A stretch of DNA of 59,175 nucleotides, filler included, from Candidatus Woesearchaeota archaeon (GTDB taxonomy: Archaea > Nanobdellota > Nanobdellia > Woesearchaeales > GCA-2685855): the NCBI GenBank assembly GCA_002685855.1. It is 4 parts of 4 records of this genome, joined end to end, with 100 filler letters (N's around TTAATTAATTAA, not from the genome) between each part and the next. Parts side by side here need not be neighbours in the genome. Positions count along the whole stretch, not along the records: positions 1 to 13,777 come from NYYS01000035.1; 3 more parts are not named here. One strand, 5' to 3'. The notes beneath the pieces were generated by a model that had not been told where the DNA came from, searched no databases, and saw nothing but the letters and a program-made list of their open reading frames with translations. This document shows positions 1 through 59,175 of this stretch, piece by piece. The translations under genes and the position numbers were made by a program. How positions within the stretch are numbered: the first letter of the stretch is position 1; every line of letters starts with the position of its first letter.

Positions 1-282
1 CAAACAGATGATAATTAAAGAAGTAGGATAGATACTGATAGATCATTTCAATCTTCTTGTTTTCATCCCTTTGTGCATATACTTTGATATTTTCAAGAAT
101 GTTGTTTAATAGATCCTCAACAAGTTTCTCATTTCTTCTATCCGTTGGTAATTTCCTTGTTTTAATTCAGCTAGAATACTTTCGATTTGTGCTTCTTCTC
201 TCCTTGCCTTTTTCCCAGTTGTTCTGATGAGGGCTCCAAAACTCCTCAGCGAGACTGTTGCTCTTTCCTCTTGGCGTAACAT
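1..282 (-). other. Probable 5' part of a hypothetical CDS running off the window, apparently frameshifted near 160-163
   Basis: ATG at 282 reads MLRQEERATVSL...AELKQG and stops at 106-108. A second frame (KTRKLPTDRRNEKLVEDLLNNILENIK...) stays open from about 165 to the window edge. Confidence 0.35.
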
Positions 283-386
283 TTTGTTAGTGAAACTGTT
301 ATCCTAAGTTAATAAACCTTTCGAAAAGGGGGAGGTTCTATTATTAAAAGCGCAATGTTTATTAATACAGCATAGAGGATCAATCT

Positions 387-1070
387 ATGACCAAGAGGCC
401 CTCAAAGCCAATATTTGAAAAAGTAGCCATATGTTTATCTGTGATTTCTCTTGCCTACCTTCTTTTAGTGACTGCCTTCTTTCAGGTGTATCAGGACGAA
501 CAATTTTATATCAACCAATATGAGAAAAATGGAGCCGCAACAACGCTTGGCAAAGAAAACGCAACAGCCATCACAGAAAACCTCCTCACCTATCTCAACA
601 CAGAAAAATACGTCTATGAAGACAAAGGAAAACTTACATATTTCACAGAATCAGAAAAAAGCCATCTCGCAGATGTCAAGCAGATCTTCAACATCCTTTC
701 CGACCTCTACTATCTTTCCTTACTCATCGTAACCTTCTCGATTATCTGGCTTATCACACAAACAAAAAGATGGCAGCATTCGCTCGCAACCATTCTTTTC
801 TATGGGGGAATCATAAGCATCGCATTCATTCTCCTTCTCCTACTCGCAGTAGCCCTTAACTTTGACAAGGCATTCCTCACCTTCCACGAACTCCTCTTCC
901 CACAAGGAAACTACTCCTTCCCCCACGATTCACTTCTTAAAACACTCTATCCCGACACCTTCTTTGTTAGTTTTACATACAGAATAATCTTCTATGTGGT
1001 GTTAAGCTCTATCCTGGCTACCTTTGCGGGCTTTACCTGGAAGAAACATTTAAAAAAGAAATCAACCTAA
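387..1070 (+). CDS. DUF1461/TIGR01906 membrane protein, Lit-like (lipoprotein intramolecular transacylase family)
   Basis: Four hydrophobic segments; family motifs EKSHLADVKQIF and FDKAFLTFHELLFPQGNY with two His residues. Confidence 0.75.
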   Translation: MTKRPSKPIFEKVAICLSVISLAYLLLVTAFFQVYQDEQFYINQYEKNGAATTLGKENATAITENLLTYLNTEKYVYEDKGKLTYFTESEKSHLADVKQIFNILSDLYYLSLLIVTFSIIWLITQTKRWQHSLATILFYGGIISIAFILLLLLAVALNFDKAFLTFHELLFPQGNYSFPHDSLLKTLYPDTFFVSFTYRIIFYVVLSSILATFAGFTWKKHLKKKST

Positions 1071-1774
1071 ACCTTTCTACAAACAGAGATAAACCCTGTA
1101 TGCAACTGCTGAGTTTCCGGACGTGCCTTCTTCCCTTCAACCATCCACGCTCTCTGTAAGGTCTCAAACGTTTTCAGATGAAGAAAACTATCTGAAAGCC
1201 CATTCACAAACTGCAAAGACTGGGTAATGTGAGGAAGATAGACAACAAGAAACCCTCCCTGCTTAATCGCAGCTGTCATGGTTTCCAACGCTTCCCACGG
1301 AGTAGGCATATCCAGAACAAAAAGATCAAACCCCTTCTCCTTAATCGGCTGTGTAATGTCCTGAAGATGCGTTTTCACATTCTTCAAACCTAATCGTGAA
1401 ATATTCTCATCAACAACCTTCTTATGATCCTCTCGGACTTCATAGCTATGAACCTCTTTGACAATACCGCCAAGAAAACAGGCCAGCCATCCGCTCCCAC
1501 TTCCTGCATCCCCTACCTTACTTTCCGTATGAACACCTGTCTCGGCAATGATGGCAGCAGCATCCTTAGGAAGAATAACCTGTGCCTTGCGCTTCAGGTT
1601 TCTCAACAGATCTCCCTGCGAAGCAGGGCAGCACAGAAACTCCTCTCCTGTATTCGAAACAATCTTTCCTATCTTAACATCTTTAGAACGAACCACTCCC
1701 CACTTTGTGTGAAAATCCTTCTCACTATCTTGAAGAAAGCTACTTCCTGATCTGTGTAGTATGCAGAGTTTCAT
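1067..1774 (-). CDS. trmI: tRNA (adenine-N1)-methyltransferase TrmI (m1A57/58)
   Basis: RKAQVILPKDAA, DAGSGSGWL SAM-binding motif, LDMPTPW and HTGFI. Start moved to ATG 1774 because the longer ORF overlaps tRNA-Cys. Confidence 0.9.
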   Translation of the reverse strand: MKLCILHRSGSSFLQDSEKDFHTKWGVVRSKDVKIGKIVSNTGEEFLCCPASQGDLLRNLKRKAQVILPKDAAAIIAETGVHTESKVGDAGSGSGWLACFLGGIVKEVHSYEVREDHKKVVDENISRLGLKNVKTHLQDITQPIKEKGFDLFVLDMPTPWEALETMTAAIKQGGFLVVYLPHITQSLQFVNGLSDSFLHLKTFETLQRAWMVEGKKARPETQQLHTGFISVCRKV

Positions 1775-1781
1775 AGTAAAA

Positions 1782-1898
1782 AGCGCACGGAGGGACTTTC
1801 GAACTTCGTTCTCGGTCATTTCGACCAAGCTCGAAATTACTCGAACCCCCGAATAATCGCTCTGCAGGCGATCGCCTTAGCCACTTGGCAACGTGCGC
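1782..1898 (-). tRNA. tRNA-Cys(GCA) with a 44-nt intron at 59/60 (1796-1839)
   Basis: Acceptor GCGCACG/CGTGCGC plus U discriminator; anticodon arm ATCGC-CTGCAGA-GCGAT. Strict BHB in the T-loop (TTCG:CGAA helix, two AGT bulges). Spliced length 73 nt. Confidence 0.93.
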
Positions 1899-1983
1899 AT
1901 TATGAAAACGATTTACATTACTTTTTATATACTTTTCCTCCAGGAACTGTGCCGGATACGAGAACATTCTTGAATAAAAAAAA

Positions 1984-2094
1984 TGAGCCCGGTGAGATTC
2001 GAACTCACGATCTACAGCTTAGAAGGCTGTCGCCCTCTCTGGTGCTCCCAGAGTTAGCATCTAAGCACGTATATCCAGACTAGGCTACGGGCCC
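1984..2094 (-). tRNA. tRNA-Arg(TCT) with a 36-nt D-loop intron (2037-2072)
   Basis: Acceptor GGGCCCG/CGGGCTC; anticodon arm ACAGC-CTTCTAA-GCTGT; T arm GTGAG-TTCGAAT-CTCAC. Relaxed BHB (CTGG:CCAG, bulges ATA and AGA). Spliced length 75 nt. Confidence 0.92.
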
Positions 2095-2169
2095 CTATTG
2101 CACACGAACAAGCCTAAGCCTTTTAAAACTTTTGGGAAGTTTTATAACTGGATGCGGATTTTCAGCCGG

Positions 2170-2544
2170 ATGACAAACGGCGTAACCCCCCAAAATAGAG
2201 ACTTCAGTGCCATTCCTGGCTATTGGAGCATACAAAGAAGCTGGTTTCCATTTCGAAATACACGAAGCTTTACCCCAACAGCAAGTGTTGAAGAAGCAGT
2301 GACTAGCTATATCGCAAAACAACGATTTCCTGTTTCTCTGGTTGATATCGAACGAGATGTTCACCAACCTCGATCATCTGAAGAGTCTAACACAGGTCTT
2401 GTTGATTGTGTTGCATCTCTTTTAGAGAAGGGGGAAATACGTAAGGCAACGTGTATCAGTACAGGTAGGGGGCTTATTCATATCAAGACCTCTGCGTATG
2501 GCGGTCCTTATGCTCCCCTCTACGAGACAGATAAACGATTCTAA
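2170..2544 (+). CDS. Hypothetical protein, possible winged-helix domain
   Basis: ATG 2170 lies about 28 nt after a TTTATAA box. SVEEAVTSYIAK...VSLVDIERDV...VASLLEKGEI resembles a wHTH pattern. Confidence 0.5.
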   Translation: MTNGVTPQNRDFSAIPGYWSIQRSWFPFRNTRSFTPTASVEEAVTSYIAKQRFPVSLVDIERDVHQPRSSEESNTGLVDCVASLLEKGEIRKATCISTGRGLIHIKTSAYGGPYAPLYETDKRF

Positions 2545-2624
2545 TCAAATCTGAGTTATTTTCTATATTGTAATTAAATGTGTGGGGAGGTAGTTATTTA
2601 AACACCCCCTTCCTCTCACACCCT

Positions 2625-2657
2625 ATGACAGGAGTTGATTATATTCATCATCAGTAG
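2625..2657 (+). promoter_or_regulatory. Putative hisS leader peptide MTGVDYIHHQ*
   Basis: TATTTAAA box at 2595-2602 and ATG at 2625. Tandem His codons CAT CAT are followed by CAG TAG, 60 nt upstream of hisS. Confidence 0.55.
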
Positions 2658-2717
2658 TTCTCGTTTACCTAGTCCCAACTCCACAAACCTTATAAATTCC
2701 CAAGAAAAGGTGAACCC

Positions 2718-3998
2718 ATGAACCTACAAACAGCAAAGGGAGTACAGGACATTCCCCCAGAAGAGGCAATCATCAGGCAACGCATCATCACCACAATCAG
2801 AGAGGCCTTTGAACGCTACGGCTATGCACCTCTGGAAACACCAACATTCGAACTCTTTGAAGTGCTCGCTTCAAAATATAGCGGAGGAGCAGAGATCCTC
2901 AAAGAAACTTTCCAATTCAACGACCAGGGAAAACGAAAACTGGCGCTTAGATATGATCTTACAGTTCCCTTCTCCCGCTTTGTTGGCATGAATCCCCAGC
3001 TAAAGATGCCCTTTAAACGGTATGAAATGGGAAGAGTATACAGAGATGGCCCAATAAAAAAAGGTAGAATGAGAGAGTTCTGGCAGTGCGATGCGGACGT
3101 TGTCGGAACACGAAGCATGGCAGCAGAAGCAGAACTCCTGCTCATGGCAGTAGACGTATTCGAAAAACTTAAGATCGATATTACTTTGAAAGTTAACAAC
3201 AGAAAACTCCTGAACGGCTTCGTAGCCTATGTTGGAGCAAAAAAAGATGCAACAAAGATCATCCTCTCCCTTGACAAACTCGCAAAACAAGGAAGAGCAG
3301 AAGTAAAAAAAGAACTCCTGGAAATCATCCCCGAAGAAAAAGCAGAAAAACTGCTTACACTCGTTCAAACAAAAGGAACGTTCATACAGATCAAAAAAGT
3401 ATTCAGCGTCCTTAACGAAGAGGCACAGGAAGGACTCAAAGAGCTCGAAGAACTCTTCTCATTAACACAAAACAAACGCATCATCTTCGATCCCGGCCTT
3501 GCACGCGGACTCGCCTACTACACCGGAACCGTGTTCGAAGCATTCTGCCCCCAAATGGGCAGCAGCCTCGGAGCAGGCGGGCGTTACGACAGAATGATCG
3601 CAGACTTTCTTGAAAGAAAAGAAGACGTTCCTACCGTCGGATTCTCATTCGGAATCGAACCCATAACAGTGGTAGTAGGAGAACGTGAAACAATCAAACG
3701 AAAAACACCCACCGATCTCTTTGTAATACCGATCGGCACAGCAAAAGAGGCATTTGCATTCACACAATCCCTCAGAGAGAAAGGAATCAAAGCAGACCTC
3801 GACCTTATAGGCAGAGGTATTAGCAAAAATCTCTCTTATGCCAACGGCCTTGCAATCCCCTATGTGGTTATTCTCGGGGAAACAGAACTTAAAGAGAAAA
3901 AGGTCAAAATAAAAAATATGGAATCAGGAAAAGAAGAGCTTGTCGACATGGACAAAGTTGCAAAAAAGATGCTTGCTCTCATAAAAAAAATTGACTAA
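2718..3998 (+). CDS. hisS: Histidyl-tRNA synthetase
   Basis: LALRYDLTVP, YRDGP..GRMREFWQCDAD, LARGLAYYTG, GAGGRYD, and a C-terminal anticodon-binding domain. Confidence 0.97.
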   Translation: MNLQTAKGVQDIPPEEAIIRQRIITTIREAFERYGYAPLETPTFELFEVLASKYSGGAEILKETFQFNDQGKRKLALRYDLTVPFSRFVGMNPQLKMPFKRYEMGRVYRDGPIKKGRMREFWQCDADVVGTRSMAAEAELLLMAVDVFEKLKIDITLKVNNRKLLNGFVAYVGAKKDATKIILSLDKLAKQGRAEVKKELLEIIPEEKAEKLLTLVQTKGTFIQIKKVFSVLNEEAQEGLKELEELFSLTQNKRIIFDPGLARGLAYYTGTVFEAFCPQMGSSLGAGGRYDRMIADFLERKEDVPTVGFSFGIEPITVVVGERETIKRKTPTDLFVIPIGTAKEAFAFTQSLREKGIKADLDLIGRGISKNLSYANGLAIPYVVILGETELKEKKVKIKNMESGKEELVDMDKVAKKMLALIKKID

Positions 3999-5200
3999 GA
4001 TTCCATTGGATACAACCCATAAATCAGACTTTTAACTTCTCCTGCATCAGCATCTGTTACAGCCTTTTCAATAATGCCCGATCTAAATACTTCATTTTTT
4101 GATCTTCTTGCAACAGATAATGCCATTAAAGGAAGTTTATCCTGAAGTATTCTTTCTGCCTCCTTTACAAGGTCAACATCCTTGTCTGCCTTTCCAACCC
4201 AGTACGCATTATGAGGATCTCTTGTAAGAAGTTTTGTTCGAGAATCTTCAACCATTGTCTTATCCTGATAGACTTTGCCAAGACGAAGAGCAGCTCGAGA
4301 ATCCACTTGAATAAGATAATCTCTTGAAGCTTGAATAAGAGATTCATCCCTGCATCGCTTTCCAAGAACATAGTCTTTTTTAGGATCTTTCTCAACAATA
4401 CCTTCTCTTGCCTTTTCCACAAGTTTTTCATCCTCACTTCGTACACCTGCAAAGTAGGAATCAAACGGCCAATTCTCAACTCGTTCCCAGCCAACCATCC
4501 TCATTAACTTTTTATCCTTAATCCATTTTCCAACACGATAAAGCTGAACTCGTCGTGAGTCCCTCTCAACTAATTCCCAGGCGGTTTCCCTCATGAGATC
4601 TTGATCACGAACATAAACTGCAACATGAAAGGCATTAGGAATATAGCAGTTCCCCTCACTATCCAACATCTTCCTGCATGCATCTCTTGCCAAGTTTCTA
4701 TCTCCAATTTCCATTGCAATCTGAGAAGGAGTAAGACCTTCTTTTTCTAAATACAGGCGAGCCACACCTTCTAAAAGTAAGGGGTCCTCTGTCTCACTTG
4801 CTATCCTGTAAGCTTCCCCTCTCTCTAATTCTAATATTTTCTGTCGGGTTGCAGCAAGAAGTTCATCATCCTGAGAAAACCATGCCGCCTTATAAGCTGA
4901 TTTACAATCTGTTTCTAAAAGATGCCAGCCCGCCTTTCTGACAGCTTGACGATCCTCTCCATTCTTGCCAGCTTGAACTGCTTTTTTAGGATCTAACTCT
5001 ACGAGTGCATTAGCTACCTTTCTGATAAGATATTTATTCTCCAAATTTGCTCCGTAAAGAAACGCAGCATCTGGTTCGAGTTCAATATAGCGATCAACAA
5101 CACGATCAGCATCCTCATCCAAAACATTAACAACTTCGTCTGAATAGCCAAAAACGCGCATTACTTCAACAATCTTTTCTAAATTTTCTTCTGAAACCAT
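3995..5200 (-). CDS. Hypothetical alpha-solenoid protein with about 28-aa helical repeats
   Basis: Repeating DPxxAYxxGxxxxDxxLxxxARxxLxxx units through most of the ORF. Confidence 0.7.
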   Translation of the reverse strand: MVSEENLEKIVEVMRVFGYSDEVVNVLDEDADRVVDRYIELEPDAAFLYGANLENKYLIRKVANALVELDPKKAVQAGKNGEDRQAVRKAGWHLLETDCKSAYKAAWFSQDDELLAATRQKILELERGEAYRIASETEDPLLLEGVARLYLEKEGLTPSQIAMEIGDRNLARDACRKMLDSEGNCYIPNAFHVAVYVRDQDLMRETAWELVERDSRRVQLYRVGKWIKDKKLMRMVGWERVENWPFDSYFAGVRSEDEKLVEKAREGIVEKDPKKDYVLGKRCRDESLIQASRDYLIQVDSRAALRLGKVYQDKTMVEDSRTKLLTRDPHNAYWVGKADKDVDLVKEAERILQDKLPLMALSVARRSKNEVFRSGIIEKAVTDADAGEVKSLIYGLYPMES

Positions 5201-5260
5201 ATGCACAGGAAATAGAAGCGTCTTATAAATCTTTACCCTATATTAGAATAGTACAGTCTA

Positions 5261-5422
5261 TTAAAATAGTGCATAGATAAAGGGAGAAACCGCACTACTC
5301 TGCGCAAAGATGATCAACAATCCCACAATTAATAAGAGAATAACAATAGGAAGAAGCCACCACGCCTTACGAACGCGCAAAAAAGACCAAACCTCTCCAA
5401 GCATTGATTTATTTCGGGCCAT
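5261..5422 (-). CDS. DUF5989/SxtK-like single-TM micro-protein (53 aa), missing from the ORF track
   Basis: Translates MARNKSMLGEVWSFLRVRKAWWLLPIVILLLIVGLLIIFAQSSAVSPFIYALF*. It has its own TATTTAAA box at 5444-5451. Confidence 0.88.
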   Translation of the reverse strand: MARNKSMLGEVWSFLRVRKAWWLLPIVILLLIVGLLIIFAQSSAVSPFIYALF

Positions 5423-5469
5423 ATCCGCAGAACATACTATTCGTTTAAATAGTTTTTTAAAACACCGTT

Positions 5470-6834
5470 CTATTCCTGAAGAAGAGGAAGAAGTTCATCA
5501 GCAACGATCTCATGCCCTTTCTCACTCAGATGTCCATCAATCTCCAGAAAGGGAAAATCAGAAACATCAGAAGATTCAGAAAGCATCATCACTTCATCAC
5601 CCAGCACATCAGAAAGATCGATAAATTCCATTCCCTCCTGCATTGCATATTCAGCCAATAAAGAAGACTCCCTTTTTTCAAACGAATCTTCCGGAAGCAT
5701 AGTTCCCGTAGCCTTCTCAAAATAAACAGAACTGCGATGAGGAAAATAAAGAAGGACAACCTCGGCATCCAGAGAATCTGCCATTTCCTGAATGCGCGAA
5801 AAAGAATCCAGGGTAGAAGTCCACTCTCTGCTTTCACCAAGATCCTTCAATCGGGAATCATCTCTTCCTGCCTTTTCAATCTCCTGTTCATACCTTTCAA
5901 ACAAGGGAAAGATAATCTCCACATTCTTCCCTTCTGCCTGTTTTACAAATGCTGCAACTTTTCCGAACGAAAACCGGGATTCAACAAAGAGAAATAATGC
6001 AGGAACAAAAAACTTTGACTGAACACGCACTTCACGAGAAACAGATGACTGAATACCGCCTGTAAACTCTTTGGAATTCATCGCAAGAACTTCATCAAAA
6101 AAACTTGCCTCACGATCAAACGTTCCAGCAGTATACCCAATAAGAACAACCTTTGGACGCAAAGGAAAACCATACAATCGAAAGCTTCCCTCCATCTGCT
6201 TTGGGGCATATCCTTGTACACCCAGATTATACGTTGTAACACCGCCATCAGAAAGAAGAGAGGGCCAAATATTCTCTGTAGAAACCCCCATTCCCTCAGT
6301 AAAAGAATCCCCGACAGCAACAACATCCACCTGTTTCAAGGCAGCAAGAGAAGGATGATTCTTAAACCCCTTTGCATCGGTCAGCCACTCATAGGCAAAC
6401 TGCTCATCAGTCCCGCGAAAACCCTGAGAACGAACAAGTGTATTCGCCTTAAACTTCACATAAGGACTTTCATCAAGATATTCCACGCTGCTCTCCCGAA
6501 CCTCGGCAATATCCTCTGTTGCAATAAAATTCCGAATCCCCAATGGAATCATTCCCGGAGCAAGAGCTGCAAAAACCTCAAGAACAAATATGCAAATAAG
6601 CAAGGAAAAAATTGCAAGCTGAAGATTCTCAACTTTCTGAGCAAACTTTTTTCTTGAATGCAGGAAAAACAAACTCAAGATTGAAACAATCACAGAAACA
6701 GAGATTGCTGTAGTGGCAATCACAGAAACAACATCCAGCAAAAGCCAATAAAGCAAAAGAATAAAAACCGAAAAAGATAAAACTAAACTTCGTGCTTTAA
6801 TATTTACTTTTAACCCTTTCTTAGTCTTTTGCAT
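5470..6834 (-). CDS. Membrane-anchored SGNH/GDSL-fold protein (AlgJ/AlgX/DltD-like)
   Basis: Three N-terminal TM helices; GDSFTEG block I, NLGVQGY block II, and C-terminal DGH catalytic motif. Confidence 0.8.
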   Translation of the reverse strand: MQKTKKGLKVNIKARSLVLSFSVFILLLYWLLLDVVSVIATTAISVSVIVSILSLFFLHSRKKFAQKVENLQLAIFSLLICIFVLEVFAALAPGMIPLGIRNFIATEDIAEVRESSVEYLDESPYVKFKANTLVRSQGFRGTDEQFAYEWLTDAKGFKNHPSLAALKQVDVVAVGDSFTEGMGVSTENIWPSLLSDGGVTTYNLGVQGYAPKQMEGSFRLYGFPLRPKVVLIGYTAGTFDREASFFDEVLAMNSKEFTGGIQSSVSREVRVQSKFFVPALFLFVESRFSFGKVAAFVKQAEGKNVEIIFPLFERYEQEIEKAGRDDSRLKDLGESREWTSTLDSFSRIQEMADSLDAEVVLLYFPHRSSVYFEKATGTMLPEDSFEKRESSLLAEYAMQEGMEFIDLSDVLGDEVMMLSESSDVSDFPFLEIDGHLSEKGHEIVADELLPLLQE

Positions 6835-8581
6835 ACTTCTCACTATCCCATTTATCCCGAGGATTATCATCCCTCTTAATCAAAAAACTATCCATAACCA
6901 GATAATCAATCCCTGTACCCATCATACACTTATATGCATCAAACGGAGTACACACTATTGGCTCTCCTCTAATATTGAAAGAGGTATTAATAAGAATAGG
7001 AATTCCAGAAAGTTTACCAAACTCCTTAATCAGATCATAGTATAACTTGTTTTGATTCCTTCGAATCGTCTGTAGTCGTCCGCTCCCATCAACATGTGTA
7101 ACTGCAGGAATCTTTTTCTGCCATTTCTTCTTAATAGGATACACCATCAACATATAATCTGTTGGTTCAGGAATGGGTTTGTCACATTCAAAATATTTCA
7201 AAGCATCATCCTCGCAAACAACTGGAGCAAACGGCCGAAACTTCTCACGATGCTTTACCTTTAAATTAAGAATCTCCTGCATATCAGGATTCGTGGCATC
7301 CGACAAAATACTTCTCGAACCCAATGCGCGCGGACCCCATTCCATCCTTCCTTGAAACCAGCCAATAACATTATTCTTGCGAATTAACTGTGCGGTTTGC
7401 TTAACAAGATCTTTATCATTCTTAAACTCAGAATAAACAATACCATTCCGATCAAGGAAATGTTTTATGTGTTCTCTTGAAAATTCAGGGCCAAGAAATG
7501 CATCTCGCTGCACAAACGATCTTTTATAATCAAGAAGCGTATAGTAGATATAGGAAGCCACCCCAATACTTGTTCCTCCATCTGTTGCGTTTGGCTGCAT
7601 CCACACTTTTTTGAACTTTGTATTTCGCAAAATCTTTCCATTATAGACGCTATTAAGAGCAACACCCCCTGACATTACAAGGTTCTCGCACTTCGTAACC
7701 TTGTAGGCATGATTCAAAATCAAGGTCATAGCATCCTCTAACACCATCTGCAAAGCAGCTGCAATATCTTGATGCCTTTTAGAAATTTCAGACTCGTCTT
7801 TTCTGATAGGTCCTCCAAGAAGCCGGCACATCTTTTCAGAAGGCATCCGATCCTTGTAATGAAAAAGAAAATACCGCAGATCAAAACGATAACTGCCATC
7901 ATCCTTAATATCAATAACCTTTCGCAGCTTCTGATAAAAAGGGTTCTTCTTCCGATCCATACATCCATACGGACTCAAGCCCATAACTTTGTATTCTGAA
8001 TTATTCACACTAAAACCCAGATAGGCAGTAATCGTCGAATACAACAACCCCAACGAATGAGGAAACCGTATCTCTTTCAGCAACTGAATATCCGACCCAT
8101 CTCCCACTCCATAAGTTGTCGTTGTCCATTCTCCCACTCCATCAACCGTCACAATCGCTGCTTTCTTAAAAGGACTTACAAGAAAACTACTTGCTGCATG
8201 AGCAAGATGATGCTCAATAAAGAGAACATCCCCTTTATACTTGAGACTCTTACGTATTTTGCTAATAACGCGCAACTTCTGGTTAATCCAGGAAGGAGTT
8301 GAACTCAGAAAGGTCTTTAAGGTCAAAGGAAACATATCCATGTGCTGAGAAAGCAAACGTTCAAACTTCAGAAAAGGCTTTTCATAAAACCCCACAATTT
8401 TCACATCCTTAATCGAAATATTCTGACTGGCCAGACAATACTTAATTGCACGAATCGGAAATGAATTATCATGCTTCTTCCTGCTAAATCTCTCTTCCTC
8501 TGCAGCCGCAACAATCACGCCATCCTTCAGCAAAGCAGCAGATGAATCATGATAATAACAACTTATTCCCAGAATATACAT
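6821..8581 (-). CDS. NodU/CmcH-family O-carbamoyltransferase (SxtI-like)
   Basis: HDSSAALL, EEERFSRKKH, EHHLAHAAS, EYKVMGL, GRMEWGPRALGSRS, FRPFAP, THVDGSGRLQT and NTSFN. Confidence 0.95.
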   Translation of the reverse strand: MYILGISCYYHDSSAALLKDGVIVAAAEEERFSRKKHDNSFPIRAIKYCLASQNISIKDVKIVGFYEKPFLKFERLLSQHMDMFPLTLKTFLSSTPSWINQKLRVISKIRKSLKYKGDVLFIEHHLAHAASSFLVSPFKKAAIVTVDGVGEWTTTTYGVGDGSDIQLLKEIRFPHSLGLLYSTITAYLGFSVNNSEYKVMGLSPYGCMDRKKNPFYQKLRKVIDIKDDGSYRFDLRYFLFHYKDRMPSEKMCRLLGGPIRKDESEISKRHQDIAAALQMVLEDAMTLILNHAYKVTKCENLVMSGGVALNSVYNGKILRNTKFKKVWMQPNATDGGTSIGVASYIYYTLLDYKRSFVQRDAFLGPEFSREHIKHFLDRNGIVYSEFKNDKDLVKQTAQLIRKNNVIGWFQGRMEWGPRALGSRSILSDATNPDMQEILNLKVKHREKFRPFAPVVCEDDALKYFECDKPIPEPTDYMLMVYPIKKKWQKKIPAVTHVDGSGRLQTIRRNQNKLYYDLIKEFGKLSGIPILINTSFNIRGEPIVCTPFDAYKCMMGTGIDYLVMDSFLIKRDDNPRDKWDSEKYAKD

Positions 8582-8599
8582 TGTGTAGCCTCATTTCAT

Positions 8600-8851
8600 T
8601 TAAAACTGTCTATAATATTCTTCTAACGGTCTTTTTTTCGTTGAAAGATTTGACCAATAGCTTTTTGCCTTTTTTGAAATCCTTTTTTGCACTAATCTCT
8701 TTCCTGAAATCCGAACAAACAGAGAAGATAAACCAACACCTACAACATAAACAAAGGTGAGGAGAATGCTGTTCACTAAAGTAGAGATAGTATGTCCAAA
8801 CAAGGCCATTCCGCTCGTGAACCCTTTCCAAAACTGTTTGCCTGTTTTCAT
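8600..8851 (-). CDS. SxtJ-like small membrane protein (C-terminal-type half)
   Basis: Hydrophobic LLTFVYVVGVG segment and SYW...EEYYRQF terminus; ATGA overlap with the upstream gene; typical neighbour of carbamoyltransferases. Confidence 0.7.
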   Translation of the reverse strand: MKTGKQFWKGFTSGMALFGHTISTLVNSILLTFVYVVGVGLSSLFVRISGKRLVQKRISKKAKSYWSNLSTKKRPLEEYYRQF

Positions 8852-9051
8852 CCTAACACCTTCATCAGAATCCCTCCAACAAGGACGATTCCTATGGTGA
8901 TAGCCGCAACTGGAAGAACCGACCACCCAGAAGGAATCTTATTGAGAAAACTCAGAACCCCATAGAGGATTGTAGTAAAAAGAAGATAGGAAAAGATAAA
9001 ACCCACTTTTTCTCCAAATTTTTCAACCTCTTTATTTTGCTCAAAAATCAT
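8848..9051 (-). CDS. Small two-TM membrane protein, first gene of the carbamoyltransferase operon
   Basis: 67 aa with two hydrophobic helices; stop codon overlaps the next ATG. Confidence 0.65.
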   Translation of the reverse strand: MIFEQNKEVEKFGEKVGFIFSYLLFTTILYGVLSFLNKIPSGWSVLPVAAITIGIVLVGGILMKVLG

Positions 9052-9211
9052 CTTATCGTCGCAAATAACTGTTGCTTTATAAATTTAATCAAGCCCTTTT
9101 GTTATCAACTCGCCAAATTTAAAAGAGGTTTATAAACCTTATAAGCAACACTGAGAATCCTTTTTAAACACTTTTAAGAAAGTTTATATACCCTTTGAGT
9201 TCAGGGAAGGA

Positions 9212-10093
9212 ATGTCGAAAAAACACATCGAGTCAAAACTGGTTCTCGAAGGCAGAGATCTCTATGCTTTGGAAGAAGAGGAAGAGATCGTAGACAAAGA
9301 AATCCAGGTCCTACTGAAAAAGATTGTACAGAGTAAAAAAGAAAAAAAAGATTCTCTGACAGAAGAACTCCAGGGAGAGATAAGAGACTGTGTAAAACGT
9401 CTTATCTCTGATGTTGAGATGGTTCTTAAAGAGCTTGAACAAGCAAAAAAAGAAGCAGAACTCGAAGAACTTCAAAAACTTAAACAGATAAAAGAGCTCA
9501 TAAACGAAGAATCAGAAGTAGATGATCTTCTTGAAAAGAAATTCCTTGAACTCGAAGAACACATCCAACACAGAATTGGAGCGGATGTTCACAAGTATGT
9601 AGAGGGAGAAAAAAGACTTATAAAAGGAGATGCTCCACGAGGATATATTATTAAAAAACTTCTCAGCGCCAAACAACTAGATCTGGATGTTAAAGAAACA
9701 TCCCAGAAATTGGTACTTGATGAAAAAAAGGAAAAAGACCTCTTTCTCCTCATCCAAGAACTCATAGACGAACACAAAGGGACCATTTCAAACCAGCAAG
9801 AGATCAGAAGAAAGATCATAAAACTCATAGAGATGTATAAAAAAAACTTTGACCAGTTTCTTAATATCGAAGTAGACATAGAGATCGAACAAGCCCACAA
9901 AATTCATCGCATCGACCAATATATCCTCTTTCTGAAAAAACTAAACATGGAAACCTTTTGTGAACAGCTTGAACAACTCAAAGATCGAACCTCTTTCTGG
10001 GTCTACCAGGACTTTCAGGATGCTGAAAAAATGGAGCTCTTCACCAAAACCATGGACCGGCATTTAAAAGAGCTTATAGAGGAGAGACACTAA
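9212..10093 (+). CDS. Hypothetical coiled-coil protein
   Basis: 293-aa E/K/L-rich helical ORF with a TTTATATA box about 28 nt upstream. Confidence 0.75.
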   Translation: MSKKHIESKLVLEGRDLYALEEEEEIVDKEIQVLLKKIVQSKKEKKDSLTEELQGEIRDCVKRLISDVEMVLKELEQAKKEAELEELQKLKQIKELINEESEVDDLLEKKFLELEEHIQHRIGADVHKYVEGEKRLIKGDAPRGYIIKKLLSAKQLDLDVKETSQKLVLDEKKEKDLFLLIQELIDEHKGTISNQQEIRRKIIKLIEMYKKNFDQFLNIEVDIEIEQAHKIHRIDQYILFLKKLNMETFCEQLEQLKDRTSFWVYQDFQDAEKMELFTKTMDRHLKELIEERH

Positions 10094-10123
10094 CTTTTTA
10101 AATACGATCGCTTTCTCAACCGT

Positions 10124-11962
10124 ATGGTTACAAAAAAGGCAAAAAAAGAGCTCTGTATGCTCCCTGACACGAGTGTTATAGTCGAAGGACTCCTGAGTAG
10201 GCTCATTGAAAAAAATGAGATAGCCCCAACAACAATCTATATTCCCGAAGCAGTTATTGCAGAACTTGAAGCACAGGCAAATAAGAATCGCGAAGTTGGC
10301 TATTTAGGGCTTGAAGAGGTTCGTAAATTACGTAAGTTAGCAAAAAAGAAGAAGTTTACTATCTCCTTTGTTGGAGTTCGCCCAAGCGAATTCCAGATCA
10401 GGAGAGCGAAAGAAGGAGAGATTGATTCCCTTATCCGTGATCTCGCAGGAGAACTCAAAGCCACCCTTGTATCAGCAGATAAAGTACAAAGCCTGGTAGC
10501 AGAGTGCAAAGGAACAAACGTCATTCTCTACGAAGCAGAAAAAATCGAAACAAAACTGAAACTCGAAGAATATTTTGACAAAAAAACAATGAGTGTTCAC
10601 ATCCGAGAAGACCGTCAGATCTTTGCAAAGAAAGGAAAACCTGGCAATTGGGAATTTAAAGCCATCACCCGGAAGGCTCTTTCAAGAACAGACATCCAGA
10701 ATCTGGCAAAAGAGATTATAGAGACAACAAAGCGATCTCCTAAAGGATACATAGAACTCGACAGACGAGGAAGCACAATAATCCAACTTGAGAGATGCCG
10801 CATTGTTATCACGCGTCCACCATTCTCAGACGGCTATGAAATAACCGCAGTACGGCCAATCGCTAAACTCTCACTACCAGACTACAAGCTCTCAGAAAAA
10901 CTAAAAAAACGAATTCTGGAACAAGCAGAAGGAATCCTTGTAAGCGGAGCACCCGGAAATGGAAAAAGCACCTTTGCTGTCGCCCTTGCCGAAACCTATG
11001 CCAAACAGGGAAAGGTTGTCAAGACCCTGGAAGCTCCACGTGATCTTGAACTTGATGAGCAAATAACCCAATACTCCATAAGCCAGGGCTCTCCAGCAGA
11101 ATTGCAAGACATCCTTCTTCTCACCCGACCCGATTACACAATCTTTGATGAGATGCGAAAAACAGAAGACTTCCACCTCTTTTCTGATCTCCGCCTATCA
11201 GGCGTTGGCATGGTGGGAATCGTCCACGCAACCCAAACAATAGATGCAATCCAACGATTTCTAAGCAGACTTGAACTAGGAGTCATTCCTCATGTTGTAG
11301 ATACAGTGATATTTATTGAAGCAGGAAAAATTCAGGAAGTCTATTCTGTTTCCCTCGATGTAAAAGTTCCCACAGGAATGTCAGAAGCAGATCTGGCACG
11401 CCCTGTTGTTTCAATCAGAGACTTTGAAACAGACAAACTCAAATTCGAAATATACACATTCGGAGAACAAACAGTAGTCATACCCATCAAAGAAGGCCAG
11501 AAAACAGATTCAATAACACAATTAGCAGAAGAACAGATCAGGAAAATATTCGAACGTCATACAGAGATAGCCAAAGCAGAGATCGTTGGACCCAACCGAG
11601 CAGCAATCTACGTTCCAAGCCATGCAAAAGCAGGCATTATCGGAAAAAATGGCTCCCGCATTGAAGAATTCGAAAAACAGCTCGGCCTAAGCATCGATGT
11701 CCGTGATCTTGAAGAAATCCCTGATTCCAACAACCACAAAGAGCTCCCCTTTCATGTTAAAGTCACAAAAAAATCGATCTCGTTCATCCTTGATGAATCA
11801 GCAGCCAACACAGACGTCGACATCTATATCGGAGAAGACTGTGTTGTCCACGCACACGCGAGCAAGCACGCAATAATTAAGATGACAAAAACAAATTTCA
11901 CCGGGAAACAAATTCTCGCTGCACTCAACAAAGGAAAGGATATCTTCTGTTATCCCAAATAG
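10124..11962 (+). CDS. PIN-domain ATPase with KH domain (PINA/MJ1533 family)
   Basis: N-terminal PIN (LPDTSVIVEG), Walker A GAPGNGKST, RPDYTIFDEMR, and KH motif IIGKNG. Confidence 0.92.
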   Translation: MVTKKAKKELCMLPDTSVIVEGLLSRLIEKNEIAPTTIYIPEAVIAELEAQANKNREVGYLGLEEVRKLRKLAKKKKFTISFVGVRPSEFQIRRAKEGEIDSLIRDLAGELKATLVSADKVQSLVAECKGTNVILYEAEKIETKLKLEEYFDKKTMSVHIREDRQIFAKKGKPGNWEFKAITRKALSRTDIQNLAKEIIETTKRSPKGYIELDRRGSTIIQLERCRIVITRPPFSDGYEITAVRPIAKLSLPDYKLSEKLKKRILEQAEGILVSGAPGNGKSTFAVALAETYAKQGKVVKTLEAPRDLELDEQITQYSISQGSPAELQDILLLTRPDYTIFDEMRKTEDFHLFSDLRLSGVGMVGIVHATQTIDAIQRFLSRLELGVIPHVVDTVIFIEAGKIQEVYSVSLDVKVPTGMSEADLARPVVSIRDFETDKLKFEIYTFGEQTVVIPIKEGQKTDSITQLAEEQIRKIFERHTEIAKAEIVGPNRAAIYVPSHAKAGIIGKNGSRIEEFEKQLGLSIDVRDLEEIPDSNNHKELPFHVKVTKKSISFILDESAANTDVDIYIGEDCVVHAHASKHAIIKMTKTNFTGKQILAALNKGKDIFCYPK

Positions 11963-11973
11963 AACAACATAAA

Positions 11974-12357
11974 TTAATCATGATTAAGCAATTCTAAAAA
12001 CCTCAGAAAGTCCTGAGGGAGTTTGTAGATGTGATCGTGTAATTCCCCCTCTTCTTCATAGGATAGCTCGCGTAAGTTTGCAATAACAACAGCCAGCTTT
12101 TGTCGAGCTTCATGCTTCATCCGTTTATGTACAATGTCTTTCTCTAATTCCTCATACGTAAACTCATAATCAATTCCATAATATCCCTTAACAAAATCAC
12201 GAAAAATGGCACCAATATTTTGTCTAGTCTTCTTTTTACTATGGTTTTTTAGAAGCTTCTCAAGCTGTTTCAGTGTTTCAGCTTTTGTCTCCTGTCTTTT
12301 TGTAACAGGAATTACAACTTCTTTCTCTCTCTTGAATAGGGTAAATGGCCAAAACAT
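11974..12357 (-). CDS. Hypothetical protein
   Basis: 127-aa ORF with AGAGG upstream of the ATG; divergent from the MoxR gene. Confidence 0.65.
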   Translation of the reverse strand: MFWPFTLFKREKEVVIPVTKRQETKAETLKQLEKLLKNHSKKKTRQNIGAIFRDFVKGYYGIDYEFTYEELEKDIVHKRMKHEARQKLAVVIANLRELSYEEEGELHDHIYKLPQDFLRFLELLNHD

Positions 12358-12557
12358 AGCCTCTCATAGAAAGAAAGCATTTTTAAACTTTTTGATATTG
12401 AGAATTCATATACCTGTTTGCAGAACATAAAGAAGTAGCTCACTACACTCCCCGACCTCTTTTTTACTTATCCATTCTGGAGTGATTACAATGATTTAAA
12501 TATTCAAAGATCTAAAACACCTAATTATTCACACTAAACTGGGAGGTTAAGGGGAGT

Positions 12558-13541
12558 ATGACACGTACAACAAAACAACAGATCATTCCAATCTATCAAA
12601 AGATACAACAAATCAAAAAAGAAGTAGCAAAAGCAGTTGTTGGACAAGAGACGATTGTCGACGGTATAATTCGAGGCCTACTGGCTGACGGTCACATTTT
12701 GATTGAGGGAATTCCGGGTATAGCCAAAACACTGATTGCCCGTGCAATAGCCACCACAATACGCTGTGACTTCAACAGAATTCAGTTCACAGTTGACCTT
12801 CTTCCAACAGACATCACAGGAATAACAGCCTATGACAAGAATAGAGGCTTTTACACAGTAAAAGGACCCATCTTTGCCCGGATTGTGATGGCAGACGAAA
12901 TAAACAGAGCACCTCCCAAAACCCAGTCAGCTCTTCTTGAAGCAATGCAGGAAAATCAGGTCACGATCGGAAAAAAGACCTACGGGATTGGAAAACCGTT
13001 CTTTGTAATTGCCACGGAAAACTCCTTTGAAAGTGCCGGAACCTATCCTCTTCCTGATGCACAGACAGATAGATTTCTCTTTAAAGTACTCATAGATTAT
13101 CCAAACGAAAAAGAGGAAAAACTCATCCTTGATACAAACATCACCCTTGCAAAATTTGAGGATTTTAAAATTAAGGGAGTTATCTCAGCAAACGATATTA
13201 ACCGATTCCAGAAAATCGTACAAAATGTCTACACAGAAGAAAAAATAAAAGATTATCTCGTCCGCATTGTGTCAACAACACGAAACACCGAAAAAGTGGA
13301 TCTTAAATACGGACGCTACATCCAGCAGGGAGCATCACCTCGTGCATCAATAGGACTCTATATTGCCTCAAAAGCAGAAGCCGTTCTTCGTGGACATTCC
13401 TATGTGACACCACAACATGTGAAAAATGTTGCAGCAGATATCTTACGACACAGAATCCGGCTTACGTATGAAGCACAGGCAGAAGGAATCACACCCGAAG
13501 TTGTCATACAGGATATTCTTGCAAAAGTAAAAGTTCCATAA
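12558..13541 (+). CDS. MoxR-family AAA+ ATPase
   Basis: HILIEGIPGIAKT, RIQFTVDLLPTDITG, ADEINRAPPKTQSALLEAM and GASPRAS. Confidence 0.95.
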   Translation: MTRTTKQQIIPIYQKIQQIKKEVAKAVVGQETIVDGIIRGLLADGHILIEGIPGIAKTLIARAIATTIRCDFNRIQFTVDLLPTDITGITAYDKNRGFYTVKGPIFARIVMADEINRAPPKTQSALLEAMQENQVTIGKKTYGIGKPFFVIATENSFESAGTYPLPDAQTDRFLFKVLIDYPNEKEEKLILDTNITLAKFEDFKIKGVISANDINRFQKIVQNVYTEEKIKDYLVRIVSTTRNTEKVDLKYGRYIQQGASPRASIGLYIASKAEAVLRGHSYVTPQHVKNVAADILRHRIRLTYEAQAEGITPEVVIQDILAKVKVP

Positions 13542-13549
13542 TAATCACG

Positions 13550-13777
13550 ATGAGACCTATCAAGTTAACGATCGATCCAGCCCTTAAAGAGCTGGAGCTT
13601 GCAGCAAAACACGATGTTGCCACGCAAGTCATGGGTAAATATAAGTCTGTCTTCAAAGGAAGAGGACTCGAGTTTGACAGCTACAAAAATTATACCACTC
13701 AGGACGACGCATCTCTCATAGATTGGAAAGCAAGCATGCGAGCAAACAATCTTCTCTTAAAACAATTTGTGGAAGAA
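13550..13777 (+). CDS. DUF58 family protein (truncated by contig end)
   Basis: SVFKGRGLEFDSYKNY..DDASLIDWKAS motif; standard MoxR partner. Confidence 0.88.
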
Positions 13778-13877
13778 NNNNNNNNNNNNNNNNNNNNNNN
13801 NNNNNNNNNNNNNNNNNNNNNTTAATTAATTAANNNNNNNNNNNNNNNNNNNNNNNNNNNNNNNNNNNNNNNNNNNN
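13778..13877. other. Artificial contig linker (44N-TTAATTAATTAA-44N)
   Basis: Six-frame-stop spacer, identical at three places in the window. Confidence 0.98.
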
Positions 13878-14938
13878 AACGGCTTCCTCAACACCAACTT
13901 CACCAACAACCACAACGGACGCTCCCGCGACTCCTTCCTCAACACCTTTCGAACACCCGAACTGTCCAACATCATCCCCAACAAAACAAAATCCTTTCTG
14001 CTAAACCGATCCAACATCCGGTTCAACACATAGTGCAGCCATAAATCCGTTCCAATACTCCGCCTCCACTCATTCTCATAACTTCTCCCCTCATCAACCG
14101 CCCTAGCTAAAGCCCTCCCACAAACAAGAGAAGGAATAATTCCTCCACCCGTCGTGTTCTTAATCTGACAAGCAGCATCCCCCACCAAAAACACCCTTCC
14201 TCTACACCGACGCATCCCTGACTTATACACTGGAATAGGCCCTCCCTGCTGTTCCATCACCTTCTTCACCTTCAACACCTTACAAAACCGTTCAAACTCC
14301 TGATACCCTTTCTTCCGCGTTGCAAGACCAACCCGCGCAATCCCCTCTTCCTCCGGCACAGCCCATGCAAAAAACTCTGAACAAAACCCCAGATACACAT
14401 GATAACAATCCGCCTCAATATCCATCTCAACACGCGCCTGCACCCCATGCAAAAACTCTCGACCCTGCCACAATCCCGACCGCTTTGCAACAATGCTTCC
14501 TGCCCCATCAGCCCCAATCAGAACATCCTGTTCAATTCGTTCCTCCTTTCCCTGAGACCGCACCAAGATATCCTTACCCCCCTTCCCCACATCAACAACC
14601 TTACATCCAACCCGAAGTTCAACCCCCTCCTGCAACGCCAGCTCTGCCAGATACTCATCCAGCAACCTTCGATTCACAATAATCTCCGGCCGCTTCAACC
14701 GAATCAGAATACTCCTCCCTCCAGGAAAATGCACCCGCACCTTCCGGATGATATTTGTAATAAAATCAGGATGCTCTTCCACCAGATCCCTGAATTCGCC
14801 TGTCAGAACGCCTGTACACTGTACTGGCTCCCCCGCCCGAGAATGCTCCTCAAACAAGGTAACCCTATGACCTGCCCGAGCCAAATACTGTGCAGCAGTA
14901 GCCCCTGCAGGCCCACAACCAATAACAGAGATCTTCAT
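13878..14938 (-). CDS. Geranylgeranyl reductase-family FAD oxidoreductase (3' truncated)
   Basis: VIGCGPAG, PVQCTG, LIGADG, FFAWAVP and VGDAACQIKNTTGGGI. Confidence 0.88.
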
Positions 14939-15059
14939 ACAAAAAGTAATCCCAACTCATTTTAAAACCTTCTCAAAGATGCTTCTACTTAAAAATAGTG
15001 ACGCTTACGAAAGATTTAAATACAATTGCTACTACTTGACAGGAGAGGTGACGTTCCCT

Positions 15060-16502
15060 ATGGATAATAACAAACCGCTCGACAATACCATCAACAATTC
15101 TAAAGAGAATCATAACAAAGAGAATCAGAACACATTAGATAAAAAACTCAGTCACACACCTATCCGAAGAACCGCAACCAGAATAGCCACCTTAGCAACA
15201 GGATTAACCCTTCTCACAACAGCACTTATAGGAGCACCCACTCCAAGCTATGCACATGCGTTCCCTCCACCTGCCCCATCAGGACCTGCACCTTCTCCTC
15301 CAGGTCCAGCTCCATCACCAAGTCCCGCTCCCGCACCATCATCAGTCATACCTACATGGCCGGGCTGTAAAAACACCGATCATTCCCGCTACGACCTCGC
15401 ACATTTCCAATCCCATCTTGTTCTTCATGGAGGAGCTACCTACTTTATAGTTTCAGGAGGAGCACAAGCAAGCTCACTATATGATATTGTAGAAATGGAT
15501 GCAAACATAAACATTCCTGCCCATGGAGATCCAGGATTAGGAAGAGGTATAGTTCCTTATTTACAAAATTATGTAAATGAAAAAGCGGGTTTGCTCATTA
15601 ACGAAACCAATACACACGGAATTCTTCACAATGGAAGTCCCTTTCCACTAACAATAACTCCTTCTGGAACAAGGAAGGGAAAAATAAGTCATTGTGGGAA
15701 AGATATTGAAATCACATATCAGGTTTATGATATGAGAGATGCAACCGGAAAAAAGTATGTCATCCAACCAGGAGATGCAATACGTCTTACATCTGATATG
15801 GCATCTCGCTTTAGAATAGGATCCGCCTCTCCACTCCCAGGAACTGCACCACCCACAACAGATCCAGGAACAACTACACCATCAACCCCTGAAACACCAG
15901 ACTCAACTGTTGATGTCAGAAAACTCAGAAAAGAATTTGATCAACATCGAGGAAAATTCAAACGCATCCATCCAGACAGAAAAAAATACCTTGTCGGTGC
16001 AGGACCCCTCCTCTTCAACCCCTTAGAACAGCCCGAAGGAGGATACGACACTCACGGCGTACTCACCTTTGGTTGGGATAGCATCATGCTCCACCTCGGC
16101 TATGGCTCAAACGATCAAACAACAATCTTTCACAACAAAGAAACACCTGTAAGCAAACTCTATGTTGAAAACCAGACCGATGCAGCAACATGGGCAGCAG
16201 GACTCTCCTGGCTTCCCTTCCAGAACAACCATGTAGCAGCAGGTATTGCAGCAAGATTCTTCATCACAAACTCAACAACCAACCAAGTAGGATTCGAAGA
16301 GGTCTATGACAGATACGGACTCGTTGAGAAACATGACCCCATCAACATCCCTGGAGAAAAAGAAAACCAGAACACAGGCGCAATCGGACCTGAATTTGTC
16401 GGCTACCTTGGAGAAAACTGGGGAATCAGATTTGCACCACTTATCACAATCGGAGAAAACACAGACATGGCCTATGAAGCAGGCGTTTTTGTCCGCTTTT
16501 AG
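15060..16502 (+). CDS. Secreted Pro-rich protein with a beta-barrel-like C-terminal domain ending in Phe
   Basis: GGAGAGGTGA RBS; signal-like segment ending SYAHA; PAPS repeats; amphipathic beta-strands ending YEAGVFVRF. Confidence 0.7.
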   Translation: MDNNKPLDNTINNSKENHNKENQNTLDKKLSHTPIRRTATRIATLATGLTLLTTALIGAPTPSYAHAFPPPAPSGPAPSPPGPAPSPSPAPAPSSVIPTWPGCKNTDHSRYDLAHFQSHLVLHGGATYFIVSGGAQASSLYDIVEMDANINIPAHGDPGLGRGIVPYLQNYVNEKAGLLINETNTHGILHNGSPFPLTITPSGTRKGKISHCGKDIEITYQVYDMRDATGKKYVIQPGDAIRLTSDMASRFRIGSASPLPGTAPPTTDPGTTTPSTPETPDSTVDVRKLRKEFDQHRGKFKRIHPDRKKYLVGAGPLLFNPLEQPEGGYDTHGVLTFGWDSIMLHLGYGSNDQTTIFHNKETPVSKLYVENQTDAATWAAGLSWLPFQNNHVAAGIAARFFITNSTTNQVGFEEVYDRYGLVEKHDPINIPGEKENQNTGAIGPEFVGYLGENWGIRFAPLITIGENTDMAYEAGVFVRF

Positions 16503-16523
16503 AAACACCAACGGGGTGAACAT

Positions 16524-19500
16524 ATGAAAGAAAAACTAACAATCGCATTCGTCCTTATCACACTACTTATTACACCAATAGTTCTAGCATCCTTAGCAAC
16601 AGGTGACTGGACAGAAAACCTCGAAACAGAAATCACCATCACCGAAGGAGAATCAGCAGAGTTCGAATTCCGCATCCAGGCACTCTCAGGAACACCCTAC
16701 ACAGTCATACTCTTCGATGACTCAGAACAAGAACTCCATACCTTTGCAGAAGGAATCACCCGTGCAAACTTCGCCCGGGGAACAGAAACCGTTCTCCCCT
16801 CACACTATCAAACACCCGGAAGCTACTATGTACACATCTGGGTTGGCGATGACGGATACGGACCCGATGTACAAATCCTCGACCTCACAGTAAGAGAAGA
16901 AGGACAAACAAACAATCCACCCAACCTCGAAGACCCAGACGACGTCACTGTTACCGAAAACGATCTCGTAACCATAGACATCTATGCATCAGACATTGAT
17001 TTAGACACCTTAGACTATTCAACAGACGCCCTCTTCGGCTCTCTCAGAAAGATATCCAACGAACACGCACAATTCACCTGGCAAACAACGATAGGAGACA
17101 AAGGAATCTACCTCGTCACCTTCACCGTAGACGATGGAAACAACGGAACAGACTCAGAAACCGTACGAATCACCGTCAACGAATTCATCCAGCCAAACAG
17201 ACCACCCACATTAAACAAGGACATCGAAGACCAGGAATGGAACGAAGATACCTCAACAACAATAGATCTTGATGATTATTTTAGTGATCCTGATTTTGAC
17301 ACCCTGGAATATTCTGCAACTCCTGTTCAGAATATTGATATAAATATTGTTGGAAGTATTGCTACGCTCACTCCTGACGCAAACTTTAACTATGTAGAGA
17401 ACGGACTCAGATATACAACCTTTACAGCAGACGATGGCCAATACAAAACCAACTCGAACGTTGTAACCCTAAAAGTCCTCCCTGTAAACGATGCCCCAGT
17501 CATAACAAATATTCCCGGAGAAACTGTCCAAGCCCCAGAAAGATTTGCAACTTTTGATCTTGACGACTTTGTCTCTGACGTCGATCACAACGATAATCAA
17601 CTCGATTGGGAAGTCTCTGGAAACACCGAACTCGATGTCCAGATCAGCAATAGTCATATTGTAACCATAATCTATCCAAACGGTTTCACCGGTTCAGAAA
17701 CACTTACATTCACCGTAACCAATCCTGAGGATGCCTCTGATTCCGATACTGCAACATTTACAGTAACAGAAGAAGATAACAATCCTCCAGTATTTGATGG
17801 CCCCATTCCACCAATCGAATGGAACGAAGACACTAGTACAACAATCGATCTTGATGACTATTTCAGCGATCCCGATCAAGACCCCTTAATCTATACTGCA
17901 ACTCCAACTGCTAATATAGATATAGATGTGTTTGGAAGTATTGCTACACTAACTCCTGATGTAAACTTTAACTATGTAGAGAACGGACTCCGTTTCACTA
18001 CCTTCACAGCTGATGATGGCGAATATAAAGTGAACTCCAACATCGTAGAACTGAAAGTCCTCCCTGTAAACGATGCACCCGTCATAACAAATATTCCCGG
18101 ACAAACTGTCCAAGCACCAACCGAATTCGCAACATTCGATCTTGACGACTTTGTGTCAGACATAGATCACAACGATAACGAGCTTGAATGGGAAGTTACA
18201 GGTAACACAGAACTCGATGTCGAGATAAGCAGATTCAATGTCGTAACTATTACCTACCAAGAAGGATTTTCAGGCAGCGAAGTCCTAACCTTCACAGTTA
18301 CCGATCCTGAAGAGGCCTCTGATTCAGATACAGCAACCTTCACAGTAACAGAAGAAGCAAACCAGCCTCCAGAGTTCAACAGTCCTATTCCTGAGCAGGA
18401 ATGGAACGAAGACACAGCAACCACCCTAGACCTCGACGACTACTTCAGCGACCCCGATCATGATCCTTTAATCTATACTGCAACCCCTGTACAAAACATC
18501 GATATCGACATCCAAGACAATATCGCAACACTAACTCCTGATGCAAACTTCAACTATGAACTAAACGGACTTAGATACACAACCTTCACAGCAGATGACG
18601 GCCAATACAAAACCAATTCAAACATCGTAACCCTGAAAGTCCTCCCGGTAAACGACGCACCAACAGCAGACTTCACCTGGGATCCACAAAACCCTGAAGT
18701 AAACGAACCCATATCATTCGACGGATCACTCTCATCAGACATAGATGGAGACACCCTCACCTATGAATGGGACTTTGACGATGACGGCGAACCAGACGCA
18801 TTCACAGAAAAACCCACACATACCTACACCGAACCAGGCCAATATCCCGTAACACTCAACGTCTCTGACGGAGAACTCTGGGATGAATCAATCCAGATAG
18901 TCTTCGTAGGAGGAGAACTCGAAATCACCTCAATCGAATGCTTCGACATCCTCGTAGAAGGATTCAACCAGTCCTGTTCAGTATACGTAGAAGCAAACAA
19001 CGTTCCACTCGGAGAAGCAGATGTAGACGTCTACTATACTGTAGAAGGAAATCCAACCTACCTCGGATCCTGCACAACCAACAACATATCAGGAGGCTGT
19101 TCTGTAAAAAACGAAATCAATATCACAGGAAACTTCACAGCATATGCAGAAGCACACAAACTCGGCTACACACCAGACACAGACAAAGACCCTGACTTCG
19201 ACTTCCAGGTCATCTCACATAGATACGATATTGAAAACCTTAAACTCTTCAACGACTCCCAATTCACTCAGGAAGACTACGACTACTTCAGAGGCGAACC
19301 ATTCTGGGCAAGCTTCTCAGTACGAGACAAACTCACAGGATTCCTCGTCGACGACATCGTTACAGAAGTAGAACTTGTCTCAGATCCAGGCGGAAGAATC
19401 GACCTCGAGGAAATCACCGGCCTCCAACAACCCGGCTTCTACTACTATGAACTCGAGATGATCCCACTCACCCACGACTTCCTAGGAGAAAGCCACACAT

Positions 19501-20837
19501 TTGCATTTGCAATAAACTTCACAGACATGTCCGGCGGACAACAGGAAGTAGCACTCATCATCAGAAACAACCCTCCAGTCATCCTCGAACCCATCCCAGA
19601 CATCACCATAGAAGATAATGAAGTCTTCATCTTCGACCTCACCCAATACGAATCAGACCTCGAAGACGGACCTGCAGCAGACAACAACCATCTCACCTGG
19701 CAGATCACACACTCAGGCAACTATTTCGATGCAGAAATAAACACAAACGACCAGTTGTCATTAACACCAATCGCAGTAGGATCAGAACAGGTCACCCTCA
19801 CCCTCTCAGACTGGGATAAAGACACAGACGACACAACAATAACAATCACCATAACACAGGAAGCACTCAACCAGCCACCCGTTGCAACCATCCTCAACCC
19901 ATTCAACGGACAAACATTCACAGACATCGACCTCATCGACTTTATCGGACAGGTCATCGACCCAGAACAAGGTGAACTCTCAGGCAACGATGTCTGGTGG
20001 GAATCAGACATAGACGGCTTCATCGGATACGGAACAACCCAGACAACAACCCTATCAATCGGACAACACACCATAACCCTAACCGGCCAGGACAACTATA
20101 CACTAAGAGGAACAGACACCATAACACTCAACATCGAAGAATTCGTTCCAGCAATAATTGCAGACGCAGGCGGACCCTACAAAGGAAGAAAAGGTGACAC
20201 CCTTACAATAGATGGATCAGGTTCAACAGGAAACATCACCCTCTACAGCTGGGACTTCGGAGACGGAACACAACTCAACTCAACACTTCCAATCGTAGAA
20301 CATGCCTACACCCACCTCGGCATCTACACCGTAACACTCACCGTCTACGACGAACTCTGGTTCTCACACACAGACACAACCACTGCATCCATCGACGCAC
20401 AAAAAGCATGCAGCGACGGACTCGACAACGACGGCGACGGCTACACAGACATGGAAGACCCCGGCTGCACCTACCCAGGAGACCCCTCTGAACAAAACCT
20501 AAACACCTTTGCAGAAGAAGGCCTCAAGATCAGCAAGGTATCCATCTACGGACACGACTGGCAATATGTACGAATAGGAGACTCTCTCGTAGTCCAGGCA
20601 CAATTCGAAAACAACGGACACGACGACCTCGACAGCCTAAGAATGACCGTCATGATACCCGAACTCGGCATCAAACGTAATTCTGGATTGTTCGACCTCC
20701 ATCCCGGCGATAGAACAAGCAAAGACCTCATCATCGACATCCCCTACTACGCCTGGGAAGACGAATTCAACGTAAACATCCAAGTCACAAACGACGATCT
20801 TAGAAGAAGCATGTGGCGCTATGTGATTGTCGAATAA
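16524..20837 (+). CDS. Large cell-surface protein with tandem Ig-like (tandem-95/cadherin-like), PKD and CARDB-like domains
   Basis: Signal peptide; repeated NEDT..IDLDDYFSDPD...VNDAP; PKD motifs WDFDDDG and WDFGDG; CSDGLDNDGDGYTDMEDPGC motif. Confidence 0.9.
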   Translation: MKEKLTIAFVLITLLITPIVLASLATGDWTENLETEITITEGESAEFEFRIQALSGTPYTVILFDDSEQELHTFAEGITRANFARGTETVLPSHYQTPGSYYVHIWVGDDGYGPDVQILDLTVREEGQTNNPPNLEDPDDVTVTENDLVTIDIYASDIDLDTLDYSTDALFGSLRKISNEHAQFTWQTTIGDKGIYLVTFTVDDGNNGTDSETVRITVNEFIQPNRPPTLNKDIEDQEWNEDTSTTIDLDDYFSDPDFDTLEYSATPVQNIDINIVGSIATLTPDANFNYVENGLRYTTFTADDGQYKTNSNVVTLKVLPVNDAPVITNIPGETVQAPERFATFDLDDFVSDVDHNDNQLDWEVSGNTELDVQISNSHIVTIIYPNGFTGSETLTFTVTNPEDASDSDTATFTVTEEDNNPPVFDGPIPPIEWNEDTSTTIDLDDYFSDPDQDPLIYTATPTANIDIDVFGSIATLTPDVNFNYVENGLRFTTFTADDGEYKVNSNIVELKVLPVNDAPVITNIPGQTVQAPTEFATFDLDDFVSDIDHNDNELEWEVTGNTELDVEISRFNVVTITYQEGFSGSEVLTFTVTDPEEASDSDTATFTVTEEANQPPEFNSPIPEQEWNEDTATTLDLDDYFSDPDHDPLIYTATPVQNIDIDIQDNIATLTPDANFNYELNGLRYTTFTADDGQYKTNSNIVTLKVLPVNDAPTADFTWDPQNPEVNEPISFDGSLSSDIDGDTLTYEWDFDDDGEPDAFTEKPTHTYTEPGQYPVTLNVSDGELWDESIQIVFVGGELEITSIECFDILVEGFNQSCSVYVEANNVPLGEADVDVYYTVEGNPTYLGSCTTNNISGGCSVKNEINITGNFTAYAEAHKLGYTPDTDKDPDFDFQVISHRYDIENLKLFNDSQFTQEDYDYFRGEPFWASFSVRDKLTGFLVDDIVTEVELVSDPGGRIDLEEITGLQQPGFYYYELEMIPLTHDFLGESHTFAFAINFTDMSGGQQEVALIIRNNPPVILEPIPDITIEDNEVFIFDLTQYESDLEDGPAADNNHLTWQITHSGNYFDAEINTNDQLSLTPIAVGSEQVTLTLSDWDKDTDDTTITITITQEALNQPPVATILNPFNGQTFTDIDLIDFIGQVIDPEQGELSGNDVWWESDIDGFIGYGTTQTTTLSIGQHTITLTGQDNYTLRGTDTITLNIEEFVPAIIADAGGPYKGRKGDTLTIDGSGSTGNITLYSWDFGDGTQLNSTLPIVEHAYTHLGIYTVTLTVYDELWFSHTDTTTASIDAQKACSDGLDNDGDGYTDMEDPGCTYPGDPSEQNLNTFAEEGLKISKVSIYGHDWQYVRIGDSLVVQAQFENNGHDDLDSLRMTVMIPELGIKRNSGLFDLHPGDRTSKDLIIDIPYYAWEDEFNVNIQVTNDDLRRSMWRYVIVE
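17200..18660 (+). repeat. Intragenic tandem duplication, 582-nt (194-aa) unit, about 2.5 copies
   Basis: TGGAACGAAGA at 17238, 17820 and 18402, with similar downstream sequence in each copy. Boundaries approximate. Confidence 0.88.
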
Positions 20838-20853
20838 TTCTTTTTTTTCTTTT
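20838..20853 (+). terminator. Oligo-T archaeal terminator
   Basis: TTCTTTTTTTTCTTTT directly after the stop codon. Confidence 0.55.
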
Positions 20854-20880
20854 CATTGCCTATCTTCTTTGAGCTCTTAA

Positions 20881-21303
20881 CTATCTAATGGGAGAATCTT
20901 TACCTTCCTTCAGTAGCTCTGTTGTTGAATAAACCTTGACCTTGTTCTGTTCCTTCAACCTTTTATCATTACTCCAAAATCCACATTTTAATTTTAATGC
21001 AAGCGCAAAATATTCTGTGTCGTTTGGATCTGGAGAAAATTTTTCAGATTCAGGAATATAGTTCTCAAAATCTGAATAAGGAATAAAGTCTATCCTTGTT
21101 GAAATAATAGATAAAAATAGATCAAATTCAGACTTTGAAAGTTTTGATTTAGTTAAAATCTCCTCTTTATATTTTTCAACTTCTTCTAGTAGAAACTCTG
21201 GTGCATACAATCTTAGTCGATCATTAAACACTAATTCACAACTCTTACCTTGGCTCGCAATCAATGCAGATATCAAAACATTTGCGTCAACAACTAATTC
21301 CAT
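20881..21303 (-). CDS. PIN-domain (VapC-like) toxin
   Basis: LVVDANVLIS, PEFLLEEV, DPNDTEYFALA and WSNDKRL acidic PIN motifs. Confidence 0.88.
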   Translation of the reverse strand: MELVVDANVLISALIASQGKSCELVFNDRLRLYAPEFLLEEVEKYKEEILTKSKLSKSEFDLFLSIISTRIDFIPYSDFENYIPESEKFSPDPNDTEYFALALKLKCGFWSNDKRLKEQNKVKVYSTTELLKEGKDSPIR

Positions 21304-21307
21304 CAAC

Positions 21308-21529
21308 CTAACCATTAAATCTTTCATGAAGAGATCTATTTATCTTTCTTCCTAATTCTAAAGCATCTTTCTCGCTTAACTTAGACTTAGCACAAATAGA
21401 TCTGAGTATCTTTAATTGTGAGACCTTATTTCGTATGGCTGTTCTAGCTACTTCAGACCAATTAATTTCACGGGATTCATCCATATCCTGTTTTAATTCT
21501 TCTGGGACCGATAAAGTTATAGTTGGCAT
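21308..21529 (-). CDS. Ribbon-helix-helix antitoxin
   Basis: MPTITLSVPEELKQDM...INWSEVARTAI with a GGAGGTG RBS; immediately upstream of the PIN gene. Confidence 0.85.
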   Translation of the reverse strand: MPTITLSVPEELKQDMDESREINWSEVARTAIRNKVSQLKILRSICAKSKLSEKDALELGRKINRSLHERFNG

Positions 21530-21911
21530 AAAACACCTCCAATAGATAATATATTTAATGCTGTGTAAATATTTAACATATATAAATCTTTTGATTGTTA
21601 GCACGTCCTCAAAACCTTTTTAAACCACCTGAGATACATACTACTGATAATAATCCTTTACGCATTCACCACAAGCATAGTAACAAACACAGGTGTGCAA
21701 ACGAATAAACTTCTCTAAATAAACAGAAAACCCTTTATTTTTACAATATGGAAAATAAATCTGATCCTCCTCGACACCGCAACGTTTATATACCAACATC
21801 AACTCTCGAATGGAAACATCGAGTTTTTACTCGAAAATGGTCATAAATCGAAATGTTTATATACAAGTTTCGGTTATGGAATTAAATTCATCCAAAGGGG
21901 GGTAGTATATA

Positions 21912-23231
21912 ATGAAAACCAACTTTTTAACCGTAATGGTAGTAATGTTTATCAGCGTCCTAAGCGCTGTAAGTGTTTCAGCAGTAGACGCACACATAGA
22001 ATATGCAAGAATTAATGGAGAAATCATAGATTTCACCAACAACAACGAACTCAGCCTCGAAGTCGAACGAGGAGAAGAACTTGACATCCGTGTCAAGGTC
22101 GTAGCTGACGCAGACGTAGAAAACTTCCAGGTCATGGGAGATATTGTCGGCTATAGATATTCTAACGATGAACATTCCAAGGTTCACGACGCATCAAAGA
22201 CATACGATCTCACGGAAAACGACACAAAATTCGTCGATCTCAACCTTGATGTCCCTATATTCATGGACAAAAAATATACACTGCTCAGATTCACTCTAGC
22301 AGATGAAAACTCTCAAAGCTTCACAAGAGACATCCAGCTCCACGTAACAGGAATTGATGAAGATGACGCAATCCGAATCGATGACTGGGAATTCTCACCT
22401 TCCAACGAAATCATGGCAGGACGAGCATTCACAGCCCTTGTTAATGTAGAAAACATCGGAGACGATGATCTGGACGACATCAAAGTAACAGTAAGAATCC
22501 CTTCATTGGGCGTTCAGGACTCAGAATTCCTAGACGAACTCGAAGCAGATGAAGACGAAACCTTTGAAGAACTCCTCCTTAGAGTTCCTGATTGTACAGA
22601 ACCTGGTCTCTACGACGTAGAAATCGAAGTGGAATTCGATAGATTCAACTCAGTTACAGCAAGCGACACAATAACAGTTGTTGAAAACGAACTTTGTGGC
22701 CTTGAAGAGGAAGAAGAAGAGGAAGAAGAAGAGAACAACCATGAAGACCTGGAAGATTCCAGAACAGTTATCAGTGTTCCTGGCTCCCAAACTGTAACCG
22801 TAGGAACAGGCGGAGTAACCTATCCTGTTGTGATAAGCAATGAAGGAAAGACAGCCAAAACCTATACATTGACAGTTGAAGGTGCAGCCTCATGGGCAAC
22901 AACACGACTCGATCCTGGATCCCAAGTCGTTGTAGGCTCTCATGACACAGAAACAGTATTCCTCTACGTGACCCCTCTTGACGATGCAGAAGCAGGTCAG
23001 AAGGTTTTTACCGTAACCCTTGAGTCTGGGGATGAAAAGAAAGAGATCCCACTCACTGCAGACGTTGTCGCAGCTCCTAGCGGAGATGGTACGAGCGGAG
23101 GACTTGTCAGAGGTCTTCAAGTTGCACTCATCGTTTTAGTTATCATCCTGATCATCCTCGGTCTTGTTGTTGGATTCAACAAGATGAAGGACTCAGATGA
23201 TGAAGATGACGAAAACCAAACCTATTATTAG
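21912..23231 (+). CDS. S-layer-like membrane-anchored protein with CARDB/Ig domains
   Basis: Signal peptide, VNVENIG CARDB motif, poly-Glu linker, C-terminal TM and acidic tail ending TYY, followed by an oligo-T tract. Confidence 0.8.
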   Translation: MKTNFLTVMVVMFISVLSAVSVSAVDAHIEYARINGEIIDFTNNNELSLEVERGEELDIRVKVVADADVENFQVMGDIVGYRYSNDEHSKVHDASKTYDLTENDTKFVDLNLDVPIFMDKKYTLLRFTLADENSQSFTRDIQLHVTGIDEDDAIRIDDWEFSPSNEIMAGRAFTALVNVENIGDDDLDDIKVTVRIPSLGVQDSEFLDELEADEDETFEELLLRVPDCTEPGLYDVEIEVEFDRFNSVTASDTITVVENELCGLEEEEEEEEEENNHEDLEDSRTVISVPGSQTVTVGTGGVTYPVVISNEGKTAKTYTLTVEGAASWATTRLDPGSQVVVGSHDTETVFLYVTPLDDAEAGQKVFTVTLESGDEKKEIPLTADVVAAPSGDGTSGGLVRGLQVALIVLVIILIILGLVVGFNKMKDSDDEDDENQTYY

Positions 23232-23308
23232 GTTTTTTTTCTTTTTTTATAATATTTTTTTAATACATAAACGTTCTGGACTTTGTGAGGGTCTGGTGAG
23301 GGGAACAA

Positions 23309-25207
23309 ATGAATCAAAGGATAGAAAAGGTGTCCACCATCAGGAAGTCATTCTTATTCCTTGCACTACTATCACTTCTTTTTGTACCCAGTGTCACATC
23401 AGAATTTGTAGTTTACACCTATGACAACATTCACGACTTCACAATCTCCTCACCCTCATCTGCAGTACGCATGTGTGCCTGTTCTCAGCTACAAGACACA
23501 ATCATTATAAAGAACACAGGTAACTATGCCGCAATCTTTACCCTATCAACAGACCAGCCTGGCATCGTCTCCTACTCAGACACATTTTTCTTCCTTGAAT
23601 CAGGACAGTCAAAAAAAGTAACCCTCTACCTCACAGCAAACTGTGACGTCACAGCCCACACAACCTATTCCACCTTTGTCAAAACCAACTATGGAAAAAT
23701 CCAGGAACTCAAAAAAACTATTGCCATCGGAATCTGCCAAAACATTGCTATGGGGGTCTCTTCACCCATAACAGAAACCCTCCCTTGTACAGCTGTTCCT
23801 TTTGACATCTACATAAAAAACACAGGCTTCTACGCAGACAGATACACAATAGGAGTTCCAAACCATGAACAGGACGTTTTTGTTACAGAAAACGGCTTTC
23901 TTCTCCAACCCGGAGAAAACCGCACCATTGGTGCACTCCTCAACCTCTCCTGCGGAACCTACGGAGAACAAGATATCTTCTTCACAGCAAAAGCAGAAAA
24001 GTCAGACCTTCTCACATCACAAAGATACAATCTTACAATCAACGATGACTACAACTACACAACTGAAATAATTGACACCACCCTCTGCGAGTTTGATAAC
24101 ACAATCTCCATCTCTCTTTCCAATCAGGGATCTATAAAGAACACATACTCGCTCATGCTAACAGGCCCACTATTCCTCTCACTAAAAAATAACACAATAG
24201 AAGTAGCTCCCTATTCCACAGAAGTCATCACCCTAACCCTTGATTCTGATCAGATGAACAATACCGGCTCATTCGAGTACAAACTAACTATAAAACCCGA
24301 GTTTGGCGATCTTGAACAAACCCTGGAAGAAACATTCGAGATCCTCAACTGCCACGACCTCACACTAACTATGGATGTAGACACCCTCTGCTCAGACACC
24401 GAAACAACCACAGTAACCCTCCACAACAATGGCGTACTCAACGAAGTCCTCGAAGTCACAACACCGGACACCAACGTACTCCCCATTCCTGCCAACCTCA
24501 CTATTGAATCTGAAGAAGAGGTCATGATAGACCTCCTACTCGCTGAATTGGACAGCGACCCGTTTGACATGACCCTTCGCTTCACACACAGCGATGATAG
24601 GACATCCTCTTTCCTCCTCTCTTATAAAATCCTCAACACATCAACCTGTAAAGCAGTCACCTTTAGAGATACAGACGAAACCCTCTTCCATGGAGAAAAC
24701 TCCTACAGTCTCATCCTGGAACATACAGGATACGAAGCAGCAACCTATGCAATATATCACGAAACAGCCAACCCCTGGTGGAAACTCCAGACAACAGATG
24801 ATATCTACCTTGAACCTGGCCAGGCAGTCCTAATCAATTTCTCTGCAGACCCTGAGAACAGTTCTGAAGACTACTATTCTGCCCTAACACTCACAACAGA
24901 CGACCTCACCTACACCTATGAGCACCTTCTCAGAGTTCGAGCACCAACATGGCAGAACAGACTCTGGGACTTTGTAACTTCAACAACCGAAATCATAAGC
25001 CTAACAATCCTTATCCTTCTATTACTCCTATTCATCATCTATCTCCTGATCGTATTCATCATCAGAAAGATCAAACAACTCTGGCTCAAGTGGATAGCAT
25101 ACAGAAGAAGAAAAAGAGAAGAACGCTTTATTCGAAGAGCAAAAGACATTATCAACATAATCGAATCAGTCTTTGAGCCCTATGCTCCTCCTAAAAAGAA
25201 GGGATAA
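23309..25207 (+). CDS. Multi-Ig-domain membrane-anchored surface protein
   Basis: Signal peptide, repeated IKNTG/LSNQG/LHNNG Ig starts, and a C-terminal TM with basic tail. Confidence 0.8.
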   Translation: MNQRIEKVSTIRKSFLFLALLSLLFVPSVTSEFVVYTYDNIHDFTISSPSSAVRMCACSQLQDTIIIKNTGNYAAIFTLSTDQPGIVSYSDTFFFLESGQSKKVTLYLTANCDVTAHTTYSTFVKTNYGKIQELKKTIAIGICQNIAMGVSSPITETLPCTAVPFDIYIKNTGFYADRYTIGVPNHEQDVFVTENGFLLQPGENRTIGALLNLSCGTYGEQDIFFTAKAEKSDLLTSQRYNLTINDDYNYTTEIIDTTLCEFDNTISISLSNQGSIKNTYSLMLTGPLFLSLKNNTIEVAPYSTEVITLTLDSDQMNNTGSFEYKLTIKPEFGDLEQTLEETFEILNCHDLTLTMDVDTLCSDTETTTVTLHNNGVLNEVLEVTTPDTNVLPIPANLTIESEEEVMIDLLLAELDSDPFDMTLRFTHSDDRTSSFLLSYKILNTSTCKAVTFRDTDETLFHGENSYSLILEHTGYEAATYAIYHETANPWWKLQTTDDIYLEPGQAVLINFSADPENSSEDYYSALTLTTDDLTYTYEHLLRVRAPTWQNRLWDFVTSTTEIISLTILILLLLLFIIYLLIVFIIRKIKQLWLKWIAYRRRKREERFIRRAKDIINIIESVFEPYAPPKKKG

Positions 25208-25210
25208 ACC

Positions 25211-26101
25211 ATGACCGAACAGCCTATCAATAAACGGAAACTCAAAATTCTCTTAGCCAGAAAGGAGAAGTTAAAAGAACTCGTTCCTCAGAAAGAGAAA
25301 AACCTGGATGAGTGCGAAGACAGCCTCCAAAAAACTATTAATGCACTCAACGACATGGGAGATGATTGGCTTGACACAGCGCAGAAACACAAACAAAACA
25401 TGCTTGAAAAAAGAGGAGAAAGAAAACCCAAAAAACCCCGAAAAAAACTCTCCCTAAAAGGCCTCTCGATCGTCCTCGGAATCCTTTGGATCATCCTTCT
25501 CATACTCCTCTTACTCTTTGTCAGATTCCCCTTGGCCCCTTACGAGCTCCCAAGCACTGAATCAGACTCCTTTTATCACTTTAAAATCCTTGAAGATTCC
25601 TCCTTGGTCATGAACGTATCCAAGATGTGGGTAGATCCAGACAGAGACAACCTCACATTCACCCTCACAAAAACACCTACACTCACAACAACAGTAGAGG
25701 GATATATCCTAACATTTACCCCTGAACCAGACTGGTTTGGAGAAGCAACCTTCACAATCTCTGCTAAAGACTCAGAAGGCGCCATCACAAAAAGCCCGGA
25801 AATGACCCTTGAAGTCCTAGACGTGCCAGACCTCACCCTTCTAGACTACCTGCGGCTCTACAAGGCATGGCTCATCGCAATCATCGTCCTTATCTTCTTC
25901 CTCCTCCTCATATACTTAGCTAAAAGGAAAGAAGATGCCGACAAGGAAGAGGAAAAAGCCCGAAAAGAACGCCAACACAAGGTATCTCAGCAAAGAAGAG
26001 CCCTCAAAAAACAGATAAAAACAAAGCCAAAAAAATCCCCTTCTAAAAAAGAGCCCACCCCAGAAGAGCGAGAACGCGAACTCGAAGAGCCTTTTTATTA
26101 G
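25211..26101 (+). CDS. Two-TM protein with one Ig-like (tandem-95-type) domain
   Basis: EDSS...VDPDRDNLTF...PDWFGEATFTISAKD lies between two TM helices. Confidence 0.75.
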   Translation: MTEQPINKRKLKILLARKEKLKELVPQKEKNLDECEDSLQKTINALNDMGDDWLDTAQKHKQNMLEKRGERKPKKPRKKLSLKGLSIVLGILWIILLILLLLFVRFPLAPYELPSTESDSFYHFKILEDSSLVMNVSKMWVDPDRDNLTFTLTKTPTLTTTVEGYILTFTPEPDWFGEATFTISAKDSEGAITKSPEMTLEVLDVPDLTLLDYLRLYKAWLIAIIVLIFFLLLIYLAKRKEDADKEEEKARKERQHKVSQQRRALKKQIKTKPKKSPSKKEPTPEERERELEEPFY

Positions 26102-26114
26102 AAACGTTTATAAA
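26101..26114 (+). promoter_or_regulatory. BRE/TATA promoter of tRNA-Trp
   Basis: GAAACGTTTATAAA ends 25 nt before the tRNA 5' end. Confidence 0.6.
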
Positions 26115-26139
26115 TTAACTTCTTGTCCTTTTACAAGCT

Positions 26140-26327
26140 GGGGACGTAGTATAACCTGGCTAGAGATGCATACTGCATCAGTCAAAATGGGTGGCTCCAG
26201 CTATGGAGCAATGAGCGTAAGCGATGATTTCAAACCTGGTATGTCGGATTGCTCCGAAGAAGATACCACCAGATTGGGGTTCAAAACGCAGACAAGCATA
26301 ACCTGCATGAAAGTCCCCACGTCCCCA
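26140..26327 (+). tRNA. tRNA-Trp(CCA) with three introns (26164-26185, 26201-26264, 26286-26313)
   Basis: Acceptor GGGGACG/CGTCCCC+A; anticodon arm GGTGG-CTCCAG^A-CCACC; T arm TGGGG-TTCAAA^T-CCCCA. Each insert sits in a BHB-like motif, and removing all three gives 74 nt. Confidence 0.9.
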
Positions 26328-26336
26328 CTTTTCCCC

Positions 26337-26525
26337 ATGTTCAAAAAAGAACCCGAAGAAGAAACAGTCCTTGAATACAAGTTCAGCCCACGGATGGCTA
26401 TCAAAGAAGGTGTTATTTCCTGGGATAAAGGGAAAACAAGCATCTCTATCCCTGTTGTTGATCCTAAAGAGCAGAAAGCCTTTGAAAAACGGTTTTCAAA
26501 CTATACAAAAAAGCAAAATCGATAG
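26337..26525 (+). CDS. Small hypothetical protein (62 aa)
   Basis: 3' half of the 26166 ORF, from the ATG just after tRNA-Trp (MFKKEPEEETVLEY...). Confidence 0.45.
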   Translation: MFKKEPEEETVLEYKFSPRMAIKEGVISWDKGKTSISIPVVDPKEQKAFEKRFSNYTKKQNR

Positions 26526-26575
26526 GTTTTTATAGCAGAAAAAATGGTTATTTTATAGGGGAGTTACATATTAAA

Positions 26576-27145
26576 ATGACGCAAAAAGATTTCAATAAAG
26601 AATTAGGTTCCTATCTGGGTAAACGTACAGAACAAAAGGAAAGCCCATTCAAACGCTTTAAGTTCATGCTTCAGCGGGATTTCGAAGAAGAAGTTCCTCC
26701 AGATATTAAACCAGGGGAAATCCATGTTGAATACAAAAAACCCTTCAACTTCTCCCGCCTCTTCTCCTTTGGAAAAAAAGAGGTTGATGATCTCGAAGAA
26801 GAATTTCCAGAAGAAGTGGAAGAAATAAAAGAGATCGAACAGGAAATCGACGAGCTTGAACACGTAGAAGAAGAAGTAGAAGAACGCAGAGAAGGACTGA
26901 TCGCCCTCCTCATCAACAAAATCCGCTCTCTCAACAAAGGAGAAAAAGAGCTCGAAGAAGAATTCGTTGAAGAAGTCTCCAAACTCACTGTAGACAAAGA
27001 CCTCAAAGAAGCATTCAGCATCGCCCACAACTGGATAGAAAAGCTCCCCCCCAAGAAAAAAGATGAATTCAAAAAAAGCCCTGAATTTCAGAGATACAAA
27101 GAAATTCTCAACAACTACGGCCTAATCAAGCCAAAAGAGGACTAA
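26576..27145 (+). CDS. Hypothetical acidic helical protein
   Basis: 189-aa Glu-rich ORF with a GGGGAG RBS. Confidence 0.75.
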   Translation: MTQKDFNKELGSYLGKRTEQKESPFKRFKFMLQRDFEEEVPPDIKPGEIHVEYKKPFNFSRLFSFGKKEVDDLEEEFPEEVEEIKEIEQEIDELEHVEEEVEERREGLIALLINKIRSLNKGEKELEEEFVEEVSKLTVDKDLKEAFSIAHNWIEKLPPKKKDEFKKSPEFQRYKEILNNYGLIKPKED

Positions 27146-27182
27146 CCCAAACATTTTTAAGACGATTTCTTTTCTCAAGCCG

Positions 27183-28160
27183 ATGTCAAAAATTGCAATA
27201 CTAGGAGGAGGAAACTTTGGAACAGCGCTCGCACAGCACCTCGCAAGAATAAACAAAGAGGTCATCCTCTACTCCATAGAACCCGAAGTGGTCCAGGACA
27301 TCAACACCCGCCATCATAACACAAAATATTGCGGAAACATACACCTTCTTCACAACATCACAGCCACCCAACAAATCTCTGAAGCAGTCCAAAAAGCAGA
27401 TGCCCTATTCATCGTTGTGCCATCTTTTGCAGTTGCAGAAGTCACCAAAAATATGCTTCCTCACCTCGACAAAAACACAATCATTGTAAGCACAGCCAAA
27501 GGCCTCACCCCAGAAGAAAAACGAATGTCTCAACTCCTGGAAGAGCTCCTTCCCAAAACATTCCATGACAAAATCGTTGCCCTTTCCGGACCCTCAATCG
27601 CTGGAGAACTCCTCATGGAGATGCCAACAGCAGTCGCCTTAGCCTCAAAAAAGATCGAATCAGCAAAACACGTATCAAAATATATGAACAACAAAAACTT
27701 CACAACAGAGATCAACACCGATGTCATCGGAGTAGAACTCGGCGGCTTTCTGAAAAACATCGTAGCCATCCTCTCAGGAATATCCAAAGGCCTTGTCAAA
27801 AGTGTAAACCTCCAGGCCGTCGTCGTAACACAAGCATACGCAGAGGTCATGACCATCGCAAAAGCTATGGGAGCAAAACAGGAAACCCTCCTCGGACTTT
27901 CAGGAATGGGAGACCTCTTAGTAACCTGCTTCAGCACAAAGAGCAGAAACAACCGCATGGGACAATACCTCGCAACAGGACTCTCTGTCGAAGAAGCAAA
28001 AGAAGCAGTAGGCCAGACAGTAGAAGGCGTTCACGCAACAAAAATCGCCTACCAGTTCGCCCAAAAAAAGAAGATAAACCTCCCTCTCCTCGAAAAACTC
28101 TATAAGGTCCTCTATGAAAACCGTCCTATAACACAAGACTTCTTCGAACTCAACTCCTGA
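27183..28160 (+). CDS. gpsA: NAD(P)H-dependent glycerol-3-phosphate dehydrogenase
   Basis: ILGGGNFGTALA, TAKGL, LSGPSIA, GVELGGFLKN, GDLLVTC..SRN and VEG. Confidence 0.95.
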   Translation: MSKIAILGGGNFGTALAQHLARINKEVILYSIEPEVVQDINTRHHNTKYCGNIHLLHNITATQQISEAVQKADALFIVVPSFAVAEVTKNMLPHLDKNTIIVSTAKGLTPEEKRMSQLLEELLPKTFHDKIVALSGPSIAGELLMEMPTAVALASKKIESAKHVSKYMNNKNFTTEINTDVIGVELGGFLKNIVAILSGISKGLVKSVNLQAVVVTQAYAEVMTIAKAMGAKQETLLGLSGMGDLLVTCFSTKSRNNRMGQYLATGLSVEEAKEAVGQTVEGVHATKIAYQFAQKKKINLPLLEKLYKVLYENRPITQDFFELNS

Positions 28161-28211
28161 CGGATTCAGACTATTCCAAAGTTTTAAATAACTTCAACAC
28201 CCCTCCACACC

Positions 28212-28985
28212 ATGGATATCAAAAAGACCGCAATAGAAGCAGCAAATAAAGCAGCAGAAATTCTCATCCAGAAATCAAAAGAAAAAAACGCATTCACAAT
28301 GAAGAATGCACACGACATCCAGACAGAAGTAGATCTCCTCTCAGAAAAAACCATTATCTCCACCATAAAAAAACACTTCCCTGAACATTCAATATTCGCT
28401 GAGGAATCTGGCAAACAGATCACATCCTCAGACTACCTTTGGGTCATCGACCCCCTCGACGGAACAATAAACTATTCGCGAGGCATTCACGAGGTATGCA
28501 TCATCATTGCAGTCCAGCACAAAGAAGAAATCATCTTTGACCTCATCTACCAGCCCTTCACCAAAGATCTCTACATTGCAGAAAAAGGAAAAGGAGCATT
28601 CCACAACAACAAAAAACTAACAGTCTCCAAAGAAACAGAACTCATAAACATGATCATCGCAACAGAAAACTCAAGTCATATGGAAAAAAGAAAAGAAACC
28701 CACAAAATCCTCTCTAATATCTGTGACAAATTCAGGAACATCCGCATCTTTGGATGTGGAGCACTAACCCTGACAAAACTCGCATCAGGAAAGATCGACC
28801 TATTCTTTAAAACAAAATATAATCATTGGGACTTCGCTGCAGGAGCACTCCTCGTCGAGGAAGCAGGAGGAACCGTAACAGACTTGCAAGGAAATCCCAT
28901 AACTCAACACTCAAAAGAGATCGTTGCCACCAACGCACTAAAGCACAAGGAAATCCTTGAACTTCTTAACAAGGCAAACAACTAA
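28212..28985 (+). CDS. Inositol monophosphatase family protein (SuhB-like)
   Basis: TEVD, FAEES, WVIDPLDGTINY and WDFAAGALLVEEAGG. Confidence 0.93.
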   Translation: MDIKKTAIEAANKAAEILIQKSKEKNAFTMKNAHDIQTEVDLLSEKTIISTIKKHFPEHSIFAEESGKQITSSDYLWVIDPLDGTINYSRGIHEVCIIIAVQHKEEIIFDLIYQPFTKDLYIAEKGKGAFHNNKKLTVSKETELINMIIATENSSHMEKRKETHKILSNICDKFRNIRIFGCGALTLTKLASGKIDLFFKTKYNHWDFAAGALLVEEAGGTVTDLQGNPITQHSKEIVATNALKHKEILELLNKANN

Positions 28986-29983
28986 TACAGCACATTGCAC
29001 TGGATCGGATAATTCGTCGACGTCTGTATATCCTTTGACCCCAACACACTCTGGCTGATCCTGTTAAACCCGATCCCACATCCCGAATGCAACACCGGAT
29101 TCTTCTTCACCATCTCCAGATAATCAGCAAAATCATCCAGCGTTTTTCCCCGCGTCTGCAGCACCCGAAACATCGGACTCTCCTTCAGCCGAGTAACCAA
29201 CCGATCATGATCATCTTCCCTCTCCGCAGCACCCGCACTCTCACCCGAATAAGGCATCACCAAGTCAGCACTATTCACAATCTGCGGATCGTTCCGGTTC
29301 TCACGCATATTAAAGAACTTTATCGCCTTTGGAAAATGCGTGATAAACAACGGCTTTCTGCCCATCTCTTGCACAAGATACTGCTCATGCTCACTCGAAA
29401 AATCATCACCAAACCGAATAGCATGCGCCGACCCATCAAGAACATCAACAGCTTCCCGATACGATATACATCCAAACTTCTCCTCAACCCAGCCCACCAT
29501 CTCTTCATACCGCCCAAGCTCCTCCAAATCATTCCCTCTCTCCCGAAGAGCAGAACGCATCATCGCCTTCATCGTTCCCTCAATATGCCCAAGCACATCA
29601 CCCAGCCTCCCTGCATGCTCAAGCTCGATCAGCTGAAACTGGTTCAGATGCCTCTCATCAGCCTGATCCTCAGCCCGCGAACTCGTAATAATAGTCCACA
29701 ACTTATTATGAAGAGGAATCTTCGCCTCTAGATACAACTGCCCTGTCTGAGCAAGATAGGCCTCCTGCCCAAAATGATCCACAGCATACAACGTATCCAC
29801 ATTCTCACACGCCCCAGTAATCTTCGTCATAATCGGAACCTCCACCCAGGTAAACCCTTCTTTACGAAGATAATCCATCGCTCCCCACAACAAGGCATCA
29901 TTAATCCCATCAATAACTCCCGCCTCCTCACTATTAATAATTCCAAACCTTCCTTCTGTCTTGCAAAACGCTTCTAAATTCAT
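28982..29983 (-). CDS. AsnRS-paralogue lacking the anticodon domain (archaeal-type asparagine synthetase A-like)
   Basis: YLAQTGQLYLE, SRAE..RHLNQF.LIELE and HSGCGIGFNRI; only 333 aa, with no N-terminal OB domain. Confidence 0.8.
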   Translation of the reverse strand: MNLEAFCKTEGRFGIINSEEAGVIDGINDALLWGAMDYLRKEGFTWVEVPIMTKITGACENVDTLYAVDHFGQEAYLAQTGQLYLEAKIPLHNKLWTIITSSRAEDQADERHLNQFQLIELEHAGRLGDVLGHIEGTMKAMMRSALRERGNDLEELGRYEEMVGWVEEKFGCISYREAVDVLDGSAHAIRFGDDFSSEHEQYLVQEMGRKPLFITHFPKAIKFFNMRENRNDPQIVNSADLVMPYSGESAGAAEREDDHDRLVTRLKESPMFRVLQTRGKTLDDFADYLEMVKKNPVLHSGCGIGFNRISQSVLGSKDIQTSTNYPIQCNVLY

Positions 29984-30016
29984 GGTATCACCTCTGAACC
30001 TCCTTCGATCAGCTAT

Positions 30017-30038
30017 ATAATCATTTGTTGATGATTAT
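30017..30038. promoter_or_regulatory. Inverted repeat, candidate operator
   Basis: ATAATCAT-N6-ATGATTAT between the divergent asnA-like and TrmB-like genes. Confidence 0.45.
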
Positions 30039-30085
30039 TCTACAACAATAGAAACAATTATATACGCCCTCATCTACAAAAAAGA

Positions 30086-30367
30086 ATGAACCTCTCCACC
30101 TACCTCGAAAAATTCAGAAAGATCGGCTTCTCCTACAACGAATCAAAAGTCTACATCACACTCGCAAAACTCGGCTCCTCAAAAGCCAACGTCAGAAAAA
30201 TACCCTCAAAAACAGAATCCCCTGTCGTCACAAACATCTACAAAAACAAGATCGCAATCATCATCTGGAGCGAAATCCCCGAAGCCATTCTCATCGAAAA
30301 CGCCCAGGCAGCAAACGCCTACCGCGACTACTTCGACTTCATGTGGAAACACGGTATGAAAGAATAA
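30086..30367 (+). pseudogene. TrmB-family regulator with a large in-frame internal deletion
   Basis: The TrmB start (IGFSYNESKVYITLAKLG) is joined directly to the TrmB end (IYKNKIAII...ILIEN...YRDYFDFMW); only 93 aa. Confidence 0.6.
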
Positions 30368-30369
30368 TC

Positions 30370-31962
30370 ATGGTTCATGAATTCACAGAAAAAAAGATGT
30401 ATTATTTTCTTTTAATAGTATGCATATTTCTTCCCTTATTTCTTTTTATGTTTAGTGGAGCAACGGAACTGTTCATAGCATACATCCTTATTTTAGGAAT
30501 CTCATACCTAATAGTCCGTATGGTCATAAATAAATTAAAAAACCCTGAAGATAAAAAGATTCAAATAAAAGACCTTACTCACCAAAAACCCCTTAGGATC
30601 GTTATTAAACCTCTTCAGTTTTATCTTATCTTGTTGGTAGCTATTCTTCTGATCTTTGGCCCAATCTTGCTTATTGTTCTCTCCTATGAAAAAGAGGAAA
30701 TAAAGCTTCTAAACTCCTGCACAGAAGATTTCACAGCAATCAAGACACAAAACGTGTGCAACTCTCAATGTAAAAAAATTTGTAGGACTAATCTCTATCC
30801 TGCATCATCATCAGACTATCAATATAAAAAAGACGGCTGTGGATCCTGCAGCTGTTTATGCAGCAGATTTGCATACTATGAGATTTCAAGAAAACTTCAA
30901 TTTGGAAATCCTAAATTAAATGAAAACCTTATCTCGAACATATCATTTGAGTACCTTACCCTAAACAACAGCCCCTATGTAAATCTAACCTGGGAAGAAA
31001 ACAGCAAAAAACCCCTGATACTGAGACAGTCCTATTCGCCCGTATTAAATCATTGCACTACCAACGAGTGCAACAAAAAATATTCATTAATCAATGTAAC
31101 TTCCGAGATAAGATACGGATTTCTGGGCTCATTTGAATTCTTTTCCCAAACTAAAAAAAGATATACCTCTGGAGAATACGCAATCCCCTTAAACTATACT
31201 TTTTTTGGAATGAACATACCCCCTCATCCTCGCATCGAGGTAGAGATAGACGGAAACCTGTTCACTGAATATGACATAGGAAACACCATTTTTCTAAAAA
31301 ATAATTCCTTTGATTCAATAAAACTAATTTCAAACAGCTATGATGAAGACGGATCTATTAATAAAACCCGCTGGACGATGTCAAATAAGATCATCTCTCA
31401 AAGTGAAATAGCAACAATTAAAAAAGTTGATACGCCAGGAGAAATAATCGCTCTCACAATCACCGATGACAAAGGGGGCACATCAACAAAAAAAACACAT
31501 CTCTTGATATACGAAAGAAAAATAGCAAATCCCTTTGATAACATAAAAATTCGATTAGGCGGATACCTTCTTGCAGCCCTTTCCTTTTTTATTGGACTAG
31601 CCTACCTTCGAAAATTCCTCGAAATGAAAAAAATGCTGTCAAGTGAAAGTACGCTGTGGAGAAAACCCTTATTAAAAGCAATAATTTGGGGTTTCATGCT
31701 CCCCTTTATGATCATTCTAATTACGCATAAAATCCTTAGAACCTATGCAACAGACCCTCTTCCAATAATTGAAGGAGCATTAATATCCTCTCCCATTCAA
31801 ACAAACAATCCACTCCTGCCTATTTTAATCATCACCAGTCTATTCTTCGGTGCCCTCATTCTCTTTTTCATTTACAGATTTATTAAATATGAACAAAATC
31901 ACGGACACCCACATCCCCTAAGAGAACTTATCAACAAGCTCTTTTCTAGAAAAAAGAAGTAA
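30370..31962 (+). CDS. Polytopic membrane protein with a Cys-rich segment and PKD-like domain
   Basis: N- and C-terminal TM helices, CNSQCKKIC..CGSCSCLC, and SYDEDGSI...LTITDDKG. Confidence 0.7.
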   Translation: MVHEFTEKKMYYFLLIVCIFLPLFLFMFSGATELFIAYILILGISYLIVRMVINKLKNPEDKKIQIKDLTHQKPLRIVIKPLQFYLILLVAILLIFGPILLIVLSYEKEEIKLLNSCTEDFTAIKTQNVCNSQCKKICRTNLYPASSSDYQYKKDGCGSCSCLCSRFAYYEISRKLQFGNPKLNENLISNISFEYLTLNNSPYVNLTWEENSKKPLILRQSYSPVLNHCTTNECNKKYSLINVTSEIRYGFLGSFEFFSQTKKRYTSGEYAIPLNYTFFGMNIPPHPRIEVEIDGNLFTEYDIGNTIFLKNNSFDSIKLISNSYDEDGSINKTRWTMSNKIISQSEIATIKKVDTPGEIIALTITDDKGGTSTKKTHLLIYERKIANPFDNIKIRLGGYLLAALSFFIGLAYLRKFLEMKKMLSSESTLWRKPLLKAIIWGFMLPFMIILITHKILRTYATDPLPIIEGALISSPIQTNNPLLPILIITSLFFGALILFFIYRFIKYEQNHGHPHPLRELINKLFSRKKK

Positions 31963-31963
31963 A

Positions 31964-33160
31964 TCACGTCTTAGAATGAATCTCAATCACATCCCTGTGC
32001 TCTAAAAGATACTCCCTTCCAACAGGAAGTTTCTTTTTAACGTTAATAGCCTTAATAAAATTCTTACCAAAATCAGTATGAAGTTTAAAGGCAAAATCAA
32101 GCGCACTTGATTTTGGTTTCATCAAAAAACAATCAGGCAACACATTCCCATCACTATCCGCCAGATTATTAACCCCTCCAGGAAAAATAGCAATATACTC
32201 CAACAAGTCAAACACAACAGCGTTCAGCACCTGCTGAACCCCACTACTCCCATACAGATCAAGCACGCTTGTCTGAATAAAAGACAACGCACCCTTCTGC
32301 TTCTCATTCAGCTTCTCCTCCTGCAAAAAAGAAAAAGAACCATCGCCCGGAACATACGCAATAAGCTCATGCTTCGCAGCCTCCTTCAACGCAAGCTCAG
32401 ACTCCGCACTACACTCAACAATAAGATAATCAGGAAACTCCTTCTTCAGCCGTTCAACATTCTCCTTTGCACCCGCAACATCGATCTTGTTCGCAGCAAT
32501 CATCATCGGCTTCGTCCTCTTCCGCAACACCTGTGCCAGCCTAAACAACTCATCCTCCTTCCACTCCGTAGGATTCCCAGACAAACCCAACTCCTTAATC
32601 GCCTGTTCACACATCACCTCATCAACACCCAATCCTGAAAGCTGCTTCCCGATCGCCTTATGCACCTCGCTATGCGTCTGCTGAACCGTTCTCGCAAACT
32701 TCTCCCAGCCCTTCTTCAAAATATCCAGATACCAATAATCCAACTCCTCTTCCAGAAAACGAACATCATTCACAGGATCATAACTCCCCACAGCTACCGG
32801 TTCGCCCTTCTCATTAATACTCCCAGACGCATCAATCACATGTATTAACGCATCAGCCTGATTCAGATCATTCAGAAACTGCGACCCCATCCCCTCTCCC
32901 TTATGCGCCCCCGGCACCAAACCTGCAACATCGATCATATCCATAGATACAAACCGCTGCCCCTTCACACAATACCCCACACGAGGATGACACTGCGTCT
33001 CAAACTCCTTACACACACACTCAATCCGCACAAAACCAATCCCATGATTCGGCTTAATCGTCGTAAACGGATAGTTCGCAATCTCCACCTCTGCCAGCGT
33101 AGCTGCCTTAAAGAACGTACTCTTTCCACAACTCGGCTTTCCAACAACTCCAATTAACAT
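31964..33160 (-). CDS. ychF: YchF/Ola1-family ATPase (archaeal type, TGS domain)
   Basis: GKPSCGKST, ANYPFTTI, DVAGLVPGAH.GEGMG, NKID and a C-terminal TGS domain. Confidence 0.92.
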   Translation of the reverse strand: MLIGVVGKPSCGKSTFFKAATLAEVEIANYPFTTIKPNHGIGFVRIECVCKEFETQCHPRVGYCVKGQRFVSMDMIDVAGLVPGAHKGEGMGSQFLNDLNQADALIHVIDASGSINEKGEPVAVGSYDPVNDVRFLEEELDYWYLDILKKGWEKFARTVQQTHSEVHKAIGKQLSGLGVDEVMCEQAIKELGLSGNPTEWKEDELFRLAQVLRKRTKPMMIAANKIDVAGAKENVERLKKEFPDYLIVECSAESELALKEAAKHELIAYVPGDGSFSFLQEEKLNEKQKGALSFIQTSVLDLYGSSGVQQVLNAVVFDLLEYIAIFPGGVNNLADSDGNVLPDCFLMKPKSSALDFAFKLHTDFGKNFIKAINVKKKLPVGREYLLEHRDVIEIHSKT

Positions 33161-33240
33161 CCTCTCCGTACATCGATCAACTTTAAAAGTTTTATCGTCG
33201 AAACCTGAACCTTTTTATACCTCCACCCATTACCTCAACC

Positions 33241-34431
33241 ATGCAATGGGTCGACAAATACTCTCCATCAACACTCTCTCAGCTCGTAGGCCAGGAACAA
33301 CCCTCCACCCAAATCCAATCCTACCTCCAGTCCTTTAAAAGAGGAAAAGCCCTTCTCATCTGGGGACCTACCGGATGTGGAAAAACATCTGCTGTTTACG
33401 CCATAGCAAACGACCAAAACGCAGAACTCATAGAGATGAACGCATCTGATCTCAGAAACAAAAACGCTATAAACGAATTCCTGGGAAGCGTAATTGGACA
33501 ACAATCACTCTTCTCCCAATTAAAAATCATCCTCATAGACGAAGTAGACCTATTCTCAGGAATCTATGACAGAGGAGGCATCCAAGCTCTAAGTAAGATC
33601 ATAGAAACATCAACCTTCCCTGTCATCTGCACAGCCAACAACCCCTTTGACAAAAAACTCAAACCCCTTAGAAAAATCTCCACATTAGTCGAACTCTCAC
33701 AACTCGATCATTCTATCATCTTCACCACCCTAAAAAATATCTCCCAAAAAGAATCCATCTCCCTCCCAGATCCTGTTCTAAAAACCCTTGCAAGAAAAGC
33801 CGGCGGCGACCTCAGAGGAGCAATTCACGACCTCCAAACACTCTCTTCATCACCCGACAACGACCCTGAATCATTCCTTGCTTCAGAACGAAGAAAAACA
33901 GAAACAATTGAACAGGCACTCACCAAAGTGTTTAAATCCACCTCGCCTGAACTCTATAGAGGTGCATTCGACCTCGTCGGAGAAAACATCGATACCATCT
34001 TTCTCTGGGTTGACAACAATCTTCCAAGAGAATACACAAAAAACAAGGATAGAAAAAGAGCCTATGATGCCCTCTCAAAAGCAGACATATTCCGAGGACG
34101 TATCAGAAAACAACAATACTACCGTTACTATGTCTACATCTTCGAACTCCTCACCTCAGGAATCGCACTCGCAAAAAAAGAACGCTATCCAGGAATATCC
34201 GAATATAAAGAATCAATGCGCATCTTAAGAATCTGGCAGGCCAACATGAAATACGCCAAACGAAAAATCATAGCAGAAAAACTCGCTAATAAAACACACC
34301 AATCACAAAAACAGGCATTCCAGCAGATCCCCCTGATGAAAATCGCCTTTCAAAAAAATAAAGACTATGCAGAAAAAATCACCAGTGAACTAAACCTTGA
34401 CAAAGACGAAGCAGACTGGCTAAATAAATAA
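33241..34431 (+). CDS. rfcL: Replication factor C large subunit
   Basis: WVDKYSP, GPTGCGKT, EMNASDLR, ILIDEVD and GDLRGAIHDLQ. Confidence 0.93.
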   Translation: MQWVDKYSPSTLSQLVGQEQPSTQIQSYLQSFKRGKALLIWGPTGCGKTSAVYAIANDQNAELIEMNASDLRNKNAINEFLGSVIGQQSLFSQLKIILIDEVDLFSGIYDRGGIQALSKIIETSTFPVICTANNPFDKKLKPLRKISTLVELSQLDHSIIFTTLKNISQKESISLPDPVLKTLARKAGGDLRGAIHDLQTLSSSPDNDPESFLASERRKTETIEQALTKVFKSTSPELYRGAFDLVGENIDTIFLWVDNNLPREYTKNKDRKRAYDALSKADIFRGRIRKQQYYRYYVYIFELLTSGIALAKKERYPGISEYKESMRILRIWQANMKYAKRKIIAEKLANKTHQSQKQAFQQIPLMKIAFQKNKDYAEKITSELNLDKDEADWLNK

Positions 34432-34833
34432 CTACAACAACGTTTTAGACTTCTCCCAGCGCGACTCAAGACAAAACAAATCCTGCCCCTGCAAAAACAC
34501 AGCAAGCGTTGCAAGAGTCAATCCCAAATCTCTCACCATCACATCACTATAGCCAAGCGAAGCAGCGATCACAAGAAGATGAAGACCTAACACTAAGCTG
34601 CTCACTCTAGTAAAAATACCTAACAGCAAAAACAATCCAAAAAGTGTTTCCAAACCCCCATTAAACAACAAAAGGGTCTCTCCCGAAATGGGAAGCAACA
34701 CAGTCCAGGAAGGAAGCCATCCAAGCCAGGCCTGCCCATTTAAAAGCTGGTTCAGGCCAAACCACAGAAATACCAGACTAAGAGCTATCCGCAACAAAGG
34801 CGCAGCATAGATCCTGTACCCTTTAAGATTCAT
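34432..34833 (-). CDS. DoxX-family membrane protein
   Basis: LLRIALSLVFLWFG, GGLETLFGLFLLLGIFTR and VRDLGL. Confidence 0.85.
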   Translation of the reverse strand: MNLKGYRIYAAPLLRIALSLVFLWFGLNQLLNGQAWLGWLPSWTVLLPISGETLLLFNGGLETLFGLFLLLGIFTRVSSLVLGLHLLVIAASLGYSDVMVRDLGLTLATLAVFLQGQDLFCLESRWEKSKTLL

Positions 34834-34915
34834 ACTTTCTCGAATCTCCCCTCTTTTATATGTTTAACCCTACAAGAACCGAAAATGTAATAAAACCCTG
34901 CCTCCCTTCCCCAGA

Positions 34916-36400
34916 ATGACCCTCACAATCGACGAAATGGCCGCCTTTTGCAAGAGAAAAGGCTTTGTCTACCCAAGCAGCGAGCTCTATGGAGGACTCG
35001 CAGGCCTTTACGACTATGGTCCGTATGGAACAGAGCTCAAAAACAATATCAAATCCCTTTGGTGGAACTACCATGTTCAAAGCAGAGAGGACATCGTAGG
35101 CATAGACGGCTCTATAATCTCCCATCAGGGAATCTGGAAAGCCTCCGGCCACCTCGACGCATTCTCCGACCCCATGGCGATCTGCACAAAGTGCAAACAC
35201 AAAGACCGTATCGACACCCTCATCGAAGAAAAAACCAATCTCCCAACAGACGGCCTCTCAATGAAGGAGCTCAACGAATTAGTAAAAGAACATAAGATCG
35301 TCTGCCCACACTGCAAAGGCGCATTCCAAGAACTCCAGGACTTCAACCTCATGTTCCCTGTCCAGGTCGGAGCAGATACCTCATCAAAAGGAACCGCCTA
35401 CCTCAGAGGAGAAACCGCACAGCTCATCTTCACGAACTTCAAACTCGTAGCAGAAAATTCCCGCCTAAAACTCCCCTTTGGTATTGCACAGATGGGAAAA
35501 GCGTTCAGGAACGAGATCAGTCCAAGAAACTTCCTCTTCCGCCTCAGAGAGTTTGAACAGATGGATATCGAATACTTTATCCACCCAAAACAGAAATGCC
35601 CCTTTCTCAAAGAGGTAGAAAACTGCACCCTCCAAGTATATACAGCAGAAGACCAGGAAAAAAAGAAAAAACCCACCTTCCTCACAGTCCAAAAGATCCT
35701 ATCCAAAAAAATCATGACAGACTGGCACGCATACTGGTTAGCATACGAACACGAATGGTTCACAAAACTCAACGTCAACCCAAAAAACCTCAGAGTCCGC
35801 CAACACCTAAAAAAGGAAAAAAGCCACTATGCACTAGACACCTGGGATCTTGAATACAACTTCCCATTCGGCTGGAAAGAGGTAGAAGGAATAGCAAACA
35901 GAACAGACTACGACCTCAAGGCACATTCCAAACACTCAAAAAAAGATCTTTCAATCTTTGATGAACAAACAAAAGAGAAGATCATTCCTCATGTAGTAGC
36001 AGAACCCAGCCTCGGAGTAGATCGCTCATTCCTCATCTTCCTCTTGGATGCCTTTCACGACGACAAAAAAAGAGGAAATATCCTGCTAAAACTCCATCCC
36101 AGGCTCGCCCCGGTAAAAGCAGCAATCTTCCCCCTTGTCTCCAACAAAGAGGAGCTCACAAAAAAAGCAAGGACAGTCTACACAATCTTAAAAGACAGTG
36201 TTCCTTGCACCTACGACAAGGGAGGAAGCATCGGACGCAGATATGCCCGTCAGGACGAACTAGGAACGCCCTACTGCATAACTATAGACTTTGACTCCCT
36301 CAAAGATGACACCGTAACCATCAGAGAACGAGACTCTACAGACCAAAAACGCATAAAAATCAGCGAACTTAAGCCCTTTATCCTTGATAAACTCTCATAA
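34916..36400 (+). CDS. glyS: Glycyl-tRNA synthetase (alpha2 type)
   Basis: YDYGPYG, YLRGETAQ, FRNEISPR..FRLREFEQ, EPSLGVDR and SIGRRYARQDE. Confidence 0.97.
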   Translation: MTLTIDEMAAFCKRKGFVYPSSELYGGLAGLYDYGPYGTELKNNIKSLWWNYHVQSREDIVGIDGSIISHQGIWKASGHLDAFSDPMAICTKCKHKDRIDTLIEEKTNLPTDGLSMKELNELVKEHKIVCPHCKGAFQELQDFNLMFPVQVGADTSSKGTAYLRGETAQLIFTNFKLVAENSRLKLPFGIAQMGKAFRNEISPRNFLFRLREFEQMDIEYFIHPKQKCPFLKEVENCTLQVYTAEDQEKKKKPTFLTVQKILSKKIMTDWHAYWLAYEHEWFTKLNVNPKNLRVRQHLKKEKSHYALDTWDLEYNFPFGWKEVEGIANRTDYDLKAHSKHSKKDLSIFDEQTKEKIIPHVVAEPSLGVDRSFLIFLLDAFHDDKKRGNILLKLHPRLAPVKAAIFPLVSNKEELTKKARTVYTILKDSVPCTYDKGGSIGRRYARQDELGTPYCITIDFDSLKDDTVTIRERDSTDQKRIKISELKPFILDKLS

Positions 36401-36443
36401 AAACCACTACAAATATAAAAACAACCTTTTTCTTCCTCTTACA

Positions 36444-37673
36444 ATGGCAAAAAAGAACTCAAAAAATATGAAAACCCTCTTTGACAAACCTGCCACTAAC
36501 CCTATTTATAAAGGACTCTATCTTATAGCCATCATTCTAATCCTCTTTGGAGTCTACCTGCTTTCTAAAACACTCCTAACTCCTCCTGTTCAGACCTTTC
36601 CCCTTCCAGAAGGCAGCGATGTCTCAAATTATTCTGTTCCCTTTTATATCTTCACAGACTGTACTGAAAACACAATCATCGCCTGCCAGCAGTTTGCAAT
36701 CTTCTCAATTAAAGGAGAAGCCCAATCACTCCCTCTTGGAAGCTATGGGGGAAAAATCGACCAAGCAACAACACTATACAAACAATCAGCAGGAAAAAAA
36801 TTAGAAAAAGCAACAGCCCTACTCCAGGTGGAATCCTTTCCCGATCCTGAAGATGAAAATAACAACATCCTCTTTTCCCCCAGCATCTACCTTGTCGATC
36901 TTGAGAACAACATCGTCAAGCTTTCAGAATCCTGGAACTTTGTCATGAGAGATCCAGAACGCTCAAGAGAAATCTGTAAAACAATCTATTCAGGAGCAGA
37001 ATGTCTGGAAAAAACAGGATTTATCTATGCTGCTGCCTTAAAAGATAAAACCATCTGTTCACAATATTCTGATAACCCGCTCCTCTACAAAGACTGTCTT
37101 GATAATGTCGCAGTCGCCCTTGAATATGCAGATCTCTGCTCCAAAGAAAGCAACTGTATAAATAAAATTGCAGTAAAAACACAGAATAGGTCTGTGTGTA
37201 ATAATAAATATACTATTACTGGACACATTCGTTGCTTACAAGATGTTCGTTTCATTGAATCTGTACAAAATTCCAACACAACAGGATGTCTGAACATGAC
37301 TGGTAAAAAGAACTGTTTAACACAAATTGCAATAAAAGAACAAGATCAGACAATCTGTGAAGAAGCAGGAACCCCTGAAGATAAGGAAAGCTGTCTATTA
37401 ACCTTTGCAATAGAAACAGAAAATCATGAGCTCTGTTCAGAATTAACAGAAGAAGAACCCTGCCTAAGACAGGTAGCGTATGCTAAAAAAGATCCTTCGC
37501 TCTGCCCAGAAACAGACACAACCTGCTCAAACAAACTAGCAATCACACTTCAGGATACCACTCTCTGTAAAGATGAACTCTGCAGCAAACAAGTAAAAAC
37601 TGCTCAAAAGCTCGGACTTGTCTGTTCTCCTAATGACAACATATGTAACGCATTTATAGAACAAGAAAGCTAA
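36444..37673 (+). CDS. Membrane-anchored protein with Cys-paired helical repeats
   Basis: N-terminal TM; about 7 repeats of CxxxxAxxxxDxxxC in the C-terminal half. Confidence 0.75.
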   Translation: MAKKNSKNMKTLFDKPATNPIYKGLYLIAIILILFGVYLLSKTLLTPPVQTFPLPEGSDVSNYSVPFYIFTDCTENTIIACQQFAIFSIKGEAQSLPLGSYGGKIDQATTLYKQSAGKKLEKATALLQVESFPDPEDENNNILFSPSIYLVDLENNIVKLSESWNFVMRDPERSREICKTIYSGAECLEKTGFIYAAALKDKTICSQYSDNPLLYKDCLDNVAVALEYADLCSKESNCINKIAVKTQNRSVCNNKYTITGHIRCLQDVRFIESVQNSNTTGCLNMTGKKNCLTQIAIKEQDQTICEEAGTPEDKESCLLTFAIETENHELCSELTEEEPCLRQVAYAKKDPSLCPETDTTCSNKLAITLQDTTLCKDELCSKQVKTAQKLGLVCSPNDNICNAFIEQES

Positions 37674-39700
37674 TATATTTCCTCTCTGCTATACCCATTA
37701 AACCGGAGAATTCTCTTCTGCTTCCCCTGTAGAACAACCTCAAACACAGGAAGATAGATAACTTCATGGCTCTCAACACTGCACCCCTCATACCAGGCAC
37801 AAAGACTTCCAATCAGAGAACTCTCGTCCATGATCTTTTGCAATACCTCTCCCTCGCCGCCCGTAGTCAGAACAAGATCCTGAGAATGAAGCGCTTCAAG
37901 TTTTGATGGCAGATCTGGAGAATACACCCTCTTCCAAAAAATTTCCTTCTCCTTCTTCTCTTTTTCAACAAACTCCTTTCTCTGCAGCCTGCTTAACCGT
38001 TTCCGCAAACGTTCCAAAGAATACTCAACCTTTTTCTGAAGCTTATTCTCCTCCATCCATCCTTTCCCTAACACACGTACCACAGCAATATCCTCATCAT
38101 CCACCTCTAATAACAACTTAAAACCTTTCAACGCCTTCATCTTTCCATTTTTATGAATAAAAATCTCTCCATCTCTCAAACTAATAAGAACATCATACTC
38201 CTTAGTCTCCTTAGAAAAGCCCAACAACTTTTTCTGAACTTCCCGAACATGCAATTTCACAAGAGGAACAAGATTTTTTTTAATACCTACTACCTCCTCC
38301 CGCTTACTCGACAACAATCCAACCCGTTTCCGCTTACTCTCAACAAGCTCTTCCACCTCATCATCCTTCAATCGTAATGCAAACACCTTTCTCTCCTTCG
38401 AACTCTTAACACCTCTTGCAATAACCCTCTTTTCCTTTCTTTCAACAACAGGAATCTTTGGCTGTTCATCCTTCATCAACTCTTTGATCTCCTTCTCTGT
38501 CAATGTTTTGTGCTCACTCAACAACCAGCGTGTAGAAAACTCAACAACACGATCATACTCATCAGGAGAAAAAAGAAGAAAGTTCCCTTGCGAAATAGAT
38601 GCTAGCCTATCCGCATCAACACTCTTTCCAAAACTCTCCAAACCTTCCTCAACCTTCTTCCTATCCTGTTTCGCAGTAAGCCTTCCCAGACACCATGTTG
38701 AAAACTGAGCAAAAGAACGATAATCAATATCGCCCGGATTCTGAGTAGCAACCATACACCCAACACCATACTTCCGCGCCTGCTTAAACATCAACTGCAA
38801 AGGAGATTTCGCCAACGTCATCTTTGTACCTGCAGGAAGATAGGGCGCAATCTCATCCACACAAAACAAAAGCTGTAAACCCTGAGAAGGATGATGCAGC
38901 ATCCAATGATACAACCGCAACGTCAACGTTGAAATAAAAAAATCCTTTTCACGCTGATCAGATAAATGATTCAAATACATCACGCTTATCTGTCCCTTTT
39001 TCATAAACTCCTCAATCCGCAACGGTAATCCATACGTTAAAATCTTATTCGACGATCCAATCGTCGCTGTATTGATCTTCTTAATCAGCTTCTTAAACTC
39101 ATCATCAGAACACAAACTCTGCTCCTTAAGATATTCCGCCCTTTGTACAAGCGAATCCAACAAAACAGAAAGATCCTCAATCTTCTTCTCCTTCTTCCAG
39201 GAATCTTTCAAACAGAGGTAAAGCAGAGCAGAGGCCATTCGCTCAGAATCACTCCCTAAGGTGTACCCCAACAACCCCAGAAGAGAAGAAACCATACTTC
39301 CCAGAAAACTTTCTGCCTCCTCCTTGCTATCTGGAGTAAACAAAGGATTCACACTAACAGGAATCCCAATCGAAGACCCCGGAGTATAGATCTTAACAGA
39401 AACACCCTGATATCTCTCTGCATCCTTCCTGTCCCTTCCCTTTCCAACAACCTCCTCAACACCGCCAGAATGAGAAAGACTGCTCAGATCTCCCTGAAGA
39501 TCAATAACAAGACTTGGAACCCCCTGAATAGCGGCCTCCTCAATCATCCCCTTCAAAAGCACAGTCTTTCCACTCCCACTCCCACCAAAGGCAAGAAGAT
39601 GCTTTACAAGAACCTTCTCAGACAGCCGAATATCCTTCTTCCCCTCCTTTCCCAGCACAAAATCCATAAAATCATCATCCATCTCTTCTATTAATATCAT
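37670..39700 (-). CDS. HerA/FtsK-superfamily (DUF87-like) ATPase with C-terminal extension
   Basis: GGSGSGKT, VIDLQGD, LFCVDEIA and QARKYGVGCMVATQNPGD. Confidence 0.88.
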   Translation of the reverse strand: MILIEEMDDDFMDFVLGKEGKKDIRLSEKVLVKHLLAFGGSGSGKTVLLKGMIEEAAIQGVPSLVIDLQGDLSSLSHSGGVEEVVGKGRDRKDAERYQGVSVKIYTPGSSIGIPVSVNPLFTPDSKEEAESFLGSMVSSLLGLLGYTLGSDSERMASALLYLCLKDSWKKEKKIEDLSVLLDSLVQRAEYLKEQSLCSDDEFKKLIKKINTATIGSSNKILTYGLPLRIEEFMKKGQISVMYLNHLSDQREKDFFISTLTLRLYHWMLHHPSQGLQLLFCVDEIAPYLPAGTKMTLAKSPLQLMFKQARKYGVGCMVATQNPGDIDYRSFAQFSTWCLGRLTAKQDRKKVEEGLESFGKSVDADRLASISQGNFLLFSPDEYDRVVEFSTRWLLSEHKTLTEKEIKELMKDEQPKIPVVERKEKRVIARGVKSSKERKVFALRLKDDEVEELVESKRKRVGLLSSKREEVVGIKKNLVPLVKLHVREVQKKLLGFSKETKEYDVLISLRDGEIFIHKNGKMKALKGFKLLLEVDDEDIAVVRVLGKGWMEENKLQKKVEYSLERLRKRLSRLQRKEFVEKEKKEKEIFWKRVYSPDLPSKLEALHSQDLVLTTGGEGEVLQKIMDESSLIGSLCAWYEGCSVESHEVIYLPVFEVVLQGKQKRILRFNGYSREEIY

Positions 39701-39767
39701 TCGGTTTATTCTCCAGAAGAAAAACCTTTATAAAACACCCCTGATTTCATCTTTTAGGTGATAGCAA

Positions 39768-40058
39768 ATGAAAATTTCTGAACTCGTGCCAAAGCAGGGA
39801 AATGTTGAATTAGAAGAAGTAGAAGTCACAGAGAAAGGCGAAATCCGAGAGTTTTCAAAATTTGGGAAACCAGGAAGAGTCTGTAACATCACAGTAAAAG
39901 ATGACACAGGAAGCGTTCAAATGACTCTCTGGAACGAACAGATCGACGAAGTCAAAGAAGGAGACAAGCTTAAGATTACCGATGGCTGGGTAGGCGAATG
40001 GCAGGGAGAAAAACAGCTCTCCACAGGCCGAAACGGCAAATTTGAAGTGTTGAAATAG
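39768..40058 (+). CDS. Single OB-fold ssDNA-binding protein (SSB/RPA-like)
   Basis: MKISEL, VKDDTGSVQMTLWNE and GWVGEWQG; GGTGA RBS. Confidence 0.88.
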   Translation: MKISELVPKQGNVELEEVEVTEKGEIREFSKFGKPGRVCNITVKDDTGSVQMTLWNEQIDEVKEGDKLKITDGWVGEWQGEKQLSTGRNGKFEVLK

Positions 40059-40107
40059 CTTTTCTACGAAAACTATTTAAATCGTTTTTTAGTCCTCTAA
40101 CCCATTA

Positions 40108-40195
40108 GGGAACGTAGCTCAGACTGGGAGAGCACTACGCTGAAGATTTCCAATCTGAGACGTAGGTGTCCCGGGTTCAAATCCCGGCGTTCCCA
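40108..40195 (+). tRNA. tRNA-Phe(GAA) with a canonical 14-nt intron at 37/38 (40146-40159)
   Basis: GGGAACG/CGTTCCC+A; CTACG-CTGAAG^A-CGTAG; CCGGG-TTCAAAT-CCCGG. Spliced length 74 nt. Confidence 0.93.
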
Positions 40196-40234
40196 CTTTC
40201 TCCGCCATTTTTTTTTCTAACAAGAGCATCCCTT

Positions 40235-41257
40235 CTATCCAACACTACCACCTATAGTTCCAAGAATTGTTCCTGCAATGATATTAAACATCAGCATCAG
40301 GAAAAAAGCTATTGCACAATAGATGATCGTGCTCTTTGTTTCATTCTTTCCAATAAGATACCTTTCATTCAGCTTATCCGACCCATTTTGAATTCCATTA
40401 ATCATCAAACTCAGAATATACACAATCTGTACAACATACAATCCAACAATTATCTGAAAATAATAGGTAGGAACCCCACTTCCAAACGCATCCATCAATC
40501 CGCCTCCTGCAGCCCCACCACCCTCTGCAGCCAGTGCACCGATCTGACTTCCCAAACTTCCTAAAATAGCCGTAATCATACTTGTAATTCCAATAACAAT
40601 CCCTGCAATTGCAGGCGTCAAGAACTGAATCTGACTCTTCATGCTACTAATAATATCAGCCATTAGATCCTTCAACCGTTCATCAACACGATGCATCTGC
40701 TTAATATATTCAGAAACATTGATCATCGCCTGTGCAGCAACCTGTGGGCCCTTCCTGCTACTCTGCACAAACACCTTCATACTACTCTCAATAAGATTAC
40801 TCGGATAATACGAAAGTGCACCATGCTGAGGATCAAAAATAGCCTGTTCAACACCATATCCCAGCTTTCGAATATTCGTACTCACAAGATTAAAAAACTT
40901 CCCTGACACTGTTCCTTCCATCACATCTGCAACCTTTGAAAAAGCGATCTCTGCAGGAAGCCCATCTCCAAGCCTGTTTCCCAACTGAAACAATGCAGAT
41001 GCAAACTCTTGCTCCAACTTCTTTGATTGTTGCCGAATCTTAATAATGCGTTTTGTACGCAAAAAGAAATACAATCCTAACGACAAACCAAGCCCAAGCG
41101 GAATCGCTATAGATAACACTGCAGCACCTATCCCATACGGTCCGTTCACCAATCCTGATTTTGGATCCTTTCGATAATCCAGAAGACTATACTGCACAGT
41201 TCGTTGATCCTGCACAGAACACTTTGACATAATCCCCTCATTACCAATAGTAAGATC
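40235..41257 (-). CDS. TadC/type II secretion F-family pilus platform protein (5' truncated)
   Basis: EQEFASALFQLGNRLGDGLPAEIAF and multiple TM helices; the frame is open to the contig end. Confidence 0.75.
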   Translation of the reverse strand, partial: DLTIGNEGIMSKCSVQDQRTVQYSLLDYRKDPKSGLVNGPYGIGAAVLSIAIPLGLGLSLGLYFFLRTKRIIKIRQQSKKLEQEFASALFQLGNRLGDGLPAEIAFSKVADVMEGTVSGKFFNLVSTNIRKLGYGVEQAIFDPQHGALSYYPSNLIESSMKVFVQSSRKGPQVAAQAMINVSEYIKQMHRVDERLKDLMADIISSMKSQIQFLTPAIAGIVIGITSMITAILGSLGSQIGALAAEGGGAAGGGLMDAFGSGVPTYYFQIIVGLYVVQIVYILSLMINGIQNGSDKLNERYLIGKNETKSTIIYCAIAFFLMLMFNIIAGTILGTIGGSVG

Positions 41258-41357
41258 NNNNNNNNNNNNNNNNNNNNNNNNNNNNNNNNNNNNNNNNNNN
41301 NTTAATTAATTAANNNNNNNNNNNNNNNNNNNNNNNNNNNNNNNNNNNNNNNNNNNN
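41258..41357. other. Artificial contig linker
   Basis: 44N-TTAATTAATTAA-44N. Confidence 0.98.
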
Positions 41358-41358
41358 C

Positions 41359-41751
41359 AAACTCCTGGGAGCAATCGACGATGCATCATTAGATAACCCT
41401 GCATCAAACCTGGATCCCATAACTTCTACAAATACTGTTGTTGTGAAGAAAGGTAAATTTGAACAATTAAAAATAGGATTATATAATAACGATGTAACAG
41501 TTGATTCTCCTCAATACTCTTTTGATGTGGAGGGGGATAGAATGGGCTGTCCGGATGACAGTGGTGTAACATTATCCTGTCCTCTCGAACTTGACGTCCC
41601 TCTGGGAGAATCTCGAGGATATGGGTGTGTGGTGAATGCTGCAGAGGATGGAGTTGAAGGCATGTATCCTTGTATGATTGTTGCAGTACCAATTGGTGAA
41701 TCTGGTACGATTCTCTCACAATCATTCTTCGTAGAGGTCAGACAAAACTGA
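41359..41751 (+). CDS. 3' part of a secreted, possibly pilin-like protein
   Basis: Frame open from the contig start (KLLGAIDDASLDNPA...). The beta-rich end resembles that of the 42757 protein. Confidence 0.55.
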   Translation, partial: KLLGAIDDASLDNPASNLDPITSTNTVVVKKGKFEQLKIGLYNNDVTVDSPQYSFDVEGDRMGCPDDSGVTLSCPLELDVPLGESRGYGCVVNAAEDGVEGMYPCMIVAVPIGESGTILSQSFFVEVRQN

Positions 41752-41762
41752 GGTGAATCACA

Positions 41763-41978
41763 ATGAAACGTCACTTAACAAAACAAGAAGAATTCGAGAT
41801 CATGAAACTCGTCCTTGACAAGTTTCTCTGGCTCGGTACAGGCATCATCGCCTACGGATTTTGGAAAATTATAACAGGAACAAGCATGGGATGGGGCTTC
41901 AGCATCCTCGTCGCAGGAGCAATATTATTAATCCTGTTCGCATACATCCTCATCCGCGAATACGAATTCATGAGGTGA
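41763..41978 (+). CDS. Small two-TM membrane protein
   Basis: GAGGTGA RBS; 71 aa. Confidence 0.75.
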   Translation: MKRHLTKQEEFEIMKLVLDKFLWLGTGIIAYGFWKIITGTSMGWGFSILVAGAILLILFAYILIREYEFMR

Positions 41979-41981
41979 CCC

Positions 41982-42764
41982 ATGCGTCCCTTTTTTTTAT
42001 TTTTTCTAATTTTCTCACTCATCCTGCTAGCAGCATGCGGAGAAGAACCCGAATGCACAAAAACATCCGACTGCCCTGGCGCAGGAGCATCTAACGCCTG
42101 CTCATCCGTCCGTTGCGTCCAACAAGAATGCAGAACAGACATCAAACCCGACTGCTGTGGCAACAACCTCTGCGAAGACAATGAAAACTTCTGCAACTGC
42201 GACAAAGACTGTGCAACAACACCCTGCGAAGGCGCCTACAAAGTAGCAGACAGATACGGAAGACCACAAGACGCAAAAATGTTAGAATATGGATGCGTAA
42301 AAGATTCCTGTGAACTCATCATAGCCGACGCCAAAAAAGAAGAACTTACACTAACATCAGAATCACGATCCGGAAAAGTAAAACTCGCCGCAACAACAAC
42401 AATAGAACAACCCTACGTCCTCAAAAAATCAAAAGCCTCTGTCAGAATCCAGCTCAAAGACGTAGACACCTCTGTCATCTTCCCCATAAAAGTAACCCAG
42501 ATACAACTATTAACAGGAGACCAACTCATAGGAGAAGTCCTCATCAACGAAGAACTCCAATCAGTACGAGACCTCTTCACAAAAACAATCCAGCTCAAGC
42601 CAACACTCAGCGAACCCGAACAACAGCTCTCAACAACAATCAAAATAGACTTTGAATACCAATACATCCAACGAGAAGAAACACTAACAGAAAGAGAAAC
42701 CTTCTCAGACGGATTCAAAAACCAGCTCTTCTTCATCGATTACAGCAAGGTGGAAGATGAATAA
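41982..42764 (+). CDS. Predicted lipoprotein with a Cys-rich N-terminal domain
   Basis: Signal MRPFFLFFLIFSLILLAA|C (LAAC lipobox); CCGNNLCEDNENFCNCDKDC. Confidence 0.8.
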   Translation: MRPFFLFFLIFSLILLAACGEEPECTKTSDCPGAGASNACSSVRCVQQECRTDIKPDCCGNNLCEDNENFCNCDKDCATTPCEGAYKVADRYGRPQDAKMLEYGCVKDSCELIIADAKKEELTLTSESRSGKVKLAATTTIEQPYVLKKSKASVRIQLKDVDTSVIFPIKVTQIQLLTGDQLIGEVLINEELQSVRDLFTKTIQLKPTLSEPEQQLSTTIKIDFEYQYIQREETLTERETFSDGFKNQLFFIDYSKVEDE

Positions 42765-43299
42765 GAAAGGAATACAGCTCTCAGTCAACTTCCTCGTAGT
42801 CATCATTCTCGGTCTCGTCATCCTCGGCCTCGGAATGTCCCTCTTCTATAAACTCATCGGCAGTGCAACTACAACCGTTCAAGAAGTTGACAGACAAACA
42901 CAAGAACGCCTCGAACGCATGATGGTGGGCGGAAACCTCGTCGTCGTCAGCGACACAACAAAAGCAGTAGAAACAGGAGAATATGCAGACTTCTTTGTCG
43001 GAATCACAAACGAACTCGCTGATACAACCGAGTTTGATCTTCATATCGAATATCTCAATTCTCAATCAGGACAAAATAATCCTATGATGTCAGACGAAGA
43101 TGTGATATTTAACCCAGGTCCATACCTTATCGATGTGAACGGTTTTGAATTTATACCTGTCAGAATAGTGGTTCCAAAAAACACGCCCAGAGATAGCTAT
43201 CTATTCTTGGTTACTGTAGCTAAAGATGGATTACCATTAAGTAATCCTGATGCAGTTTACGGCTCCAAACACCTTCTCACTGTCAACGTAAACAAATAG
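42757..43299 (+). CDS. Type IV pilin-like protein (class III signal peptide)
   Basis: MNKKG|IQLSVNFLVVIILGLVILGLG. Confidence 0.82.
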   Translation: MNKKGIQLSVNFLVVIILGLVILGLGMSLFYKLIGSATTTVQEVDRQTQERLERMMVGGNLVVVSDTTKAVETGEYADFFVGITNELADTTEFDLHIEYLNSQSGQNNPMMSDEDVIFNPGPYLIDVNGFEFIPVRIVVPKNTPRDSYLFLVTVAKDGLPLSNPDAVYGSKHLLTVNVNK

Positions 43300-43959
43300 C
43301 TACAAAAACGCTTCCACCATCTCCTTCAACACCTTTCCCGGATCCTCATTCTTCACAACACCACTTGCCAAAAGAATACCTACAGCACCCAATTCTTTCG
43401 CCTTTGCAACATCCGCACCATTCTTCACACCAGCTCCACAAAGAACAGGAATATCTGTCCCCTTCAACGCCTTAACAGTATCACTAATCAATTCCGGCTT
43501 AGCTGTACTCACAGAAACATCCCCCCCAATCAGTTCAGGAGGCTCAATCGCAATCATATCAGGACCCAAAAGACCAAACTTCGCAGCCTCAGAAGGAGTC
43601 TCCACACACAATATAACCTTCAACCCCGCCTCCTTACATCGGGCAATCGTCTTCTTAATCACCTCTTCAGAAACACGATGCTCACTATGATTCAGCAACG
43701 TCCCAACAGCACCATACCCCTTCACAGCCTCAGGCAACACATGCCCGGTATGACTGCCATACACAACAGGATCCACATGCTGACCCCACACAGGCAACTC
43801 CAACCCAGAAACACTCCCCAGATCTACCGCCTGTACAGCCGCCCCAACATCAACCTTTCCTCCAGCATGCACCTCAGCACACACCTTTGCCAACTCCATA
43901 GCACTCTTCCCAGTACCTTGCTCATACGTCTTAAAATTAACTAGAATAAGCTCTTTCAT
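43300..43959 (-). CDS. tpiA: Triosephosphate isomerase (archaeal type)
   Basis: VNFKTY, LLNHSEHR, AIEPPELIG, LCGAG and GILLASGVV. Confidence 0.95.
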   Translation of the reverse strand: MKELILVNFKTYEQGTGKSAMELAKVCAEVHAGGKVDVGAAVQAVDLGSVSGLELPVWGQHVDPVVYGSHTGHVLPEAVKGYGAVGTLLNHSEHRVSEEVIKKTIARCKEAGLKVILCVETPSEAAKFGLLGPDMIAIEPPELIGGDVSVSTAKPELISDTVKALKGTDIPVLCGAGVKNGADVAKAKELGAVGILLASGVVKNEDPGKVLKEMVEAFL

Positions 43960-43968
43960 CTCTATCAC

Positions 43969-44247
43969 CTATTGATTCTGTATACGCGTATCTGTTCCCT
44001 TACGTATCAATCCCAACTCCTTTTTTTTCTCTTCAATAACACTATCTGAAAGCGAACGATCCACATTACGAACATCTGAGATCTCTGTTGTTCGTTCCTG
44101 CACAACGCCCCTGCGAACCTTGGACAACTTCTCCACACAACTCGCACAATAGCGTTTCCTATTCTCCTTTATACACTCATCACAGATGCGATTTCCGCAC
44201 CATCCGCAGTTCGATACAGACTCAATTCCATGAATACCACACTGCAT
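43969..44247 (-). CDS. Small Zn-finger (B-box-like) protein
   Basis: CxxH, CxxC, CxxC, CxxC pattern. Confidence 0.72.
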   Translation of the reverse strand: MQCGIHGIESVSNCGWCGNRICDECIKENRKRYCASCVEKLSKVRRGVVQERTTEISDVRNVDRSLSDSVIEEKKKELGLIRKGTDTRIQNQ

Positions 44248-44368
44248 ACAGCCATAATAACAACCATTCTATTTTAATCTTCCGCTTGGTTTATAAACAA
44301 TAATAAAAATAATGAAACCACTTAAAAAGAGTAAGCAGCCGCTCCACTCCGAGACCAAATTTCAGAAC

Positions 44369-45097
44369 TCACAGAAACAGATCCAGCTGTGCCTGGTTCT
44401 TCTTATGCTGAATAAGATAGTGTGGCGGATCAAACTTCTTAAAACTAAACCCCCAATCAGTAAGCATAACTAACCCATTCTTGCTAATCTTCGGAGCTAC
44501 CAACACCCCTCTAACCTTAGAAACACCCTTACTCTTCTTAATCTTCTCAACATACCTACGCAACTGTGTAGCAGCAGAAGGATCTGCCTTAAACCGCTTA
44601 CACTCCACAACAACCAAATTTCCATCCCGATCATTTCCAAACACATCAATAAATCCATACTTTGTATGCTCCTCACGACTCAACGGCTTAAACCCGTCCT
44701 CAATAACATCAGGATTCGCATAAATATAATCAGACATATCCTTCTCATTCCCCTGAAGCTGAATCCCCTGCCCATCCTGCAACTTCCTTGTTATCAGATC
44801 ATGCACCTTCAACACAGTAATCAGCAACCGCTCCTTTTCCAAACTACTCCTAATAACAAGATTCCCTCCCTCCTCATAAAAAGAATGCGTAGCCCCCTCT
44901 TTCATATAGTTCACAGGAGTATTCCCTGTAGGCTGATGAATCTGCAAACTATTATCCGACTTAATCAGAATCACACGCTCTCCTTCAGGCAGATAGCTCT
45001 CCGCCCGTCCATCATACTCAACACTGCACAACCCTGTCAAAATAACCAGATGATTATTCCGCACAGCACCCTGCAAACACCCAATAACACCATCCAT
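44369..45097 (-). CDS. nucS: Mismatch-specific endonuclease NucS/EndoMS
   Basis: CSVEYDGRAESYL, IKSDNSLQIH, PVNY, GFIDVFG, VVECKR and QLRRYV; C-terminal QAQLDLFL PIP-like motif. Confidence 0.94.
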   Translation of the reverse strand: MDGVIGCLQGAVRNNHLVILTGLCSVEYDGRAESYLPEGERVILIKSDNSLQIHQPTGNTPVNYMKEGATHSFYEEGGNLVIRSSLEKERLLITVLKVHDLITRKLQDGQGIQLQGNEKDMSDYIYANPDVIEDGFKPLSREEHTKYGFIDVFGNDRDGNLVVVECKRFKADPSAATQLRRYVEKIKKSKGVSKVRGVLVAPKISKNGLVMLTDWGFSFKKFDPPHYLIQHKKNQAQLDLFL

Positions 45098-45140
45098 CTA
45101 AACACAAAACCCCTCTCGCCTAAAAAAGTTTCGTCTCTAT

Positions 45141-45929
45141 TTAAAAAGAAAACAATCGTTTCAGATCATCCCTATACACACGGACAACTACAACAACAGC
45201 AACAACCACCATCACCAAACTAAACCCCTGACCCAAACTAATCCCCAACCACCGTGGATCATCTCTCCAAATATTCGTCAAAAAACGGAACACCCCATAC
45301 AACCCAATAAAACTCCAGAACAAAAAGCCCTCCTTAAACTTCATAACAACTTTCCGACGATCCATCCACAACAACACAAAAAAAACAAAAAGATTCTTTC
45401 CAGCCTCATACAACTGAGAAGGATGCCTACACCCATCATACCCCTGAAACTGAACACACCACCAAATATTAGAAACAACCCCTACAAGCTCCCCATTAAT
45501 AAAATTCGCAATCCTCCCCAAAAACAATGCAAACGCAGTCGGAATAACAACCAAATCACCCAACGCATAAAACGAAACCTTCGACCTCTTACAAAACAAG
45601 AGCGCCGCCAGAACAATCCCCACAATCCCACCATGAAAACTCATTCCCCCTTCCCAAATCCTAAACAAAGCAACAGGATCAGAAAGCAGAGAGGTTTCAG
45701 ACCAAAACAAAAAATAAAACAAACGCGAACCAACCAACAAGCCAACAAAAAGATACAAAATAAGATCATCAACACCATCCTTTGTCAAATTCCGAATACG
45801 CCCCGAACTTGCCGCACGACTCAAAAACCAGTACGCCATCAGAAAACCAAGAACATAAACAATCCCATAATACCTAATCTCTAAACTACCAATCTGAAAA
45901 AGAACAGGATCAAGCTGATGAACGAACAT
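45141..45929 (-). CDS. lgt: Prolipoprotein diacylglyceryl transferase
   Basis: RYYG, GGMSFHGG, LGRIANFINGELVG (Lgt signature), HPSQLYE and YGVFRF. Confidence 0.93.
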   Translation of the reverse strand: MFVHQLDPVLFQIGSLEIRYYGIVYVLGFLMAYWFLSRAASSGRIRNLTKDGVDDLILYLFVGLLVGSRLFYFLFWSETSLLSDPVALFRIWEGGMSFHGGIVGIVLAALLFCKRSKVSFYALGDLVVIPTAFALFLGRIANFINGELVGVVSNIWWCVQFQGYDGCRHPSQLYEAGKNLFVFFVLLWMDRRKVVMKFKEGFLFWSFIGLYGVFRFLTNIWRDDPRWLGISLGQGFSLVMVVVAVVVVVRVYRDDLKRLFSF

Positions 45930-46251
45930 GAGTCCCCCCAACACAATCACATGCACTATCCTTAGATGGATCTGCAAGCCGCAAATTCTGAACAGGATAC
46001 TCCTTTAATTTAATACACCCTTTCACATGATATACCTTTCCCCGGGCAGTCCGAACATAGCTATTCCCAAAATGAACCTTAACAATCTCCCGCTTCCCCT
46101 TATGCTTTCTTTTAAACTTCCAACTACGAAGATGTCCCTTTCGATACAACAATCTACACTTCTTACAGAAAAAGTTATCCCGAACATTCCCGCGAACATC
46201 CCCCTTACACAACGGACACCCCTTCTCAACCGTATAACTACTCCTCACCAT
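45910..46251 (-). CDS. Small basic metal-binding protein (Zn ribbon plus Ada-like motif)
   Basis: CPLC..CKKC and YHVKGC...ACDC. Confidence 0.6.
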   Translation of the reverse strand: MVRSSYTVEKGCPLCKGDVRGNVRDNFFCKKCRLLYRKGHLRSWKFKRKHKGKREIVKVHFGNSYVRTARGKVYHVKGCIKLKEYPVQNLRLADPSKDSACDCVGGTHVRSSA

Positions 46252-46358
46252 CTACTCCTCCATGAAAAGCCCGTTATAAATCTTTCTATCCCGCACAAAC
46301 TCAGCCTACACAACCCTTTTCTATCAACCACAACCACCACCCCCTCAAATGCCGCTTC

Positions 46359-47528
46359 CTACCCTCTCCCAACCTTCCGAACAGCCTCAGCCACAACAGA
46401 AGCAACACCCTTCTCCAGCGCATACGGAACAATCTTCTCAGCAGTAGGATTCAAAACACACCCTGCCAACGCCTCTGCCGCAGCCACCTTCATCTCCTCA
46501 CTAATCCGAGCCGCCCGAACATCCAATGCACCCCGAAAAACACCCGGAAACGCCAGCACATTATTAATCTGATTCGGAAAATCACTCCTCCCTGTACCAA
46601 CAACCGCAGCCCCTGCCTTCAAAGCCTCATCAGGCATAATCTCCGGAACCGGATTAGACATCGCAAACACAACAGCCTTCTCAGCCATACTCTCCACCAT
46701 TGTCCCAGACAAAATCCCTGGCATACTCACACCAATAAACACATCTGCTCCCCTAACCGCCTCAGCCAAACCACCCTTCACCTTCTCACGATTCGTAACC
46801 TTTGCAATCTTCTCCTTCACAGCATTCAACCCCTCCCTTCCATCATAAATAGTTCCCTTACTATCAACAAGTACAATCTCCCGAACACCTCGGCACACCC
46901 CATCAACCTTCTCAAAACACAACAACAACTTTGTAATCGCAATACCTGCAGCCCCTGCACCACTAATAACAATCTTCAGATCCTCCATCCTCTTTCCCAC
47001 AACCTTCGAAGCATTTAACAAAGCTGCCAACAACACAATCGCAGTTCCATGCTGATCATCATGAAACACCGGAATCCCAAGATCCTGTAACCGCTCTTCA
47101 ACCTCAAAACAGCGAGGTGCAGAAATATCCTCAAGATTAATCCCCCCAAAACCCGGTGCAATCAACCTAACAGTCTTTACAATCTCATCAACATCCTGCG
47201 TAGCCAAACAGATCGGCACAGCATCAACATCTGCAAACTCCTTAAACAACGCAGCCTTTCCCTCCATAACAGGCAATGCAGCCTCAGGACCAATATTACC
47301 CAAACCCAGAACAGCACTCCCATCAGTTACAACAGCAACCGTATTTGCCTTAACCGTAAGCTCAAACACCTGGGATGGATCAGCCGCAATCCTCCTGCAC
47401 GGCTCAGCAACACCCGGCGTATACGCAAGCGACATATCATCCTTTGTCTTCAATGGAACCTTAATCTTTGTTTCAATCTTTCCCTTAAATTTTCTGTGAA
47501 GCTCAACAGAGCCCTCATTGTAATCCAT
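46359..47528 (-). CDS. NAD(P)-dependent malic enzyme
   Basis: SLAYTPGVAEPC, VTDGSAVLGLGNIG, VMEGKA, NLEDISAPRCF, FHDDQHGTA and SGAGAAG. Confidence 0.95.
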   Translation of the reverse strand: MDYNEGSVELHRKFKGKIETKIKVPLKTKDDMSLAYTPGVAEPCRRIAADPSQVFELTVKANTVAVVTDGSAVLGLGNIGPEAALPVMEGKAALFKEFADVDAVPICLATQDVDEIVKTVRLIAPGFGGINLEDISAPRCFEVEERLQDLGIPVFHDDQHGTAIVLLAALLNASKVVGKRMEDLKIVISGAGAAGIAITKLLLCFEKVDGVCRGVREIVLVDSKGTIYDGREGLNAVKEKIAKVTNREKVKGGLAEAVRGADVFIGVSMPGILSGTMVESMAEKAVVFAMSNPVPEIMPDEALKAGAAVVGTGRSDFPNQINNVLAFPGVFRGALDVRAARISEEMKVAAAEALAGCVLNPTAEKIVPYALEKGVASVVAEAVRKVGRG

Positions 47529-47538
47529 GCTATTCACC

Positions 47539-48756
47539 TCATACACTACTCTTTATTGAATCTGAAATTCTCTGCAAACCCACAAGATAGGCAGCAGTTT
47601 TATAATCAACACCATGCTGTTTCCTTAATTCCTGAACAGATTGAACAGCCTCCTTCATCACCCTTTCCAGCCGACGATCCACCTCATCTTTCTCCCACCC
47701 ACTTCCCTCAATATTCTGCAACCATTCAAAATAACTCACCGTAACCCCTCCTGCATTCGCCAAAACATCAGGTAATATAATAACCTTCTCCTTCAAATAC
47801 CTATACGCTGTTTGCGACAAAGGACCGTTCGCCACCTCCAAAATTACCCGAGCCCGAATCCCCTCCATATTCTCCTTAGTAATAACCCCTCCCAACGATG
47901 CAGGAACCAAAATATCACACTCCTTCAAAAGAAGTAAAGAAGGATCCAATAATTCCGTAGCAGGATATCCAACCAAACTCCCCTTTTCATCCTTCCACTT
48001 CCCTACAGCCGCAACATCCAAACCCTTGCCATCATACAATCCCTGCTTACTATCCGCAATCCCAACAACACAAAACCCTTTCTCATATAACAACTCAGCA
48101 ACCGTTCTCCCTGCATTTCCAAACCCATGAATAACAACATTCCTCCCCTCCATCCCCTCCAGCTCTATAAAACTACACAAAACAATAACCGCACCACGCC
48201 CCGTCGCCCGATCCCTTCCAACAATTCCACCCATAGAAAGCGGCTTTCCCGTAATCATACCCTGACTCTTCCCATAGATATCTTCATACTCCTCAAGCAT
48301 CCACCCCATAACCATCTCATTAGTATATACATCAGGAGCAGGAACATCCTTATCAGGACCTAAATGAGGATGCAATGCCCGAACATAGCTCCGACTCAAC
48401 GCCTCAAGCTCCCGCTCAGATAACACCTTAGGATTAATCCGAACTCCACCCTTTCCCCCACCAAACGGAATATTCATCAACGCACACTTAACACTCATCC
48501 AAGCAGCAAGAGCACGAACCTCAGACTCATCAACCTCAGGATGAAAACGAATTCCCCCCTTATACGGACCCAGAACATTACTATGCTGCACACGAAAGCC
48601 AACAGCACTCCCCAAGCTCCCATTATCCCTTCGAAATAAGAGAGGAACCTCAAGAACACGATCCGGTCGAATAATACGCTCAACAACAGTCCTATCCAAA
48701 CCAAGTATCCTCCCCCCTTCCTCTACAAGTTCAGAAAAGCTGCTAAGATCATTCAT
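47539..48756 (-). CDS. gdhA: Glu/Leu/Phe/Val dehydrogenase (glutamate dehydrogenase)
   Basis: GPYKGGIRFHP, PFGGGKGG, DVPAPD, ITGKP, GFGNAG and NAGGVTVSYFEW. Confidence 0.92.
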   Translation of the reverse strand: MNDLSSFSELVEEGGRILGLDRTVVERIIRPDRVLEVPLLFRRDNGSLGSAVGFRVQHSNVLGPYKGGIRFHPEVDESEVRALAAWMSVKCALMNIPFGGGKGGVRINPKVLSERELEALSRSYVRALHPHLGPDKDVPAPDVYTNEMVMGWMLEEYEDIYGKSQGMITGKPLSMGGIVGRDRATGRGAVIVLCSFIELEGMEGRNVVIHGFGNAGRTVAELLYEKGFCVVGIADSKQGLYDGKGLDVAAVGKWKDEKGSLVGYPATELLDPSLLLLKECDILVPASLGGVITKENMEGIRARVILEVANGPLSQTAYRYLKEKVIILPDVLANAGGVTVSYFEWLQNIEGSGWEKDEVDRRLERVMKEAVQSVQELRKQHGVDYKTAAYLVGLQRISDSIKSSV

Positions 48757-48858
48757 ACCAACCGCAAACCACAATCCTTTTTAAAACTAATCTTAAACAC
48801 CCCAACAAAAAATTAACCCAACCATAACCTTTTTAAACCATCCCCTCCCTATCCTCTC

Positions 48859-48906
48859 ATGTTCAATCCTCTCATCCAACGAATGTATTCTATCATTATT
48901 CAATAG
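48859..48906 (+). promoter_or_regulatory. Putative ileS leader peptide MFNPLIQRMYSIIIQ*
   Basis: TTTTAAA box at 48831-48837 and ATG at 48859. ATC ATT ATT is followed by CAA TAG, 15 nt before the ileS ATG. Confidence 0.62.
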
Positions 48907-48921
48907 AGAGGAGGCCCTCCC

Positions 48922-51900
48922 ATGACCGGCTACACCTTTAAGGAAGTTGAAACCCAGATAACAAAACTCTGGAACACTAACAAGATCTATCAGAAAGCCA
49001 AACAAAAAACCAAAGGAAAAGAACTCTTCTACTTCCTCGACGGCCCACCCTACACCTCCGGAAAAGTCCATCTCGGAACAGCATGGAACAAAGCCCTCAA
49101 AGACCTCATCCTCCGCTATAAACGAATGAACAACTTCGACGTCTGGGATCGAGCCGGCTACGACATGCACGGCCTCCCCACAGCACACGCAGTCCAGAAA
49201 AAACTCAACCTCAAAACAAAAGAAGACATCCTCAAATTCGGCATGGACAACTTCGTGAAAGAATGCATAAAACTCAGCACAGAAAACCTCGCACAGATGA
49301 ACAAAGACTTCCAAAAAGAAGGAGTCTGGATGGACTTTGAAAACGCCTACCAAACAATAGACCCCGAACTCATCGACGGAGAATGGTGGCTCGTAAAAGA
49401 GGCCCATAACAAAAAACGCCTCTACGAAGGACTCAAAACCATGCACTGGTGCTACAACTGCGAAACCAGCCTCGCAAAACACGAACTCGCCTATCAGATA
49501 GTCCATGACGACAGCATCTTTGTCAAATTCCCTGTAAAAGGAAAAGAAAACGAATTCATCATTATCTGGACAACAACACCCTGGACCATCCCCTTCAACC
49601 TCGGCGTCATGGTCCACCCCGAACTCGACTACGTCAAAGCAAAAGTCGACAACGAAATATGGATCGTAGCAAAAGCACTTGCAGCATCATTCATCCAGGG
49701 AGTCGTCGACAAACCCCTCGAAATAATCCAAGAATTCAAAGGACAGGCACTCGAAAACTACGAATACATCCACCCCTTTGAACAGCAACTTAAATCACAC
49801 TACGACGAACTCCGAACAACATCAAAAATTCACAGAGTAGTCTTCAGCACAGAATACGTCGACACATCAGCAGGAACAGGAATCGTACATATGGCACCCG
49901 GCTGCGGCCCCGAAGACTTCGAAGTCGGACACCGAAACAAGATCCCTGCATACAACACCCTCTCAGAAGATGGCCACTACCCAGAAAACTACGGAAACTT
50001 CAGCAAGTTCCACGCAAAAAAAGACAACGCCAAATTCACAGAAGAACTCAAAAAACTCGGCGCCCTCATCACAACAACAAAGGTAGAACACGACTACGCC
50101 TTCTGCGATCGCTGCAAAAACCCGATCATCTACAGAACAACAAAACAATGGTTCTTCAAAGTAGAAGACATAAAAGAGAAGATGCTCGAATTCAATAAAG
50201 AGATCTCTTGGGTTCCACAAACAGCACACAACGCATTCAACAGTTGGCTCTCCAATCTTCGCGACAACGGAATAACCCGGCAAACATACTGGGGGACACC
50301 TGCACCAATCTGGAGATGTGATTCCTGCACAGAAATAGAAGTCATAGGAAGCATACAAGAACTCAAAGAAAAAGCAACAAAAAAACTCCCCGCCAACATC
50401 CACAAACCCTGGATAGACAACGTAAAACTATCCTGTAAATGTGGAAAAACTATGACTAGAATACCAGACATCCTTGATGTCTGGGTTGACGCAGGCGTAA
50501 CAAGCTGGACATCCCTCGGATTCCCCCGGCAGAAAGAGCTCTTCAACAAACTCTTCCCTGCCGACTTTATCCTCGAAGGAAAAGACCAGATACGAGGCTG
50601 GTTCAACCTTCTCATGGTAGCCAGCATACTAGGACATGACAAACCCTCATTCAAAGCAGTCTACATGCACGGCTTTATCAACGACGCACAAGGAAGAAAG
50701 ATGTCCAAAAGCCTCGGCAACTACATCCTCCCCGCTGAAGTCTATGATGAATTTGGTGTAGACACCTTCCGCTACTACAGCATAGGCTGTGCCAACCCTG
50801 GAATGGACATGAACTATAATAAAGAGGATGTTCTCATGCGACATAGAAACCTGATGGTACTATGGAACCTCCACACCTACCTACTCAACCTCATCGAACA
50901 ACACAACCTTCATCCCAAACCCCTAGACAAAGCCACCCTAGCAGTAGAAGAAAGATTCATCCTCTCACTCGTTGAGACAACAAAAAAAGAACTCACAAAC
51001 AACCTCAACAACTACAGACTAAACACAGCTCCAGACCTCATCGAACAGCTCTACCTTGAAATATCCCGCACCTACATCCAATTCGTAAGAGAAAAAGCAA
51101 CCAACGGATCAACAAAAGAGAAACAAGCAGTCATCAACACCCTCTTCAAGGCTCTTTACGACACAATACAAATGTTCTCAATAGTCTGCCCATTCATAAC
51201 AGAATCAATCTATCAAAACCTAAAACAACCCTGCAAACTTAAAGAGGAATCAATACACCTCACAGAATGGCCACAACCCAATGAAGAATACATCGACGTC
51301 GTCCTCGAAGAATCACTTAAAGCAGCACAAGAACTCATCGGAGCAATACTCTCTGCACGAGACAAAGCAAAAATTGGCGTACGTTGGCCCCTACCCAACG
51401 TAACAATTGAATGCAATCAGGCACTCCAACAAGCCCTAGAACAACATCTATCCCTCATCCAAAACCAGACAAACATAAAAAAAATAACCTTTGATAATCT
51501 CAACCTCACCTATGCCATAACTCCAAACACCCGAACCATAGGAAAAGAATTCGGGCACGACACAGCAGAAATAATAGAGCTCATACAACAAAACCAAAAA
51601 CCCCTCAACCACGCAATAAAAAACAACGAAACAATAATCCTAAAAAAACACACCTTGAAAAAAGAACACTTCCAACTCGAACCAAACACACCAGAACAAA
51701 AAAGCTACAGCGCATTCAAAGGAGGAGAACTCCTTCTCCACACAGAACAATCCGAAGAACTCCTCAAAGAAGGCTACCTTCGAGAACTCATCAGAAGAAT
51801 ACAGTCACTCAGGAAAAAAGCAGGACTCAAAAAAAGCAACACAGTAATTCTTTCACTCGCAGGAGACCTCGACCTCTCCAAAGAACTAGAATCCCAAAAA

Positions 51901-52017
51901 AACAAAATAGGCGTAACCCAGATAACCTTTGCAAAAACACTCAACAAATCAGAACACTCATCAAAAGAAAAAATAAAAGAAAAAGAGTTTCAGATCGGAA
52001 TAACCCAAACCTCCTAA
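48922..52017 (+). CDS. ileS: Isoleucyl-tRNA synthetase
   Basis: DGPPYTSG, HLGT (HIGH variant), WTTTPWT, GTGIVHMAPG, EGKDQIRGWF and KMSKS. Confidence 0.97.
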   Translation: MTGYTFKEVETQITKLWNTNKIYQKAKQKTKGKELFYFLDGPPYTSGKVHLGTAWNKALKDLILRYKRMNNFDVWDRAGYDMHGLPTAHAVQKKLNLKTKEDILKFGMDNFVKECIKLSTENLAQMNKDFQKEGVWMDFENAYQTIDPELIDGEWWLVKEAHNKKRLYEGLKTMHWCYNCETSLAKHELAYQIVHDDSIFVKFPVKGKENEFIIIWTTTPWTIPFNLGVMVHPELDYVKAKVDNEIWIVAKALAASFIQGVVDKPLEIIQEFKGQALENYEYIHPFEQQLKSHYDELRTTSKIHRVVFSTEYVDTSAGTGIVHMAPGCGPEDFEVGHRNKIPAYNTLSEDGHYPENYGNFSKFHAKKDNAKFTEELKKLGALITTTKVEHDYAFCDRCKNPIIYRTTKQWFFKVEDIKEKMLEFNKEISWVPQTAHNAFNSWLSNLRDNGITRQTYWGTPAPIWRCDSCTEIEVIGSIQELKEKATKKLPANIHKPWIDNVKLSCKCGKTMTRIPDILDVWVDAGVTSWTSLGFPRQKELFNKLFPADFILEGKDQIRGWFNLLMVASILGHDKPSFKAVYMHGFINDAQGRKMSKSLGNYILPAEVYDEFGVDTFRYYSIGCANPGMDMNYNKEDVLMRHRNLMVLWNLHTYLLNLIEQHNLHPKPLDKATLAVEERFILSLVETTKKELTNNLNNYRLNTAPDLIEQLYLEISRTYIQFVREKATNGSTKEKQAVINTLFKALYDTIQMFSIVCPFITESIYQNLKQPCKLKEESIHLTEWPQPNEEYIDVVLEESLKAAQELIGAILSARDKAKIGVRWPLPNVTIECNQALQQALEQHLSLIQNQTNIKKITFDNLNLTYAITPNTRTIGKEFGHDTAEIIELIQQNQKPLNHAIKNNETIILKKHTLKKEHFQLEPNTPEQKSYSAFKGGELLLHTEQSEELLKEGYLRELIRRIQSLRKKAGLKKSNTVILSLAGDLDLSKELESQKNKIGVTQITFAKTLNKSEHSSKEKIKEKEFQIGITQTS

Positions 52018-52132
52018 ACTCTCCATCGAAAAAAATCTTCTAACGTATTCATCCAGAACAGTTCCTTCCTATTCTCAGTGCTCTCACTATAAAACCTTTC
52101 AAGATCACCTTTCCTCTTCATACAATCACCTC

Positions 52133-52375
52133 CTAGAACGGACAGATCTTCCGCTTACGTATCTCTTTCTGGGACATCTCCTCAAGCTCCTCAAACGTAA
52201 GGATAACTCCCTCACCATCTTTAAAGAGCTGATCATGACTCGATCCAAGCACCTTTTTCCAGTCAACCTGTAAATCCTCTTCTTCCTCTATCAAAGGATC
52301 TCCCCAATCATCTCTGTATATACTATCGCTATCTTCTACAACTTCTTCAAAAAATCCATTTTTTCTTCCATACAT
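52133..52375 (-). CDS. Small acidic hypothetical protein
   Basis: 80 aa with a GGGGTGA RBS. Confidence 0.55.
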   Translation of the reverse strand: MYGRKNGFFEEVVEDSDSIYRDDWGDPLIEEEEDLQVDWKKVLGSSHDQLFKDGEGVILTFEELEEMSQKEIRKRKICPF

Positions 52376-52485
52376 CTCTATCACCCCTTTAAACATATAT
52401 CAATAGAGATAACACTAAAAAACATATATAATTTTGCTGTCCATTATGCATATGCATATAGATATCTATATTTATACTATTTATG

Positions 52486-52585
52486 NNNNNNNNNNNNNNN
52501 NNNNNNNNNNNNNNNNNNNNNNNNNNNNNTTAATTAATTAANNNNNNNNNNNNNNNNNNNNNNNNNNNNNNNNNNNNNNNNNNNN
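52486..52585. other. Artificial contig linker
   Basis: 44N-TTAATTAATTAA-44N. Confidence 0.98.
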
Positions 52586-52709
52586 AAGATTGGCTGACAG
52601 CCTATCCAGTTGCAAGGGAACGGTTCCATTTATTTTTCAACTACGGCATCCTCGAGACGCCTGCCACAGAATAAAAAGAAGGTAGATTTAGAAGCAAGAG
52701 GTACCCCCA

Positions 52710-53156
52710 ATGTGTAAACTAGAGTATAAAGCAGTAATCCAGATAGAAGAAGCTGAAGGAATGCCAAACCATTATGAAGCGTGTGTTGGCGAAACAGAAC
52801 TCAAAGCAGCAGGTGTGAAAAACACCTTTCCATTTTCCAGGATCTACCACACACTTGTTGAACAAGAAGGAAGAAGATTTCTACGTCCTGTTGTTGACTC
52901 CAAAAAAAGAGGAAAACTTGAGTTTAGCAACGACAGTGTGGAACTCGGCATACTCGTAAGGAAAGCTGTTCCTTCGGTTCCCCAGCCAGGTCAAAAGATG
53001 CGATACTGGCACGGATCAATTCGAGAAGATATCAAACAAGTAGTCGCAGTTGTCGAAGACCCCGACTTTGAACCTGTACTTATCTTTCACGGCGATAATA
53101 GAGGAACCTATGATCTGGTATACCTGGGAGATGCATATCCCTTACAAAGAGATTAG
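52710..53156 (+). CDS. Hypothetical protein
   Basis: 148-aa ORF with a GAGGT RBS. Confidence 0.6.
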   Translation: MCKLEYKAVIQIEEAEGMPNHYEACVGETELKAAGVKNTFPFSRIYHTLVEQEGRRFLRPVVDSKKRGKLEFSNDSVELGILVRKAVPSVPQPGQKMRYWHGSIREDIKQVVAVVEDPDFEPVLIFHGDNRGTYDLVYLGDAYPLQRD

Positions 53157-53265
53157 TAAGACTTAGCTCTTTTATCATCCACAGCAGTTAATTTCCAACC
53201 AATAAAATAACCCACAAAACATCCATCAAAAAAGAACTAAGTAGTAAGCCCCTCTCCTCCCAGAA

Positions 53266-53371
53266 TCTCCATCGGAAACAAAGGGGTCTTTTTTGTATAC
53301 TGGTGCCCCCAAAGTAGCTAATTTTGAGCCTCAGACACTAAAAACCCCTTCTCCAAAGGAAATAGAAGGGC
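53266..53371 (+). promoter_or_regulatory. Two ORB-like boxes, candidate replication origin
   Basis: TCTCCATCGGAAACAAAGGGGT (53266-53287) and TCTCCAAAGGAAATAGAAGGGC (53350-53371) resemble the TCCAnnGGAAA plus G-string ORB pattern. Confidence 0.55.
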
Positions 53372-53533
53372 TTCTACTCCCCCAATATAGAGGTTTAAAG
53401 GATTTCATCCCACAACAAAAGTATTTATAAAGGATAACTGATTCCTATTTATAAAGAGGAGTACGACGGCTCCCATCACCACATCACACATCACTCATGC
53501 TCTCCGCATAAGACGGAGGAGGGGGTAGATAGA

Positions 53534-54103
53534 ATGGCCCAAAAGGCAAAAACCGAAACAAACGAAAATGGAGTTCGAGTAGAAGTGGTTAATATCGTCG
53601 TTTCTACAAGTCTTGAACACGATATTCCATTGGAAAAAATGGCAGCTACGCTGTCCAACACAGAGTATAATCCTGAGCAGTTTCCAGGATTGGTGATCCG
53701 TATTAAGGACCCGAAGACCTCTGCACTGATTTTCAGTTCTGGAAAAGTCGTCTGTACCGGTGCTCGAAGCATGGATAAGGTCGACGAGTCTCTAAAGAAG
53801 ATTATTGAAAGCCTGGAAAAGATAGGTATCAAGATCAAGATCAAACCAAAAATAATTGTCCAAAACATTGTTGCATCCGGCAGCATCGGCATGGATCTCA
53901 ATCTGAATACACTTGCTATGAAGCTGGATAACACAGAGTATGAACCTGAGCAGTTTCCTGGACTTGTTTACAAGTTAATGGAAGCAAAGGCAACATTCCT
54001 TCTCTTTAGTAATGGAAAGGTTGTTTGCACAGGTACCAAGTCTGAAGAACAAGCGCATGCAGCTCTGGACAAGCTCGTAGTCATTCTCAAGAACGTAAAG
54101 TGA
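53534..54103 (+). CDS. tbp: TATA-box binding protein
   Basis: Two repeats: NIVVS...EYNPEQFPGL...LIFSSGKVVCTG and NIVAS...EYEPEQFPGL...LLFSNGKVVCTG. Confidence 0.98.
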   Translation: MAQKAKTETNENGVRVEVVNIVVSTSLEHDIPLEKMAATLSNTEYNPEQFPGLVIRIKDPKTSALIFSSGKVVCTGARSMDKVDESLKKIIESLEKIGIKIKIKPKIIVQNIVASGSIGMDLNLNTLAMKLDNTEYEPEQFPGLVYKLMEAKATFLLFSNGKVVCTGTKSEEQAHAALDKLVVILKNVK

Positions 54104-54104
54104 A

Positions 54105-56126
54105 ATGGAAGCTTCAGAGATTATTGAAGTATTTCAGCACTTTCTTGAAGAAACCTATTCAGAAAGATTGCTTGATGCACTTCGCAAGGATCAAAAATCC
54201 CTTAACCTAGCATTCTCAGAGCTCTCTCTGTTTAATCCAGACCTTGCCGACCTCCTCCTGGATCAACCAGATGATGTTTTGAGAAGTTTTGAACTTGCAG
54301 TAGAAGGAATGAACCTTGAAGGTGATCTAAAAGGATTCAAAGTAAGAATATTTGGTTTACCGGATTCTCAACATCTCCAAATAAAAAACATCAGAAGCAA
54401 ACACATTGGGAAATTTATTCAGATGGATGGGATTATTCGCCAAAAATCCGATGTCCGCCCCCAGGTTACTGCTGCACGCTATGAATGCCCAAGCTGCGGT
54501 AATATTCTTAACATTATTCAGCTCGAACAAAAATTTAAAGAACCAACCCGATGCAGCTGTGGCAGAAAAGGCAAGTTTCGTATGCTTGACAAAGAACTTG
54601 TTGATGCGCAGAAAATTGTTCTTGAAGAATCTCCTGAAACTCTTGAGGGATCTGCACAGGCAAAACGTCTTGACGTTTTTTTAAAAAATGATCTTGTATC
54701 TCCTCTTTCCGAAAGAAAAACAAACCCCGGAGCCAAGATCCAGATAACCGGCCAGATTAAAGAGGTTCCGATCATGCTTGCACATGGAGGACAATCAACC
54801 CGTTTCGATCTGATCAACGAAGTAAACCATATCGAGCCCATCTTTGAGGACTTTACCGAAGTTACCATTTCAAAAGAAGACCTAAAAAAAATAAAAGAGA
54901 CATCACAAGATCCAAAGATATACCAGAAGCTTACATCAAGCATGGCTCCAGGAATCTATGGACACGATAAAGTCAAGGAAGCACTTCTTCTCCAGCTTTT
55001 TGGCGGCGTAAAAAAAGAAAGAGAAGATGGCGTTACAACAAGGGGAGATATGCATATTTTGTTAATAGGAGATCCGGGAAGTGGTAAAAGTCAGTTACTT
55101 AAACGCATCGAAGCAGTAGCTCCAAAATGCAGATATGTTTCTGGGAAAGGTGCGTCGGGTGCAGGCCTTACCGCCACTGTTGTAAAAGATGAATTCCTAC
55201 GAGGCTGGGCACTCGAGGCAGGAGCTCTTGTTCTCGCAAACAAAGGGCTTGTCTGTATCGACGAGTTGGATAAGATGAGCAGAGATGACACAAGTTCGAT
55301 GCACGAAGCCATGGAGCAACAGTCGATCAGTATCAGTAAAGCAAACATCCAGGCAACACTTCGCTGTGAAACAACCATTCTTGCTGCAGCCAATCCAAAG
55401 TTTGGCCGGTTTGACCCGTATGAAATATTAGCAAAACAGATCGACCTTCCTTCTACGCTTATTAACAGGTTCGATCTCATTTTCCCTATACGCGATCTTC
55501 CCAGCCAGGAAAAAGATGAAGCACTAGCATCTTTCATCTTGGAACTTCATAAAACACACGAGTTAGAAGAAGCTCCTTTTAAAGGAGATTTCATAAAAAA
55601 ATATGTTGCCTACGCCCGCCAAAATTTATCGCCACGACTTTCTGATGAGGCATTAGAAGAAATAAAACGCTACTATGTAAAGATGCGTAACCAAGGAGGA
55701 GCAGAAGAAGGAGCAGTTCATGCAATCCCTATCTCTGCACGACAACTCGAAGCAATGGTGCGTCTGGCAGAAGCATCAGCCCGAACACGGCTCTCAAAAA
55801 AAGTCTCAAAAAAAGATGCACGACGCGCCATCGAACTTACCCACTTCTGTCTTGCACAGATCGGTGTTGATCCGGAAACAGGAAAGATCGACATCGACAG
55901 AATCACCACAGGAATTTCCGCATCGCAACGAAGCCACATCGTTACAGTAAAAGAGATCATTAACGAACTCGAAAAAGCAATAGGAAAGATTATTCCTGTT
56001 GAAGACGTTGTCAGAGAAGCAAAAACAAAAGGACTCGAAGAAGAAAAAGTTGATGAAGTTGTAGAAAAACTAAAACGAAGTGGAGACCTCTTTCAACCAC
56101 GCCCAGGATTCATCAGCAAAATTTGA
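54105..56126 (+). CDS. mcm: MCM replicative helicase
   Basis: CPSC/CSC Zn site, GDPGSGKS, IDELDKM, AANPKFGRF, INRFDL and ARQLE. No intein seen. Confidence 0.97.
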   Translation: MEASEIIEVFQHFLEETYSERLLDALRKDQKSLNLAFSELSLFNPDLADLLLDQPDDVLRSFELAVEGMNLEGDLKGFKVRIFGLPDSQHLQIKNIRSKHIGKFIQMDGIIRQKSDVRPQVTAARYECPSCGNILNIIQLEQKFKEPTRCSCGRKGKFRMLDKELVDAQKIVLEESPETLEGSAQAKRLDVFLKNDLVSPLSERKTNPGAKIQITGQIKEVPIMLAHGGQSTRFDLINEVNHIEPIFEDFTEVTISKEDLKKIKETSQDPKIYQKLTSSMAPGIYGHDKVKEALLLQLFGGVKKEREDGVTTRGDMHILLIGDPGSGKSQLLKRIEAVAPKCRYVSGKGASGAGLTATVVKDEFLRGWALEAGALVLANKGLVCIDELDKMSRDDTSSMHEAMEQQSISISKANIQATLRCETTILAAANPKFGRFDPYEILAKQIDLPSTLINRFDLIFPIRDLPSQEKDEALASFILELHKTHELEEAPFKGDFIKKYVAYARQNLSPRLSDEALEEIKRYYVKMRNQGGAEEGAVHAIPISARQLEAMVRLAEASARTRLSKKVSKKDARRAIELTHFCLAQIGVDPETGKIDIDRITTGISASQRSHIVTVKEIINELEKAIGKIIPVEDVVREAKTKGLEEEKVDEVVEKLKRSGDLFQPRPGFISKI

Positions 56127-56128
56127 AA

Positions 56129-56824
56129 ATGGCATTTGAACGAACAACAGCAATAAAATGTTCTGTAAAAGAATTGCTAGATGGCTCTTTCATCAAACAA
56201 GAGGGATGGCAGTCAAGTTACATTCAAACAAGCCAAGGAAAAATATATAGAATCAATCTTGTTGCAACCGTAGTCGGAAAAGACACAGAAACAGCAATCA
56301 GAGTTGATGACGGAACCGGCACAATAAATCTCCGTTCCTTCTCCGGACCTCTCGAATGCAATATTGGAGACATTGTTTCAATTATTTGTTGGCCACGTTT
56401 ATTTGAAGATCAACTCTACCTTGTTCCGGAAATTCTTAAACCAACAACAAAGGACTGGTTCCAACTCAGGAAAAAAGAACTACAGCTTCTTTATGGACAG
56501 ATAGAAGAAAACCAACATCCAAACATCGAAAAAGAAAACCAGAAAACCCCCCCAAAAGAGATCACAACAAAAGAGATAAAGAAAGAGGAAGTAAAAGAAG
56601 ATCCTGCTCAGAAAGAAGATGCCCTCCTGGAAGAAGAAGTCATAGAAAACTATGGTGATAAACTTATCACACTCATCAAAGAGCTTGATGACGGAAAAGG
56701 TGCAGACATTGAAAGCGTAATCGAAAAAGCCCAGATGAAAAACGTGGAAAAACTTCTTGAAAACATGATATTAGAAGGGGAAATCTTTGAGCTCCGACCC
56801 GGAAAGGTAAAAGGTTTAGAGTGA
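56129..56824 (+). CDS. RPA32-like OB-fold protein with C-terminal winged helix
   Basis: RINLVATVV, VDDGTGTI and LEGEIFELRPG. Confidence 0.85.
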   Translation: MAFERTTAIKCSVKELLDGSFIKQEGWQSSYIQTSQGKIYRINLVATVVGKDTETAIRVDDGTGTINLRSFSGPLECNIGDIVSIICWPRLFEDQLYLVPEILKPTTKDWFQLRKKELQLLYGQIEENQHPNIEKENQKTPPKEITTKEIKKEEVKEDPAQKEDALLEEEVIENYGDKLITLIKELDDGKGADIESVIEKAQMKNVEKLLENMILEGEIFELRPGKVKGLE

Positions 56825-57625
56825 TCAAGCACATCTTCCAGCACCAATATCTGGATCTAATCGTCTGTTTGGTTCGTCCATCTTAATACGACCATACTCC
56901 CGAGCTTCCATCTCTTCTTCAGCTTCTTTTGCAACCTTAAGATAGGTAGTTGATCGATCAGAATCACCTTTCGACAAATATTGCTTACTTCTCTCGTAAC
57001 AAAGATCTACAAAAATACCTACAACCTGATTTAACCTCGAATCCTGCTCAATCTCAGGAGAATCACGGTTATTATGCCAATAGGTAACAAGGGCAGAAAG
57101 ATGCCGTTCATACGGATTAAAGAGGCTGTTTAGTTGTTCTTCAGTTATCCATCCCTTGACTGCATCAAGTTCACCAAGGACCTTTGTTTCCTTCATCACC
57201 CAATTCAGATAATGTGTTCTCAAACTCTCCTCATCAAAATACTGAGAATCTAAACTAAAATAGTCTAGTCCTATCAACAAGTCTAAATAGGCATTATAAA
57301 TTTCAAAATCCTGAGAGCTATCTTCACGAGCACTTTGTTCATAAAAAACTTCCAGCCCAAAATATCCTCTTTCTCCTATAAAAAAATATTCATTTTCAGG
57401 AAGCTCATCTCTTATTTTTTCTTCAAGGTTTGCAGTAATCCTTTCAATAGGTCTACAGAAATAACCTGCTACTGCATCTCTTTCAACCAGCAGATGCAGA
57501 AGATCATCAGGTAACTGCTCATGAACAGGAACATACAAACAGTCTCCCTTAGGAACACTCTTTTGTATAGATGCACAGCCCAGGCTTGCAGCTACAATAA
57601 GAGGGGAAAGTCGTGAAATATTCAT
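56825..57625 (-). CDS. Hypothetical protein, possible lipoprotein
   Basis: MNISRLSPLIVAASLG|C lipobox-like signal. Confidence 0.6.
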   Translation of the reverse strand: MNISRLSPLIVAASLGCASIQKSVPKGDCLYVPVHEQLPDDLLHLLVERDAVAGYFCRPIERITANLEEKIRDELPENEYFFIGERGYFGLEVFYEQSAREDSSQDFEIYNAYLDLLIGLDYFSLDSQYFDEESLRTHYLNWVMKETKVLGELDAVKGWITEEQLNSLFNPYERHLSALVTYWHNNRDSPEIEQDSRLNQVVGIFVDLCYERSKQYLSKGDSDRSTTYLKVAKEAEEEMEAREYGRIKMDEPNRRLDPDIGAGRCA

Positions 57626-57739
57626 CTATCTCAAGAACATAGCACCTCTTATAAAGATAGACAAAAACAAGACTTATTTACTATATTGATAAAAATCGAT
57701 GTGGTCTTCAACAAAGACTTAAACTCGCGTAATAGCTTC

Positions 57740-59175
57740 TCACTCATACCCTGTATAGCTCAACTCAACCGTCTTATCCACAACAGTCAACACATCCTCT
57801 TTTTCAAAGAAGATCTCTTTAAACTCTTCATTCCCATAGCGAATATCAGATGCCTCTGCATATTTGCTGTCTCGATCGTTGTGACTTGCCATAATAGAAT
57901 ACACCCGAATCGGATCTCCCAGCTCAACAATCGAGACTCTTGAAGAACCTGAAGAAACATATCCTATTCCCTCTTCAAAGCGTTCAGTATTTCTTAACAA
58001 TAAAGTAGTTAGGCCGCCATTCAGACTCCATTTTCGATCTCCACCCGACAAACCCACAGAGGGACGATGATCCAGAACATGGATATCTCCCCACTTTTTT
58101 TCAACCGTTCCATAATAGTCGTTCATGGTCTCTACCACCCGCTCCAGAGCAGAACGCATCTCCTTCTCTTCATCTGCAGTAAACAAAAGAATCGAAGAAG
58201 GATCTCCTTTTATCACACCATACTCCTTCCACCAATACCAGAAGATCGTCATTCCTTTGCTATCCTTATCTGCAAAATAATCCCATTCTTGCAGAATCTC
58301 TCGAGCATCGATAACATCCTGATCCGTTCCTGTATAGCCATCTAACGCCTTCAGCAAGCCCGGCACAACATATTTCGCCATCTGGACATAGGTATCCATT
58401 GCATAGCCTTTCATCTCTTCTAACGTAATAGAATCATCCTTATCAAGAAGATGCACAATGCGTTGCCCGCGAAGTCCTTGCTGTTCCTTATTCGCATGCG
58501 TGTAGTCTGGAAAGTCTACCTTTACTGCATCAACAGGCAATGTTGCAAAGCGTGGTGCATCATTTGTTGTTTGAAGCCAGCCCGAAGAAGGATTTTTTAT
58601 GTGAGGAATTCGATCCATCCCAAAATATCCTGACCATTCTGTCTTTGCCTTAGTTCCATCCACCGGCTTGTCCCAATTAAGAGATTCATCCTTGATCGGC
58701 TGCACCATGTTATATACATATAATATGTTTCCATCAACATCTCCTGCAACAATGTTGCCTGTCTGCATCTGCAGATCTCCTAAACTCTCTTTAATATCAT
58801 CAACACTCTTTGCCCGCATCCGCTTAAGCGCCGCAGTAATAACAGAATGAATCTTGTCATTTCCAACAGGCCTCACAGAGATATATCTCTTTCCATCTTT
58901 TAATAGTAAAGGCCCATGATGAGTATACTGAATCGTGGATCTGATCTCTATGCCATCACTTGTCTTAAACACCTCCTCCCTCTCCCGTAGAGGGTGCCAG
59001 CTCCCCTCATACTTGTAGCGGTCTCCATCAACCTCCTCAAGATAGGAATCATAGGTGTCCGGATGATTGGCTGTTCCTGCACCTGCAACATACCTATTTG
59101 TAGAACCCCAAAAACCAGGAAAGCCCGGCGAACTCGTCCCTATAACAGAAAAAGAAGGACTCTCCATGTGAACCT
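57740..59175 (-). CDS. Penicillin acylase/Ntn-hydrolase (S45) family, beta-subunit region, 5' beyond window
   Basis: YTHHGP, GNIVAGDVDGNILY, IKNPSSGWLQTTN, LRGQRI and KWGDIH; frame open at the window end. Confidence 0.82.
   Translation of the reverse strand, partial: VHMESPSFSVIGTSSPGFPGFWGSTNRYVAGAGTANHPDTYDSYLEEVDGDRYKYEGSWHPLREREEVFKTSDGIEIRSTIQYTHHGPLLLKDGKRYISVRPVGNDKIHSVITAALKRMRAKSVDDIKESLGDLQMQTGNIVAGDVDGNILYVYNMVQPIKDESLNWDKPVDGTKAKTEWSGYFGMDRIPHIKNPSSGWLQTTNDAPRFATLPVDAVKVDFPDYTHANKEQQGLRGQRIVHLLDKDDSITLEEMKGYAMDTYVQMAKYVVPGLLKALDGYTGTDQDVIDAREILQEWDYFADKDSKGMTIFWYWWKEYGVIKGDPSSILLFTADEEKEMRSALERVVETMNDYYGTVEKKWGDIHVLDHRPSVGLSGGDRKWSLNGGLTTLLLRNTERFEEGIGYVSSGSSRVSIVELGDPIRVYSIMASHNDRDSKYAEASDIRYGNEEFKEIFFEKEDVLTVVDKTVELSYTGYE

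Follow-up and report, generated by a model that had tools for sequence, protein, structure and literature searches.

Here, we report that the histidyl-tRNA synthetase gene (hisS) of a Woesearchaeota archaeon is preceded by a short leader ORF, MTGVDYIHHQ*, which by sequence comparison is a real member of a conserved family of histidine leaders in the Nanoarchaeia. What is conserved in this family is a single His codon within a constant nucleotide context, not a pair of His codons. The leader very probably exerts histidine-responsive, translation-coupled control in one form or another; the form that we favour, at a probability of roughly 0.55, is that the uORF senses charged tRNA-His and controls transcriptional read-through into hisS on top of basal expression from a second promoter. 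The window, the whole stretch of 59,175 nucleotides that was analysed, joins contigs C35–C39 of an archaeal assembly of 953 kb that is 94% complete; coordinates refer to its plus strand unless otherwise stated.

The leader ORF and its two promoter-like boxes

The hisS gene (2718–3998) encodes 426 amino acids, matches TIGR00442 with 367 bits against a cut-off of 287 and carries the domains PF13393 and PF03129; in the profile search both hisS and ileS exceeded their NCBIfam cut-offs, and aCPSF1, likewise encoded in the assembly, exceeded its own. A Shine-Dalgarno-like (SD) AGGTGA lies at 2708–2713. The leader ORF occupies 2625–2657, so that its start precedes that of hisS by 93 nt, and ends in CAT CAT CAG TAG (2646–2657), in which His8 (2646–2648) is the codon conserved in the family, followed by His9 (2649–2651) and the stop at 2655–2657. 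A distal promoter-like box, P1 (2589–2604), has the BRE/TATA element TATTTAAA at 2595–2602, 22 nt before the uORF ATG, and a proximal one, P2 (2683–2698), has CTTATAAA at 2689–2696, 21 nt before the hisS ATG. The preliminary description of this DNA had placed both boxes, the ATG and the peptide at these same positions, and all were right on re-reading.

Promoters were scored with a matrix built from 198 of the genome's own, and across 516 of its genes the TATA-to-ATG gaps peak at 21–23 nt; most promoters here thus have leaderless spacing, and the leader RNA is predicted to start, leaderless, at about 2625. The P1 score of 8.6 (gap 22) is reached by 1.0% of 3126 random ATGs and stands at the 21st percentile of the training set. 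P2 scores higher, at 11.5 (gap 21), its TATA position is common to 87 of 133 hisS loci, and it lies inside the stretch kept by a relative matching 2624–2696. The earlier suggestion that hisS may have its own promoter is thereby upheld: the proximal promoter is real, and basal hisS expression is predicted to come from it. Since P2 outscores P1, the leader could be a minor input in this genome. A promoter and uORF pair is found at only 14 of 841 genes of this genome, five of them synthetase genes, and the uORFs of hisS, ileS and leuS each close with a run of cognate codons, followed by one further codon and TAG.

The leader is not the tail of an upstream gene, as the upstream ORF stops at 2544. 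An antisense gene starting at the conserved CAT was also rejected, the corresponding frames ranging from 2 to 49 codons (10 in this genome). Between a tRNA-Arg gene (1983–2056, minus strand) and the leader lies a 124-aa ORF (2170–2544), with a TATA box at leaderless spacing and no Pfam match.

Neither a HisG match nor a tRNA-His gene was found in the assembly, and no tRNA separates the leader from hisS in this genome. Identical pieces of the locus are present in marine sequencing runs from three studies; no other GTDB genome of the source's genus or family was returned, and in a scan of metagenomes one contig was identical, while a further 27 loci reached 59% or less. In public runs two other organisms align over the leader alone, the letters being visible for the middle part of these matches, with the His codons outside it. 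One, found in two runs of a single study (X1, X3), has 62 of 73 letters identical over 2624–2696 (85%) between unalignable flanks, and the leader stop is unchanged. Its TATA box lies about 22 nt before the ATG in the unaligned 5′ flank, and its 3′ flank has 21 nt with GGTGA, at a distance from the leader equal to that here, before ATG AAA TTA, which is the hisS spacing. The other (X6) has 37 of 43 letters identical over 2625–2667.

A conserved family of single-codon His leaders

When 450 nt upstream of 159 distinct hisS loci were read with no two-His rule, a promoter-linked uORF was present at 28, and 26 of these 28 contain His, as compared with 1 of 5 such uORFs at 48 leuS loci and 3 of 12 at 53 ileS loci. 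A family motif, GRTTRYNTTCAY, which reads GATTATATTCAT at 2637–2648 in the window, occurs upstream of 27 of the 159 hisS loci against 1.55 expected from shuffles. Starting from the motif alone, 21 of 24 promoter-bearing hits have an in-frame ATG at leaderless spacing, the other 3 are second copies without an ATG, and none (0/24) is found only out of frame, with the His codon in frame at six start distances (21, 24, 30, 33, 48 and 60 nt after the ATG). These two figures, 26/28 and 21/24, are the unbiased ones, as the members collected over all loci include kin, which are not independent, and were in part selected by a pattern that demands CAY.

Over all loci the family comprises 59 distinct members with the consensus M-x-R-V-[DG]-[CY]-[ILVF]-H, to which the leader of the window aligns; TTCAT is invariant in 22 aligned rows. 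His is single in 50 of the 59 and stands at codon 8 in 42. The His codon changes synonymously only (47 CAT, 12 CAC), a count partly built in, as the search pattern for part of the set demands CAY. The preliminary description had proposed to look for the uORF and its His pair in hisS orthologues, and of these the uORF is conserved and the pair is not. A search for His pairs only, by the strict pattern TATA-ATG-His-His-x-TAG in 401 genomes, accordingly misses the family: among the matches listed (150 of 198) there were 12 in-frame hits, none before hisS, and in the 23 genomes with matches outside that list no such leader was seen at those hisS loci that were located. One member (L063, His at codon 17) comes from an unpublished genome, G182; the codon-17 position is found also in G091 and G030. 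The denominators also include the unpublished genomes G111, G120, G209, G273, G302 and G305.

The pattern of promoter, ATG and motif was found in 70 of 301 genomes of the order (reversed control 9), and a stricter pattern in 3 of 34 genomes from other orders of the class (control 0). Among 30 unselected loci from the order-wide pattern, 17 combined a promoter score of at least 8 with a short in-frame ORF, of which 16 lead to tRNA-His or hisS; the remaining 13 had a lower promoter score and no His link was seen. A further 36 stretches were fetched because they were family-like, so that the 66 in all are a selected set; 44 distinct loci pass among them, and in 41 the genes that follow include tRNA-His, hisS or a biosynthesis gene confirmed by Pfam (L069 being used for G189). 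The exceptions are two loci with look-alike genes that Pfam did not confirm (L414, L417) and one with no link (L374).

The leader is usually followed by tRNA-His and then hisS, or by a histidine-biosynthesis operon; hisS alone is a target as well. A tRNA-His gene lies within 700 nt downstream of 39 of the 59 leaders, domains of HisG, HisI, HisD, HisB or HisA type follow in 10 loci (36 proteins scanned with Pfam), hisS is up to 4 kb from the leader in some operons, and the leader adjoins hisS directly also in G197 and G214.

Several further features of these neighbourhoods were recorded. In 33 of the 159 hisS loci of the order, hisS is preceded at no more than 450 nt by a tRNA-His gene of the same orientation; it is called twice in tandem in L384 and L408, and is interrupted in L382, L383, L387 and L418, where ARAGORN calls Tyr. 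A gene for an aromatic amino acid lyase (HutH-like) is placed between tRNA-His and hisS in L407 and L408, and one is likewise suggested upstream of hisS in L064 and L081. Genes of SLOG cluster 4 (PF18306) occur within leader-headed histidine operons (L413, L414, L419). By sequence reading, the gene between leader and hisS in L371 and family f67 is small and looks like an AlaX-type editing domain, and in a divergent hisS group (L024, L025, L072, L298, L303, L304) a short ribbon-helix-helix-like segment enters or abuts the hisS frame.

An SD-like element before the His codon

The stretch GGAGTTGAT at 2631–2639 is at once an SD-like element, as seen in the position profile of the 59 leaders, and the 5′ arm of a possible stem. 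A gap of 4 nt separates the end of its GTTGR core from the codon that precedes His; the gap between a real GGTGA and its ATG is 4–5 nt in 21 of 24 hisS loci, with a mode of 4 in this genome. Duplexes with the anti-SD average −6.9 kcal/mol in the family (−9.5 in this leader), against −3.0 for coding controls and −9.5 for real SDs, and reach −5 kcal/mol or lower in 55 of 59 leaders compared with 17% of coding controls; the anti-SD used in these figures is the general archaeal motif, from which this organism's own 16S 3′ end, unassembled here, may differ. Within GAGTTGRTT the nucleotides vary less than the encoded residues, GTTGRTT and TTCA being near-invariant, and in the codons before His the third positions are almost fixed as U and the first and second vary, so that much of the selection acts on nucleotides. 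A ribosome stalled with the His codon in its A site could pair with the SD-like element, which would explain how one codon serves as a sensor. Alternatively, the same nucleotides could be only a stem arm or a protein site.

Stem, folds and the RNA after the stop

The segment GGAGTTG (2631–2637) is complementary to CAACTCC (2676–2682), and the stem would enclose the His codons and the stop and end 6 nt before the proximal TATA. Folded in silico, it pairs with a probability of 0.99 as long as the transcript falls short of the hisS start; beyond that point a crossing anti-SD helix displaces it. No other duplex of the stall footprint here is as good (−11.9 kcal/mol, with p 0.07 in comparison with shuffles and 0.036 in comparison with orthologue DNA). 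The 3′ arm core AACTC occurs downstream in 18 of 59 leaders, against 3.5 expected. In an alignment of nine rows, hand-chosen for likeness so that the test leans towards the stem, 75% of cells are paired as compared with 34–47% when the rows are slid, with one double change; even these nine rows gave no excess of covariation over shuffles. The arms did not pair better with their own downstream DNA than with that swapped from other members (Fisher p 0.21), RNAalifold gave no consensus fold for 22 members, and fold z-scores were about 0 for this region and −0.11 on average over the 59 members. The 7-bp stem of the preliminary description is plausible: its complementarity is exact and conserved in a subset, but covariation does not exceed shuffles, and the comparison of folds across orthologues that had been proposed as a check gave no common structure.

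A terminator scan found no hairpin with U tract, and no post-stop hairpin is present at this leader. The RNA that follows the stop has a U-rich segment (2655–2673) with the words TAGTT, GTTCT and CTAGT, which are enriched in the family (TAGTT in 33 of 59 leaders against 6.5 expected, CTAGT in 19 against 3.0) and may be a loading zone for a termination factor. The U fraction in the leaders is 0.31–0.42 against 0.22 in hisS. The U-rich leaders and the presence of aCPSF1 fit factor-dependent termination, yet no run of four U follows the stop here.

Leaders of ileS and leuS, and candidates at other synthetase genes

The preliminary description had drawn a parallel to ileS, and a leader was indeed found there, with TATA at 48830–48837 and the uORF MFNPLIQRMYSIIIQ* at 48859–48906; it is non-homologous to the His leader. 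A leuS leader with four Leu codons, MITLSDHRILLLLS*, lies on another contig (G000:C11:1328–1372) and has analogues at 3 of 46 other leuS loci. Such run-type leaders, defined by a TATA hexamer 20–26 nt before the ATG, 6–30 codons and a run of at least two within the last five, were found at 3 of 136 hisS, 4 of 47 leuS and 9 of 52 ileS loci, with this genome counted in each; the loci supplied were 153 (17 dropped as duplicate, short or lacking a start), 50 and 54, respectively. The terminal runs were cognate in 16 of 17 cases at these three genes. A second promoter (score ≥8) follows 9 of the 16 run-type leaders, and post-stop hairpins at p ≤0.05, common in Ile and Leu leaders, follow 6.

Unrelated His-run leaders precede hisS in L092, L144 and L340, that of L340 being the His-rich MTAAMYMESKEHHHSCTSHRQ*. 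The His-run leaders of G194 and G066 were absent in their family mates, namely the 6 others of the G194 family and the 17 readable among 18 other loci of the G066 family. A single origin of the run-type His leaders was rejected, since in a FastTree phylogeny of 115 sequences, judged by inspection, the four corresponding hisS proteins are scattered. Two records titled Methanosarcinales (L314, L340) carry a hisS of Woesearchaeota type, and the upstream region of L314 equals that of G066; the title looks wrong. In four ileS leaders (L184, L185, L212, L223) the stretch of Ile codons, ATTTCTATCAT, is complementary to a downstream segment resembling ATGATAGAAAT, which ends at an A/T-rich box, and the pairing encloses a hairpin. 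The Ile leaders of L192 and L198 lie 370–400 nt upstream.

In this genome no cognate leader is present at 12 synthetase genes (val, met, gly, pro, asn, arg, cys, tyr, glu, ser, ala and phe), in a survey that covered the synthetases without aspS and in which trpS was not found by motif or BLAST. Upstream of lysS (G000:C31, 16019, minus strand) there is a uORF, MMTGVTNFK*, that starts like the His leader and has GGGGTGA a few bases before TTT AAA TAG; its Lys codon and stop are enclosed by an 8-bp stem, but that codon overlaps with the probable TATA box of lysS, and the uORF's own promoter scores below 8. It is a possible, if doubtful, single-codon Lys leader. At thrS (G000:C62) a 22-codon ORF, 139–70 nt upstream with a promoter of 12.6, ends L-L-L-T-R-stop and is a doubtful single-codon Thr candidate, with its Thr codon at the position usual for such leaders but beside a Leu run.

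Proposed transcriptional read-through and its alternatives

The preliminary description had interpreted the leader as a His-tRNA-sensing element that allows read-through or induction, and the comparative data (26/28 uORFs with His, 21/24 motif hits in frame, linkage to his genes) support a His-sensing translated leader well; read-through or induction is also the reading that we prefer. In the mechanism that we favour, P1 would start the RNA at the uORF AUG. With ample His-tRNA the ribosome would finish and leave, freeing the G/U-rich arm and the U-rich segment, which allows the stem (2631–2637:2676–2682) to form; transcription would then stop short of hisS, with aCPSF1/FttA as the probable agent. 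When His-tRNA is scarce the ribosome would stay on His8/His9, possibly held by the SD-like element, and cover the U-rich RNA, so that the polymerase reads on into hisS. Archaeal termination involves U-rich RNA and aCPSF1/FttA (PMC13675443, PMC11616081, PMC8116511), and aCPSF1 binds U-rich RNA (PMC11616081), according to the accessible parts of these papers; the accessible part of PMC11616081 treats exclusion of FttA by the ribosome as an untested hypothesis.

Read-through is the most economical output because a tRNA gene is among the targets, as are operons with hisS up to 4 kb away, and because ileS and leuS of this genome lack a second promoter. Biosynthesis genes downstream in 10 loci fit induction on starvation, and a HutH-like gene after leader and tRNA in two loci misfits it unless that gene has its own promoter. 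A doubtful, more detailed version of this reading is a histidine "ribulon" of tRNA-His, hisS and his operons in the Nanoarchaeia, in which an SD-like element 4 nt before the P-site codon would clamp a ribosome whose A site contains the one sensing His codon, and the clamped ribosome would keep aCPSF1/FttA off the nascent RNA.

The same sensor might instead act through promoter interference, with polymerase from P1 pausing or ending on P2 and blocking it at ample histidine, and stalling clearing P2. This is unlikely, in spite of the stem's 3′ arm ending so close to the P2 TATA, the nine run-type leaders with a second promoter and a TATA-like box 26–43 nt after His in many family members, as about half of the His family lacks a second TATA-like box and so do 7 of the 16 run-type leaders. 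These seven include the ileS and leuS leaders of this genome, where read-through must therefore occur.

TnaC is an arrest peptide that senses a ligand in the ribosome. A similar sensing of free histidine or another ligand, in which the residues and not tRNA charging set the stall, could be read from the conserved R-V-[DG]-[CY]-[ILVF]-H with its mostly single His and from the two HutH-like genes. This is rather improbable: the variation is nucleotide-like, 8–10 residues are short for tunnel contacts, the Ile and Leu analogues are plain codon runs, and biosynthesis operons need induction at low histidine. Of similarly low probability is that the motif is a site for a histidine-responsive DNA- or RNA-binding protein with an incidental reading frame. 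The near-invariant GTTGRTT and TTCA speak for such a site, as do the untranslated second copies before tRNA-His genes (L097, L133, L136, L137, L146, L149), which we count against attenuation. The frame is, on the other hand, kept in 21 of 21 cases where an ATG is present, at all six distances, and the unrelated His-run leaders and the cognate ileS and leuS runs independently show a logic of translation.

Translational attenuation of the mycobacterial polycysteine type, where the stalled ribosome would free the ribosome-binding site of hisS, is also unlikely. A helix of 2663–2670 with 2708–2715 masks the hisS SD in the full-length fold, and the leaderless design is shared with the mycobacterial system (10.1101/834739, accessible part). 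Simulated stalling nevertheless shifts the accessibility of the hisS site from 0.44 to only 0.46–0.49, with a clear rise in few of 16 leaders, and the relative breaks the register of the helix, which was for both reasons rejected as a switch. The next gene is, moreover, often a tRNA (39 of the 59 leaders), which masking of a ribosome-binding site cannot control. Finally, a relic left after tRNA-His moved away, with hisS served by P2 only, would suit the missing tRNA and the modest P1 but is the least probable of all in view of a relative that, between diverged flanks, has kept the leader at 85% together with both TATA boxes, of the direct leader–hisS junctions elsewhere and of the second His codon.

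Relation to known systems and biological meaning

Leader peptides that sense amino acids are well known from bacterial textbook examples. The leader described here would, on the evidence of its sequence, work like leader-peptide attenuation, yet outside the classical family. Like hisL (RF00514) and the His attenuators predicted in Firmicutes (PMC9413887, accessible part), it is a short ORF with His codons near its end before a histidine gene, with stalling predicted to give read-through. It differs in its archaeal TATA, its predicted leaderless start and its inclusion of tRNA-His and hisS among the family targets, in having two His codons (one in most members) where the hisL type has a run of three or more, and in the absence of terminator and antiterminator hairpins from the terminator scan and fold comparison. 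No Rfam His_leader match was found in 2400–2900, where the one weak hit was unrelated (E 2.9). A T-box riboswitch was rejected, there being no Rfam match, only 93 nt to hisS, and a codon that lies in an open frame with an ATG.

The mycobacterial polycysteine ORFs are alike in their leaderless sensor, cognate codons beside the stop and one sensor at several loci, whereas there, in the accessible text of 10.1101/834739, a very stable helix masks the SD; here SD unmasking is unsupported in silico. The pheST and the predicted trpS and leuS attenuators of Streptomyces (PMC1262725, accessible part) likewise place a cognate leader before a synthetase gene, but have terminator and antiterminator hairpins and a U tract.

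In the tna operon a ribosome that stalls close to the stop covers the RNA on which a termination factor depends. The mechanism proposed here would have the same masking logic with aCPSF1/FttA as the factor; TnaC, by contrast, senses free Trp and induces catabolism. A Met-Trp mini-ORF before trpY of Methanothermobacter thermautotrophicus would be an archaeal uORF with a cognate codon, though one that encodes a dipeptide before a regulator gene; it was not found in the literature searched. Rho-dependent attenuation of the E. coli tna operon is named in PMC1262725, and FttA is a nuclease and not a helicase (PMC13675443), both according to the accessible parts of these papers. Our search, which covered titles and the starts of abstracts of mostly open papers, found no archaeal leader-peptide attenuator; the supplementary sORF tables of PMC11456600 may contain leader ORFs from archaea. 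None is described in the accessible parts of 10.1101/834739, PMC9413887, PMC1262725, PMC13675443, PMC11616081, PMC8116511, PMC6737238, PMC11456600 and PMC3403918.

If true, the histidine ribulon would mean that archaea, too, attenuate transcription by means of the ribosome, though by a design that differs from bacterial attenuators, and that a leader peptide controls a tRNA gene. The single-codon design suggests how one codon can suffice for a sensor, and the family provides a short, defined element for testing the regulatory use of archaeal transcription–translation coupling and of aCPSF1/FttA. As it occurs in roughly a sixth to a quarter of the Woesearchaeota genomes sampled, and in further orders of the class, it suggests that feedback control of tRNA charging persists in reduced DPANN genomes, the present one having no detectable hisG.

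Follow-up and report, generated by a model that had tools for sequence, protein, structure and literature searches.

A tRNA-Trp(CCA) gene of a Woesearchaeales archaeon contains three introns that a single-subunit splicing endonuclease (EndA) would cut out, with RtcB sealing the exons. The middle one carries a permuted box C/D guide with one kink-turn that would direct fibrillarin to C34 before splicing. We assign this reading, which is drawn from sequence, a probability of about three in four. The gene lies at 26140-26327 (+) of the window, by which we mean the whole 59,175-nt stretch of DNA analyzed, on contig C36 of a 953-kb, 94%-complete genome. An intron-aware finder was used, in which a profile trained on intronless tRNAs of relatives jumps across BHB-bounded stretches. 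Its top path at this locus gave three introns and a 74-nt mature form with stems of 7/3/5/5, which is exactly the parse of the first-pass annotation (188 nt minus 22, 64 and 28 nt). The features are as follows.

26100-26106 (+): BRE-like purine run, putative promoter element
26107-26114 (+): putative TATA box, TTTATAAA, 26-33 nt upstream of G1
26140-26163 (+): exon 1, tRNA positions 1-22 (finder and relatives)
26164-26185 (+): intron 1, 22 nt, site 22/23 (finder)
26186-26200 (+): exon 2, positions 23-37; anticodon CCA at 26197-26199, C34 at 26197
26201-26264 (+): intron 2, 64 nt, site 37/38, containing the permuted box C/D guide
26204-26209 (+): guide TGGAGC, complementary to positions 31-36 (sequence)
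26211-26230 (+): predicted single kink-turn (sequence, conservation, covariation)
26211-26214 (+): box D, ATGA
26215-26222 (+): closing hairpin, followed by a 3-nt bulge
26224-26230 (+): box C, ATGATTT
26237-26242 (+): second antisense element, TGGTAT, complementary to positions 38-41 and the two intron bases just before them
26265-26285 (+): exon 3, positions 38-59 (finder)
26286-26313 (+): intron 3, 28 nt, site 59/60 (finder)
26314-26327 (+): exon 4, positions 60-73, discriminator A73; CCA unencoded, short T run after
26166-26525 (+): 119-codon ORF, its 5' part within the tRNA non-coding in appearance
26337-26525 (+): candidate 62-aa gene of no known family (codon use)

The locus scored 68.7, compared with a maximum of 16.3 across 150 shuffles of the gene within its flanks. 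Compared with eight relatives whose 74-nt gene has no intron, the spliced exons agree at 53-63 of 74 positions, and since relatives exist without each insertion, the intron boundaries are supported independently of the BHB motif. Removal of the introns leaves a cloverleaf with the conserved positions in place, and both EndA and RtcB are encoded, as expected for an archaeal tRNA gene with BHB introns. Canonical arms had been predicted for the spliced product; the stem lengths bear this out, but the D stem retains an A12-A23 mismatch, a feature typical of the lineage (76/128 parsed genes). Similar promoter motifs stand at the same distance 5' of related Trp genes. Just upstream, at 21912-26101 (+), three consecutive genes resemble membrane-anchored surface proteins by eye, and at 28982-29983 (−) the window encodes a 333-aa protein with a class II aminoacyl-tRNA synthetase-like catalytic domain and no anticodon domain, which we take to be asparagine synthetase-like.

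The suspicion that standard scanners would miss this gene proved correct for the two applied, ARAGORN and Rfam. ARAGORN reported 16 tRNAs in the whole genome (25 with a lower threshold), Trp absent from them, and when given the eight splice states of the gene it called Trp in the two from which the outer introns had been removed and returned nothing for the other six. The Rfam tRNA model RF00005 exceeded its cut-off at 11 places in the genome, this locus not among them, and no Rfam family matched the locus at gathering or E-value thresholds. A search for another tRNA-Trp, as the first-pass annotation had advised, found none in the 94%-complete assembly, either with the finder genome-wide or with an intronless relative's Trp gene as query, for which 26140-26327 was the sole match. 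The 1617 TGG codons within the long ORFs of the genome require a Trp decoder. These sequence comparisons confirm the locus as a real gene with three introns and as the only detectable tRNA-Trp gene of the genome. That a normal tRNA-Trp lies in sequence outside the assembly, this locus being a degenerate copy or a product of misassembly, we regard as scarcely credible: 6% of markers are absent and tRNA-Tyr and tRNA-Val were likewise not found, but the stems, promoter and splice motifs are all intact, the TGG codons have to be read, and the Trp gene L218 of another genome has three introns at identical positions. Contigs assembled from public DNA runs also carry the same letters, one across the entire locus (possibly the source of the assembly) and one from another study spanning intron 3; no joints or variants were seen at the locus in these contigs, cover being patchy in three of the four runs. 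Six public runs were listed for this sequence, none of them from RNA.

The three junctions are relaxed versions of the BHB motif. The central helices previously proposed (GGCT:AGTC, CTCC:GAAG and TTCA:TGAA) were confirmed, the first with one G-U pair and the second with one mismatch, so that introns 1 and 3 have four of four central pairs together with one outer helix and intron 2 has three of four (a relaxed form). In intron 1 the 4-bp central helix is joined to a 5-bp intron helix with the regular exon helix absent (HBh'). Intron 3 has a perfect central helix, and the T stem serves as its exon helix. The intron helix beside the bulge is imperfect in introns 2 and 3, and none of the three isolated junctions folds better than shuffled sequence (z −1.1 to −1.6). 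Intron 1 is missing from most relatives; four other genes have a 22/23 intron of different sequence.

An ORF of 119 codons overlaps the gene and had been called spurious. This appears to hold for its first 57 codons: the 54 codons inside the tRNA have a codon-use score of 0.09. The 62 codons that begin at ATG 26337, in contrast, score 0.41, similar to the neighboring genes (0.40 and 0.54), and they likely form a real gene, judging from codon use. When the 119-aa translation was compared with 60 relatives, the sole match was the translation of another Trp gene, interrupted by two stops, and the 62-aa protein had no match in the ESM Atlas. The arrangement is an annotation trap, in which a gene caller stretches a small gene back into a tRNA.

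The guide module of intron 2, which the first-pass annotation did not mention, is complementary to the anticodon region of its own tRNA: base 26206, the fifth ahead of box D, is opposite C34 (26197), the register of a 2'-O-methylation guide. Tandem G-A pairs, a closing stem and a bulge provide the sequence features of a kink-turn. Among introns of relatives, the guide core is kept in 111/115 (starting 3-4 nt from the intron start in 84) and the GA of box D in 109/111; the guide base opposite position 31 covaries poorly, pairing in three of 11 cases where position 31 is C. The hairpin of the kink-turn covaries among relatives, and the D1-C pair that closes its second stem is Watson-Crick in 84/108 introns (shuffles: mean 59, maximum 70), a count inflated by kinship. 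The second antisense element is present in 34/115 introns. In 29 of these 34 it fits the unspliced 3' junction and covaries with the last two intron bases, and the fits include five different intron ends that the spliced tRNA would not match. The order expected of a box C/D RNA is C, D', C', D. Here D precedes C, a second C'/D' motif is lacking, and box D' reads TCGG and is decayed and unconserved among relatives, most of whose introns are 33-55 nt long with one kink-turn and the second half absent. In the 17 Halobacteriota Trp introns inspected the elements run canonically, as C, guide39, D', C', guide34, D, and the window intron is thus a circular permutation of that arrangement with half of it lost. 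The permuted pattern gave 12 matches in 10/101 Halobacteriota genomes, and none of the six that were read is a tRNA; permuted forms were found in 3/101 Micrarchaeota genomes and in one Undinarchaeota record.

The same module is present in the Met and Leu(CAA) introns of the window genome, with guides matched to their own anticodons. The Met pattern was found in 93/201 genomes and the Leu(CAA) pattern in 70/201 (both tallies including the unpublished genome G131), compared with 4 and 0 in reversed controls, and the loci read from these matches were tRNA genes in 12/12 and 11/12 cases. In all three tRNAs, each of which has C34, the base that pairs with it stands fifth ahead of box D.

The window genome encodes RtcB, fibrillarin, Nop5 (Nop domain) and a member of the L7Ae family. 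Across the order, fibrillarin was above cut-off in 363/401 genomes, six of those counted as lacking it being so assigned from their absence in the table. The presence of the module broadly follows that of fibrillarin. Of 118 genomes with fibrillarin, 101 have the full module, nine a variant and eight no 37/38 intron. In a first set of fibrillarin-less genomes the module was missing from 7/8; of ten more, picked afterwards, nine were informative, seven without the module and two with it (the match in the tenth was another tRNA), which gives 14/17 informative genomes without it. Fibrillarin was undetected yet the module full in G289 (71% complete), G127 (99%) and G309 (96%). Among 15 fibrillarin-less genomes of the first 200 (including the unpublished G111 and G120), the Met pattern occurred in two and the Leu pattern in three. 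Because the fibrillarin-less genomes belong to about seven families, and five of them to one genus, they represent few independent events. Repeated apparent loss of fibrillarin was seen in families f41, f44, f122 and f18, including two single-contig genomes.

We propose that in the initial fold of the precursor the guide would occupy positions 31-36 and the second element would cover the 3' junction, a pairing that would open the anticodon stem and hide the middle BHB. L7Ae would bind the kink-turn, and fibrillarin would 2'-O-methylate the tRNA's own C34; refolding would then expose the splice motif, so that the middle intron would be the last to be removed. All three BHB-type introns would be cut by the single-subunit EndA and joined by RtcB, and the outer two look like neutral passengers that may have been gained recently. 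In folding predictions for the whole precursor, the guide-paired form has −61.7 kcal/mol and the splicing form −56.2 kcal/mol; on its own, the anticodon arm is predicted to adopt the splicing-type helix. The two forms are mutually exclusive since positions 32-35 serve both as guide target and in the BHB central helix. The Trp intron of Haloferax is reported to guide Cm34 and Um39 formation before splicing, with the target opposite the fifth base before box D (PMC2584109). Archaeal C/D particles are described as normally having two kink-turns (PMC7994747, PMC2584109). The two kink-turns of those particles, the fold of the isolated arm and of the junctions, and the poor covariation opposite position 31 count against the proposal. 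In cis only 3 nt separate the guide from its target, perhaps leaving the enzyme too little room. Eight genomes with fibrillarin lack such an intron, and three genomes in which fibrillarin was undetected keep the module.

Alternatively, the guide could act in trans after excision, with RtcB circularization rejoining the 3' end of the intron to the 5' guide and restoring the order C, guide, D', C', guide, D. The Trp intron of Haloferax is known for trans action and for circles (PMC4090602, PMC7994747), a permuted sRNA of Nanoarchaeum equitans requires circularization according to its description (PMC3491384), and several of the longer introns of relatives terminate in a C'-like TGATGA or TGAGGA. 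Nevertheless, the 33-55-nt length of most introns, with one kink-turn, no second half and an unconserved D', speaks against it, as does the second element, for which 17 discriminating matches favor the unspliced junction and two the mature form. We consider action in trans unlikely, although it is the strongest competitor. A circularized full bipartite guide was rejected as a general model on the same grounds of length, single kink-turn and lost D' in most genes. It is less probable still that the module guides no methylation and is a structural, L7Ae-binding kink-turn combined with a folding switch that times splicing. The single kink-turn, the decayed D' and the three genomes that have the module without detected fibrillarin would fit such a role, but the five-base spacing to box D is fixed across three C34 tRNAs. 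Moreover, L7Ae is a ribosomal protein and is expected to be retained without fibrillarin, whereas the module is mostly missing where fibrillarin is. Methylation of C34 in cis before splicing is the reading that we prefer.

The first-pass annotation had also supposed that this lineage has an EndA of broad specificity. The genome encodes one EndA, a 211-aa alpha subunit on contig C25 (L001:1474-3120) whose gene is divergent from an adjoining RNase Z-like gene (family assigned by eye). Its best solved relative is the N. equitans alpha chain, and it is collinear over its full length with the Methanocaldococcus jannaschii enzyme. The Tyr/His/Lys triad is contained in a single alpha gene, as in alpha4 enzymes. 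Neither a beta-like paralogue nor a three-unit fusion was found, a six-frame profile search of the genome yielding no other match below E 3.6. Insertions of the CSL/ASL or Nanoarchaeum type were not detected with the profile, the M. jannaschii alignment or 30 aligned proteins; the N-domain has 62 residues over 61 profile positions, and the loop before the catalytic His is equal in length to that of M. jannaschii and six residues shorter than that of N. equitans. The supposed breadth is thus not accompanied by an (alpha-beta)2 or epsilon2 architecture or by insertion loops, and it is the substrates that speak for it: 13 of the 16 scored D-arm, variable-arm and 53/54 introns of the genome lack a regular exon helix, and from these relaxed motifs we infer a tolerant EndA. 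CSL and ASL loops are reported to widen EndA specificity, with a similar proposal for the basic loop of Nanoarchaeum (PMC3488258), while alpha4 enzymes have been described as strict (PMC3239211).

That strictness, together with the missing 6% of the genome and the 13/16 introns without a regular exon helix, could favor a heteromer in which a second subunit or an accessory factor, outside the assembly or too diverged to be recognized, allows relaxed motifs to be cut. We judge this very improbable, given that the N. equitans beta subunit was readily detected with the same query (E 2.5e-15) while the six-frame search found no second subunit in this genome. Among 61 genomes, 58 had an EndA match, with short, single-unit frames and a beta-like second copy in none; the exceptions were one genome with two full alpha copies and one with the gene split over contig ends. 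A tolerant single-subunit enzyme is the likely reading. We also looked for an EndA feature that tracks intron load, and none emerged in the 30 aligned proteins, whose genomes have between 9 and 43 tRNAs detectable with Rfam. By eye, 21/30 have a basic residue at the CSL position, which is thus not invariant. Rfam-detectable tRNAs range over the same 9 to 43 per genome across the order, with 13 in one closed genome and 38 in another, so that intron load varies widely while EndA is nearly invariant. Kaneta 2018 (PMC5829648) ties alpha4 enzymes with an L3 loop in DPANN to tRNA disruption, likewise a combination of one alpha subunit and many disrupted tRNAs, and loop length is reported to be unlinked to intron burden in Asgard archaea (bioRxiv 10.64898/2026.10.13.758758).

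Intron load was assessed by scanning 295 kb outside long ORFs and then the remainder of the genome. Thirty matches scored at least 54.7, the best score in a reversed-sequence control being 42.4. The gene set was curated by hand from these 30 and from anchor searches, with five parses corrected and six genes added; tRNA-Tyr and tRNA-Val were not found by finder or anchor searches in the 94%-complete genome. Introns interrupt 32 of the 36 tRNA genes (four are intronless), 16 having at least two and seven having three (Gly-TCC, Asp, Leu-TAG, Thr-GGT, Trp, Leu-CAA and Leu-TAA). The total of 55 introns (1.53 per gene) includes 18 at 59/60 and 15 at 37/38. Both sites lie at base six of a loop of seven bases closed by a 5-bp stem, and with the same geometry at 59/60 as at 37/38 the T stem provides the exon helix, which likely explains the 59/60 hotspot.

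Some introns are shared between genes. Five long (86-107 nt) 59/60 introns, in Lys-CTT, Ala-CGC, Ser-GCT, Leu-TAA and Asn-GTT, make up a single sequence family, with stretches that are 74-97% alike, and the Arg-CCT D-loop intron has 44 nt in common with the Gln-TTG 59/60 intron; these genes are on contigs C65, C23, C14, C18, C54 and C51. The sequences suggest copying between tRNA genes and sites. A dispersed repeat as the source of the long introns was ruled out, as at E<1e-3 they matched tRNA genes alone; the three Trp introns match nothing elsewhere in the genome. Two anticodons are present twice. The Leu-GAG genes (C1:13135-13252 and C48:22289-22431) and the Gln-TTG genes (C51:15375-15538 and C63:6232-6348) have near-identical exons and different introns, and the Leu-GAG copies have 93 nt at 99% in common, up to a contig end. 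Strain mixture, duplication and an integration site are candidate explanations. The window itself also contains a tRNA-Phe(GAA) with a 14-nt 37/38 intron at 40108-40195 (+), a tRNA-Arg(TCT) with a 36-nt D-loop intron at 1984-2094 (−), of which ARAGORN gives a truncated form, and adjoining the latter a tRNA-Cys(GCA) with a 59/60 intron at about 1790-1898 (−), uncalled at scanner default settings.

To place the Trp gene among its relatives, we matched an exon-1 pattern, which was found in 298/401 genomes of the order. Reading 140 loci and five named GTDB records gave 129 distinct Trp genes (126 from genomes of the order, two from records titled Woesearchaeota and one Micrarchaeota), a non-random sample in which genes with an intron in exon 1 are under-represented. 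A pattern scan of GTDB was too loose, nine of 120 loci being tRNA-like among the matches listed. One record titled Methanosarcinales (L087) has a Trp gene identical to one in this order, and its title is probably mislabelled. Zero, one, two, three and four introns occur in 11, 87, 24, 5 and 2 of the 129 genes, the four-intron genes being L271 (genome G361) and L053 (unpublished genome G404). Four introns are no record, as Asgard tRNA genes are reported to have up to five, with an average of 2.2, in a preprint whose text makes no reference to DPANN (bioRxiv 10.64898/2026.10.13.758758). Non-canonical introns, most commonly at 59/60 (21/129), are present in 34 genes (26%), of which ARAGORN detected three, compared with 77/84 genes with a 37/38 intron alone; the Rfam model detected one of the 18 non-canonical genes tried. 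A preprint based on tRNAscan-SE lists tRNA-Trp as missing from 30/123 complete Woesearchaeales genomes and, in its text, leaves loss, split genes and detection failure undistinguished (bioRxiv 10.64898/2026.05.13.725050). Trp genes hidden by non-canonical introns are a likely reason for this gap. The similarity of the shares (26% here, 24% in the preprint) is suggestive only; tRNAscan-SE has its own BHB step.

Multi-intron tRNAs had been said to be known mainly from Thermoproteales and ARMAN lineages, a view overtaken by the five-intron Asgard genes and the alpha4 DPANN enzymes cited above. Up to three introns per archaeal tRNA were already described (PMC3239211, PMC8450103), and the 1.53 introns per gene of the window genome equal the load of Pyrobaculum calidifontis, with 71 introns in 46 tRNA genes (PMC8450103). 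In Thermoproteales, ARMAN-2 and Asgard archaea, too, tRNA genes carry three BHB introns apiece and non-canonical sites are used, and the shared introns recall the intron families common to several Thermoproteales tRNAs. The tRNA-Ile(UAU) of C. merolae has the same layout of D-stem, 37/38 and T-loop introns (PMC3728597). The window genome differs from those multi-intron systems in its lineage, in its single alpha-type EndA without known insertions and in its strong 59/60 bias.

A box C/D guide in the Trp intron is also known (PMC4090602, PMC2584109, PMC7994747, PMC11408192). Haloferax volcanii and the sR50 RNA of Pyrococcus share with the window the 37/38 Trp intron, a TGGAG guide five bases from box D, the C34 target and a second element that spans the unspliced 3' junction. 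In contrast to the sR50 type, the Woesearchaeales module is permuted (guide34, D, hairpin, C, guide39), has one kink-turn, shrinks to 33 nt and occurs in Met and Leu(CAA) introns too; in Grosjean 2008 the Met guide never lies within the intron (PMC2584109). The closest parallel is N. equitans, another DPANN archaeon, which has C/D elements in a tRNA-Met intron and a permuted, D-before-C order in the free sRNAs sRNA24 and sRNA26 (Randau 2012, PMC3491384). The text of that paper names no target for the tRNA-Met intron RNA and gives no lineage-wide family or Trp and Leu forms (PMC3491384). We found no literature on Woesearchaeales multi-intron tRNAs or permuted one-kink intron guides in a search of the openly readable main text of articles. 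Triple introns and Trp-intron guides are thus established, and the permuted one-kink intron guide is the element we did not find in print.

More broadly, and with somewhat less than even confidence, we suggest that Woesearchaeales and some other DPANN archaea use permuted one-kink guides in the 37/38 introns of C34 tRNAs (Trp, Met and Leu-CAA) as a methylate-then-splice checkpoint, that a loop-less EndA homotetramer splices relaxed introns at a Pyrobaculum-like load, against the rule that links architecture to specificity, and that hidden genes explain the missing tRNA-Trp. A single-subunit EndA without known loops that faces relaxed motifs would offer a test of the rule of tRNA-endonuclease coevolution. 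The hidden Trp genes would give a checkable answer to the question the 2026 preprint leaves open on the absence of tRNA-Trp in Woesearchaeales, and the module, a minimal box C/D guide occurring in nature with a single kink-turn, would test whether the archaeal methylation particle needs two.

What the first reader, a model, noticed from the sequence alone, without database searches (positions are those of the whole stretch)
48831..48924. Ile-rich leader peptide with anti-SD pairing upstream of ileS: candidate ribosome-sensing control of an archaeal aaRS
Seen: a TTTTAAA box is followed 28 nt later by an ATG, the same spacing as for apparently leaderless genes here. The micro-ORF MFNPLIQRMYSIIIQ* has four Ile codons, three of them consecutive before CAA-TAG. 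Leader TCCTCTC (48867-48873) is complementary to GAGAGGA (48906-48912), which overlaps the ileS SD, and GGAG can alternatively pair with CTCC just before the ATG. No second TATA box is evident between leader and ileS. Established: cognate-codon leader peptides drive attenuation in bacteria (pheST, his, ilv) and, to my knowledge, are poorly documented in archaea. Inference: stalling at Ile codons switches ileS translation or elongation. The matching architecture at hisS (cognate run + Gln + TAG) makes chance less likely.
Basis: partly seen in the sequence, partly recalled or inferred. Interest (0 to 1): 0.9.

Follow-up and report, generated by a model that had tools for sequence, protein, structure and literature searches.

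The report
Isoleucine-sensing leader peptide before archaeal ileS
A 15-codon mini-gene ending in three isoleucine codons starts the isoleucyl-tRNA synthetase transcript of this small-genome archaeon, and matching mini-genes precede several synthetase genes in related archaea, so it is probably a ribosome-based amino-acid gauge of a kind described so far only in bacteria.

Summary
The micro-ORF MFNPLIQRMYSIIIQ* (48859-48906) starts exactly where this genome's promoters place a leaderless start (13.1 bits). ileS itself has no promoter (-7.5 bits) but has a GGAGG Shine-Dalgarno.

- **ileS in the order:** among 124 ileS upstream regions, 22 promoter-anchored micro-ORFs were found. Eighteen of them, from ten families, end in Ile runs (consensus ..IISIIII*).
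- **Other synthetases:** in genomes with an ileS leader, valS carries Val runs, leuS Leu runs, thrS Thr runs, serS a Ser run and pheS a Phe run. Leaving out the own genome, 23 of 29 residue runs were cognate.
- **Own genome:** leuS has MITLSDHRILLLLS*.
- **Mechanism (inferred):** a ribosome held on hungry Ile codons keeps the anti-SD segment away from the SD. Predicted SD accessibility rises from 0.12 to 0.47. No terminator is present here.
- **Weak points:** fold energies do not exceed chance, and the direction of control is untested.
- **Novelty:** seven literature searches found no archaeal report. Earlier notes of this scan describe similar leaders on other archaeal DNA.

The parts
48822..48838 (+). 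Promoter P1 (BRE/TATA; TATA TTTTTAAA 48830-37) that places the transcript start at about 48859
   Evidence: Own-genome promoter matrix gives 13.1 bits with implied start 48859. The hexamer spacing peak is shown.
48859..48906 (+). Leaderless leader micro-ORF, 15 codons plus TAG: MFNPLIQRMYSIIIQ*
   Evidence: It is homologous in layout to 17 promoter-anchored Ile-run micro-ORFs before ileS in relatives.
48892..48900 (+). Sensor: three consecutive Ile codons ATC ATT ATT (codons 12-14), preceded by Ser TCT. The stretch TTCTATCATTATT is identical to that of the leaders in L124, L176 and L192
48867..48873 (+). Anti-SD-like segment TCCTCTC inside codons 3-5 of the micro-ORF
   Evidence: It pairs with 48906-12 in the minimum-energy fold. 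The stem is worth -8.74 kcal/mol.
48906..48914 (+). Purine tract GAGAGGAGG holding the ileS Shine-Dalgarno GGAGG (48910-14), 7 nt before the ATG
   Evidence: SD-like motifs occur in 140 of 462 genes without a promoter at leaderless spacing and in 11 of 242 genes with one.
48910..48920 (+). Small hairpin GGAG-GCC-CTCC that can hide the SD locally
   Evidence: -3.4 kcal/mol. A GC-rich hairpin right after the leader stop is seen in most relatives' leaders, read by eye from the sequences printed.
48922..52017 (+). ileS, isoleucyl-tRNA synthetase, 1031 aa, no promoter of its own
   Evidence: Pfam tRNA-synt_1 7.3e-112; TIGR00392 785.8 bits; promoter score -7.5
2625..2657 (+). Possible His leader MTGVDYIHHQ* upstream of hisS (2718-3998). 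This is a weak case
   Evidence: The micro-ORF promoter scores 5.0-7.3 bits, while hisS has its own 9.9-bit promoter. It is not conserved.

Best explanation
The micro-ORF is a cis-acting leader peptide that lets the ribosome measure charged tRNA-Ile and set IleRS synthesis.

Shown or strongly supported:
- Transcription starts at P1, so the mRNA begins with the micro-ORF AUG. This is a leaderless first cistron in a genome where leaderless starts are the rule.
- ileS follows 15 nt after the stop and depends on an SD.
- The Ile run near the end of the micro-ORF is the conserved feature.

Inferred:
- In the ribosome-free leader, TCCTCTC (+9..+15) pairs with GAGAGGA (+48..+54), and GGAG pairs with CTCC. 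Together they hide the SD.
- When Ile-tRNA is plentiful, the leader ribosome reaches UAG quickly and leaves. The leader refolds and ileS is started only at a basal rate, partly by re-initiation.
- When Ile-tRNA is short, the ribosome waits on codons 12-14. The anti-SD segment is then held behind it and the SD is exposed.
- A stalled ribosome with Ile12 or Ile13 in the A site sits 33 or 30 nt from the ileS start codon. That is one ribosome width, so a second ribosome can start. More IleRS is made.

This is translation attenuation of the kind shown for the polycysteine leaderless short ORFs of mycobacteria. It is not terminator-based attenuation.
For: - **Position:** the promoter scores 13.1 bits at the micro-ORF ATG and -7.5 at ileS. 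An SD at ileS is typical of non-leaderless genes, 140 of 462 against 11 of 242.
- **Specificity in the own genome:** cognate runs in TATA-anchored micro-ORFs occur at ileS (III), leuS (LLLL; promoter 12.5 bits) and hisS (HH). That is 3 of 12 aaRS genes, P about 5e-6. The plainest criterion gives 4 of 12, P = 0.0028.
- **Conservation:** in 124 ileS upstream regions there are 22 promoter-anchored micro-ORFs, and 18 have II within the last 7 residues. They come from ten families, including 6 of 6 examined genomes of family f21.
- **Background:** 500 kb of relatives' DNA held 76 anchored micro-ORFs. III occurred in 7 entries; 6 are ileS leaders (4 places, some fetched twice) and 1 lies elsewhere.
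- **Link to ileS on one mRNA:** an SD is present in 12 of 18 leader-bearing ileS genes against 11 of 106 without a leader. An own promoter is present in 8 of 18 against 88 of 106.
- **Generality:** outside the own genome, 23 of 29 runs of three or more residues in anchored micro-ORFs before 241 aaRS genes are cognate (I 14, V 3, T 3, L 1, S 1, F 1, sequences).
- **Switch:** the predicted unpaired probability of the SD is 0.12 in the free leader and 0.47-0.48 with the RNA 5' of a ribosome on Ile12-14 removed. P-site spacing is 33, 30 and 27 nt. In three f21 leaders the Ile-run region pairs with the SD region, and RBS accessibility rises from 0.33 to 0.56, 0.41 to 0.61 and 0.25 to 0.53.
- **No terminator:** no terminator-like site lies in 48700-49100.
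- **RNA:** one metatranscriptome contig (run X3, 153 nt, no mismatch) covers 48898-49047. This RNA-library sequence crosses the ileS start and reaches 24 nt upstream.
- **Logic (inference):** ileS here has no other promoter, so a design in which stalling shuts off an essential, self-correcting enzyme would be a runaway.
Against: - Fold energy is ordinary: ileS leader z = -0.50 (59 of 200 shuffles fold as well) and leuS leader z = -1.28 (22 of 200).
- The anti-SD stem is not seen in relatives. They use other layouts, so covariation cannot support it.
- Across the 17 relatives' leaders, mean predicted RBS accessibility hardly changes on stalling (0.49 to 0.55).
- 106 of 124 sampled ileS genes have no such leader. 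This includes the two closest relatives found (L032 and L033, 68-70% identical IleRS N-termini). The trait is therefore patchy.
- No transcription start, ribosome footprint or response to isoleucine has been measured. The RNA contig could be DNA carry-over, and contigs cannot show ends.
- A ribosome on Ile14 would sit 27 nt from the ileS start and would probably clash.
- Genes were called crudely and the promoter matrix comes from the own genome only. Criteria were set after seeing the data, and related genomes are not independent.
Confidence: 0.55

Rival explanations
1. Positive translational coupling. ileS is started mainly by ribosomes that have just finished the micro-ORF, with the stop 15 nt before the ATG and the SD in between. 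The Ile run then makes IleRS synthesis fall when Ile-tRNA is short, a cis-encoded, stringent-like brake.
For: The stop, SD and ATG geometry suits termination and re-initiation: UAG at 48904-06, GGAGG at 48910-14 and ATG at 48922. A ribosome at the stop covers and melts both SD-hiding structures (geometry). In relatives, some leader stops sit in the loop of a terminator-like hairpin that only a ribosome reaching the end would fully cover.
Against: Cognate-specific positive feedback on an essential enzyme with no second promoter would be self-amplifying; this is an inference. Cognate specificity at six synthetase types points to specific feedback rather than a general brake. Known leader-peptide systems turn genes on when the ribosome stalls (bioRxiv 10.1101/834739, abstract and passages read; PMC1262725, passages read).
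Confidence: 0.15
2. Control acts on the RNA chain rather than on initiation. The position of the leader ribosome decides premature termination, either intrinsic or by a factor acting on untranslated nascent RNA, or decides decay of the transcript.
For: In relatives the end of the leader lies in terminator-like sites. The L267 thrS leader has ACAGCGTAAGCTGT plus a T-rich tail (1 found, 0.2 expected). The L250 valS leader has GGTGGCGTGAGCCACT plus tail (2 overlapping sites, 0.1 expected). A helix between the Ile run and a segment 25-50 nt downstream is kept in 7 genomes: 61 of 67 cells are paired against 37-61% when slid, and one pair occurs as CG, UA, GC and UG.
Against: In the window no terminator-like site exists and the spacer is only 15 nt with no T run. 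The same holds for the own leuS leader. No antiterminator partner was found by eye in the single-hairpin leaders. Factor-dependent termination cannot be tested with these tools.
Confidence: 0.15
3. Chance: an AT-rich intergenic stretch that happens to read as Ile codons, or a degenerate TATA box for a leaderless ileS.
For: Ile codons are AT-rich. The Ile run lies 30 to 22 nt before the ileS ATG, where a TATA box would sit. Fold energy is not unusual.
Against: The promoter matrix scores -7.5 at ileS. ileS carries a GGAGG SD, rare in leaderless genes (11 of 242). Permutation P values are 5e-6 to 0.003. 18 of 22 anchored micro-ORFs before ileS are Ile-rich at the end, against 1 III case elsewhere in 500 kb. 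GC-containing Val, Thr and Ser runs precede valS, thrS and serS.
Confidence: 0.03
4. The micro-ORF encodes a small hydrophobic protein that works in trans, and its place before ileS is incidental.
For: The C-terminal IISIIII is hydrophobic. L026 has a 23-residue peptide that could span a membrane.
Against: N-terminal parts and lengths (6-35 codons) are not conserved; only the run and its place before the stop are. The run residue changes with the downstream synthetase, for example TTTTTT, VVVVV and SSSSS, which includes polar runs.
Confidence: 0.02

Closest known systems
Polycysteine leaderless short ORFs of mycobacteria (cysteine-responsive translation attenuators; bioRxiv 10.1101/834739, abstract and passages read)
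   Same: A leaderless short ORF is the first cistron. The run of sensor codons lies at the 3' end of the short ORF. [quoted passage not shown] Several loci share the design (a 'ribulon').
   Different: Those are bacterial, and the sensed residue is Cys before cysteine-metabolism genes. Here the host is archaeal and the targets are aminoacyl-tRNA synthetase genes. In the window the anti-SD partner is an early part of the ORF, not the run itself. Nothing has been tested experimentally here.
Classical leader-peptide transcription attenuators before bacterial aaRS genes (pheM-pheST of gamma-proteobacteria, recalled; predicted trpS and leuS attenuators of Streptomyces, PMC1262725, passages read)
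   Same: A short leader ORF with a run of the codons of the synthetase's own amino acid lies directly upstream of the synthetase gene.
   Different: Those have a terminator hairpin with a U tract and a competing antiterminator. The window has neither. They use SD-led leader ORFs, not leaderless ones.
T-box leaders, including the translational T-boxes before actinobacterial ileS (PMC1262725, passages read)
   Same: The same gene (ileS), the same signal (tRNA-Ile charging) and, for the actinobacterial type, the same output (a hairpin hiding the SD).
   Different: A T-box binds uncharged tRNA directly and needs no translation. No T-box or any other Rfam family matches the window apart from two tRNAs.
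Leaderless three-hairpin ilvBNC attenuator of Corynebacterium glutamicum (PMC11857589, abstract read)
   Same: A branched-chain amino-acid leader controlling a downstream operon through RNA hairpins.
   Different: That system has a transcription terminator, antiterminator and anti-antiterminator. It is bacterial and controls biosynthetic genes.

Membership tests
Leader-peptide (ribosome-mediated) amino-acid sensors, broad sense | Short ORF in the 5' leader of the regulated gene with a run of codons for the relevant amino acid | tested here: met
   MFNPLIQRMYSIIIQ* lies 15 nt before ileS. Cognate specificity is shown.
Leader-peptide (ribosome-mediated) amino-acid sensors, broad sense | The leader ORF is translated | tested here: inconclusive
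   Its ATG sits at the leaderless start position of a 13.1-bit promoter. Third codon positions vary (ATT, ATC, ATA) while Ile is kept. No ribosome or start-site data exist.
Leader-peptide (ribosome-mediated) amino-acid sensors, broad sense | Expression responds to supply of the amino acid or to charged tRNA | not testable with these tools
   This needs a reporter or culture experiments.
Classical transcription attenuator (trp, his, pheST type) | Intrinsic terminator (hairpin plus U tract) between leader ORF and gene | tested here: not met
   0 terminator-like sites in 48700-49100 and 0 in the own leuS leader. Such sites were met in two relatives' thrS and valS leaders.
Classical transcription attenuator (trp, his, pheST type) | Mutually exclusive antiterminator helix | tested here: not met
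   None is found in the 15-nt spacer.
Translation attenuation by a leaderless sensor ORF (mycobacterial Cys type) | The sensor ORF starts at the 5' end of the transcript | tested here: met
   Promoter spacing. This is a prediction, not a mapped start.
Translation attenuation by a leaderless sensor ORF (mycobacterial Cys type) | An RNA duplex involving the sensor ORF hides the downstream ribosome-binding site | tested here: inconclusive
   A 7-bp stem of -8.74 kcal/mol leaves the SD unpaired at 0.12. Leader energy is z = -0.50, and the stem is not conserved.
T-box riboswitch | Match to the T-box RNA family (specifier loop, T-box sequence) | tested here: not met
   An Rfam gathering-threshold scan of the whole window found only two tRNAs.

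The most novel reading that the evidence does not exclude
The window holds one member of a regulon without a regulator. Leaderless leader peptides made of the synthetase's own codons let the ribosome itself set the expression of at least six, perhaps eight, aminoacyl-tRNA synthetase genes. Ile, Val, Leu, Thr, Ser and Phe are seen; Met and His are possible. The system spans a very large order of small-genome archaea and uses at least three different output modules: SD hiding, a terminator-like hairpin over the stop codon, and a long helix made by the codon run. This would be ribosome-mediated amino-acid attenuation in Archaea, which my seven literature searches did not find described.
Probability: 0.6. 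Interest if true: 0.9.

Novelty: new variant of a known kind. Interest (0 to 1): 0.8.

Why it matters
How archaea match synthetase levels to amino-acid supply is largely unknown. They have no T-boxes, and I found no published leader-peptide attenuator for them. I ran seven searches of 8.1 million PMC papers and 0.36 million preprints; subscription journals are mostly not covered.

A conserved, cognate-specific leader before ileS, valS, leuS, thrS and others would have three consequences:
- It would show that the ribosome-as-sensor principle exists in the third domain.
- It would show that the principle works on leaderless mRNAs.
- It would show that the principle can be wired to different outputs.

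It also gives a directly testable handle on gene control in uncultured, host-dependent archaea, through codon swaps in a reporter, IleRS inhibition or Ile withdrawal. Finally, it provides a simple sequence signature for annotating such leaders.

Tried and rejected
- **Ile run as a weak TATA box for a leaderless ileS:** rejected. The matrix scores -7.5 to -1.4 for implied starts 48918-48926, and an SD is present.
- **Known RNA family:** the Rfam gathering scan found none.
- **Bacterial-type terminator or sigma-70 promoter in the leader:** none.
- **Closer relatives from metagenomes:** only 2 loci came back, and neither has an Ile-run leader. No second scan was allowed.
- **Families of G019 and G005:** they hold 2 genomes and 1 genome. 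The second f20 genome (G041, L104) has no leader.
- **hisS and leuS among 40 order-level relatives:** no convincing cognate leaders. HH micro-ORFs in L083, L094 and L099 are unanchored or overlap a tRNA gene.
- **RNAalifold on a first alignment of eight leaders:** it predicted no pair because the arms were out of register. I re-cut seven of the eight (L212 dropped) so that the arms lie at the ends.
- **Masking nucleotides inside a hairpin loop as a model of a ribosome:** this is physically wrong. I replaced it by removing the RNA 5' of the ribosome.
- **Terminator scans of L267, L269 and L273:** the ranges did not contain the leaders and say nothing.
- **Sequencing runs:** only assembled contigs were available, so no start, end, strand or level can be read. 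The lack of RNA-run cover over 48859-48897 is not evidence. The RNA run held one low-depth contig.
- **No structure, complex or protein-homology search was run.** The question is about RNA and codons.
Full report
**What is there.** The window is a chain of at least four contigs of one archaeal genome bin (953,131 bases, 66 contigs, 94% complete), with TBP and MCM genes in the window. The stretch of interest lies on contig C38.

- TATA box TTTTTAAA at 48830-37
- ATG at 48859
- micro-ORF MFNPLIQRMYSIIIQ*, ending with TAG at 48904-06
- purine tract GAGAGGAGG at 48906-14, containing the GGAGG Shine-Dalgarno
- CCCTCC
- ileS ATG at 48922

**Promoter logic of this genome.** I laid the whole genome and made a crude gene call of 1015 genes.
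- TATA-like hexamers start 30 to 26 nt before start codons 242 times, against 23-54 in every other 5-nt bin. First genes are therefore mostly leaderless.
- A matrix built from 242 such promoters scores 13.1 bits with the micro-ORF ATG as implied start. The median for true sites is 8.8 and the random 99.9th percentile is 7.7. It scores -7.5 at the ileS ATG.
- SD-like motifs occur before 11 of 242 genes with a promoter at leaderless spacing and before 140 of 462 without one.

So ileS looks like a second cistron. It has an SD and no promoter, and it sits behind a leaderless 15-codon first cistron. My own alternative, that the Ile run is a degenerate TATA box for ileS, is rejected by these numbers.

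**Is the Ile run chance? Own genome.**
- Of 506 genes with at least 60 nt of upstream spacer, 4 have a micro-ORF (4-40 codons) with III, 2 with LLLL and 5 with HH. The ileS, leuS and hisS genes are among them.
- leuS (contig C11, 1425-4106; TIGR00396 1015.6 bits) is preceded by MITLSDHRILLLLS*. The promoter scores 12.5 bits at its ATG.
- hisS (2718-3998) is preceded by MTGVDYIHHQ* (2625-2657).
- In all three, the run is followed by one codon and TAG.
- I drew 12 random genes 200,000 times and gave them the 12 cognate residues of the aaRS genes that have enough upstream spacer. A cognate run of two or more in a TATA-anchored micro-ORF was reached three times in only 1 draw (P about 5e-6). With the plainest criterion (any micro-ORF, run of two) the observed 4 of 12 gives P = 0.0028.
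- The criteria were chosen after seeing the data, so the larger P is the safer one.
- The other aaRS genes (metS, pheS, proS, valS, gltX and others) have ordinary promoters at leaderless spacing and no cognate micro-ORF.
- hisS also has its own 9.9-bit promoter, and its micro-ORF promoter is weaker at 5.0-7.3 bits. The hisS case is doubtful.

**Relatives: ileS.** The genome has no close kin in the collection. All 40 'relatives' are other families of one order, and IleRS identity reaches at most 62%, on a partial match. The two closest sequences from metagenomes (68-70% in the N-terminal 250 residues) have no Ile leader.

Sampling went as follows:
- An order-wide search found IleRS in 316 of 401 genomes. 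This tally includes 15 unpublished genomes, on which nothing else here rests.
- I examined 31 upstream regions from the first searches.
- From the order-wide search, 119 loci were tried after leaving out 3 unpublished and 6 duplicate loci. Of these, 95 gave an N-terminal match and 93 had at least 100 nt upstream.

Scoring was blind to content: ATG, 4-40 codons, own-genome promoter matrix at 8 bits or more within 2 nt of the expected spacing.
- The 124 regions hold 22 such micro-ORFs, and 18 have II within their last seven residues. Examples are MTGSCSIRNGISIII*, MKYCRKSIISIII*, MNQNATGIISIIII*, MHMHIKNKNIISIIIIA* and MSADLIQLQISVIII*.
- They come from ten families. All six examined genomes of family f21 are positive.
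- As background, 500 kb of the relatives' other DNA holds 76 anchored micro-ORFs. III occurs in 7 entries; 6 are these ileS leaders (four places, some fetched twice) and one lies elsewhere.
- Upstream of leuS (28 regions) and hisS (30 regions), 4 anchored micro-ORFs were found, none with II.
- Leader-bearing ileS genes have an SD in 12 of 18 cases against 11 of 106 without a leader. They have a promoter of their own in 8 of 18 against 88 of 106. This ties the leader and ileS to one mRNA.

**Relatives: other synthetases.** I chose ten, five or six genomes only because they have an ileS leader. In them I looked before valS, leuS, thrS, serS, proS, tyrS/trpS, metS, hisS and pheS.
- **valS:** MTHVVVVVA*, MICVVVVVA*, MSQASLVNVVVVVL* and MNRLLKVYMVLVV* (4 of 10).
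- **leuS:** MKLNGLDLLLLLVL*. By eye, with weaker promoter scores, ...LLVLLLLL* and ...GLSLLLL* as well.
- **thrS:** ...VLTTTTTTA*, ...LTTTTTTTTTH* and ...TTLTTTTTA* (3 of 5 anchored; a fourth is seen by eye in L266).
- **serS:** MNIYMNQSSSSSQSS* (1 of 5).
- **pheS:** ...HIFFFI* (1 of 6).
- **metS:** one Met-rich peptide (1 of 4).
- **proS (5), tyrS/trpS (11) and hisS (6):** none.

I counted all runs of three or more in anchored micro-ORFs (6 bits or more) before 241 aaRS genes outside the own genome. Of 29 runs, 23 are cognate (I 14, V 3, T 3, L 1, S 1, F 1). The six others are N twice, A (inside a tRNA gene), Q, and K and R in one peptide.

Runs made of GTN, ACN and TCN/AGY codons rule out AT-richness as the cause. 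The change of residue with the gene rules out a trans-acting hydrophobic peptide.

**How it may work.** For the window itself, no terminator-like site exists and the spacer is 15 nt, so control of initiation is the only evident step.
- The minimum-energy fold pairs TCCTCTC (+9..+15) with GAGAGGA (+48..+54), worth -8.74 kcal/mol. GGAG can also pair with CTCC, worth -3.4 kcal/mol.
- The SD is predicted unpaired with probability 0.12 in the free leader. It is 0.47-0.48 when the RNA 5' of a ribosome waiting on Ile12-14 is taken away.
- The P site of such a ribosome is 33, 30 or 27 nt from the ileS AUG. By my own knowledge of ribosome footprints (about 30 nt, not tested here), the first two leave just room for a second ribosome.
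- This is the logic shown experimentally for the polycysteine leaderless short ORFs of mycobacteria (bioRxiv 10.1101/834739; abstract and passages read).

The weak points are plain:
- The leader's energy is no better than shuffles (z = -0.50; leuS z = -1.28).
- The stem is not conserved.
- Nothing is measured.

One RNA-library contig (run X3) covers 48898-49047. It crosses the ileS start and reaches into the micro-ORF, which fits a leadered ileS mRNA. It is a single low-depth contig.

**Relatives use other outputs.**
- **Layout A.** In family f21 and others, the stop codon of thrS and valS leaders lies in the loop of a short GC hairpin followed by a T-rich tail. The terminator scan calls these sites (L267, 1 found against 0.2 expected; L250, 2 against 0.1).
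- **Layout B.** In seven genomes of five families, the Ile-run segment pairs with a complementary segment 25-50 nt downstream. 61 of 67 cells are paired, against 37-61% when the partner is slid. One pair occurs as CG, UA, GC and UG, and the covariation score is reached by 15 of 500 shuffles. This explains in part why a Ser codon TCT is kept inside the Ile run.
- **Layout C.** In three f21 ileS leaders, the Ile-run region pairs with the SD region.

Whether a stalled ribosome turns the single-hairpin layout on or off depends on polymerase-ribosome timing and cannot be decided here.

I favour 'stalling turns ileS on'. The window's ileS has no other promoter, and cognate-specific positive feedback on an essential enzyme would run away. 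This is inference.

**Comparison and novelty.** It works like bacterial leader-peptide sensors and, most closely, like the mycobacterial leaderless Cys attenuators. It fails the membership test for classical terminator-based attenuators and for T-boxes.

Seven full-text searches found no report of a leader-peptide sensor before an archaeal synthetase gene. Bacterial precedents are pheST (recalled) and the predicted Streptomyces trpS and leuS attenuators (PMC1262725, passages read). The library lacks most subscription journals, and I read no supplements.

Earlier notes of this scan describe similar Ile leaders before ileS in Asgard, Thermoplasmata and DPANN-type archaea, and Phe and Trp leaders in haloarchaea. 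These are unchecked AI notes and not independent evidence. They do mean that the scan has seen this kind of element before on other DNA.

**Verdict.** The switch mechanism and its direction remain inferred.

Noticed in passing
L076, L088, L089, L091, L099, L295, L298 (relatives' hisS loci): A tRNA-His(GTG) gene lies directly upstream of hisS in seven relatives, each with a single tRNA call in the locus. That it lies on the strand of hisS is read by eye from the upstream sequences. This would be a cognate tRNA-synthetase gene pair, a different possible link between hisS and its tRNA. L047 has tRNA-His before leuS.
   Followed up: partly
G000:C43:992-2347 (outside the window): A bacterial-type DnaA (TIGR00362, 481.9 bits) sits in a bin whose window holds archaeal TBP and MCM. 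This is either contamination of the bin or a transferred gene.
   Followed up: no
window 34885-34890: A start-stop mini-ORF (ATG TAA) lies 30 nt after a TATA-like hexamer and 25 nt before glyS (34916-36400). glyS has no promoter at leaderless spacing.
   Followed up: no
L245, L249, L250, L258, L267, L269, L273, L291 (relatives' valS, leuS, thrS, serS, metS leaders): A shared motif TCATTGT lies 6-12 nt after the leader stop codon, whatever the amino acid. The terminator scan reads it as the T-rich tail. ileS leaders of the same family carry CAAT(G) instead. It could be a common termination or protein-binding signal.
   Followed up: partly
L006, L012, L021, L104 (relatives' ileS loci): A conserved gene for a micro-protein of about 48 residues with two CxxC pairs ends just before the ileS promoter in several relatives.
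   Followed up: no
window 13778-13877, 41258-41357, 52486-52585: The window is several contigs joined by runs of N. ileS lies on G000:C38 and hisS on C35.
   Followed up: yes
window 40108-40195: Rfam calls an 88-nt tRNA (56.3 bits) that ARAGORN does not report. It probably carries an intron.
   Followed up: no
G000:C52, upstream of pheS (14792-16324, minus strand): About five tandem copies of a CTGAGAC-containing unit of about 11 nt lie 40-110 nt before pheS.
   Followed up: no
L095, minus strand, micro-ORF at 3868 of the reversed locus: This is the only promoter-anchored III micro-ORF not before ileS (MRISYIIIY*). It lies about 70 nt before an unidentified ORF that is cut by the end of the locus.
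   Followed up: partly
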